Shown piece by piece: positions 1-39,942 of a stretch of 39,942 bases of DNA; positions within the stretch are counted from its first letter, which is position 1; every line of letters starts with the position of its first letter. The notes beneath the pieces are model-generated. The model made no database searches. It was not told the origin of the DNA and saw only the letters and a list, made by a program, of their open reading frames with translations. Origin of the DNA: Candidatus Thorarchaeota archaeon (GTDB lineage Archaea > Asgardarchaeota > Thorarchaeia > Thorarchaeales > Thorarchaeaceae). The stretch is taken from positions 1-39,942 of the forward strand of contig JAGSHN010000006.1 in NCBI GenBank assembly GCA_029855935.1, given 5' to 3'. The position numbers and the translations under genes are program-made.

Positions 1-189
1 CTGCAACACGTGCGCGCTATTGACATTTGCCATTTCACTTCTGGCACTCATTGCGACGATACTGTAGGAGCCTTCTCCGCTTGCTGACGGGGGCCGTCCA
101 TTACCCGTTTGGTACGGCAACTATTTAGGCCGCGCGACCAATCAGAGGCGTGACACACACAGGATAGTACGTGGCAAGGAGCTCATTTG

Positions 190-678
190 ATGAATGACAT
201 TGGTTCCATCAGCAACGACGTGGTGCGGCTCTTTGAGAGGCTGGCAGGGTGGCTGGGCCTTGGTGCCAACACCGCACCCACTCTTGCAGTCCTGTTCTTC
301 GAGAAGTATCGCACTGGGAGAATGTTGAGTTCGGAAGAGCTTAGTCGCAGGACTGGCTATTCTCGTGCGGGAACGGGGATGGTCCTTGCGGAGCTGCTCG
401 ACGCCGGTGTTGTGTATCGCCAAAAGGACCCAGATCAGACAGGCAGGGGCCGAAAGAGGATATTGTATGCCGTCAATGGGGACTTTGCAACTCTGTTCGT
501 CCTTGGAATCAAGAGAATGACCGAGAGCCTCCGCAGTATGCGCGATCAGATTACTGAGTTGCTGAACAGCTCGCCCAATGAGGGTGGCCTTCTCAGAATG
601 CTCAGAGACCTGCACAGACGTGTCTGTGAGGGTATTGAATGCCTTGAGAGACTGCCGAAACTCCCGCCCGACAACTAG
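190..678 (+). CDS. MarR/GbsR-like winged-helix transcriptional regulator
   Basis: HTH pattern LSSEELSRRTGYSRAGTGMVLAELLDAGVV, followed by a wing (GRGRKRILY) and a helical C-terminus. ATG at 190 follows TTG at 187. Confidence 0.75.
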   Translation: MNDIGSISNDVVRLFERLAGWLGLGANTAPTLAVLFFEKYRTGRMLSSEELSRRTGYSRAGTGMVLAELLDAGVVYRQKDPDQTGRGRKRILYAVNGDFATLFVLGIKRMTESLRSMRDQITELLNSSPNEGGLLRMLRDLHRRVCEGIECLERLPKLPPDN

Positions 679-766
679 GCAGGGAGATCACTGTTCGACC
701 GTGACCTGTGAGAGCGAGAGAGAGGCCGACCGGAGAGGCCGGCCCCCACGTTCGATGAGGCTACCC

Positions 767-2266
767 TCACTCCTCTTCCTGTTCTTCGTTCTCGTGACCC
801 AGTCGCTTTCCACCCTTGAATCTACGACTCTCATCCACAACGAGCCGCTTCCTGTCTGGCGAGGAGAGTCTGTGACCAGGCCGCCCCCCAGGTATACCTG
901 TCGTGCGCTCGGTGGGCCATGCCTCACCCGGTCCCGGAGCGGCCTCCGCAATCTCCTCGTCAAAGGTCTCGGGTGTGATCGCCTCACCCGCCTCACGGGC
1001 ATGTTCCAGCACACGACGGGTCCGCTCCACAGTGAGATAGTATACCGAAGTGATGATTGCGGCGAGCGGGAATGCAATCAGCTTTGCTATATCCTGGAAT
1101 AGAAAGACCGTGTAGCTGGTCGCAGCGCTCCAGTTGAGCATATACCAGCCCCCCAGCAGGCTATTGGGCGCAGTGGCGGTGACCGCGATGATTGTGCTCA
1201 CATAGATGTAGCCACTCGCAAGGAAAAAGGTGACCAGAGGACCAAAGTCGCGGAGCCGCGCGCGCGTCTCTTCGACGACCTCGGTCATAGTGTGACCAAC
1301 ACCAGCAAGACCGTATGCGAGGAAGAACAGGGTCATCAGGACATCCTGAACCTCTATCACTGGAGCACCCGTCCGGCGTATCACGTTGAAGAGGAAATAT
1401 CCTGAGTACACACCGACGAACAGGACGAGCAACGAGATGTTGAGCGCAGCACCGCGTCCCGCATACCTGAGGTAGCTGATCAGTGAGACCAGCACAAACA
1501 GTGCAAGAAGGCCCATAGCCACTACCAGTGCATTCCAATGCATCAGTATATTGCCCACTGCGTTCGGAAACACTGCACTGACGGCAGTGCCCAGACCGAG
1601 GACATCATTCGGTATGAGAACAAGGGCGGCCAGGATCTCCGCACCAATCACGCCAATTCCCACAATCAATATGACAAAGCTCAGCACGGTGATGGCGACA
1701 GAGCCCTTCTTCGGCTCAGCAATCGTCGCCAGTCTGAGACTTGTCCGTGAGGAGAGATAGGCCTGAAACGCAATCCAGCCCACCCATCCGAAGATTGCAA
1801 AGAACAGCAGAGCCGACTCTCCAACCCCAATGGAGAGGAAGACGGCGACGGCAAACGAGATTGCCAGCCAAGCAGCTCCCTTAAGCTCATTGACCGGGCC
1901 ACGACCTCTGCGCGTTATCCACAGGCGGTCCAACCTCAGTCCCGTGAAGAGGGTGCCAAGCCCAAAGTAGATGGCACCTGTGGCGCCGACGTACACAAAG
2001 AATCCGACCAGCACGCGCTCAACTGATGTTCCGACAAAGAGTGTGATCAGCCAAGACACGAAGAGAGCAAGAAAGGTGGTCGCCACGAAGATCGTCGTAT
2101 AGGCGACGTATCTCTTGGTCTTGAACAGCACTCTCAGATCCGATACCATGTTTGACAAGATTGGTATCCGCAACTTCCATTCCTCCCTCACCTGTAGGCC
2201 CACGACTTCATTTAAGGTTTCTATGACTGGGTGTGGCGCCAAGATCATTCTAAGAATAGCCGCCAT
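767..2266 (-). CDS. Multi-pass (about 12 TM) membrane protein of unknown function with a charged cytoplasmic tail
   Basis: 499-aa ORF with many hydrophobic segments and a hydrophilic tail. TATA-like CTTAAG at 2301-2306. The start could be a later Met. Confidence 0.75.
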   Translation of the reverse strand: MAAILRMILAPHPVIETLNEVVGLQVREEWKLRIPILSNMVSDLRVLFKTKRYVAYTTIFVATTFLALFVSWLITLFVGTSVERVLVGFFVYVGATGAIYFGLGTLFTGLRLDRLWITRRGRGPVNELKGAAWLAISFAVAVFLSIGVGESALLFFAIFGWVGWIAFQAYLSSRTSLRLATIAEPKKGSVAITVLSFVILIVGIGVIGAEILAALVLIPNDVLGLGTAVSAVFPNAVGNILMHWNALVVAMGLLALFVLVSLISYLRYAGRGAALNISLLVLFVGVYSGYFLFNVIRRTGAPVIEVQDVLMTLFFLAYGLAGVGHTMTEVVEETRARLRDFGPLVTFFLASGYIYVSTIIAVTATAPNSLLGGWYMLNWSAATSYTVFLFQDIAKLIAFPLAAIITSVYYLTVERTRRVLEHAREAGEAITPETFDEEIAEAAPGPGEAWPTERTTGIPGGRPGHRLSSPDRKRLVVDESRRFKGGKRLGHENEEQEEE

Positions 2267-2511
2267 CTATGAAAAATCGAGCCTATGGGTTACAGGTATA
2301 CTTAAGAGCCGTTGCTCCCTGATGTGATGCGTGGCCAGGGCGAACGGAGGGCCTAGTTTTCGTAACGAAAATGCCCTCATTACACAAACTCCCCCCTCCT
2401 AACGACTTTCCCTCCGTCCCCTGACCACACCTCTTGAGGCGCACCGACCATGTCGGGGGGATGTCCACATATAGTATAATTGGAATCATTCCGACTAGTG
2501 CGTGGGTCGCA

Positions 2512-3576
2512 ATGCAGAATCCAGAGCAAGTCCCTGTCCTGAGTGTTGCAGTTGTAGTGACAGCCGTTTCGCTGCTCGTGATCTACCGTGCAGCACTGCG
2601 CACCAGGAGAATTCCAGCGATATTCTACGCGGTCGCCATAACAGCATTCTCTGGAATGGCACTCGACCTGCTTCTCGATCAGACGTTCTTGCCGTTCAGG
2701 AGGCTCCGGATTATCATATCCGGGCAGACCCTATGGGCATCAAATTTGCTCCTCACAATCTTCATCATAGTAGGGTATCTGGCGTGGTACCTTGCCATCA
2801 TCTACTCGGAGTTCGAGCACCCACCGCGGCGCACATTTCTTGTCGCATTCCTTGCAGGGGGCGCACTGACCGCTGAGATAGAACGGGCAGAGTGGTCCCT
2901 GATGATACCTCTGACTCTCGAGATCACCGGATTCGCCATCCTCACTCTTGAGATAGCAAACTACGCGCGCAAGGTCATTCGAAACGTCAAGACTGTGGAG
3001 GAGAGAAAGAAGCTCGCAACGTACTTCGTCGGGTTCATCGTATGGATTATGGCAGGACCAGTAGGTGTCGTTGGCGATGTTCTCGACTATCTTGGCACGT
3101 GGATAAAGGTCCTGTGGGTCCTCCCATATTCGATAGGTCTGCTCCTGGTGTCGGTCAGCGTGGCACTCAATCCCAGGCTACTGTTCGTCAGCGAGGTCCG
3201 GGTCAGAGACTATCTTGTGCTCGACAACGAGGGAACACTCATCTTCACACACCGCTTCGTCGAGGACGAGACATCGACCGACATCGAACTCCTTGGTTCC
3301 GCGTTCTCCGGAATCATCTCATTGATGAAAGAGATGCTCTCTGCTGGGAGACCAATCAGCGGCATAGACCATGGAGATGCGAAGGTGATGATTGAGCGCG
3401 GACCGCAGACCACACATGTCCTCGTGGCGACACGCGAGACACCGTCGCTTCGCCAGGCACTGCGAAATCTAGTCTTGGAGTTCGAAGCAAACTTCCGCGA
3501 GGCTCTGCAGGAAGACAGGTCGCTCACCATAATGTTCGAGCCTTTTAGGGAACGGGTGACCGAGGTCCTTGGGTGA
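2512..3576 (+). CDS. About 7-TM membrane protein fused to a C-terminal longin/roadblock-like domain
   Basis: About 7 hydrophobic helices, then DYLVLDNEGTLIFTHRF...DIELLGSAFSGIISLMKEM...IDHGDAKVMIERG...LVLEFEANF, the beta-beta-alpha-beta-beta-beta-alpha longin pattern. An AT-rich box at 2469-2481 favours ATG 2512. Confidence 0.7.
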   Translation: MQNPEQVPVLSVAVVVTAVSLLVIYRAALRTRRIPAIFYAVAITAFSGMALDLLLDQTFLPFRRLRIIISGQTLWASNLLLTIFIIVGYLAWYLAIIYSEFEHPPRRTFLVAFLAGGALTAEIERAEWSLMIPLTLEITGFAILTLEIANYARKVIRNVKTVEERKKLATYFVGFIVWIMAGPVGVVGDVLDYLGTWIKVLWVLPYSIGLLLVSVSVALNPRLLFVSEVRVRDYLVLDNEGTLIFTHRFVEDETSTDIELLGSAFSGIISLMKEMLSAGRPISGIDHGDAKVMIERGPQTTHVLVATRETPSLRQALRNLVLEFEANFREALQEDRSLTIMFEPFRERVTEVLG

Positions 3577-3815
3577 ACTGCGGGCTCGGTACAGATATCT
3601 GACGGGGATATTTCCTCGACGCTTGACTTGAGGGTAACACGTGTGAGTGGTAACACAATGACATTGAAGTGCAGGTTGTGAGACGATCCGCATGATCGCC
3701 CGGAGTGGGCTCTATGCCCACCGACCGCATAGAGAGAGCGCCACCACATACTCACGGGCCGTCCTGTGACGGCCCACTATCTGCTTGCTTCCTCAGCCAT
3801 CACCCCGTGCTGTGT

Positions 3816-5282
3816 TCACTGATGTTCACGTTCCCGGCGTTCTCTCTCGGCAATCTCGAACACGTCTTCTCTGGGTCGTGTCATTCTCGCAGGAGACAGC
3901 AGCTCGTCGAGCGTCCGCTCGTCCAGCAGGCCCTCCTCAAGGACTATCTCTCTGACAGGACGCCCAGTCTCAAGCGCCTTCTTCGCAATCCGCGAGGCAG
4001 CCTTGTAGCCAATGACGGGATTGAGTGCGGTCACAAGGCCGACGCTCCTGTACACAACCTCAAGGCCCTTCGGATTCGGCCCTATGCCCTTGATACATTT
4101 CTCCGTCAGGATGGGAATCGCGTTTCGCAGCAGCTTCAAGGCCTGGAAAAAGTTGTAGGCAATTAGCGGCTCGAAAGCGTTGAGTTCCAACTGGCCAGCT
4201 TGTGCTGCGAGCGTGATGACATTGTCGTGGCCCATCACCATATACGCACACTGAATCATCATCTCAGGGATGACGGGATTGATCTTGCCCGGCATTATCG
4301 AAGACCCCGGCTGAACTGCTGGTAGGACTATCTCGTGAAACCCTCCCACAGGACCACTGGACAGCAGAATGAGATCGTGGCAGATCTTGCTCAGGTTCGC
4401 TGCGAGTACTCTCAAAAGACCGGAGGCGTGAACGAACTCGTCGCTGTTCTGAGTGTCATCAATAAGATTCTCAGCCGTCACAAGGTCGTGAATGCCCGTC
4501 ACCTCACGCAGGTATTTCTGCGCTAGGCGGATATAGTGCGGGTCGGCGTTCAGAGACGTGCCAATGGCCGTTGCGCCTATGTTGTGAGTCTTTAGCACCT
4601 CACGTGCAGCACCAATTCGAAGAAGGTCGCGCTTCAGACAACCCGACCAGGCAGCGAACTCCTGCCCGAGCGTTATTGGAACCGCGTCCTGCATCTCGGT
4701 GCGACCCAGCTTGAGGACATCCTTGTACTCCTCAGCCTTGTCATCAAGAGCTACTATCAGCTGGCCGAGCACGTCAGAGAGTTCGTCGAGACCATATATG
4801 GTGGCAATCTTGATGGCAGTTGGATAGACATCATTGGTGCTCTGGGACATGTTCACGTGGTCGTTGGCGTTGATGGGCGACTGGGAGTTGCGCGGATAGC
4901 CAAGTATCTCGTTCGCACGTGATGCTATCACCTCGTTCGCGTTCATATTCGTCGAGGTGCCAGCACCGCCCTGAAAGACATCTACGCAGAACTGGTCGTG
5001 GAGCTTTCCCTCGATGATCTCGTCGCAGGCTTGAACAATGGCGTCTGCATAGTCCTCACGAAGGTGACCGAGGTCCTTGTTCGCCAGCGCGCACGCCTTC
5101 TTCACCATGGCAAGCGCCTTTACCAGCTTGGTATAGTTACTCAGCGGTACAAGAGAGACGCCAAAGTTCTCCACCGCTCTCAGCGTCTGGACACCCCAAT
5201 AGGCATCACGGGGGATCTTGCGTGTGCCCAGCAGGTCAGACTCTTCACGATAGTCGCCAGAGTTCTCAGTTGTCGTGTTCAT
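3816..5282 (-). CDS. aspA: Aspartate ammonia-lyase (fumarase/aspartase superfamily)
   Basis: Motifs YWGVQTLRAVENF, QGGAGTSTNMNANE, SQSTNDVYPT, GRTEMQDAVP and the signature GSSIMPGKINP. GGAGG SD before ATG 5282. Confidence 0.93.
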   Translation of the reverse strand: MNTTTENSGDYREESDLLGTRKIPRDAYWGVQTLRAVENFGVSLVPLSNYTKLVKALAMVKKACALANKDLGHLREDYADAIVQACDEIIEGKLHDQFCVDVFQGGAGTSTNMNANEVIASRANEILGYPRNSQSPINANDHVNMSQSTNDVYPTAIKIATIYGLDELSDVLGQLIVALDDKAEEYKDVLKLGRTEMQDAVPITLGQEFAAWSGCLKRDLLRIGAAREVLKTHNIGATAIGTSLNADPHYIRLAQKYLREVTGIHDLVTAENLIDDTQNSDEFVHASGLLRVLAANLSKICHDLILLSSGPVGGFHEIVLPAVQPGSSIMPGKINPVIPEMMIQCAYMVMGHDNVITLAAQAGQLELNAFEPLIAYNFFQALKLLRNAIPILTEKCIKGIGPNPKGLEVVYRSVGLVTALNPVIGYKAASRIAKKALETGRPVREIVLEEGLLDERTLDELLSPARMTRPREDVFEIAERERREREHQ

Positions 5283-5456
5283 CGCCTCCAAGGCTTGGCT
5301 CTAGTAGTGCTACCAATCCGTTTTCAGCATATTGGCTGCAGCCTCGCAACTCGGACTGTGCGACGGCCAGCCTCGGTCTTCCTGCTGACAGCATAGTTTC
5401 CGGACTGCTCCCTTCCATAGTGAAACCTGCCAGCCAACAGTCTCGCTTGCGTTACT

Positions 5457-5490
5457 GAAAGGAAAAAGAAGGGGGAGAGGGGAGGAAAAG
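5457..5490 (-). terminator. Oligo-pyrimidine/oligo-U archaeal terminator candidate
   Basis: The minus strand reads TTTTCCTCCCCTCTCCCCCTTCTTTTTCCTTTC just after the surface protein stop codon. Confidence 0.4.
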
Positions 5491-5494
5491 CCTC

Positions 5495-6400
5495 TCACCT
5501 CAAGAAGAGTCGCTTCACTATGAGAAGGATGACGACTATGCCCACCGCGCCAGCGGCCATCATGACTCCCGGCGACTGACCTAGAATATCCCCTACACCA
5601 GGGAGATGACCACCGCTCTCCTCCGTGGATGAGGTAGTCGTGGTCTCGGTCGTCGTCTCACCCGTTGTACCAGAGTGAGCAAAGGATATTGTGATTGTCT
5701 CCGAGACACTCCAATTGCCGCGTGTGTCATTGGCGTAGGCCTTGAAGCTGAGAATCTCACCATCAAGTACGGGACCGAGACTGCGGTAGTAGACCATGTT
5801 GGCCTCGTCGTACTCTAGGCTCACGTTCTCCCACGCGCCGCCGTTCCTCGACACCGAGAGAACGACGTACGAGACTCCACTAGGGTCACCGACAGCAAGG
5901 TAGGCAGTGACCTCATCCCCGGGAGACACATCGTCCGGAGCGTACCAGATCACTATCTCAGGACCTGTGCTGTCAGCAGCTGCTGTGACGTAGGAGAATG
6001 TCTCCGACTCACTCCAGTTGCCAAGGGTGTCATTCGCATACGCCTTGTACATCACCAACGTGCCCTCATCAGTGGTCGGCAGGGTGGACACATAGGCATC
6101 GCCCAGTAGCTCGGCCGTCTTGTTGACCCACGTCGAGCCGGCATCAATAGAGTATGACAGTATCACCGTGTCAACTCCATCAGCGTCCACAGCCGTTATG
6201 GACACAACGGGTATTTCCTCGTCTGTCGGCTGTTCTGGGTCAATGCTGACTGTGAGAGTCGGACCCGACTCATCGGCCGGTGTGTGACGCACCCAGACCG
6301 TGCCAATGCCCTCTGCAGTACCCGATGTGACCACACAAGGGACTGCAACGAGGAGAAAGAGGGATACAAGAATCAACACACTGCGTACCGTAGACTTCAT
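5495..6400 (-). CDS. Secreted, C-terminally anchored surface protein with two Ig-like repeats and a Thr-rich linker
   Basis: N-terminal signal peptide. Duplicated module (YKAYANDTLGNWSESET / FKAYANDTRGNWSVSET), TTGETTTETTTT linker, and a C-terminal TM ending in KRLFLR. Confidence 0.8.
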   Translation of the reverse strand: MKSTVRSVLILVSLFLLVAVPCVVTSGTAEGIGTVWVRHTPADESGPTLTVSIDPEQPTDEEIPVVSITAVDADGVDTVILSYSIDAGSTWVNKTAELLGDAYVSTLPTTDEGTLVMYKAYANDTLGNWSESETFSYVTAAADSTGPEIVIWYAPDDVSPGDEVTAYLAVGDPSGVSYVVLSVSRNGGAWENVSLEYDEANMVYYRSLGPVLDGEILSFKAYANDTRGNWSVSETITISFAHSGTTGETTTETTTTSSTEESGGHLPGVGDILGQSPGVMMAAGAVGIVVILLIVKRLFLR

Positions 6401-6620
6401 TGCTATCGCCCCTGAACTTACAATGAAATCATTGGCGAGTGTTAGGTTTCAAAGTGGTAGTCCGGGGTCACCCCTATGCGTCTATATGTAAAACTATCGC
6501 TGAGACACAATTCGGCTACACACCGCAGACTCTGCGCCAAGCTCCAGTGCGGAGAACAAGGCCGTGTGTCACTGCCACAAGACATTAAGAGGGCATCCTA
6601 TGGTATTGATGTGAACCGCG

Positions 6621-7109
6621 ATGAATGAAGACTCGACTGCAGATAGGTATCATCACGGTGGTTTCATCGCCAAGACAGACCTCAAGACGCTCAGAGAGGG
6701 GGCCAAGAAGGTCCTTGTCACCTTCCGCGAGTTCATTCTCGGAGAGGATGGCTGCCTTATCCCCTTCGACGGTGATCTCAAGATCGGACAGTCACTCGTC
6801 TTCCGCGAGGACATAGAACTGCTGCCCGCCGAGGTCATTGCGACCAAGATCGATGAAGACACGTGGTATATATTCGCAGCCACCGAGACCCCCGAGAGTG
6901 GCTTTCCGACCACAAGGGACGCGATGAAAGTCGCGGCGGCAGAGGAGAAGAAGGTGAGAATCCTCCACGAGTTTCTGACGGACCACAAGGACGCAGAGGT
7001 CAGCCATGTCGACGACTGGATGCCATCGAAGCGGATGGATGCAGCGCGCGTTCTCGCCATAATACGCAGCGTCACCGAGAGGTTCGATCGCTGTTTCGCC
7101 GAGGACTGA
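6621..7109 (+). CDS. Hypothetical protein (162 aa)
   Basis: Host-like codon usage, acidic globular composition, TATA-like ATTAAG about 35 nt upstream. Confidence 0.65.
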   Translation: MNEDSTADRYHHGGFIAKTDLKTLREGAKKVLVTFREFILGEDGCLIPFDGDLKIGQSLVFREDIELLPAEVIATKIDEDTWYIFAATETPESGFPTTRDAMKVAAAEEKKVRILHEFLTDHKDAEVSHVDDWMPSKRMDAARVLAIIRSVTERFDRCFAED

Positions 7110-7170
7110 GGCGCGCCGCGATGGTTGCAACCTAGGAGCAGCAAAGAGGGGACAAATCAGAGACGCGAAG

Positions 7171-7178
7171 TTTTATAG
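7171..7178 (+). promoter_or_regulatory. TATA box (TTTTATAG) with upstream purine-rich BRE-like sequence
   Basis: GCGAAGTTTTATAGC about 35-40 nt upstream of ATG 7213. Confidence 0.5.
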
Positions 7179-7212
7179 CAGCCGCTTGGGGGGACTCGGT
7201 CGGCGCTAGACC

Positions 7213-7812
7213 ATGCAACGTCTGAAGAGAGTCCTGAGATGGAATGAGCGGTCAGACACCGTCAAGACTGCCATTCTCGCCCTCATTGTGATTGGTGCCA
7301 CGTTCGGCGGGTACGGCGTCTTCATGGTCGCAATGGGGACCAGCACACCTCTTGTGGTCGTCACCAGTGAGTCGATGGTTCCCACGCTTCAGGTCGGCGA
7401 CCTGCTCGTGTTGCAGAGGCCAGCCGAGGATCAGATTCACGTGGGAGACATCATTGTCTACAATGCCGACTGGTTCTCCGGAGCGCCAATCGTCCACAGG
7501 GTTGTGCGGATACAGGAGATTGGCGGTACCAAGTATTTCTACACCAAGGGGGACAACAACGCGCTGGAGGACCCCTCGCCGTGTACCTACGATGACATAC
7601 TCGGTGTCGTGATACTCAGAGTACCGTACGTGGGCCAGATCAGCCTCGCTGTCCGTTCTCTACTGAGCACACCCATCGGTGTCGTGACCCTCATTGTTGT
7701 GTTCGGGCTGATACTCTTCGGTCCGGAGGTCTTCTGCGGCAGACAGGGAGACAAGCAGGATGGGCAGGAAGGAGTGCCAAACACAGAAGAGAACACAGGG
7801 GGACAGGGATAG
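7213..7812 (+). CDS. sec11: Signal peptidase I, archaeal/ER type (S26B)
   Basis: Catalytic Ser in VVTSESMVPTLQVGD, His in PIVHRV, and TKGDNN. N- and C-terminal TM segments. Confidence 0.92.
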   Translation: MQRLKRVLRWNERSDTVKTAILALIVIGATFGGYGVFMVAMGTSTPLVVVTSESMVPTLQVGDLLVLQRPAEDQIHVGDIIVYNADWFSGAPIVHRVVRIQEIGGTKYFYTKGDNNALEDPSPCTYDDILGVVILRVPYVGQISLAVRSLLSTPIGVVTLIVVFGLILFGPEVFCGRQGDKQDGQEGVPNTEENTGGQG

Positions 7813-7910
7813 ATCGGGACAGGCCCAGAATCTCTGATCTCGGCCGAACGTCGATGGAGTCATCCAGCATTGGCCGCACCCGAATTTCAGAGAGAAGACG
7901 GTGACGTTGA

Positions 7911-9191
7911 ATGGATGCCTCAGAGAACGTAGAGGCTCGCGTCGACGGTAGGCTCTGGCGCCTCTCGCTGCTCACGGTCATCAACAGGTTCGCGAACTCC
8001 TTCACCGTCGTCGTCCTGCCCCTCTATGCGTTGGCCATTGGAACAGACGAGGCCTTCTACGGCCTCATGACCTCGGCAGCAGGCTACGTGCAGTCAGGCG
8101 TGCTCTTTCCTGCAGGGACCCTCAGTGACAGGAGGGGCAGAGGGCTGGCTCTCCTCGCAGGTGGGCTCATTGGTGGCGTGGCACTGATACTGCTACCATT
8201 CGCGACGTCGCCTCTCATCGCGCTGTTGACCTATGCCCTCACGGGTGCAGGCACAGGACTGACCGCATCCTCACTGCGTACGCTAATTGCAGACTACACA
8301 GCTAGGGGGTACGACAGGACCAGGTCGTACGGCATTGTTGATACACTTGGGGTCCTCGTTGCAGTCGCTGGGCCCTTCATCGGCGGCTACATACTCGACC
8401 CGCGGATGTTTCCGTGGCTCAGCGAGGAGATGTCGAGGTTCGTAGTGGTATTCCTGATAATGGGGGCGTCCAAGGTCGTCGCAGGCTTTCTTGGACTGAG
8501 CACCGAGATGTGGCTGAGGAGTCACACCACTCAAGGAGACCCACTACCTCGTGCGTCGATCATTGAGCCTGAGCTCTCAGAGCCGCTGACCGAGGAAGAG
8601 CTCCGGCAGAGCCGTGAGATCACTCTACTCTTTGGTCTTGCTCAACTAGTGATGGGCTTCAGTTCGGGGATGGTCGTGCCATATCTCATACCGTGGGTGA
8701 ATGCAGCCTTCAGGCCTGATCCTTTCGTTCTCGGTATGTTGCCGTCGGTCGCCAACATCTCTCTTGCAACTGGTACCCTGTTCGTTGGGCTCACAAGTGA
8801 GAGAGCAGGTAAGATCAAGGTGGTCTTCCTCCTGTATCTCGCGACACCGTTTCTCACAATGGGCCTTGTCTATGCCCCAGCCTTCATCGTCATGGCCGTG
8901 TTCTTCATCAGCCGGATGTCAGTCGCAAACATGGTGCGGCCCGCGACAACGTCCCTCTTTATGGAGGGGGTGAGCACCCGCTACAGAGCGAGAGCCTGGG
9001 CTGTAACACGACTGATGTGGACCTTCTCAAGACAGACAGGCACTCTTCTCACGGCACTGTTGTTGACGCAGGGACTGTTTGGTGGAATCGTCGGGTTTGG
9101 CATCCTCGTCTTTCCCGTTGCGATGATGTTCTATCCGGTGTCTGTGCTACCAATGTGGATTGCAGTGAAACGGATGAGGTCGAGAGCGTAG
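7911..9191 (+). CDS. MFS transporter
   Basis: About 12 TM segments. Motif A-like GTLSDRRGRG and a second-half counterpart GLTSERAGKIK. Confidence 0.9.
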   Translation: MDASENVEARVDGRLWRLSLLTVINRFANSFTVVVLPLYALAIGTDEAFYGLMTSAAGYVQSGVLFPAGTLSDRRGRGLALLAGGLIGGVALILLPFATSPLIALLTYALTGAGTGLTASSLRTLIADYTARGYDRTRSYGIVDTLGVLVAVAGPFIGGYILDPRMFPWLSEEMSRFVVVFLIMGASKVVAGFLGLSTEMWLRSHTTQGDPLPRASIIEPELSEPLTEEELRQSREITLLFGLAQLVMGFSSGMVVPYLIPWVNAAFRPDPFVLGMLPSVANISLATGTLFVGLTSERAGKIKVVFLLYLATPFLTMGLVYAPAFIVMAVFFISRMSVANMVRPATTSLFMEGVSTRYRARAWAVTRLMWTFSRQTGTLLTALLLTQGLFGGIVGFGILVFPVAMMFYPVSVLPMWIAVKRMRSRA

Positions 9192-9336
9192 ACGCATCGG
9201 CACAACTCTCTTGCGGCCTTTGGCAGGGCAAGCAGTACTGGCGGCGACCGAGCGCGAGCCTGCCACTACGTTCCAGCAAGATTCATTATGTCAGACAGCC
9301 ACTCCCCCACAGACTCTGTTGTTGGGGTTTTGTGAC

Positions 9337-9984
9337 ATGAGAGTACCATCATCGAACCTCGAACTGCTGCCAAGACTCGTTGGTGCGGCCGTGTCCCTGG
9401 TCGCCGCGCTGTTGCTACTCCCCTACGGAGATGGTGTCTTTTCTGCACTGATGTTCATTCCTGCTACGGGAGTAGTGTGCCGCAGACGCGGAGAGACTCA
9501 AGGAGTCGTTTCCTCGAAAAAGGTCGCCCCAAGGACTCCCGTTGTTGAGGAGTGGACGCCAGAGGTTGAAGTACCTCGCGCGGAACTGGTGGAGCTCCCG
9601 ATAGAGACCATAGAGGGCATCGGCCCTGTGTACGGCAAGAGACTTCGGGAGGCTGGGATCGCCACTGTTCAGGACCTGCTGGCCTCAAGGCCAGATGACG
9701 TTGCAAAGATCTGCGATGTCAGCGAGGATGAGGCACAGCGGTGGATTGCAATGAGCCGGTTCTGTTGGCTGCAGAGCATCTCTGAGGAAGATGCCGAGGC
9801 TATTGTCTACGCGGCGGGCATCAGCACCCTGAAGGAGCTGGCCAACGCAGACCCGGAGAGGCTTCTCGCCGATGTCCGGGAGGGCGTCGAGCTTGGCCAC
9901 GTTCAAGTGCCAGAGGGATACGAGTTCACTCTTGAGATGGTCAAGAAATGGATTGATGAGGCGAAAGACCTCACTGAGGAGTGA
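9337..9984 (+). CDS. Membrane-anchored helix-hairpin-helix protein (DUF4332-like)
   Basis: N-terminal hydrophobic segments, then LPIETIEGIGPVYGKRLREAGIATVQDLL and a second repeat AAGISTLKELANAD...VKKWIDEAK. Confidence 0.75.
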   Translation: MRVPSSNLELLPRLVGAAVSLVAALLLLPYGDGVFSALMFIPATGVVCRRRGETQGVVSSKKVAPRTPVVEEWTPEVEVPRAELVELPIETIEGIGPVYGKRLREAGIATVQDLLASRPDDVAKICDVSEDEAQRWIAMSRFCWLQSISEEDAEAIVYAAGISTLKELANADPERLLADVREGVELGHVQVPEGYEFTLEMVKKWIDEAKDLTEE

Positions 9985-10196
9985 GTACAGCGGACGGGAC
10001 GGGGCGGAATGCCTCGTCCACCAATCTTTCTCAAGTTACTGTTGGTGTGTTCTAGGGTCGGAGTATAGTGCGCATCACAGCAGGGGCAGAGTACCTGTCA
10101 GGCGACTCTCCACACCCGACAGCGAAGCCCATAAATAGGGACGCCATCCTCGCCGGAGTCGGTCGTGACGCCGTATCAGCGTCAGATAGATGGTGA

Positions 10197-11393
10197 ATGA
10201 ATATGAAACGCGATCCAATTGGCTGGATGAGGGTCGAGTACCAGAAACTGGTCGAGCAGAATCTCGACTGGAAGATTCGTGTTCTGCAGGGGCCGAGCAC
10301 CCCCATTGCGAAAGTTGATGGTGTGGATGTATTGATGCTCTGCACCAACAACTATCTCAACCTGACGAACCATCCCAGGCTCAAGGAGGCCGCCATCAAG
10401 GCCATTGAGAAGTACGGTACTGGCAGTGGCTCTGTTCGTGCCATCGCTGGTACGATGGACATCCACGTTGAGCTGGAACGAAGACTGGCGAAGTTCAAGG
10501 GTGCCGAGGCCTCGCTGGCCTATAGCGCAGGATTCACCGCGAACGAGGGCCTGATTCCGCAGCTCGTGCGTAAGGGCGATGCAATCGTCTCCGACGAGCT
10601 CAATCACGGTTCGATAATTGACGGTGTCAGGCTGACAAAGGCCGACCGGTACGTGTACGACCACTGCGACATGGGATCCCTTGAGCGCGTCCTCAATGAG
10701 GCAGAGAAGAAGAACCCCGAGCGAATTCTCATCATCACCGACGGTGTCTTCTCGATGGACGGCGACATTGCACCGCTCGACGAGATTGTCAAGCTCGGAC
10801 AGGAACACGGTGCGATGATCTATGTCGACGATGCCCACGGGGAGGCAGTCCTCGGAAAGGGCGGTCGCGGGATAGTCTCTCACTTCGGCCTGTCCCACGA
10901 CGAGGTCCACATCGAGATGGGCACCTTCTCCAAGGCCTTCGGTGTGATGGGCGGACATGTCTCCGGCAGTCAGGACATGGTCAACTATGCCTACAACAAG
11001 AGCCGTTCTTGGTTGCTGAGCGCTTCTCATCCGCCTGCCACGGCTGCAGCGTGCATCGCTGCCATCGATGTGCTCGAGACCGAGCCTGAGCACGTCAAGA
11101 CGCTCTGGGAGAACAGAGAATACTTCGTAAAGGGCGTCCAAGAGATGGGATATGACACTGGCAGGAGCCAGACACCCATCGTGCCCGTGATCGTCGGCGA
11201 GAGCTCCAAGGCTGTCGCCCTGAGCGATGGGCTGTACGGAGAGGGAATCCTCGCACTACCCATTGTGTATCCAATGGTGGCCAAGGACGCAGCCCGCATC
11301 CGCAACATCATGAACTCGGGTCTCACGAGAGAGCATCTTGACAGGGCCCTTGACGCCTACGAGAAGGTAGGAAAGAAGCTGGGGCTCATCTAG
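10197..11393 (+). CDS. kbl: PLP-dependent alpha-oxoamine synthase (glycine C-acetyltransferase / 8-amino-7-oxononanoate synthase)
   Basis: Motifs TNNYLNL, DELNHGSIIDG, DGVFSMDGD, DDAHGE and the PLP lysine in GTFSKAFG. Kbl versus BioF cannot be resolved by eye. GGTGA SD and TATA-like ATAAATA near 10131. Confidence 0.85.
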   Translation: MNMKRDPIGWMRVEYQKLVEQNLDWKIRVLQGPSTPIAKVDGVDVLMLCTNNYLNLTNHPRLKEAAIKAIEKYGTGSGSVRAIAGTMDIHVELERRLAKFKGAEASLAYSAGFTANEGLIPQLVRKGDAIVSDELNHGSIIDGVRLTKADRYVYDHCDMGSLERVLNEAEKKNPERILIITDGVFSMDGDIAPLDEIVKLGQEHGAMIYVDDAHGEAVLGKGGRGIVSHFGLSHDEVHIEMGTFSKAFGVMGGHVSGSQDMVNYAYNKSRSWLLSASHPPATAAACIAAIDVLETEPEHVKTLWENREYFVKGVQEMGYDTGRSQTPIVPVIVGESSKAVALSDGLYGEGILALPIVYPMVAKDAARIRNIMNSGLTREHLDRALDAYEKVGKKLGLI

Positions 11394-11418
11394 TAGTGAG
11401 TAGTAGACTCAAGAGAGC

Positions 11419-11460
11419 GGGGAACGCCCATCTGGGTGTTCTCCCATTCTGACTTTTGTC
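11419..11460 (+). terminator. Hairpin plus U-rich tail after kbl
   Basis: GGGGAACGCCC-ATCT-GGGTGTTCTCC stem with G-U pairs, followed by TGACTTTTGTC. Confidence 0.5.
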
Positions 11461-11614
11461 TTCATTGTGCTCTGGGTTGCGCACATCTACTCTGAACAGA
11501 GATCTTGCCATCCCACCGCGCAGGAACGCTCCTATGTGACGCATGTGCGAAGCCGCATCCTCTACACCGGGACTACTGTTGACACTTATCTACACATCTG
11601 CGGTATCTGGGGGT

Positions 11615-11839
11615 ATGACAGAACATCAGGACATGGCAAGTGTGCTGAGAGAGGCCGCCGAACGCAACACCAGGCTGAGATTCTTCTGCACAAACATGTC
11701 AATAATGGCCGAGGGAAGAGTGGCCTATGTCACCGAGGGAATCGTGGCACTCTACCATCGGGACGAAGAGGAGCCCGACGAGTTCCTGCGCCTCAACCAG
11801 ATAGTGAAGGTGCAGAAGCTCACCGAGCCGAGGTACTAG
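11615..11839 (+). CDS. Small (74 aa) hypothetical protein, possibly Sm/Hfq/SH3-like barrel
   Basis: An N-terminal helix followed by beta-strand-like segments (RLRFFC, AEGRVAYV, IVALYH, EFLRLNQIVKVQ). Host-like codons. Confidence 0.55.
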   Translation: MTEHQDMASVLREAAERNTRLRFFCTNMSIMAEGRVAYVTEGIVALYHRDEEEPDEFLRLNQIVKVQKLTEPRY

Positions 11840-11871
11840 ACCCGCAGGTTGTGGCAGCCGACTATCGTCGC

Positions 11872-13050
11872 TCAGTGACCGGGACCGATCGGCGTCAACG
11901 GGTATGTGCCCCACACAAGCAGGATGTAGAGCATCATCACAAAGACCGCTATCATAGCTACCGACTCGAGAACGTTGACCTTCGCATCATCTGTTATCGT
12001 CACTCGCAGAATGGACAGTGACGGGAACGCGAAGACCAAGAGTACGACTGAGAAGAGGTCGATTGGGAGAACTTGGGTGACTCCGAACACAAGCGCCACG
12101 ATCCCGCTGACTATCAGTGTATATCCGAAAATGACGAAGAAGACCTGCACAATGCCGCCAAAGGCGTTTGACAGAGCGACCTCAATCCTCTCCTTTCGGT
12201 GACTGCTGGCCACAATCACGTACTCAGGGGCTCCACCGAACAGGACAAGGAGCAGTGCGGCGTGGATGAAGTTGAGGTGCTGTACCTCTGTTGCCCACTC
12301 TGCGAAGCCGGCAAGCGCCTCTCCACCAATCAGCGCCCCAGCGGCGGCAACCAGCAGGGTCAGCGCAAGAGTCTTGGACGACATCCTGTGCTCCGGCACG
12401 TGACAGACCATACCCTCGTCAGAGGAGTCCGGCTCACATTTCCCGTAGTACTTTGTTATCCTGTAGAGGTAGGTGATGAAGACAGCCACAAGACAGAGCC
12501 CGAACATGATGAGCTCACCGGCATCGAGGCTCTGCGGCAGGACGGGGTTCGCTAGTGAGAAGACAAACAGCATCAGCATAGAGAGTCCCACTGAGAGACT
12601 GATGACGGCGCCCATAGCCAGGAGGTCGGAACCGACCCACGTGATGGCATCAGGCAACGTGAAGTTCCCCCGCTCGTCCTTTGGCAGTGCAAGTGTGTAC
12701 ACCGCGAAAACGAGAGAGTTCATGAATATGGTCGCCAGAGCGAGCACCCACGCCATCTCGAACTGGTGCGCCAGCAGTAGAAAGGTCAGGACAGAGAGCT
12801 CGGGAATCGTGCTTGCAAGACTGGCATAGATACCTGACACGTAGTCGGTGAGGTTCTTGTTCTGAGATATACCCTCTACAGAGATCACAAAGGCCTCGCT
12901 TGCACCAGCAATTACCATCACACCAGCCACAAGGTCGATGACACGCAGAACAGCGACAGGAAAGGCTGAAACGAATGTCTCGACACCCATCACAGCAAAC
13001 ACTACGGCAACGCCAATGACGTAGGACACCTGCCATGTCGCAGGACGCAT
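11872..13050 (-). CDS. Ca2+:cation antiporter (CaCA family, CAX/NCX-like)
   Basis: Two alpha-repeats (ASLASTIPEL...ATIFMNSL and LFGGAPEY...SNAFGG) in an approximately 10-11 TM protein. Confidence 0.85.
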   Translation of the reverse strand: MRPATWQVSYVIGVAVVFAVMGVETFVSAFPVAVLRVIDLVAGVMVIAGASEAFVISVEGISQNKNLTDYVSGIYASLASTIPELSVLTFLLLAHQFEMAWVLALATIFMNSLVFAVYTLALPKDERGNFTLPDAITWVGSDLLAMGAVISLSVGLSMLMLFVFSLANPVLPQSLDAGELIMFGLCLVAVFITYLYRITKYYGKCEPDSSDEGMVCHVPEHRMSSKTLALTLLVAAAGALIGGEALAGFAEWATEVQHLNFIHAALLLVLFGGAPEYVIVASSHRKERIEVALSNAFGGIVQVFFVIFGYTLIVSGIVALVFGVTQVLPIDLFSVVLLVFAFPSLSILRVTITDDAKVNVLESVAMIAVFVMMLYILLVWGTYPLTPIGPGH

Positions 13051-13235
13051 TCAATCAGCACCCTCGCGGAGGCCCACCGGGAGGCCAGATAAAGATTGGG
13101 GACGGGGACTCCAATCCCGCGATTGGCCGTTGGGGAGTTGATACAGAGACGTATCTCTTCGCCGCGGGCGCACAACGGGTACTGACGGGAAGCCTCATTA
13201 GTCAAGCCGTTGTCGGGATACGCCGGGCAACACCT

Positions 13236-13760
13236 ATGGTCAACTATCTGAGAGACATTCCGCCCGGTCCGGACCCGCCTCGTGAGATCAACGTCGTCAT
13301 CGAGATGACGCGGGCCTCGAAGAACAAGTATGAGTACGACACCGAGCTGAACGTGTTCAGGCTGGACAGGGTCCTGTACACATTCGCGCCCTTCGACTAT
13401 GGATTCATCCCACGAACACTTGACCACGATGGCGACCCCCTAGACGTGGTCCTGTTCATCAACGAACCGACATTCACGTCGTGCCTCGTTCACGCACGTC
13501 CGATAGGCATCATGGAGATGGACGATAGTGGAAAGATTGACGACAAGATAATCGCAGTTTCCGTGAAGGACCCCTACTACCGCGACGTCAAGACCCTGAT
13601 GGATGTCCCTAGAAGCCTGATGGAGGAGCTGAGACACTTCTATGCAACATACAAGATTCAAGAGGGCGCCCACACGGAGGTGCGCAAGTTTAGGGAGCTG
13701 AAGGACGCCTACGACTCAATCAACAGATGCATCGAGGACTTCGAGAAGGCCAACAGATAG
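13236..13760 (+). CDS. ppa: Family I inorganic pyrophosphatase
   Basis: NKYEYD, LDRVLY, YGFIPRT, the DGDPLD signature and DDKIIAV. The true start is ATG 13236. Confidence 0.95.
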   Translation: MVNYLRDIPPGPDPPREINVVIEMTRASKNKYEYDTELNVFRLDRVLYTFAPFDYGFIPRTLDHDGDPLDVVLFINEPTFTSCLVHARPIGIMEMDDSGKIDDKIIAVSVKDPYYRDVKTLMDVPRSLMEELRHFYATYKIQEGAHTEVRKFRELKDAYDSINRCIEDFEKANR

Positions 13761-13786
13761 AGTTGGTTGCGGCCTGGTGACCATTC

Positions 13787-14809
13787 TCAGAGCACGTAGT
13801 CGAGCAGGGTCTCGACGTCCTCCGTCCGTTGCCGCGAGTACTCTACATACGTGGGATTGATGTCAATGCCGATGTAGTGCCGGCCCAGCTTCCTGGCTAC
13901 CGCAGTTGTGGTCCCGCTCCCAACGAAGGGATCGAGCACCACTCCGTCCGGGGGCGACAGCAACAGAATCAGCTGCGCGACGACAAACTCAGGAAATATC
14001 GCGGGATGACCCACGCCCTTGATCGTCTCAACGGGGCATTCGATGACATCCCTCTTGATGTGCTCCCCGCGGATACGGATGATGGTGAAGCCCTTTCGCT
14101 CCATCTGTATTGCTCTGCCCCCGCTCTGACCGCCAAAGGCCGGCGCGTGAATGCCACGTATCTTCATCCTGAACCCTGCTATCTCTCCCCGCCGCACCTC
14201 ATCAATGACCTGCTCCAACTCCCTTCGCGCCTGCGCCTTCTGCTCCTCGGACAGGTCGCTCCGCTCGATCAGTGACAAGTAGCGTGTGCCGAGCCGCCCG
14301 CCGTTCTTTGCCCGCTTTCGCAGCAAGCCGTGAAGAGCCATATACGCATCAAGGTTGTAGTAGTACTCATCCGATTTGACAAAGTCAAAGAATGGCTCGG
14401 TCGCGCTGACAAGGCGACGCCTGAACTGGCGGGGTGTCGGGTTCATCTTCACCCACGTTATCGTATTGATTAGCCTGACGGGCTGGGACTTGAGAACGGC
14501 CGTGGCGAATCGCCACGGGACCAGCAGGAGTGAGCCGTCCATGTATTTGTCGCCAAGGTTGAAGACTATGTGACCATCCTCCGTGAGGATTCGTACGCAC
14601 TCTGCGAAGACTGAGAGGAGCCGCTCGACATACTCGTCAAGAGAGTCCTCATTGCCAATCGCACCATCGACCCCATAGTCGCGTTGCTGATAGTACGGAG
14701 GTGATGTCAGAACAAGATTGACGCTGCGGTCTGGAATTCTCTGCAGCACAGTCAGACTATCACCGACCACGATACTATCCACAGGAAGGTCTTCAGAGTG
14801 GTTCACCAC
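13787..14809 (-). CDS. Beta-class amino (likely N4-cytosine) DNA methyltransferase
   Basis: Motif IV TSPPY precedes GHPAIFP and motif I DPFVGSGTT. Confidence 0.9.
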   Translation of the reverse strand: MVNHSEDLPVDSIVVGDSLTVLQRIPDRSVNLVLTSPPYYQQRDYGVDGAIGNEDSLDEYVERLLSVFAECVRILTEDGHIVFNLGDKYMDGSLLLVPWRFATAVLKSQPVRLINTITWVKMNPTPRQFRRRLVSATEPFFDFVKSDEYYYNLDAYMALHGLLRKRAKNGGRLGTRYLSLIERSDLSEEQKAQARRELEQVIDEVRRGEIAGFRMKIRGIHAPAFGGQSGGRAIQMERKGFTIIRIRGEHIKRDVIECPVETIKGVGHPAIFPEFVVAQLILLLSPPDGVVLDPFVGSGTTTAVARKLGRHYIGIDINPTYVEYSRQRTEDVETLLDYVL

Positions 14810-14941
14810 TGTCTTGTCCGCCCTACTCTCTGGTGGGCGTCCGTCAAAGACGCGTCACTCATAAGTCATTGCCCCGGGTGGCACTAGAGGGGCAGCCCCA
14901 CATACAGTATGCTTATGTGTGGTAGGCAGATTAGTCTACTT

Positions 14942-16303
14942 ATGTTACCACATTTCGTCGACAGGGAACGCGAACTTGAGTTCCTTGAGTCAATTTATAG
15001 AGAGAGTGGATTCAACCTTGTAGTGCTGTATGGTAGGCGAAGAGTGGGCAAGACAGAGCTGATAAGGAAGTTCATAGAGAAAAAACGCGGCTGCTACGTA
15101 CTCCTGACCAATGAGAGCGTCAGAGAAAACCTGGGGTACGTCAAGGAGGGACTTGCCAAAGCGCTAGGCAAAGACCACTACAGAATCCTTGAAGTCGACA
15201 GCTTCTACCAGTTGTTCAGAGCAGTCGAGTTTGATGAGGACAGAATCATCATCGCACTCGACGAATTCCCCTATCTGCTTGAGCTGAACAGGGGCCTCCT
15301 CTCGACCTTTCAGAAGATCGTCGACGAGATACTGAGTAGAACAAACGTGATGTTGATTCTGTGCGGGTCGTCGATGTCGATGATGGAAAACGAGGTCCTT
15401 GGGTACCGAAGCCCCCTGTACGGAAGACGAGTCAGGGCCTGGAAGGTTCAGCCTTTCACTTTCGACACGGTATACTCAATCATCGGAGACATCGAAGAGG
15501 CCGCCAAGGTCTTTTTCACCTTTGGAAACATACCGTACTACCTGTCATTGTACGACCAACGCACATCGCTCGAGAAAAACATCAGAGAAACAATACTGAC
15601 AAAGGGTGCACCGCTGTATGACGAGCCCCTCATTCTCCTACGGCAGGAGTTCCGCCAAGCAAGGACGTACCAAGTCATTTTGAAGTACATCTCACTGGGA
15701 TATAGGTCATTGGGAAAGCTCTGCTCGGCGACCGGGATGGACAGGAGTAATCTGAGCAAGTACCTCTCGACTCTGATTGAGATGGGAATAGTGGAACACG
15801 TTCTCCCATTCGGAAGACGCCGCGGAGGAATATACGAGATCTCGGACCCCTTCGTCGACTTCTGGTTCCGGTACGTCGCTCCACATCGCAGTGCCCTTGA
15901 GATTGGAGATGTAGACACCGTCTTGGGCGCATTTCGTAGTGACCAAGATAGATACTTCGGCCATAGATTTGAGCGACTCGTGTTAGAATTGCTTGAGAGA
16001 AAGACATTTCCCGAGCTGGCGATGTACGGCGAGTTTTCTAGGTGGTGGCACAAGGGCGAAGAGATTGACATTGTCGGTCGTCGTGGTGACTCTCTCCTCT
16101 TGTGTGAGTGTAAGTGGGGGCAGAGAGTTGACGGAAAAGAGCTTCTCAACAGGCTGAGGGAAAAGGCCTCCTCTCTGCATTGGGACGAGGAGTTGGAATA
16201 CGCGCTGTTTGCAAGATCCTTCACGACTCGGCCTGAAGGTGCCCACGTCTACAGCTTCGGGGAGATCGAGGAGAGACTCTCGGCCGCCGCAAAACACGAT
16301 TGA
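14942..16303 (+). CDS. Archaeal AAA ATPase with wHTH and C-terminal DUF234/PD-(D/E)xK domain
   Basis: FVDRERELE, Walker A GRRRVGKT, Walker B IALDEFPY, CGSS, DPFVDFWFR, and EEIDIV...ECKW. Confidence 0.9.
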   Translation: MLPHFVDRERELEFLESIYRESGFNLVVLYGRRRVGKTELIRKFIEKKRGCYVLLTNESVRENLGYVKEGLAKALGKDHYRILEVDSFYQLFRAVEFDEDRIIIALDEFPYLLELNRGLLSTFQKIVDEILSRTNVMLILCGSSMSMMENEVLGYRSPLYGRRVRAWKVQPFTFDTVYSIIGDIEEAAKVFFTFGNIPYYLSLYDQRTSLEKNIRETILTKGAPLYDEPLILLRQEFRQARTYQVILKYISLGYRSLGKLCSATGMDRSNLSKYLSTLIEMGIVEHVLPFGRRRGGIYEISDPFVDFWFRYVAPHRSALEIGDVDTVLGAFRSDQDRYFGHRFERLVLELLERKTFPELAMYGEFSRWWHKGEEIDIVGRRGDSLLLCECKWGQRVDGKELLNRLREKASSLHWDEELEYALFARSFTTRPEGAHVYSFGEIEERLSAAAKHD

Positions 16304-16388
16304 TGCCGTCAGGTCTGCGGACCAGCGGCCCGGCGCATACCAGAATCATTTTCTGCGTAGAGACCAGTGCTCATTGCAGTGTGGGAGA

Positions 16389-18446
16389 ATGTCTGCTGGT
16401 ACGTGTAGGTCTTTGTCAGGTTCAAGCAGTGTGTGTCTAGTCATCGCAACGACTCTTCTCATCCTGCTAGTTGTCCCCCTATTTGCGCCGCTCATCGTAA
16501 CTCGGGACCCAAGACCCGTCATTGATGGAAATGCCCCGGCTCAACATATCTCATCGCGTATTGCACACAGAAGCCACTTTGCTGCCCAGTCGGATCCCAT
16601 TGAGATCGTTGGAAACGAGGACTTCCTGTTGCAGGGCTGGCCCGGCAACGGTACACCCGAGGACCCCTATGTCATCTCAGACCTCACGTTCTATCCTCAA
16701 GGTTTTGGCATCCGCGTCATCTCCACAGATGTCCACTTCGTAGTCCGCAACTGTACCTTCGCGGTCGGGGACGTCGGGCCCGCAATGGAGGGAATCGAGC
16801 TTGACCACGTTGTCGGAGCAAGGATTGAGAACTGCTCATTCGCAAACATCTGGACCAGCATATCAATTCAGTCCTCTCACAATATCACCATAGAGCAATG
16901 TGTTGTCGAGTCGGGTCTCGATGCGGTGACAGTGAAGGCCTCATACGACATCATTGTCACCAACATAGGCGTAAGTTGGGTGATCGGCCGTGGAGTCACA
17001 TTTGCGTCCTCAAGAGACTGCGAACTGTCGGACTCGTCCTTCGCCTACTGCGACCGTGGCCTCAACCTCGTCGAGAGTACAGACTGCGTCGTCACAGACA
17101 ATGCCTTCATCGGCTGCCAGATCACCATCACCGGGTCGCCCGACGAGTGGTCGCACACAATCATCGGCAACACCGTCGACTCTGAGCCACTAGGCTACTT
17201 CTGGAGACTGCACGACTCTCGGGTTGATGCTCGCGGTTACGGCGCGCTCATTCTCGCTGGGTGCAATAACGTCACAGTGGAGAACGGTGTGTGGTCGGGC
17301 AGGGTGACACCCCTGGTACTGGCATACTCAGTAGGGTGTGTTGTGAGGAACATCACTGCCATCCAGTCAGAGACAGCCGTCCTCCTCACAGCGGTCGAGA
17401 GAACGAGAGTAGAGGACCTCACGCTCTACGGCAACGCCATCGGGCTCCTTGTCAGGGAGTCGCGTGACGTAGTGGTGTCCAACGTGCGTGGCTACGGCAA
17501 TAGCCTGTCTGCACTCTCGGTGAGCCTCTCAAGACGCATTACAGTGTCAGAGATCTTGGCATATCACAACAGTGCCCACGGCGTGGAGGTCTGGGGCTGT
17601 AACGACACGATCGTTTCCGCGTCTATATCGTACGGCAACTCGTTCAGTGGCGTCTATCTCTACCAAGATGACAACGTCACCGTGAGGGACTGCGCCCTGT
17701 ACAACAATCGTGACAGGGGACTCACCATAGACCTGTCGACAGACTGCGGCGCCATCAGATGCTACTCCTACCGAAATCGCGATGGGATTGGGGTCATCCG
17801 CAGCGCTCGCACTCTTGTTGTGCAGAACGATGTTCACACGAACGTTCACAACGGCATCGAGGTCAGAGGCACCTATTATTGCACGATAGCGGCGAACAAC
17901 GTCTCGGACAACAAGGGTCTGGGCGTCTCTGTATCCGTGTCGTCGTTCGTCACAGTGGCCGGGAACATCATTGCCTACAACTCGGGGGGCAATGCCAGAG
18001 ACGATGGCTCCGACAATCAATGGGATGACGGGTACGGTGTCGGAAACCTGTGGTCAGACTACAATGGAACTGCTCCGTATCGTGTGCCAGGAATCGCCGA
18101 ATCGGTCGACCGGTTCCCAAGGGCGACAGATGCAGACGGCGATGGCCTCTCCGACTGGGAGGAGACAAACGTCTATGGTACGAATCCCGACAGTGCCGAC
18201 ACAGATGGTGATGGTGCCAGTGACAGAGATGAGATTATCCACGGCTTTGACCCGACAAACTCGACAGACGGCGCCCTCTATCACTACGCCCTCGATGCGC
18301 TCCTGCTGAGAGCATCTGCAGCTGCTCTCATACTCATTCCGATAGTTGGCCCTCGCCTGCGACGCAGGATCCCGAGCAGGGCGTCAGAGTCACCCGAGGT
18401 CGTCACCGACCCGGCTCCGCCAGAGTCCAATCCTCACAATGAATAG
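16389..18446 (+). CDS. Surface protein with right-handed parallel beta-helix (NosD-like) repeats, DxDGDG Ca-binding repeats and a C-terminal TM anchor
   Basis: Signal/anchor helix, GWPGNGTPEDPYVI, many N-x-x-x-G-I repeats, GNLWSDY, DADGDGLSDWEE...DTDGDGASDRDE, and a C-terminal TM with basic residues. Confidence 0.85.
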   Translation: MSAGTCRSLSGSSSVCLVIATTLLILLVVPLFAPLIVTRDPRPVIDGNAPAQHISSRIAHRSHFAAQSDPIEIVGNEDFLLQGWPGNGTPEDPYVISDLTFYPQGFGIRVISTDVHFVVRNCTFAVGDVGPAMEGIELDHVVGARIENCSFANIWTSISIQSSHNITIEQCVVESGLDAVTVKASYDIIVTNIGVSWVIGRGVTFASSRDCELSDSSFAYCDRGLNLVESTDCVVTDNAFIGCQITITGSPDEWSHTIIGNTVDSEPLGYFWRLHDSRVDARGYGALILAGCNNVTVENGVWSGRVTPLVLAYSVGCVVRNITAIQSETAVLLTAVERTRVEDLTLYGNAIGLLVRESRDVVVSNVRGYGNSLSALSVSLSRRITVSEILAYHNSAHGVEVWGCNDTIVSASISYGNSFSGVYLYQDDNVTVRDCALYNNRDRGLTIDLSTDCGAIRCYSYRNRDGIGVIRSARTLVVQNDVHTNVHNGIEVRGTYYCTIAANNVSDNKGLGVSVSVSSFVTVAGNIIAYNSGGNARDDGSDNQWDDGYGVGNLWSDYNGTAPYRVPGIAESVDRFPRATDADGDGLSDWEETNVYGTNPDSADTDGDGASDRDEIIHGFDPTNSTDGALYHYALDALLLRASAAALILIPIVGPRLRRRIPSRASESPEVVTDPAPPESNPHNE

Positions 18447-18491
18447 ACGTTCCATCACGAGGCGGCCGTACTGAGTACCTGAACACAGAGG

Positions 18492-19931
18492 TCACAACTC
18501 GAGCTTCCACGTCGGACCATCCTTAGTGTCCGAGACCACTATGCCCATCTCCTTGAGGCGATGCCGGATCCTGTCAGCCGTAGCCCAGTCCTTTCTGGCT
18601 CGGGCCTCCTCACGCACCTCAAGAAGGAGAGTGATCAGACCCTCTATCTGTTGCGATGACTCCTCACCACCGGGCTGTCGGCCGCTCCCGGTCATATCGA
18701 GACCGAGGACGCCCAAGACCTCTGCTAGCGTTGCGTAGGCCCGACGTAGCACAGCCGTCTTCTGAGCGTCCTTCGTGTAGGTGTTGACCGCTCTCACAAA
18801 GGAGAATATCTCTGCCAGCGCGCCGGGTGTGTTGAAGTCGTCGTCCATCTCTCTCTGGAAACCCTCGACGAGCTTGTCAATGGCCTCAGCAAGTCTATCG
18901 TCAGCCTCCGTACGCCCACTGCCTCGCTTCTCCAAGATGGCAATCTTGCCTCTCAGTGTGTCGACAGCATTGCGCAGACGCTCCACTGACTGTGTGGCCT
19001 GCTGAAGAGCCTGGGTGTTGTAGTCGAGAGGTTGTCTGTAGTGTCCCGAGACGAGGAACAGGCGCACTGCCTGGTGGTCGAAGTTATCAAGTACCTCTCG
19101 GGCAGTCCTGAAGTTGCCGAGCGACTTGCTCATCTTGTCCGATTCGATTGTGAGAAAGCCGTTGTGAAGCCAGTACTTCACTGGTGTCTCGATGTCGTAT
19201 GCTGCGGACGACTGGGCTATCTCGTTCTCGTGGTGCGGAAAGATGAGGTCCTGTCCCCCGCCATGAATATCGAACGGAAGCCCAAGATAGTAAGCACCCA
19301 TCACCGAGCACTCAGCGTGCCAACCCGGCCTGCCGCGTCCCCACGGACTCTCCCACGACGGCTCGCCCGGCTTCTCGGCCTTCCAGAGGGCAAAGTCTCG
19401 TGGATCGGTCTTCTTCTCATCGACCTCCACTCGCGCGCCAGCAGAGAGCTCGTCGGGCGATATCTTCGAGAGCACACCGTAGTTGGGATGTTCGCTGACG
19501 TCGAAATACACATCACCATCCACCACATAGGCCCTACCGTTCTTGATGATCCTCTCAACCATATCGATGATGTCATCAATGTGCTCCGTGGCCCTCGGAT
19601 TGACCGTTGCAGGCTTGATGTTCAGCTCCTCTGCAATCCTGTAGTATTCGGCGATAAACCTCGCAGCAAGCTCCTGTACTGTTATGCCCTCCTCGTTGGC
19701 CCTGTTGATCATCTTGTCATCGACGTCGGTGAAGTTCGTGATGTATGTCACCCTGTAGCCCCGATACTCCAGATATCTGCGGATGGTATCGAAAACGACG
19801 AAGGACCTTGCGTTGCCGATGTGAGGATAGTCGTACACAGTTGGGCCACAGACGTACATCCTGACGTGGCCCTCCTCAAGCGGCACAAAGTCTTCTTTCG
19901 AACGGGTCAGCGTGTTATAGACTCGTATCAT
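18492..19931 (-). CDS. cysS: Cysteinyl-tRNA synthetase
   Basis: YVCGPTVYDYPHIGNAR, DFALWK, GRPGWHAECS, HGGGQDLIFPHHENE and KMSKSLGN. TTTTTAT box at about 19965-19971 on the minus strand. Confidence 0.97.
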   Translation of the reverse strand: MIRVYNTLTRSKEDFVPLEEGHVRMYVCGPTVYDYPHIGNARSFVVFDTIRRYLEYRGYRVTYITNFTDVDDKMINRANEEGITVQELAARFIAEYYRIAEELNIKPATVNPRATEHIDDIIDMVERIIKNGRAYVVDGDVYFDVSEHPNYGVLSKISPDELSAGARVEVDEKKTDPRDFALWKAEKPGEPSWESPWGRGRPGWHAECSVMGAYYLGLPFDIHGGGQDLIFPHHENEIAQSSAAYDIETPVKYWLHNGFLTIESDKMSKSLGNFRTAREVLDNFDHQAVRLFLVSGHYRQPLDYNTQALQQATQSVERLRNAVDTLRGKIAILEKRGSGRTEADDRLAEAIDKLVEGFQREMDDDFNTPGALAEIFSFVRAVNTYTKDAQKTAVLRRAYATLAEVLGVLGLDMTGSGRQPGGEESSQQIEGLITLLLEVREEARARKDWATADRIRHRLKEMGIVVSDTKDGPTWKLEL

Positions 19932-20140
19932 ACGGACTACCCGCACTGACACCCCTGTGAGTGCATAAAAAGGCGTCTGCAATTATTGCCTGCAACATAA
20001 CGACACACACTACGCATCCGACATTCAATGACTCCCTGAGGCCGCATGTCCATCCTGATGGCATTGATTGTCTGACCTAGACCTCCTCAGTCAACCTTAT
20101 GTGGACGATAACACGAGGGACTCAACGCTGGTGGTATTTG

Positions 20141-20428
20141 ATGAGGATCAAGGCCGTTCTACGTGACAGCGACATTCTGAGCATGACGCCGGGGAGCAGA
20201 GAACGAATAGAGGCCACGGCTCGCAAGAATGTCGGCCGGGTCGTCAATATGAACAGCCTGTTGAAGGTGATGGGGCTGAAGTTCTCAGACAGGCTACAGG
20301 CAATCAAGGTCATTGAGGATCTCGGGCTCAGCATTTGGCTGGCGAACGAGGGGGATCAGCACGTCATCTTCATCAGCGAGGGAGAGGCCCCCGACGAGCC
20401 GGACTTTGTGGGCTATCGCTGGTCGTGA
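20141..20428 (+). CDS. Small hypothetical protein (95 aa)
   Basis: Globular composition, GGTGG upstream, host-like codons. Confidence 0.6.
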   Translation: MRIKAVLRDSDILSMTPGSRERIEATARKNVGRVVNMNSLLKVMGLKFSDRLQAIKVIEDLGLSIWLANEGDQHVIFISEGEAPDEPDFVGYRWS

Positions 20429-20566
20429 GGGCCCATTGCCGATTGCGGCCGGACTCGGGTAGAGCGGTACCGCCACATTGAAGACAGGAGGCCCGCCACC
20501 TATTCTGCGCAATATTGGCCGATATCCTTAAAATCGAACCCGCGGGAAGATGGCTGTGTGAACAGA

Positions 20567-20641
20567 GCCGGTCTGGCGGAGTAGCTACGCGAGGGACTGC
20601 AGATCCCTTCTACAGGGGTGCAAATCCCCTGGCCGGCTCCA
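20567..20641 (+). tRNA. tRNA-Cys (anticodon GCA), intron-less, CCA encoded
   Basis: Acceptor stem GCCGGTC/GGCCGGC, anticodon arm AGGGA-CTGCAGA-TCCCT, T arm AGGGG-TGCAAAT-CCCCT, discriminator U73 then CCA. CTTAAAA box at 20527-20533. Confidence 0.95.
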
Positions 20642-20807
20642 CTTCTTCTCCCCTCACTCGCCGGTGCTTCAGTGGTAGGCTTATCCTCACAGAGAACTGC
20701 ATCTAGCGTCTGGACACAGCATCCCCCGTCCACCCTCCAGACAGAGCGGCGCCACCTTCCGCAACAGAGATGTAGAAGGTGACACCGTATTTGCAGAGTG
20801 GTGCGAC

Positions 20808-23036
20808 ATGGCCGAGCGTGTTCCTGAGATTGCCTTGCGGATCGTGACGGGGCTACACGCTGCGCGGCCCGGGCCTGCTGATGAAGACAGGCAAGAGATG
20901 TACACTGCAATGGAGGCAGTACGCATTGCGGCTCTGACCGGTGCCATGAGACAACGGGAGGAGAGGCCGTGTGACAGGCCGCCTCGGGAGTTTGTCCGGT
21001 TGTCCCGTATGGCGCAGATGGCCGGAGTGAGAAGTCAGGCCGTCCTCAGTCTTGCGGCACAACTGCTTGGTTCAGTCCCGTTCGCCAAGATTGCAGAGAG
21101 AGTGCGGAAACTGTCTCCACGGGAGTTCACCTACCTGCTCGGTACTCTCCATTACTACGGTACGCACATACTGCCACATGGTGATGCGCGTCCCCAGACG
21201 CTGAAGGGTCTCGGGTCGTTCTACACGCCTCCGCACGTCGCTGACTTCATTGTGCAGCTCACAATCGCTCCATTGTGGTCACGCCAGGCACCACAGATCA
21301 TCACGGGTGACCAGGAGGCGCTCCAGCATATTCTCAGCCTGAGAGTGCTGGACCCGGCGTGCGGCCCAGGCGCGTTTCTCGTCTCTGTGCTGGAACAGTT
21401 CATCGACTGGCTCAAGTCCCTCTGTGACGAGCCCACCGTTCGAACCCTGGTCGATGAGATGGGCGGAGTCTCTGTCGTCGCAGGCAGGCTTGCGCGCAGG
21501 CTATACGGTGTGGACCTTGACTTGGGCGCCCTCGAGGTGGCTGCACAGAGCCTCTCCATTCTGACGAGCCGCAGCGTGACCGCAGACGAGATACTGACCA
21601 GGACACTGAGACAGGGTGATGCACTCATCTCAAGGCACGGTCTTGACGGGGAGAGGGACTACAGTCACCTTCTGAGTGATGACGACGACTGGGTTCCCTT
21701 TGAATGGCGGGAGGAGTTTCCCGATGTCCTCCGAGATGGCGATGGCTTCGACGTGATCGTGATGAACCCGCCCTACGAGCGTCTGAGGCCGAATGTGGCC
21801 GAATTCCTCAGGGAACGCCTGGCCCTACGGCGGGCGACCAGGGGCGGGCCGGAGTTTCGGGAACACCGAGAGAGGCTGTTCAGGCTCGTCCGGTACTTCA
21901 GACGGTCGGGCGACTACAGGTTCACAAACAGATACACCATCGACACACACAGGCTGTTCATCGAGCGATCCCTTCGACTACTTAGAAACGGTGGTAGACT
22001 GGGCGTTGTCGTGCCGACAAGCATCCTCGGCGACCTCTCGGCCAGGCCGCTCAGGGAGCATCTCCTGCTTGAGAACCGGGTGGAGACCATCATCGAGTTC
22101 CCAGAGCGCGCCAGGTTGTTTCCTGATGTCACGCAGGGCGTGACGGTACTCGTGGTGGAGAAGGGAAACACAACAGAGACTCTTGAGGTGTACTGCGGCC
22201 TTGAGAACACTAGACAGCACAATGAGGTCCGTCCGCTGCGGCTCTCAGTTGAAGACATATTCAGAGTGACGGGGAAGTCTCTCAAGGTCCCCTGCGTGGC
22301 ACCGAACTCCTGGGCCACTGTACTGACGATTCACAGACAGCCCCCAATGCGTTCCCTTCACGGCCTGCGAGTCCTGCGTGGCGAGCTCGATCTGACCCTC
22401 GATCGCGAGTTCATTACGCGGACGCCCACGGGAACGCCTCTTGTGCGTGGTTCGGCCATCGAAAGGTTCGTACTCCGACCGCCAGACGACGACAAGTCGG
22501 AGTGGGTCTTGCTTCAAGACTTCGTCGCCTCGCGCAGCGCCTCGTCTAGGACTAGCGACATCTCCCGCGTTCGAATTGCCTGTCAGCAGGTCTCGAACCG
22601 CTCTCAACGCTGGAGGCTCAAGTTCGCTCTCGTTCCGACAGGCTGCGTGCTCGCGAACAGTGTCAACTATGTCACTGTCAGCAACGACAACGAGGCCACG
22701 TTGCTCTATCTTCTCGGCGTGCTCAACTCCACTCTCCTGAACTGGAGATTCAAGATGACAAGTACGAACAACCACGTCTCGATTGCTGAGCTTCAAGATC
22801 TCCCCCTTGTTCCCCTGGACGGCGGCAAGGACAGAACGAGGGAGCTGGCGCAGAGACTCATTGCCGAGGTGAGGACGCTTCTCTCCGCCCCCGGTAGACC
22901 CATCCATACTCTCGATGCCGTTGTGTTTGCACTATACGGCCTGGATGACAGACAAGCGAGGGATGTGCTCGAGTGCGAGGGAGCGACCGAGGAAGAGACA
23001 GAAGCGGTGATGAACGAACTGCGCGGCCTCGTCTGA
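20808..23036 (+). CDS. Gamma-class N6-adenine DNA methyltransferase (Alw26I/Eco31I/Esp3I-family-like)
   Basis: GSFYTP, motif I DPACGPGAFL, motif IV MNPPY, and a C-terminal TRD region (RIACQQVSN...VLANSVNY...LNSTLLNWRFK). Confidence 0.88.
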   Translation: MAERVPEIALRIVTGLHAARPGPADEDRQEMYTAMEAVRIAALTGAMRQREERPCDRPPREFVRLSRMAQMAGVRSQAVLSLAAQLLGSVPFAKIAERVRKLSPREFTYLLGTLHYYGTHILPHGDARPQTLKGLGSFYTPPHVADFIVQLTIAPLWSRQAPQIITGDQEALQHILSLRVLDPACGPGAFLVSVLEQFIDWLKSLCDEPTVRTLVDEMGGVSVVAGRLARRLYGVDLDLGALEVAAQSLSILTSRSVTADEILTRTLRQGDALISRHGLDGERDYSHLLSDDDDWVPFEWREEFPDVLRDGDGFDVIVMNPPYERLRPNVAEFLRERLALRRATRGGPEFREHRERLFRLVRYFRRSGDYRFTNRYTIDTHRLFIERSLRLLRNGGRLGVVVPTSILGDLSARPLREHLLLENRVETIIEFPERARLFPDVTQGVTVLVVEKGNTTETLEVYCGLENTRQHNEVRPLRLSVEDIFRVTGKSLKVPCVAPNSWATVLTIHRQPPMRSLHGLRVLRGELDLTLDREFITRTPTGTPLVRGSAIERFVLRPPDDDKSEWVLLQDFVASRSASSRTSDISRVRIACQQVSNRSQRWRLKFALVPTGCVLANSVNYVTVSNDNEATLLYLLGVLNSTLLNWRFKMTSTNNHVSIAELQDLPLVPLDGGKDRTRELAQRLIAEVRTLLSAPGRPIHTLDAVVFALYGLDDRQARDVLECEGATEEETEAVMNELRGLV

Positions 23037-23107
23037 GGCACGGCGTATTGCGCTCGCAATGCAAGGGATGAAAGCCGTCTGCCCTGTGGCCAAGACGGGC
23101 CCGTACC

Positions 23108-24349
23108 ATGTACGAGATCAGTCGACAGGCGGCTTACGAGGGAATCCCCCTAAGGAACGAGCGCAGCGACCTGTTGTTCAACCACGTCGCCCCCTCACTC
23201 AGCGTTCTCGACCTTGAGATGGTGCGATCAATACCGCCTGGCGGTAACTGGAAAGACATCCCACTCGGCGTGGCAAGACGCTCAGCCCGCGTGATGAGAA
23301 TCCGTCAACGCGGAGGACGCACCACCTACTATGGGCGTCTACGGCCGGACATGCCGGCGTACACGATAAACACGTACTTCCACAGGCCGGGAAATGGAAC
23401 GTTCATACACTATGCTCAGGATCGTACGATCTCGTATCGCGAGGCGGCTAGACTTCAGTCATTTCCTGACGACTACGTCTTCGTCGGTCCTCGGAACTCT
23501 CTCACCCGGCAGATAGGCAATGCTGTACCGCCGCTGATGGCCTATGCAGTGGGACGCCAGCTTCAAAGGGGTCGGACTGTGGACCTATTCGCGGGAGCAG
23601 GCGGTCTGTCGGAGGGGCTCTCGTACGCGGGACACAGCGTGATTGCCGCGTTCGACCACGTCCCAGCAATGTGCACAACCTACGCGTTGAATCATCCGGA
23701 CACCCAGGTACGCTGCGTCGACCTCGCGACTGAAACGGACTACAGAGGTGTGCTGGAGGCGGTGAACGAGGCGCTGCGTGGTCGCACACTGACGCTGCTC
23801 GCGGGCGGTCCACCCTGCCAAGGATTCTCCACTGCGGGCCTATGGGACTCTCGGGACCCGCGAAATCGGCTCATCCGTGTGATGCTACAGGCTGCACAGG
23901 ATCTGAGTCCGCTGCAGGTCGTCATCGAGAATGTGACTGGTCTGAAGTGGATGCTCGGAGGACAGATACTTGGGATGATCATTGAACGCCTCACCCAGCT
24001 CGGCTACCACGTGACATGCGAAACGCTTCGGGCGGAGGAGTACGGTGTTCCTCAACGTCGAAGACGAGTGTTCATAGTGGCCACCGAGTCTCCCGACGGA
24101 TGGTCAAGGCCAGAGCCGTGCTTTGCGGCGGTCCCGCGCGGAGCCACCTCGGTTCACCACCTCGGCGACGGACACCTCGAACCTCCTGTCACGGTCGAAG
24201 AGGCGATTAGTGATCTGCCGGGCCTCGTTGCTGGGGGCGGTGCAGACATAGTAGAGTACAACCGTTCTGCCACGTGGTCAGCGTACCAATGCTACTCGCG
24301 TGGCAGCCTCAGCCCCGAACGCTTTCTCAGAATTCGCGGGGGCCTGTGA
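23108..24349 (+). CDS. Circularly permuted C5-cytosine DNA methyltransferase
   Basis: Order is TRD, motif IX REAARLQSFPD, motif X QIGNAVPP, then I DLFAGAGG, IV GGPPCQGFS, VI ENV, VIII PQRRRR. Confidence 0.92.
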   Translation: MYEISRQAAYEGIPLRNERSDLLFNHVAPSLSVLDLEMVRSIPPGGNWKDIPLGVARRSARVMRIRQRGGRTTYYGRLRPDMPAYTINTYFHRPGNGTFIHYAQDRTISYREAARLQSFPDDYVFVGPRNSLTRQIGNAVPPLMAYAVGRQLQRGRTVDLFAGAGGLSEGLSYAGHSVIAAFDHVPAMCTTYALNHPDTQVRCVDLATETDYRGVLEAVNEALRGRTLTLLAGGPPCQGFSTAGLWDSRDPRNRLIRVMLQAAQDLSPLQVVIENVTGLKWMLGGQILGMIIERLTQLGYHVTCETLRAEEYGVPQRRRRVFIVATESPDGWSRPEPCFAAVPRGATSVHHLGDGHLEPPVTVEEAISDLPGLVAGGGADIVEYNRSATWSAYQCYSRGSLSPERFLRIRGGL

Positions 24350-24571
24350 CACTCTGGACAGCTGATCGCAAGGACACGTCTGCCAGATCTGGCGGCCACC
24401 TGACCAGACCAATGATCCCGGCAAGGGAAATGCCAGTCCCCCCTAGGCATTGCGGGACCCAATGACGCCGCATTGTCGAGATGTGTTCGTTATGAATAAC
24501 GATAAATTGGGAGGGGTAGCCACAGCGTTGTTGTCACTGCGGTCACTGAGCATTGGGACGGAGACACTGGC

Positions 24572-26269
24572 TTGATATCGTATGCAGCCCTCATGGACCT
24601 CCAAGGTCCGAAGACACTGGCGGAGCACTCGTTCGTCAAGAGACCTCCCGACCAGTCGTGGATAGACACAACGCTCGAACGCTTCTATGATAGGGTGGCC
24701 TCCGATGAGAGGGCGGACTTTGTTGAGGTCGGCGAAGAGCCACCGGAGGCCTGTGTGGCACGGGTAGATAGAACGTCGGTGGTTGTCGTCCTTGGCGATC
24801 AGTCAGGACTTGATGAGCACGATCTGCAGGGTGCCAAGGCCCTGCAGAAGGCTGTGAGCTGGCTCGCCGGCGATGGTTCAGTGCGTGCTGTCAGAGACGA
24901 CTTCAGCACTCTCGTCCGCAGGCACCTTGCACGTCCTGTGACATTCCTCGTCGTGACCCCTGACACGGTGGCAGGAGACAACCTCCCTGCGCGGGCGGTG
25001 TTGAATCTTGTCGGCGGGATTGGTCGTCAGACGGAGGAGCCCTTCGACGTTGGGCCCTACAGGGTCACCGTGATCCACAGGACATATGGGAATCTTGGCG
25101 TGTTCGTCGGCATTGAGAATCTCACAGGCTGTGCATTCGTGTCGAGCCCAGAGGTCGAGTTCTCGGAATACGATGCTGTCGTGGTCAACGCACGACGGAT
25201 GGGTCGTGTAGCGACAATGGTCATCCCCTGTTCTGACGACCAGCTGGAGAGAGCGCGCGAGCTTGAGGATCTGCTGGGAGTAGAGCTATGCGACTCAGTA
25301 TCAGAGAGTCCCACCGAGCTGGTACTGTCGATGATGAGCACAGCAATGCTCACGGACATGCATCCTGACCTGGCAAGAAGGAACTGGGTCATCGATGAGC
25401 GTCTCAAGGCCCTGGATGAAGCAGCAGAGGGTGCGCCGCGCGGGGGGCATCAGGCCTTCTTTGTCATCGACAGACTCACCGGCAAGCCCGTCTTCGCGTA
25501 CTACTATGAGGAACGCCAGAGCCTGATAGAACGGGTGCCGAACATCGTTGCTGCCGTCGCTTCCTTTGCCATGGGGGACCGGTCAGCTGAGAAGACATCT
25601 GTAGTCAGGACAGGGCAGTTCAACTACGTGACAATCGAGCATGGTAATCTTGTCTTCACTCTCGTGACGGCACACAGGACGGGGCTAGAAGAACTTCGCG
25701 AACGGTTCTCCACCCTCCCAGGTCTGTGGGACGAGGAGGGCCTAGATATCGATAATCCAGTCGCTCCAGACCCCTACGACTCGATTCCATTCACCCTCAA
25801 GCTGCTATCTCTGTTGCCGCCAAGGGACCTTCTCCCACGCACAGTCCCCGTCAGGGCCAGAGAACCAGCCTGGGAACGATTTAGAAACGAGCTCGTACGT
25901 GAGTTCCTAAAGACACTGTGGGCCAGTATCGACGGGGAGATTGATATCGGCCGGCTCACACAGGCCGCGGGCCTGCAGCTGGCTCTTGGTGGAATACATC
26001 TGCTCCACCGGCTGGGCGCTGTGAAACTGAGACTACGACTACGACCCGAGGATGTGCCCATCCTCTCAGGAGCGGTCCCACCGGACGTGCAGGCCGCGTA
26101 CTCGGAGCTGGACGATATCCTGAGGGAAATGAACGGTACACGGACGCTTGCGCAGATTGCAGAGAGCGTCAACATCGGAATCGATGTGCTCAACACGCTC
26201 GTCGTGCAACTCTATGAGCGCGGAGTCATCAGAATCAGGTTCGGTGATTCAGCCCAAAAAGCTTCATAG
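24572..26269 (+). CDS. Longin / degenerate (pseudo-)GTPase / longin / 2x winged-helix protein, paralog of the downstream gene
   Basis: Aligns by eye along its length with 26350..28299, starting MISYAALMD...LAEHSFVKRPPD versus MIHNVLLID...LARVRFWKIPFD. This supports the TTG start. The P-loop, DxxG and NKxD motifs are absent. Confidence 0.7.
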   Translation: MISYAALMDLQGPKTLAEHSFVKRPPDQSWIDTTLERFYDRVASDERADFVEVGEEPPEACVARVDRTSVVVVLGDQSGLDEHDLQGAKALQKAVSWLAGDGSVRAVRDDFSTLVRRHLARPVTFLVVTPDTVAGDNLPARAVLNLVGGIGRQTEEPFDVGPYRVTVIHRTYGNLGVFVGIENLTGCAFVSSPEVEFSEYDAVVVNARRMGRVATMVIPCSDDQLERARELEDLLGVELCDSVSESPTELVLSMMSTAMLTDMHPDLARRNWVIDERLKALDEAAEGAPRGGHQAFFVIDRLTGKPVFAYYYEERQSLIERVPNIVAAVASFAMGDRSAEKTSVVRTGQFNYVTIEHGNLVFTLVTAHRTGLEELRERFSTLPGLWDEEGLDIDNPVAPDPYDSIPFTLKLLSLLPPRDLLPRTVPVRAREPAWERFRNELVREFLKTLWASIDGEIDIGRLTQAAGLQLALGGIHLLHRLGAVKLRLRLRPEDVPILSGAVPPDVQAAYSELDDILREMNGTRTLAQIAESVNIGIDVLNTLVVQLYERGVIRIRFGDSAQKAS

Positions 26270-26349
26270 CCTTGTGCGCGAGCTGACATTACGGTTAGAA
26301 CGCACACAGAGTAGACATTATTAGGTCATATGGCGGAGCGGACCCCAGA

Positions 26350-28299
26350 ATGATACACAACGTGTTGCTCATCGACAGGAACACTGGAGAGATACTGGCC
26401 CGAGTCCGCTTCTGGAAGATCCCGTTCGACGAACATCACGTCAAGGAGTTCCTCATCGGATATGAGGACCTGCTCAATACAGAGGGTCTCGCCAAAGATA
26501 CCCCAATCTATGTCGGCGAGCACAAGGTGTTCCATCACACTGTCGGCGAGAACATGATACTGATCTTTGCGACTGACGGTCGTGACGAGGACCGCACGAT
26601 ACAGTACAAGGTCCGCGAGAGCGCTGCGCGAATCGAGACCGCACTGCGCGGTAACACAATGAGCTACATACGTGACAATCTCGATGACATCCTTGGCGAC
26701 CTCGTCTTCACGCACTTCAAGGTGTCCTTCGTGGGCCTTGGTGGCGTAGGCAAGAGCACGCTCCTCAGGCTGCTGTTCGGGAAGGAACCAGCACCCGGTG
26801 GCTACGTGCCGACGATAAATGTCGCCGTGGACTCCTCGGAGACAATTCAGTTCGGCACGTTCCTCGTCACCATATGGGACTTCGCCGGACAGGCCGTCTT
26901 CCACGACCTCTGGGGATTCTATTTCCAGGGCACCGATGTCATCTTCCTCGTCACAGACAGCAGCTTCAGAAATGTGATGCAGACCAAGACGCTGATGCGG
27001 AACATCCGCAAGGAGGCCCCTGCAGTCCCACTGTTCATAATTGCAAACAAGCAGGACCTGCCCGAGTCAATGCGCGCGGACAAGATACAGAGACTCCTCG
27101 GTGCGCCCACATTCCCGATGGTGGCCACCGACAAGTCTCGACGGGAGGAGTTCATCAGGTTCATGCTTGAGGTGGCAGCAAAGACCGTTGGAGTTGAGCT
27201 GCCAGACCGACCGCTCAGCGAGATGGTGACAGTACGCCGCAGGACAGAGGATGTCTTTCCAGATCAGGCTGCCCCACGACCCCCACAGCAGCGGGGCTTT
27301 GAGACCGTGCCCTACGAGGAGCCCTCACCGTCGGCCGGAGTGACACCGGCACAGAAACAACCCGCACAGGGAGAGGAGGCCGGGGTACAGGTAGCCAGTG
27401 AGGGTGAGGCTGGTGCTCAGGCCAGACCAACGCCCGTTGGCCCAACAGAGAGGGCGAAACTGCTACATCTCATACTGCTGGTACCACAGCACGGCATACC
27501 TCACATCGCGCTTGACCTCAACTACAGTGACGAGCAACCTGTCGAGGGTAACACGGTGGCGTCGCTGATCTCAGCACTTGACTCATTCTCGGGCATCGAT
27601 GCGGCTGCTGATGGGAGTGGCGCCAAGACCGACGCCCTTGAGACCATCCAGCACGAGGGCAACCTGATAATGGTGGAGAAGTCCCGACACTTCATCCTCG
27701 GGCTGACTGTAACCAACAATTCCGAGGAGGAGGAACAGCGGAAAATAATGGCAAGCATTCTAGTGGACCTTGAACAGAAGTATGCCGATGTCTGGGACAG
27801 CTGGGATGGGGATGCGTCTGTCTTCGAGCCCGCAGTATTTCAAATCCTGTCGCACTTCCCGCTGTGTGAGGTGGGCTTTGACTACCTCGTGAGGCCTCGT
27901 GAGGCCGGAAAGCCGTTGCCCTTCAAGAACCGCGAGGTGGGACGCGCACTGGTCACCGTCCAGAGCGCAGTCGACGGCTCGACGACTGTGGGTGGTCTTG
28001 TGCGTTCGATAGATCTCCCGCGCGAGGTCGTCATAGGTAGCCTTCAGATACTTGTCAAGTTCGACTGGATTGACTTTCAAGTGGAGATAGGTCCCAAGAC
28101 CATTCTGCGCAAGAAGCGTGACGTGGACTCTGAGTTGAGAAAGATCTACGGTGATGCCGTGGTCAAGTTCGTGGACCTGTGCGATGGTACACTCTCGCTT
28201 GAGGACGTTGTGCGCAAGATTCCCAATGTGAGTCTGTCGCCAATGAGATTCGTGGCCACGAAGCTGGTACTTGGCGGAATTCTTGAGATTGTCGCCTGA
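26350..28299 (+). CDS. Longin / Arf-like small GTPase / longin / 2x winged-helix protein
   Basis: G1 GLGGVGKST, G2 YVPT, G3 WDFAGQ, G4 NKQD, G5 VAT. Flanking longin-type domains, a low-complexity linker, and two VDG/CDG-initiated wHTH repeats. Confidence 0.88.
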   Translation: MIHNVLLIDRNTGEILARVRFWKIPFDEHHVKEFLIGYEDLLNTEGLAKDTPIYVGEHKVFHHTVGENMILIFATDGRDEDRTIQYKVRESAARIETALRGNTMSYIRDNLDDILGDLVFTHFKVSFVGLGGVGKSTLLRLLFGKEPAPGGYVPTINVAVDSSETIQFGTFLVTIWDFAGQAVFHDLWGFYFQGTDVIFLVTDSSFRNVMQTKTLMRNIRKEAPAVPLFIIANKQDLPESMRADKIQRLLGAPTFPMVATDKSRREEFIRFMLEVAAKTVGVELPDRPLSEMVTVRRRTEDVFPDQAAPRPPQQRGFETVPYEEPSPSAGVTPAQKQPAQGEEAGVQVASEGEAGAQARPTPVGPTERAKLLHLILLVPQHGIPHIALDLNYSDEQPVEGNTVASLISALDSFSGIDAAADGSGAKTDALETIQHEGNLIMVEKSRHFILGLTVTNNSEEEEQRKIMASILVDLEQKYADVWDSWDGDASVFEPAVFQILSHFPLCEVGFDYLVRPREAGKPLPFKNREVGRALVTVQSAVDGSTTVGGLVRSIDLPREVVIGSLQILVKFDWIDFQVEIGPKTILRKKRDVDSELRKIYGDAVVKFVDLCDGTLSLEDVVRKIPNVSLSPMRFVATKLVLGGILEIVA

Positions 28300-28315
28300 C
28301 GGCACGTGAGAACTG

Positions 28316-30478
28316 CTACAGGTCAAACACAAGCCTCTGGGAAGGCGCAGGGATCAACACGCCATCCGGAGCCCCTTGAGCCGGCGTGTGCACCATTATC
28401 TTCTTTGCCGTACAGGAGCGGATGAACTCTCCCAATCTTGATGAGGAGGAGTGGGCGCTGAGTCGGGCGTACTCGACGCGACAGAGATGTGGCTCAAAGC
28501 CATATAGCAGGTTCCAGCCTGGCGTACGCGGAGCAAGGTACCCGCACAGGATGACAGCCGCCTCGGGATTCTCGCGATGCTCCTCGAAATGCTGTTTTGC
28601 TGGTCCCCCGTTGAGCATCCCCCCGCCAGAGACAAGTATGTCCTCCCTCTCCAGCACAACCTTGTTCTTCTTTATCCCCTCCCAGGCGCCACTGAAGCCA
28701 GTCATCTTCGTGACCTTCTCCGCAAGGCCTGCGACGATTATGTTCCTCTCGGAAGAGGCACCAATCTGGTCCAGGATGGTCAGCATCTCCTGCGAGCGCC
28801 CGACAGCGAATGCTGGGATTATGATCGGACCGTAGTTATTGACTATGTCAGTGACCTGTCCGTAGACACGGACCCTGTCGAAGTCCTCGCGTCCCCAGTA
28901 CGTTCCGTCAAAGATGATGACATCAGTGTCTGTCGGCAGTGCCGCCCCAGGGAGGATTGCCGACGGATCGAGATTGAAGTCGCCAGTATACAGGATCCTG
29001 AAGCCCTCGACGTCTATGACGTACGCCACCGAGCCGGGCACGTGGCTGGCATCTATCGGTGTGACGACAATGCCTCCTCCCACCTCACTGCTCTTGCCGA
29101 CCTCAAGCTTCACGTGGTTCTTGATGACAGTGTCGATGTTCTTCTTCGTAAAGCGGGATATCAGGTCTCTCCTGTCGGATCTGCGCGGCGGACTGGGTGT
29201 GCCGACCGCGAGGGCATCCTCCAGCAGCATCTTCGTTATGGCCGCTGTCAGGCCGGTCGAGCACCATCTGCCATCATACTTGTCGTATAAGATGGGAAGC
29301 CCACCGACGTGGTCAAGATGAGCGTGCGAGATGAGGACAGAGTCGACCATGTCGACCTCGGGCTCCCAGCTGGGAATCTGCTGGTTCGCCACAGACAGCC
29401 CGAAGTCCAGAAGCACGCCCCCACAATCGGTCTTGATGATAATGCCGCTGTGACCAATCCTGGGCCCTCCAATGAAGAGTATCTCCACCCTCTTGGGTGC
29501 AGTGGAGTAGACAATGGCGGGCATCAGCTGCACGCGCATCTTGTCTGGTATCATCTCGAAGACGACGGGGTCAATCGCCTCCGGTGCTGGTGGCTGAGGA
29601 AGGTCCTGCAGTCTCACCGGGAGCACGTGACCGTCGTGTGACTTGAAGTCCTCACGGTCGTAGAGATCTCTGACCGCGTCAACCGCCGCCTCGATCGTCA
29701 TACCGGGAGACAGGACATCCTGCGCCTGCTGGGCCATCTGCTCTCTGAATATCCCGAGTATCTCTCTTGAGATCGCGTCCGGAAGCCACTCTCGCGTCAG
29801 GCTGCGGACCTGCTGGTAGGTGCGCCCCTGGAGCGCTTCCTCCAGATATGCTGTGTGTCTCTTCAGCACTGCCACGAACCGCAGGTCCTCATCAGCGAGA
29901 CAGGAGCTGATGTCAACCCCCATCTCCTCGCAGGGCTCCGCAAGATCCTCCGGCGACCACAGCGGAGCGCCAAGGAATTCAATCCATTCTCTCACGCGAG
30001 AGAGCAGCGCACGGCCAGTCAGACCGTCGGCGACTCCAAGCAGGATGACGGCGCGCCTGAGCCAGGTGTCCACGGCAGCACGCGGTAATGACGAATTCAG
30101 GGTGAGCCTGTAGGCGTGGCGCATCTCCTCGTCGGTGAACTCGCCCAGCAGAAAGCCGTAGACGATTAGCGAGGCGCCATCGATGTACGTCTTCGTTGTT
30201 AGCCCGGACAGAATACCACGGAGTAGACGGACATGCGCATCCTCGGCAACGACCTCCTCGGCGCCCTCAGGCATCTCGCCGTGCTGAGCGAACTTCAGAA
30301 TGGCGTAGGGCAGTACCACTCCAGACTCGCCCAGCAGACCAGTCTCCCCCTCGACAGCCTTGCCAGCTGACAGCCGCTCGGCGTCGGCAACAGCCTGTCG
30401 GAAGCGTTCTGCAACCAGTTCCGAGGAAATTCTGTCCGCAAAGACCATCGTGTCGACAGTCACGGAGTCGTCCGTCAT
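28316..30478 (-). CDS. Beta-CASP metallo-beta-lactamase ribonuclease with an uncharacterised N-terminal extension of about 330 aa
   Basis: LLDFG, HAHLDH, SHVPGS, YTGDF, FDGTY, AFAVGRSQE, LSAHS and MVHT motifs in the C-terminal half. Confidence 0.85.
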   Translation of the reverse strand: MTDDSVTVDTMVFADRISSELVAERFRQAVADAERLSAGKAVEGETGLLGESGVVLPYAILKFAQHGEMPEGAEEVVAEDAHVRLLRGILSGLTTKTYIDGASLIVYGFLLGEFTDEEMRHAYRLTLNSSLPRAAVDTWLRRAVILLGVADGLTGRALLSRVREWIEFLGAPLWSPEDLAEPCEEMGVDISSCLADEDLRFVAVLKRHTAYLEEALQGRTYQQVRSLTREWLPDAISREILGIFREQMAQQAQDVLSPGMTIEAAVDAVRDLYDREDFKSHDGHVLPVRLQDLPQPPAPEAIDPVVFEMIPDKMRVQLMPAIVYSTAPKRVEILFIGGPRIGHSGIIIKTDCGGVLLDFGLSVANQQIPSWEPEVDMVDSVLISHAHLDHVGGLPILYDKYDGRWCSTGLTAAITKMLLEDALAVGTPSPPRRSDRRDLISRFTKKNIDTVIKNHVKLEVGKSSEVGGGIVVTPIDASHVPGSVAYVIDVEGFRILYTGDFNLDPSAILPGAALPTDTDVIIFDGTYWGREDFDRVRVYGQVTDIVNNYGPIIIPAFAVGRSQEMLTILDQIGASSERNIIVAGLAEKVTKMTGFSGAWEGIKKNKVVLEREDILVSGGGMLNGGPAKQHFEEHRENPEAAVILCGYLAPRTPGWNLLYGFEPHLCRVEYARLSAHSSSSRLGEFIRSCTAKKIMVHTPAQGAPDGVLIPAPSQRLVFDL

Positions 30479-31590
30479 CGCCTCCTCACCTCTCTGCTCT
30501 TCTCTACGTTCGCCTTGCCTCCACCGCGTCTGTCGCGGTCGGTGACAATTCTGAATAGTCCCTGCCTACTATCGCGAAGCGACACGTGCCTCGTGACCAA
30601 GCCCTCAGAGATGAGCTTTGACAGTGCGTGCCGCACAGTGCGAGCAGGGAGCTTTGTCTCATTGACAATCTCCCTCTGTGTCATCACATCGTGATACTCC
30701 AGCACCTTGAGAACCAGTTTCGCACTCGGCGGGAGCGCACGTGCAGCTCCCGAATGCGCACGGACCTTTCTCTGCAGTCGTCCTCTGAGAGCAGCCACGC
30801 GTTCCTCCGCAAACTTCACAAAGACAGCATCGTGAGGGGAGCGCCTGACGATGATGGGGCCGCCGTCAGCCCCTACCCGTCGTTGACCGTCGAGCACTAT
30901 GTCTATGCCGACGGAGCTGCTCAGTTCGCGCAGCTCTACTGTCATGTCATCAGGCAACACAAGGGGTCTGCGCGCAGGGTTGGTGCTGTTGACAGGGATG
31001 ACAGTCAGGGCGTGAGTGGAGCCTAGGAGAACAGGGCCACCGACGCTCATCGAGTAGGCAGTACTACCGGTAGGCGTTGAGACTATCACGCCGTCGCTAC
31101 TGTCCCGCCAGAACTCCTCACCGTCAATGACGAGTGTGTAGTGCATTAGTGTTGCACTGCGTCGAGGAAAGATTGCGGCCTCGTTGAGGAGCGGAGGTGT
31201 CGTCCGCCGTGTCCCCACTCTGACGACTATCCTTGTGTGCCGCTCCTCGGTCCAGTCGTGATTCAACAGATCCGAGACTACCAGGTCGAAGTTGCGGACA
31301 TGGACATCGAAGAGGTATCCCTCCTGATCGACAGACGCCACTGGCAGCACTGCGACCTCTCTGCTGCCAAGGTCGAGAAGCGTGCGTAACAGTGTCCTGT
31401 CAGAACCAACAATTATGATGACATCGATATTCGCCTTCCGAAGACTGGATCCCTCTTCCTCACGACCGAGCAGTCGCGCCACGGCAGTATCGAGAACGAC
31501 CTCTGCATTCGCCTCCTCAAGGGCGCCTATGACCTCGAGTAGGTCACTGGTGGCGTTCTCGGTCGTGTCAGCAGTGATGCCCAGTCTCAT
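30475..31590 (-). CDS. NAD kinase-like domain fused to a C-terminal winged HTH
   Basis: NE motif and DGVIVSTPTGSTAYSMSVGGP are present. GGDG appears as GSDR. The tail LPPSAKLVLKVL...TQREIVNETKLPARTVRHALSKL is an HTH. 4-nt ATGA overlap with the RNase gene. Confidence 0.85.
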   Translation of the reverse strand: MRLGITADTTENATSDLLEVIGALEEANAEVVLDTAVARLLGREEEGSSLRKANIDVIIIVGSDRTLLRTLLDLGSREVAVLPVASVDQEGYLFDVHVRNFDLVVSDLLNHDWTEERHTRIVVRVGTRRTTPPLLNEAAIFPRRSATLMHYTLVIDGEEFWRDSSDGVIVSTPTGSTAYSMSVGGPVLLGSTHALTVIPVNSTNPARRPLVLPDDMTVELRELSSSVGIDIVLDGQRRVGADGGPIIVRRSPHDAVFVKFAEERVAALRGRLQRKVRAHSGAARALPPSAKLVLKVLEYHDVMTQREIVNETKLPARTVRHALSKLISEGLVTRHVSLRDSRQGLFRIVTDRDRRGGGKANVEKSREVRRR

Positions 31591-31757
31591 AGCCCGTCAA
31601 TCCGTTCTGCCTGGAATCCCTGTGTCAACACCACCCCTCTTAAATCTAGACGACCAGAACACGGCAATTGTTGCCGCGCCCCTCAGCACTCCGCCTTTCT
31701 TGCCTGTAGAGACTTCGTTATAACTGCAGGTTGAGTGCCGCGTCGGGGTGCAGTAAG

Positions 31758-32726
31758 ATGCCACAGGAGGAACTCAGCGACCTTCAGCGGCAGGTCCTCG
31801 AGCTGAAGCGACAGCGCAATGCGCTGATCCTCGCACACAACTACCAGCGATATGAGGTCCAGCAGATAGCGGACTTCGTTGGCGACTCTCTTCAGCTGGC
31901 TCGCAAGTCGGCAGAGGTCTCGGGCTTTGATATGATAGTCTTTGCCGGCGTGAAGTTCATGGCCGAGATGACTGCCATCCTCGCTGAGGGGACTCCCGTC
32001 TACATTCCATCGAGGGAGGCACTCTGCCCGCTGGCCGGCTGGATCGGTCCCGCAAAGGTGCGAGCCGCAAAGGAGAGACATCCCGGCGCCCCTGTCGTGG
32101 TGTACGTCAACACCACGGCCGCGACAAAGGCAGAATGCGACGCGATCTGTACATCTAGCAACGCGGTTGAGGTCGTGGAATCTCTTGGCGCCGAGACAGT
32201 GCTCTTCGGTCCGGACAAGAATCTTGCAGAGTACGTGCGCAGACAGACGGGTGTCAAGGTCATCGACATCGAACCGCTCGGCCACTGCTACGTCCACCAG
32301 CAGTTCAAGCTGGAGCACATTGAGAGGATGCGGGCACTTCACCCTGATGCCATAGTGATTGCTCATCCTGAGTGTCCGCCGGAGGTACAGGGTGCAGCGG
32401 ACATAATCGGGTCGACGGGCAAGATGGTCAAGATAGTCGCTGAGCCGCCTGAGAAGAAGTTCATAATCGCCACCGAGGTGGGCCTCGTAGAGCAATTGCA
32501 ACACGCCCATCCGGACAAGGTCATTCTACCCGCGTACGAGGGCGCCGTCTGCCGCCAGATGAAGAAGACTACGCTTGAGGGGATACTGCGCGTCCTCAGG
32601 GACCTTCCGCCAGAGAATCTCGTGACCGTGCCGGACGAGGTCAAAGATCGTGTACGCGAGGTCATTAATGCAATGAACGCTCTTCACTCCGCGGCAGAGT
32701 CCGCAGTCGTTGCTGCCGGAAAATAG
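31758..32726 (+). CDS. nadA: Quinolinate synthase A
   Basis: ILAHNYQ, GDSLQL, GVKFMAE, YVNT, CTSSNA, GPDKNL and AHPEC. Fe-S cysteines in ALCPLA, HCYVH and AVCRQM. TTATAA box at about 31718. Confidence 0.96.
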   Translation: MPQEELSDLQRQVLELKRQRNALILAHNYQRYEVQQIADFVGDSLQLARKSAEVSGFDMIVFAGVKFMAEMTAILAEGTPVYIPSREALCPLAGWIGPAKVRAAKERHPGAPVVVYVNTTAATKAECDAICTSSNAVEVVESLGAETVLFGPDKNLAEYVRRQTGVKVIDIEPLGHCYVHQQFKLEHIERMRALHPDAIVIAHPECPPEVQGAADIIGSTGKMVKIVAEPPEKKFIIATEVGLVEQLQHAHPDKVILPAYEGAVCRQMKKTTLEGILRVLRDLPPENLVTVPDEVKDRVREVINAMNALHSAAESAVVAAGK

Positions 32727-32736
32727 ACGAACTGCA

Positions 32737-33393
32737 TCATCGCACTGGCTCGATCAGCGCAGGAATTGCTGAGAGTTGCTTCACCACGATGCCTCTGTGA
32801 CCCGCCCTCCTGAAGTCCTCCTCCGTGAACATTCCCTCAAAAGCAATGAATCTGCAGTAGCCCTTTGCCCTCTCGTAGTCCCTCAGAGAGTCGCCAACAA
32901 AGATGACGTCACCGAGGGGGATTCGATGTCTGTCCCTCACATAGTTGAAGTGGTCAGCACCCTTCTCAAAGCCCGGTTCATAGCCCATTATGTCATCGAA
33001 CAGAGGGACCATATTACGTCGTCGGAAGTACTCCACAATCGTCGGACGGAATGTGGAGGATGACACGAAGAGTCTGATGCCCATCTCCCGGAGTTCGACC
33101 ACGGTCCTCACCGTGTCGGGAAACAACTCCTGATCATATATCCGCTCGACCTTCAGCCTCTCGAACTCGGCGACCGCCCTCTCGTTGAGCGGATTACCGG
33201 GAAAGTTGATCTCAATCTGCTGTTCAAAGGGCAGCCCCGTCGTCATCCGGTAGCGGTCAACGGCCTCACGGTAGTCAATTCCGTAGTACTTCATCATTAC
33301 TTTGACACCGAGTCGCTCGAGAAAGGGCATACTGTTTGCCAGGGTGCCGTCGAAGTCGAATATTATGGCCTTGCATTGAATCTTGCTGTCCAT
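32737..33393 (-). CDS. HAD-superfamily hydrolase (phosphatase)
   Basis: Motif I FDFDGTL, motif II SSS, Lys in FEKG, motif IV VGDSLRD. Confidence 0.9.
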   Translation of the reverse strand: MDSKIQCKAIIFDFDGTLANSMPFLERLGVKVMMKYYGIDYREAVDRYRMTTGLPFEQQIEINFPGNPLNERAVAEFERLKVERIYDQELFPDTVRTVVELREMGIRLFVSSSTFRPTIVEYFRRRNMVPLFDDIMGYEPGFEKGADHFNYVRDRHRIPLGDVIFVGDSLRDYERAKGYCRFIAFEGMFTEEDFRRAGHRGIVVKQLSAIPALIEPVR

Positions 33394-33470
33394 CAGACCT
33401 ACCCTTCTTCTCGTATCGTCCACGTCACTGGTGAGGCCACTCGCTCACTCACGCACGGCTTAAGAGGATT

Positions 33471-33596
33471 TCTCCTGCGACAGATGGAACAGCTTGGCGT
33501 CTTGCACTGTCGAACTGCAATGGGAACACTCTGAGGAAGAGGGCCCGTGGACCGTGGCGCAAGAAGACGAATCGCCACGGGGGCTATCGCAGGAGA
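33471..33596 (-). other. Nested inverted-repeat / multi-stem structured intergenic element
   Basis: Outer 13-bp stem 33471-33483 with 33584-33596, which has one G-U pair on the minus strand. Inner perfect 8-bp stem 33552-33559 with 33573-33580. Confidence 0.45.
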
Positions 33597-33622
33597 GAAC
33601 TTGGCGATACTGATTGCAGATG

Positions 33623-33826
33623 TCATATCGGCTCAGGAGGAGGACTCTCCGAGTCCAGCTCCTCGATACGACGCAAGATGTTTCTCTCCTGTTCCCTGAA
33701 CTCGCTCTCCTTAATCCTGCCACGCATGTATTCGAACCTCAGGTCACTGAGGGCCTTGACAAGTCGTTCCCGTTCCCTGTCCCTCTCGTTCCGCCGACCA
33801 CCGCCCTTTCGTCGTAGTAATGGCAT
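33623..33826 (-). CDS. Small charged helical protein (SHOCT/GvpG-like motif)
   Basis: LSDLRFEYMRGRIKESEFREQERNIL pattern. GGTGAG SD before ATG 33826. Confidence 0.6.
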   Translation of the reverse strand: MPLLRRKGGGRRNERDRERERLVKALSDLRFEYMRGRIKESEFREQERNILRRIEELDSESPPPEPI

Positions 33827-34679
33827 ATGTCTCACCCAATGGAACAGCGGTTCATCCATCACCAACTCGAACAATAAGCATTTCGCAAGACAAGGGCCCA
33901 TATGGAAACGACCAGTGGGTGCTAGGAATGCTCCATCCGCGTTCAGACACCCCTCAACACTGAATCACAGCATTCACTTGTGTCGTCCACCAAGCACAAC
34001 AGTGAGTTCCGACGTCGTCGAAACGTCTACAGGGGAAGTCTCAAGACTCACATGGTCTAGGCCAGTCCATCCCACTCGGTCGGTTCTGGCGCCGCGCACT
34101 ACTCGCCCCCACCAGTCTCATTCGGATCCTAGACGACACGGACGTCGTAGATCTCACGTACGCCAGCCGTGCAAGGAGCGACCCTCCGAAACGACCACGT
34201 ATCCAGTGGGTCGCGAACGTGTTGTCACACCCCGCCATCGGATACGACAACATAGAGGCCCCTCTGGCGAACTCACTCGCAGAGAAGTCCTCCCAGGCAC
34301 ACACGATTCCAAGAACACATTCCCTCTGTGAACAACAGATGCGGCTGGTTTCAATGTCAGAGCAGCCTCCCAAGTCACTGGCCACGTGATACCTTCTACT
34401 CCAAAGAGATAGTTCGTGAATGCCCAAGCAGATATTCCCGTATTTCTCTCAGTCGACATTTTCTGCAATTGCTGTACGTCTTCAACGGGCATCATTCCAC
34501 GAACAATACAAGAACTATCTCATATCTAGTGAACCCGCGCTCGATTTCTCAAAGTACATCAGTGATAGAGCCAAGACAAGCACGCTGTGCTAGACATCTG
34601 GTGAGCTGGAGATTGGTTTCTCACGGTTCTCGTGTCTGATGCGATTCGATTGCATGCCTCAACATCTGCGATAGATATC

Positions 34680-34946
34680 CTATCCCACCACAACTATCAA
34701 CGGAGTCGACAAGAAGCCCAGGAATAGTGTAGACAGTAGACTATCTGGTATCATTAATGTTCTAATCATGCTCGCTCCGAGCCCGATTGCCTCTGACAGT
34801 ACTATGGACCATGGTGCTGTTTCAAAGAATCGTCTTCCAATTCCGTAGAACCCGCTCCCATAGCCGAATAGCAGCCAATAGAAGAATGGAAGTAGTACGC
34901 AGAATACCCAAACGTACACAAGCGGATCAAACGGATACTGTTGCAT
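34680..34946 (-). pseudogene. Small membrane protein, probably truncated or decayed
   Basis: Hydrophobic 88-aa ORF ending right after a TM (VVVG-TAG). Downstream DNA to about 34.0 kb has stops in all frames. Confidence 0.4.
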
Positions 34947-35114
34947 CACGTGAACGTATCTCCCGAGCGATTCTCGCGGTCCAGAGTCACCAGGGCGCCA
35001 TCGGTTAAGCACCGGCCTCAGGGTGACCGCCTTGGCGTGTAGACCGAAAACTGACGGAGTACGTAGCGACACTGCTCTCGCAACAGACTATGTGAGATGG
35101 TCTTGTATGTCTTG

Positions 35115-35681
35115 TCATTCTCTCACGGTCTCTCGCGCCTCTAGGTCTGAATACTCTGCCTCCAGCATATGTACGATTGTCCTTGCCTGAGCTCCCAACT
35201 CGTCCTCACGGTCTAGCAGCGACTGCAATACCTCCTCTGCTGTGTCATTGTGTCTACGAGCGGCAAGAAACATACTCTCAAGATGGTCGGTGAACACCTC
35301 CGTGTCCACGCCGCGGCCCTTCTCGTACGCGGCGACAATCGGGCTCACGGCGAATCTGTAGAAGGTGTTCCTGTATCCCTTCCCTATATGAACAAGTAGA
35401 ACATTCAGTATCACGAGAACGCCAGCCGCACCAAGAGTATGCAGAAACAAAGGAGCCCGCTGGAACATATGGTCAAGAAGATACTGGCCAAGATATCCGA
35501 CAACGAAACCCAGATTCATAGGTAGAGCAACAAGAGTGAGATAGGAGCGGAGGTGGCTACCACACAGGACCTGCCGCAGACGACCAGCATGTCTAGTTGT
35601 GTATTCATCACCCCAGAAGACATAGAGGTATCCAGCACCGAACCATCCTGCTATCAGAATCGCCAGCGGCAAGAAGATCAC
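35115..35681 (-). CDS. 3-TM partner ('immunity-like') protein A with a helical C-terminal domain
   Basis: GTG start overlaps the upstream stop (GTGA). The C-terminus HLE...AEEVLQSLLDREDELGA resembles that of 37261..37782. Confidence 0.65.
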   Translation of the reverse strand: MIFLPLAILIAGWFGAGYLYVFWGDEYTTRHAGRLRQVLCGSHLRSYLTLVALPMNLGFVVGYLGQYLLDHMFQRAPLFLHTLGAAGVLVILNVLLVHIGKGYRNTFYRFAVSPIVAAYEKGRGVDTEVFTDHLESMFLAARRHNDTAEEVLQSLLDREDELGAQARTIVHMLEAEYSDLEARETVRE

Positions 35682-36508
35682 TGTTGTGCCTCCATATACT
35701 CTGTGATTGAGACCTCAAGATAGTGTATCCACACAAGCCACATAGAAACCGCGACAAAAAAGTTGAACGCCACACTGACAATTCCCCAGAGAAGTCGGGA
35801 ACGGTAATTCTCTCTGAATGCATCAAACAAGTTCGAAACGTGCCATAGAATTGGTGTTATGAGTGCAAACAGACCAAGTACTATTGAGCTTGACAGGGCC
35901 AGCGACAACCACATTCCCAGCAGTCCGACGACGAAACTGGCAGTAACTGTGCCTGCTTCATAGGCCATTAGAAGTGCCATCAACCAGTGACTTGAGAGTG
36001 CCAAATAGCCGACCATGATCGCCAGTTTTGTAGCAGGTTCAACGCTCATTGTTATGTAGGCGTCTACTACGCCCAGACTACCTGGCAATATGACACCCGA
36101 CCAGTAGAGAGTATTTTGAACAAAACCCTCAACAGCAGTCGCCTCGGCCACATATGCAGCCCACGAGAGTTTCTGTGCCTCTGTCATCTGATCGTCCACC
36201 AGCGTGTCAATCTCGCACTCCTCGATTCGAAAAGCAAACAGTAGGTCGACCGAAATGTGCAGAATAGCAGTGCCACCTGCGGGAGTAGTAGCTGTCAACA
36301 AGAGATGAGTGCGAGGCCACCAGCCCTCCCACTATGTCACAATCTGCTGAAGCAAGGTCTGAATACTATCCAAGATTGACTGGACAGTTGGCGAAGGTTC
36401 GACCTCTACATAGTATCCGTCAACACTTCTGTCATAGGTCACTAGCTCATCCGGGTCCTGCGCGTTCGGGTCGTGTCTGTGCAGGTCTGCGACGACTCTG
36501 ATGTCATG
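35678..36508 (-). pseudogene. Start-less variable membrane-protein cassette A, with an in-frame TAG at 36332-36334
   Basis: The frame reads HDIRVVADLHRHDPNAQDPDELVTYDRSVDG...QQIVT*WEGWWPRTHLL and continues into the 207-aa ORF. No in-frame ATG lies between the box and the upstream TGA. Confidence 0.65.
36445..36508. repeat. 64-bp homology box, copy 1
   Basis: 57/64 identical to 39373-39436 by manual alignment. Confidence 0.9.
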
Positions 36509-36584
36509 CGATTGGCATACTTGCGAGGCCGTACGCGAAACATCGGTAGTCCTGAATCACCACGAACTGTCGCCCTGACAAGAT

Positions 36585-37169
36585 CTACCATATGGCGGCA
36601 AACAGGGCGACAAGAAGCGTAGCGGCCACAAGCACTATCAACACAAGTACAAAGGGCCCTGACGTGTTGGCTCGGCCTTGAGGTGCACCGGCCATTTCTC
36701 TCCCTGGGGGCGGGCTCTGGTCCCCGGGCTGGTGTGATGCTCTGGCACCACCGGGAGGTTGTCGCCGGGGAGGTTCCATCTCTGAACCTCTTCGCCATCT
36801 TCGATATGGGCTTGAATAGTACGTCCAGGCCATGAGACCAAATGCCGCTGCAAGATACGAGACGATACCACAGATGATACTGTCGGTCGCGAATGCTGGA
36901 TTCTCTTCGAACAAACGGTGGCCAAGGAGTACAGGATTGAGCAGCGCCCAGAAGATAATCGAGGCAATGCACACTATGGTGTTGAATGTAGAACAGTACA
37001 ACTCGTCCAGATAGCGAATGTCAGGACTACTCTGGTCGAACGAGAAGGCTGGTCTGAACTTCTTCCTCGAACTGAGAAAGCGAGCGAGTAACACCCCTCC
37101 AAGGAAAGAGAGAGCCCAGAGCATCACCGCATAGGCCTGAAACATAGGGTCCTCAAAGATCAACGCCAT
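36585..37169 (-). CDS. 4-TM membrane protein with a Pro/Gly-rich loop
   Basis: Four hydrophobic segments. The start Met (37169) is uncertain. Confidence 0.6.
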   Translation of the reverse strand: MALIFEDPMFQAYAVMLWALSFLGGVLLARFLSSRKKFRPAFSFDQSSPDIRYLDELYCSTFNTIVCIASIIFWALLNPVLLGHRLFEENPAFATDSIICGIVSYLAAAFGLMAWTYYSSPYRRWRRGSEMEPPRRQPPGGARASHQPGDQSPPPGREMAGAPQGRANTSGPFVLVLIVLVAATLLVALFAAIW

Positions 37170-37260
37170 CCAGTCATCGCCCCACACCATGCCTCTAGAC
37201 AGCATATCACTGTATTCAGTCCTGACCATGTCAGATTCAAGTGAGTGAGTCCAGCGATCA

Positions 37261-37782
37261 TCAGAGCAAGTCGTGCTCACTGAGAACTCGATGCACGGTT
37301 GCGCCCAACGAGTCTCCTCTCATCGCCAACTCCCGAAGCACAGAGAGAGCCCTTCGTGAGGAGTCCCTCTCAGGGTCACTCTGGATCTTCACGACTAGAG
37401 CCTCTAGATGTGCTCTTGGGTCTTCGGCCTCCTTGAGGTCTTGCAGGAGCCAGCGGCGTAGCAACCACGTGTCATCAGTCCTCATGCGCATCCATCGTAC
37501 CACGTTTGCGGCAAATGTAACACCTCCCGCGCCCCACGAGAGCAAAGTGATGACTGGATGTATGTATGCCTGGGTCAATTGAATCACTAGGTCTATCAGA
37601 GCTCCATAGAATATGCAGAAAGTAGTCAAATGCAGAAGAAGGCCCACCCAGAATGAAGAAAAGAGTCTAGTGCCAAGCCGCTGAGCAATCGAATGAAAAT
37701 GTTTCTGACTACTCGAAAAGTCGAGCAGAAGAACAATGATCCAAACAGTTCCAGACAGAAGAACAAACTCGATGATCTCCAT
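37261..37782 (-). CDS. 3-TM partner ('immunity-like') protein C, paralog of 35115..35681
   Basis: Three TMs, then HLEALV...ALSVLRELAMRGDSLGA. ATG lies 1 nt after the upstream TAA. Confidence 0.65.
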   Translation of the reverse strand: MEIIEFVLLSGTVWIIVLLLDFSSSQKHFHSIAQRLGTRLFSSFWVGLLLHLTTFCIFYGALIDLVIQLTQAYIHPVITLLSWGAGGVTFAANVVRWMRMRTDDTWLLRRWLLQDLKEAEDPRAHLEALVVKIQSDPERDSSRRALSVLRELAMRGDSLGATVHRVLSEHDLL

Positions 37783-37783
37783 A

Positions 37784-38119
37784 TTACCGCCACCACATCG
37801 CCAAGGCACAACTCAATGAGTGCATATGGTATAGAAACTTGATTGAACACGACATAGTAGACTGGTCAAGGTCCAGTCCAGTAGGCTGCAACACTACTGA
37901 CGACATCATTTTGAAGTCCCTCTGCGTCAATGAGAAGACTCTGTCTTTCTTTTCGGTATGACCATCATCCACCACAATCTTGCAGTCTTCCTGAAGGAGG
38001 ACTACAAGTACCCGGAACTCTGGTAGCCAGAGGAACTGTTCTATGGAAAAAAGTACACGTTGAACCAGGCTTTTGTAGCACCGATCCGCATATGCATCGC
38101 CGCAGAGAATTAGTATCAC
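37784..38119 (-). pseudogene. Short remnant of a variable cassette (C)
   Basis: Contains FLWLPEFRVLVVLL, compare GWPELVVELL and WWPRTHLLL in cassettes B and A. Ends immediately before the partner gene. Lacks the 64-bp box. Confidence 0.4.
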
Positions 38120-38133
38120 TGCCCGTTTCGGAA

Positions 38134-38649
38134 CTACAGGATTCCAATGGGCTCATCTGAAGGAGAATCATTTCTTTCTGTGTCATCCTCCATTCCAATA
38201 GTGCGTTCGTTGGTCTCGAAAAACAACTTCCACTTCATTCTTGTTCTTACTTCCTCCAGTTTGCTGAGAGAACTAAGCACTCGAACCAGCCCCAATGCAA
38301 AAGAGACCATATAGATGTGAAAAATGTGGAAAATCGGGAAGACAAGTCCGAGAGTCACGGTCAAGATATTCTCGATTGATTGGCCTATCAGAGCCCATGC
38401 GATTGCATATAGTATTGCCCAGCAGATTGCCCCGGATGAGAAGACCTTGAGGATGGGTCTTTGAAGTTCTGTCTCATACTGTGCCTTATCGGTCGATGAA
38501 TTCTCTACTATTCTTCTGAGGTCTTCTATTGGACCCCTTAGCTTCCACAATGGAAGTTCTGTGGCACCCAATACAGTGAGTGCAAAGAACAGGTTCTGTA
38601 CGACAAATTCGATTGTATTCTCCTGAAGCAACATATTTTCCTCCTGCAT
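38134..38649 (-). CDS. 3-TM partner ('immunity-like') protein B
   Basis: AT-rich 171-aa membrane ORF starting 4 nt after the cassette B stop. Confidence 0.65.
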   Translation of the reverse strand: MQEENMLLQENTIEFVVQNLFFALTVLGATELPLWKLRGPIEDLRRIVENSSTDKAQYETELQRPILKVFSSGAICWAILYAIAWALIGQSIENILTVTLGLVFPIFHIFHIYMVSFALGLVRVLSSLSKLEEVRTRMKWKLFFETNERTIGMEDDTERNDSPSDEPIGIL

Positions 38650-38653
38650 CTAG

Positions 38654-39436
38654 TCAATCTGGTACAACAATATCATGATAGTAGTCTATTCTACAAAGTA
38701 CGTATGCAAGAGATGTCAAAATGAAAAGGATTCTTGCGACACGTAAGACAGGGTTCCACGTGCCCACCTTTGTCATATCGGTGGCAAACAGAGCCAGATC
38801 AAATGCCCATCTGATGAAGGTAGTAGGCCATTTCTTGAGGGGGATTAGCAGATTCACTACTAGGGCGGCAAACGTGACAGCATAGAACTCTAAGATTTGA
38901 TCATGTGAAACTCCCAACGCCAGCGCAGATGTAGCTATCGCTTCTACGGCGGCAAAGAAAGCAAGCGAGAGCCCGGTTGCTACTCCACCCGCTCCAGCAC
39001 AGGCTACGAGTCCGGCCCCTGACGAGCGAAGTGTATCAAATGTGAACCATGCGAAAAACGCCATGTTTCACAGTTTCAGAATTGAAACTAGACCTGAAAA
39101 TATCGAGAATACTATGTCCGGCATCGTCAAAGATGAAATCAGGAAATTGAATCAGTCCTCTAGAATATCAACGACTATGCGCAAACTACCCAGAAGATTC
39201 ATTGCGAACTCGTAGACAACATCCCGTGCCAATCTGAGTAGTTCCACCACTAGCTCAGGCCATCCAATATTGAGGATTCAATCGCATTGACAGTACGCCC
39301 AAGAATTGTCAAGTGCAACTTCGGCTGTGGCTTCGTCAGCTTTGCCATTCAACGTTCCGTCAAATGCCACAGGCTCGTTCGGGTGCTGTGCGTTCGGGTC
39401 GTGTCTGTTCAGGTCTGCGACGACGCTGATGTCGTG
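38654..39436 (-). pseudogene. Variable membrane-protein cassette B with three in-frame TGA codons (39278-80, 39152-54, 39068-70)
   Basis: A single frame reads HDISVVADLNRHDPNAQHPNEPVAFDGTLNG...CD*ILNIGWPEL...ILED*FNFL...LKL*NMAFFAWF and continues to the stop at 38654. Confidence 0.7.
39373..39436. repeat. 64-bp homology box, copy 2
   Basis: 57/64 identical to 36445-36508. Confidence 0.9.
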
Positions 39437-39500
39437 GACCCTCATCTCTACGAGGGGATAGAAGTGGGCCCTACGGAGTTTGGCCCGGTGTTTCGATGTC

Positions 39501-39942
39501 TCACTCAGACGCAAAATACTCGTCCAGCAGTCCATCGCTAATCATCTCCTCAGCGTCTGCTGCTGCCCGGCATTTGATGGTGGGCCTCCGAATCCAGCAG
39601 TAGGCCCATGGAATGAGAATCACAAGAATGCCGACAGCAGCGTAACCTCCTATAGCATAGAAGAACAGAAAGGTCAGAACGTGGCCTGCGAACCTGATGG
39701 AGTCCACCACAACGTCATAGGCCAGTTGATGGTTGTTGTAGAGAGACAAACACCACTGTGCAAATCGAGACTCGCTTGCAATCATCTCGACACCATATCT
39801 CTCGCGCAGGTATTGTCTCTCCAGTGCACTATGAACGGGACTGCTGAGACAAGTGGACACGACAAGGAGCACTGCGGCAGGAATACCGAACTGTACAATG
39901 CCAGTCCCCCAGGCTGCCCAGTAGGTCTCCACAGTATTCCAA
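39501..39942 (-). CDS. Small membrane protein, probably 5'-truncated by the window edge; likely partner of an upstream cassette
   Basis: Hydrophobic ORF that stays open to the window end. Confidence 0.55.
   Translation of the reverse strand, partial: WNTVETYWAAWGTGIVQFGIPAAVLLVVSTCLSSPVHSALERQYLRERYGVEMIASESRFAQWCLSLYNNHQLAYDVVVDSIRFAGHVLTFLFFYAIGGYAAVGILVILIPWAYCWIRRPTIKCRAAADAEEMISDGLLDEYFASE

Follow-up and report, generated by a model that had tools for sequence, protein, structure and literature searches.

Introduction

The closest described arrangements to the one reported here are the bacterial polymorphic toxin systems with their orphan CdiA-CT/CdiI, Rhs-CT/RhsI and MafB/MafI modules (Zhang et al. 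2012, PMC3482391; review PMC9086364). Toxins of this kind may contain caspase-like releasing peptidases, and systems resembling polymorphic toxins are seldom found in archaea (Zhang et al. 2012, PMC3482391). The CdiA-CT of E. coli EC93 acts on membranes (PMC9086364), as might the module described below. In the Thermococcales, VARTIG is a large surface protein whose hypervariable C-terminal region is shuffled by recombination and followed by variable downstream genes; it is arranged like polymorphic toxin systems and has been proposed as a recognition-type module (Makarova et al. 2021, PMC8416519).

Here we analyze a stretch of 39,942 nucleotides from a Candidatus Thorarchaeota genome, hereafter the window, the right end of which (34.7-39.9 kb), together with 1.1 kb of the contig C26, is probably best explained as displaced spare C-terminal cassettes of a polymorphic surface protein family. 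A literature search found no published description of this system. An earlier note, made from the sequence alone, had assigned the DNA to an Asgard-type host, in agreement with the name Candidatus Thorarchaeota given to the homologues by their sources. Asgard archaea are the archaeal lineage closest to eukaryotes, and to our knowledge next to nothing is known of their dealings with neighbours.

Results

A coding repeat with nested 5' homology

A repeat search of the window revealed an 82-nt repeat (36427-36508 and 39355-39436) with 84% identity, extending a 64-nt box (36445-36508 and 39373-39436) that the earlier note had correctly reported as identical at 57/64 positions with a GC content of 40/64 in both copies. 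In a whole-genome search the second copy was recovered with E=1.3e-19, which excludes a chance match, and three further copies were located on C7 and C26, so that the genome holds at least five; the additional cassettes that had been anticipated do exist in this genome. The coding sense of the box is the minus strand, and its two copies in the window encode the peptides HDIRVVADLHRHDPNAQDPDE and HDISVVADLNRHDPNAQHPNE, with the junction motif HDIxVVADLNRHDP. Its product comprises the last β-strand of a ConA-like lectin domain and a disordered Asp/Asn/Pro-rich linker.

The edges of homology were defined by DNA identity to the C7a copy (C7 2849-4150). At the 3' side all copies share a single edge at +68 nt, whereas the 5' starts are nested, lying at about -490 for C22/C9, about -200 for cassette c, -43 for cassette b and 0 for cassette a. 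In the window, box a (36440-36508, minus strand) thus retains 69 nt homologous to the carrier, beginning at the HDI codon, and box b (39368-39479, minus strand) includes 43 nt of upstream homology (FYPLVEMRV), an extended homology that is also present on C7 and C26. The DNA preceding the box is 93-100% identical between copies inside the genome, while the protein identity to a carrier of the same genus is about 71%.

Two decayed tails, a third cassette and intact partner genes

The window contains two 5'-truncated cassettes, a and b, and the gene of a third partner, c. Tail a (35678-36508, minus strand; 276 codons) is truncated at the His of HDI and lacks a start codon, none being found upstream of its box. 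It carries a TAG codon (36332-36334) in place of a conserved Trp (TGG-to-TAG) and about four hydrophobic segments within its last 120 residues, and it shares 61% identity with an intact orphan in genome G011 and, along 275 aa, 41% with the C-terminus of the carrier P0050 (1251 aa). The GTG start of partner a (35115-35681, minus strand; 188 aa, intact) overlaps the tail stop by 4 nt (35678-35681). Partner a has N-terminal membrane segments and a C-terminal helical part with the signature REDELGAQA, and its dN/dS with respect to the G011 homologue is 0.42. Its homologues in G011 (two), G001 (two), G035 and the JGI contig L075 always lie directly 3' of a homologue of tail a.

Tail b (38654-39445, minus strand; 263 codons counted from the Met before the box) is interrupted by three in-frame TGA codons (39278-39280, 39152-39154 and 39068-39070), with its WP motif and hydrophobic segments still in frame, and its variable part has no homologue among proteins of 144-461 aa. 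After a 4-nt gap (38650-38653) from the tail stop, partner b (38134-38649, minus strand; 171 aa, intact) contains a hydrophobic region of two to three segments at residues 66-120, and its sole relative found is a 32% identical homologue in G002:C1 that stands without a tail. The two frames of approximately 260-275 codons described in the earlier note are not open, owing to the TAG in a and the three TGA in b. Tails a and b together carry four nonsense codons, while both partners remain intact.

Partner c (168 aa in full) occupies 39501-39942 on the minus strand, with its 5' end past the window edge, on C26, after the intact cassette c located there at 0.1-1.1 kb past the edge. C26 overlaps the contig of the window, C25, by exactly 151 nt, and merging the two yields complete cassette c frames. 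The pair formed by tail c and partner c is kept in G002:C12, with 62% and 41% identity, respectively. The open frames upstream of cassettes a, b and c span 16, 35 and 75 codons, compared to 34-371 codons in relatives.

Composition and assembly of the array

The array has a GC content of 44-54%, against 57% in the remaining window, and the AT-richer stretch described before (38581-38640, 22/60 GC) was reproduced, as were the reported gene spacings (the overlap at 35678-35681, the gap at 38650-38653 and the one-base gap at 37782-37786, where TAA, one base and ATG follow one another). The tips and partners do not form a clean row of pairs; two partner-only genes (p182 and p130), an unrelated membrane gene (p231) and a lectin-domain scrap are also present. 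The p130 ORF (34680-35072, minus strand) encodes a small membrane protein with two hydrophobic segments; it is a partner-type gene without its own tail in the window, and its homologue in G002:C1 (47-48%) lies directly 3' of a tail-like frame. The p182 ORF (37261-37809, minus strand) belongs to the partner superfamily and also stands without a tail; it presents two to three hydrophobic segments in three overlapping KD peaks, the C-terminal signature RGDSLGATV and an alternative ATG start at 37782. The p231 ORF (36585-37280, minus strand) encodes a membrane protein that combines a Pro-rich stretch with a C-terminal TM segment; the genome contains no paralogue of it, and the related loci examined contain no homologue. 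Neither p130 nor p231 has a Pfam match. The scrap (37969-38085, minus strand) corresponds to some 39 codons from the last lectin domain of the carrier (the GYFNVYFYPQ...SSGYIYSSF region) and is 65-74% identical to carriers and orphans from many genomes. Of these elements, p231 and p182 do not agree with a model of simple pairs, and neither does a 1.25-kb spacer.

An assembly artefact, a transposon end, a structured RNA or recoding of TGA in the tail frames could be invoked here, given that contigs break at the repeats and that tail b contains three in-frame TGA codons. An independent 11.6-kb Logan contig, obtained from the probable source run, nevertheless covers 33000-38001 across box a with zero differences, and box a is therefore not an assembly artefact. 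Unitigs do break at box b and at the lectin scrap, which is the expected behaviour at repeats. Furthermore, the box is coding and sits at a domain boundary in dozens of genomes, the array gave no Pfam match to a transposase or integrase and contains neither a tRNA nor an Rfam match, and TGA serves as the natural stop codon of partner a as well as of tails a and b. The artefact or transposon end that the earlier note had named as grounds for abandoning its reading is thus contradicted by the contig across box a and by the lack of a Pfam transposase in the array, and we regard this whole group of explanations as very improbable.

The carrier protein

The earlier note had placed a full-length carrier beyond the right edge of the window. 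That location was wrong: what follows is the orphan cassette c and then housekeeping genes such as feoAB. The only N-terminal part of a carrier in the genome lies on C22, as 848 aa with 61% identity to residues 51-832 of the 1162-aa G002 carrier, and the start of C7 holds a tail and partner matching this part. The single full-length carrier of the genome thus lies on C22 and C7, with the join from C22 to its tail not assembled.

From its N-terminus, the carrier is composed of a signal peptide, a predicted clan-CD (CHAT/caspase-like) domain, repeats of a ConA-like lectin β-sandwich and the box, followed by a small conserved helix and sheet module with the WP motif and a hypervariable bundle of about 4-5 predicted membrane helices. 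Each tail type precedes its own small membrane partner gene. The hydrophobic signal-like segment at the N-terminus is the only export-related feature seen, and no secretion genes were found in the array. The N-terminal domain has no Pfam match. In structure it comes closest to SAVED-CHAT (Z 10.5, rmsd 4.0, 159 aligned), and legumains, C11 peptidases and caspases are next at Z 7-8; the CHAT-like assignment is thus a prediction that rests on a mid-range structural score. A His (HGG) and a Cys (AC) are conserved across at least 90% of the 27 aligned sequences.

The domain closed by the box was modelled with an AF2 pLDDT of 80-93 over residues 13-170. The modelled β-sandwich matches a CBM (5ly8) in VIA at Z 13.0, and then dozens of GH16, PL7, LNS and galectin chains at Z 9-10, and Foldseek likewise returns galectins (E ~1e-5 to 1e-4). 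By these structural predictions the domain belongs to the ConA-like lectin/glucanase fold (a jelly-roll of about 160 residues), with putative sugar binding. In structure comparison the helical tail matches only generic helical bundles (Z ~10, under the informative level).

Tails and partners in related genomes

The system is present in 44 of the 86 genomes of the family and in 14 of its 16 genera, and the surface protein family appears to be confined to Thorarchaeota as far as searched. The prediction of a large exported carrier with the box some 270 aa from its C-terminus was borne out in relatives, where 257-283 residues separate the box from the C-terminus, both in 16 intact tails and in full-length carriers. 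Each of the 16 intact tails is followed by an ORF of 103-228 aa at a distance of -1 to +46 nt from its stop codon, and tails and partners co-segregate at every locus examined. For pair a, tail and partner identities (%) are 61/66, 50/61, 38/42, 38/32 and 31/27, and 41/28 at the carrier P0050; tail a and partner a are the live tip of this full-length 1251-residue carrier in another population. Values of dN/dS range from 0.13 to 0.47.

The variation of tails expected among relatives is present exactly at the box junction. Similarity before the box and similarity in the tail are uncorrelated (r = -0.02, 435 pairs), 90 pairs have unrelated tails behind similar pre-box sequence, and the same tail types are found on full-length carriers and on orphans. 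Because tails co-segregate with partners, tail a is a live tip elsewhere and pre-box and tail similarity are uncorrelated, we consider the array a silent cassette store of a polymorphic system, in support of the store of start-less C-terminal cassettes and partner genes proposed before. The sequence comparisons show that tails have been shuffled relative to the conserved part of the carrier, and that tail and partner travel and diverge jointly.

These data also bear on an ordinary family of fast-evolving paralogues with decaying duplicates, in which the box would be kept merely as domain closure and no cassettes would be exchanged. Such a family would account for the box encoding the last β-strand of a folded domain, for tails a and b being pseudogenes and for the contigs examined containing no recombinant that joins the carrier to tail a, b or c. 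It would not account for nested 5' homology with a single shared 3' edge, for pre-box DNA far more alike within the genome than to the carrier of the same genus, for the missing pre-box/tail correlation or for the same tail types being present on carriers and orphans, and we judge it improbable. The evidence for exchange is mostly comparative, and it cannot date the events.

Comparison with known systems

As in bacterial orphan CdiA-CT/CdiI loci, a single large exported carrier combines a conserved body with a C-terminal part that is sharply variable, and the junction of the two is short, conserved and comparable to VENN. A small cognate gene lies directly 3' of each variable module (here with a putative protective role). 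Orphan tips without start codons, which set in at the junction or close to it and keep 5' homology to the carrier, form arrays, and orphan partner genes remain intact. The locus differs from bacterial polymorphic toxins in its archaeal host with a single membrane, in its variable part, a bundle of 4-5 predicted membrane helices, in having orphan arrays also away from the carrier locus, and in lacking any CdiB, FHA, VENN, YD or Rhs-core element and any known toxin or immunity domain, toxicity being putative. Pfam searches returned no toxin, immunity or secretion-system family for any part.

Membership in the CDI systems was rejected, with CdiB, FHA/haemagglutinin and VENN domains absent by Pfam from the 848-aa carrier part and the C7 copy. 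The same applies to Rhs/YD-repeat toxins, with no RHS/YD Pfam matches and a body made of a CHAT-like domain and ConA-like sandwiches.

In pilS/pilE systems, silent 5'-truncated copies accompany one expression locus, and the segment that varies is exposed and immunodominant and has no cognate partner gene. A surface protein that changes in a similar way to evade viruses or predators, its partner serving simply in assembly, would suit the shared layout of silent copies and the exported lectin-like nature of the carrier. The exposed lectin part is however conserved, the variable part is predicted to be membrane-embedded, and every variant comes with a partner gene of its own, for which antigenic variation has no need; we accordingly rejected membership in the pilE/pilS type and consider this explanation even less probable than a plain paralogue family.

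VARTIG shares with this locus an archaeal host and a hypervariable, shuffled C-terminal region with variable genes downstream. The protein families are unrelated, and VARTIG varies an exposed Ig domain, whereas here the exposed lectin domains are conserved, the tail, predicted to be membrane-embedded, is variable and orphan cassettes that lack a start and have nested 5' homology are a prominent feature. In common with the caspase-like releasing peptidases of polymorphic toxins, the carrier has a clan-CD-like domain with conserved His and Cys on the same polypeptide as a variable C-terminal module; here this domain is N-terminal and remote from the tail instead of immediately preceding it, and its activity is putative (Z 10.5).

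IdsD and IdsE of Proteus mirabilis are an allele-specific self-recognition pair with variable regions in or near membrane segments, and IdsD is delivered by a type VI secretion system. Without any sequence or fold relation, and lacking a silent cassette store, this pair serves only as a model for identity encoded by a tail and its partner. A self-recognition module without toxicity might operate here along these lines, with allele-specific binding of tail and partner in the membrane signalling the same kind and spare cassettes allowing a change of identity. The allele-like diversity of tail and partner in membrane segments, their strict co-divergence, lectin-like ectodomains suited to cell-cell contact and the absence of a toxin fold in Pfam and structure comparisons all favour such a module. 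Decayed orphan tails beside intact partners are nonetheless more typical of retained protection genes, as are the partner-only genes (p182, p130 and G002:C1), leaving a pure recognition role the strongest of the alternatives, albeit a rather unlikely one.

Proposed mechanism and significance

For a displaced cassette store, homologous recombination in the box or in lectin-coding sequence would swap the expressed tail and partner of the carrier for a stored pair or, alternatively, displace the old tail and partner into the array. Stored tails would be silent and might decay, as a and b have done, with partner genes, which have their own starts, remaining intact. The linker might be a cleavage site for the carrier's own protease domain. 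Any toxin, immunity or recognition role, pore formation included, is putative. It is a serious possibility, at slightly below even chances, that the tail acts on membranes as an effector, being passed or exposed to neighbouring cells, and that the partner protects the producer. More tentatively, the whole could constitute a cell-cell conflict or kin-discrimination system specific to the Thorarchaeota lineage, in which an exchangeable membrane-helix module on a lectin surface protein would be released by its own caspase-like domain at the Asp/Asn-rich linker and neutralised or recognised by allele-matched partners, with specificity switched through silent stores. Against the preferred explanation, a multi-helix membrane tail would normally enter the producer's own membrane, and it would still need a route to another cell.

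The genetic logic of the bacterial cassettes is complete here, from carrier, junction box and variable tip to cognate partner and silent orphan stores, and all of its parts are undescribed, with a variable module predicted to be membrane-embedded rather than a soluble enzyme. If it acts between cells, the system would offer a first handle on social or antagonistic behaviour in Asgard archaea and a new class of membrane-acting effector and protector pairs. The repeats also account for several of the contig breaks and rearrangement breakpoints that these MAGs contain.

Organization of the cassette array and its box repeat

The genome comprises 2.97 Mb in 32 contigs, one of which (C25) is the window in its entirety. 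The right end of the window and the start of contig C26 share an exact 151-nt overlap, so that the locus can be read past the window edge. Read 5' to 3' on the minus strand, the array opens on C26 with cassette c, an intact 332-codon frame whose homology to the carrier, a large surface protein bearing the box, runs from SSFRKTGRLWWDEYDG. It continues with partner c, which spans the window edge, followed by box b and tail b, partner b, a 39-codon fragment (the lectin scrap) from the last lectin domain of the carrier, the small membrane genes p182 and p231, box a and tail a, partner a and the small membrane gene p130. A featureless spacer of 1.25 kb (33424-34679), which presents no convincing ORF, no Rfam match and no homologue in any related array examined, then leads to a HAD-type gene. 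A search against Rfam (E<=0.1) over 32000-39942 gave no match, and the sole tRNA found in the window lies at 20.5 kb, with none in the array. The p231 gene (36585-37280) codes for a membrane protein of 231 residues that includes a stretch rich in Pro and Gly, with a very hydrophobic segment at its C-terminus. This gene shares a 20-nt overlap with the end of p182, and none of the related loci examined contains a homologue.

A repeat search of the window pairs 36427-36508 with 39355-39436 at 84% identity across 82 nt, and the 64-bp box pair reported in an earlier note is genuine in its narrower coordinates (57/64 identity, GC 40/64). The AT-rich tail stretch claimed at 38581-38640 (GC 22/60) and the spacing of tail and partner genes were likewise found as described. 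The box is encoded on the minus strand, its two copies specifying the peptides HDIRVVADLHRHDPNAQDPDE and HDISVVADLNRHDPNAQHPNE. The long frames that the same note attributed to both tails of the window are, however, not open: on the minus strand, tail a is interrupted by a TAG (36332-36334) and tail b by three TGA codons (39278, 39152 and 39068). The TAG reflects one G-to-A change at the position where homologues keep a Trp of the motif WWEGWWP. Recoding of TGA was rejected as an explanation for the in-frame TGA codons, since tail a, tail b and partner a themselves end in TGA. No start codon was found upstream of box copy a. All other copies present a conserved Met codon three codons before HDI (VEMRVHDI; 39443-39445 in the window). 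This codon would in principle allow intact orphans (cassette c, for instance) to be translated as tail-only proteins of ~260 residues.

Identification of the carrier and its distribution

Further box copies are present in the genome on C7 (two, plus two degraded) and on C26, and homology at these copies reaches far upstream. The sole N-terminal part of a carrier in the genome is encoded by C22, which specifies 848 carrier residues before the contig ends inside the last lectin domain, and which aligns at 61% identity with residues 51-832 of the carrier (1162 residues) of G002, a genome of the same genus. The end of C7 overlaps both C22 and C9 by 51 nt. The tail and partner with which C7 begins are, judging by synteny with G002 (60% and 53% identity), likely to be the live tip of the C22 carrier, across a join that is not assembled. 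Pfam analysis of nine proteins (the carrier part, the C7 copy, tails and partners) returned nothing over threshold, and homologues, to which their sources give the name Candidatus Thorarchaeota or Promethearchaeia, are essentially without Pfam annotation.

The lectin-plus-box part is found in 44 of the 86 genomes of the family, encompassing 14 of 16 genera, frequently as a single carrier (1060-1320 residues) with orphan arrays after it.

Proposed exchange of tails at the box

DNA identity to the C7 copy starts at nested positions relative to the box, at about -490 (C22/C9), -200 (cassette c), -43 (b) and 0 (a), and its 3' edge lies at +68 in all copies. Pre-box DNA is 93-100% identical between copies within the genome, compared to ~71% at the protein level for the same-genus carrier, which argues for homogenisation within the genome. 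Across 435 pairs drawn from 30 proteins, similarity before the box is unrelated to similarity of the tails (r = -0.02), with 90 pairs being alike before the box and carrying unrelated tails. Several pairs present near-identical tails on divergent bodies, and orphan-sized frames bear the same tail types as full-length carriers.

Tail a aligns with the C-terminus of P0050, a 1251-residue carrier encoded elsewhere (41% identity over 275 residues), and the gene following P0050, with the same 4-nt overlap as the pair in the window, is a homologue of partner a (28% identity, E=2e-12). Tails are intact in 16 of the 20 cases with enough sequence and end 257-278 codons past the box, in agreement with the earlier prediction that the box would lie about 270 residues from the C-terminus. 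The frame open upstream of the box spans 16-371 codons in orphans and 890-992 in carriers. Architecturally, this is a polymorphic system of C-terminal cassettes with orphan stores.

Cassette a (35115-36508) and its copies in a genome of another genus (G011:C221, loci L068 and L071) share 60-66% protein identity at a dS of 0.6-0.7; among proteins of the window compared with G011, a very conserved ABC ATPase reaches 65% and a more divergent housekeeping protein 40%. This comparison hints that cassettes have spread laterally between genera.

Structural prediction of the carrier, box and tail

In the AlphaFold prediction for the C7 copy (28 sequences, mean pLDDT 77), residues 13-170 form a β-sandwich whose last strand, MRVHDIRVVAD, is the first half of the box, and residues 172-193 form a disordered linker that constitutes its second half (NRHNPNAQDPDEP). 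The linker is followed by a helix, a four-stranded sheet with the WP motif, and long helices (268-432). This sandwich has a ConA-like jelly-roll fold, with a Z of 13.0 to a phage CBM module and of 9-10 to many GH16, PL7, LNS and galectin chains; Foldseek also retrieved galectins (E about 1e-5 to 1e-4). The helical tail matches syntaxin-like bundles at Z about 10, a level that is uninformative for helical bundles, and hydropathy analysis indicates ~4-5 membrane segments per tail and 2-3 per partner.

The best structural match of the carrier N-terminal domain is SAVED-CHAT (Z 10.5), followed by legumains, C11 peptidases and caspases (Z 7-8), and its His (HGG) and Cys (AC) are kept in at least 90% of 27 aligned sequences. 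Judging from the predicted fold, this domain is probably a protease. Caspases and legumains prefer Asp or Asn, and from this preference we infer that the carrier's own putative clan-CD domain may cut the Asp/Asn-rich linker.

Association of tails with partners

Homologues of partner a, identified in G011 (two loci), G001 (two), G035 and the JGI contig L075, each lie directly 3' of a tail a homologue, and the two members of the pair diverge in step. Pair c is kept in G002, where a p130 homologue also stands after a tail-like frame. Ratios of dN/dS are 0.36-0.47 (pair a) and 0.13 (tail c). None of the six small genes of the array has a paralogue in the genome. Partner b has a single weak relative, which lacks a tail. 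When TGA was read as W, solely for this search, the variable part of tail b yielded no homologue in proteins 144-461 aa long. Some partners, among them partner a and p182, share the C-terminal signature R-[EDG]-D-x-[LI]-G-x-x-A, which is absent from partners b and c. The BLASTP comparison of partner a and p182 is not significant (E=0.43), the short C-terminal signature being all that they have in common. At a locus of G002 (L074; G002:C1:990421-993747), a tail-less partner-b-like gene lies amid other small membrane genes, one of which bears the partner signature, and the cluster comes after the gene of a protein in which VIDEVGVKA is repeated six times in tandem.

Both broken tails of the window are followed by intact partners, and p182, p130 and a cluster in G002 are partner-only genes. 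Given this pattern of decay, in which tails are lost and partners kept, we tentatively favor the reading of the tail as a putative membrane-acting effector against which the partner would protect, over that of the tail as a label for self-recognition, which appears less likely.

Polymorphic C-terminal cassettes and orphan stores are also features of CdiA-CT/CdiI and Rhs, in which orphan tips start at the junction motif, with no initiation codon, and immunity genes persist as orphans (PMC9086364, PMC3482391). Membership in CDI or Rhs was excluded because their defining domains are absent (Pfam). Among published archaeal systems, the nearest analogue is VARTIG of Thermococcales, in which an exposed Ig domain varies (PMC8416519). 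We found no published description of this Thorarchaeota system in the literature; its logic is familiar, but its parts, its host and its membrane-embedded variable module are new.

Assembly and genomic surroundings

In the probable source run, which is a hydrothermal vent metagenome, an independent Logan contig covers 33000-38001 with zero differences. Logan unitigs are interrupted at box b and the lectin scrap, the behavior expected of repeats. The unitig over partner c (39417-39942 plus 113 nt of C26) has a depth of 47, compared to 19-22 in the remaining array, and the break between C25 and C26 falls within the partner c gene. The population may contain the partner c segment in two copies or in two different contexts.

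Past cassette c, C26 carries housekeeping genes, such as feoAB. The flanks of the array map to separate contigs of G002, and no cassettes adjoin either of them there, so that the comparison provides evidence of rearrangement only and not of an empty site. In G002:C6 (L066), feoAB adjoins a LarA-like gene, whereas in this genome each borders a cassette array instead (C26:2100-4500 and C9:900-2300, compared with L066), placing the arrays at rearrangement breakpoints.
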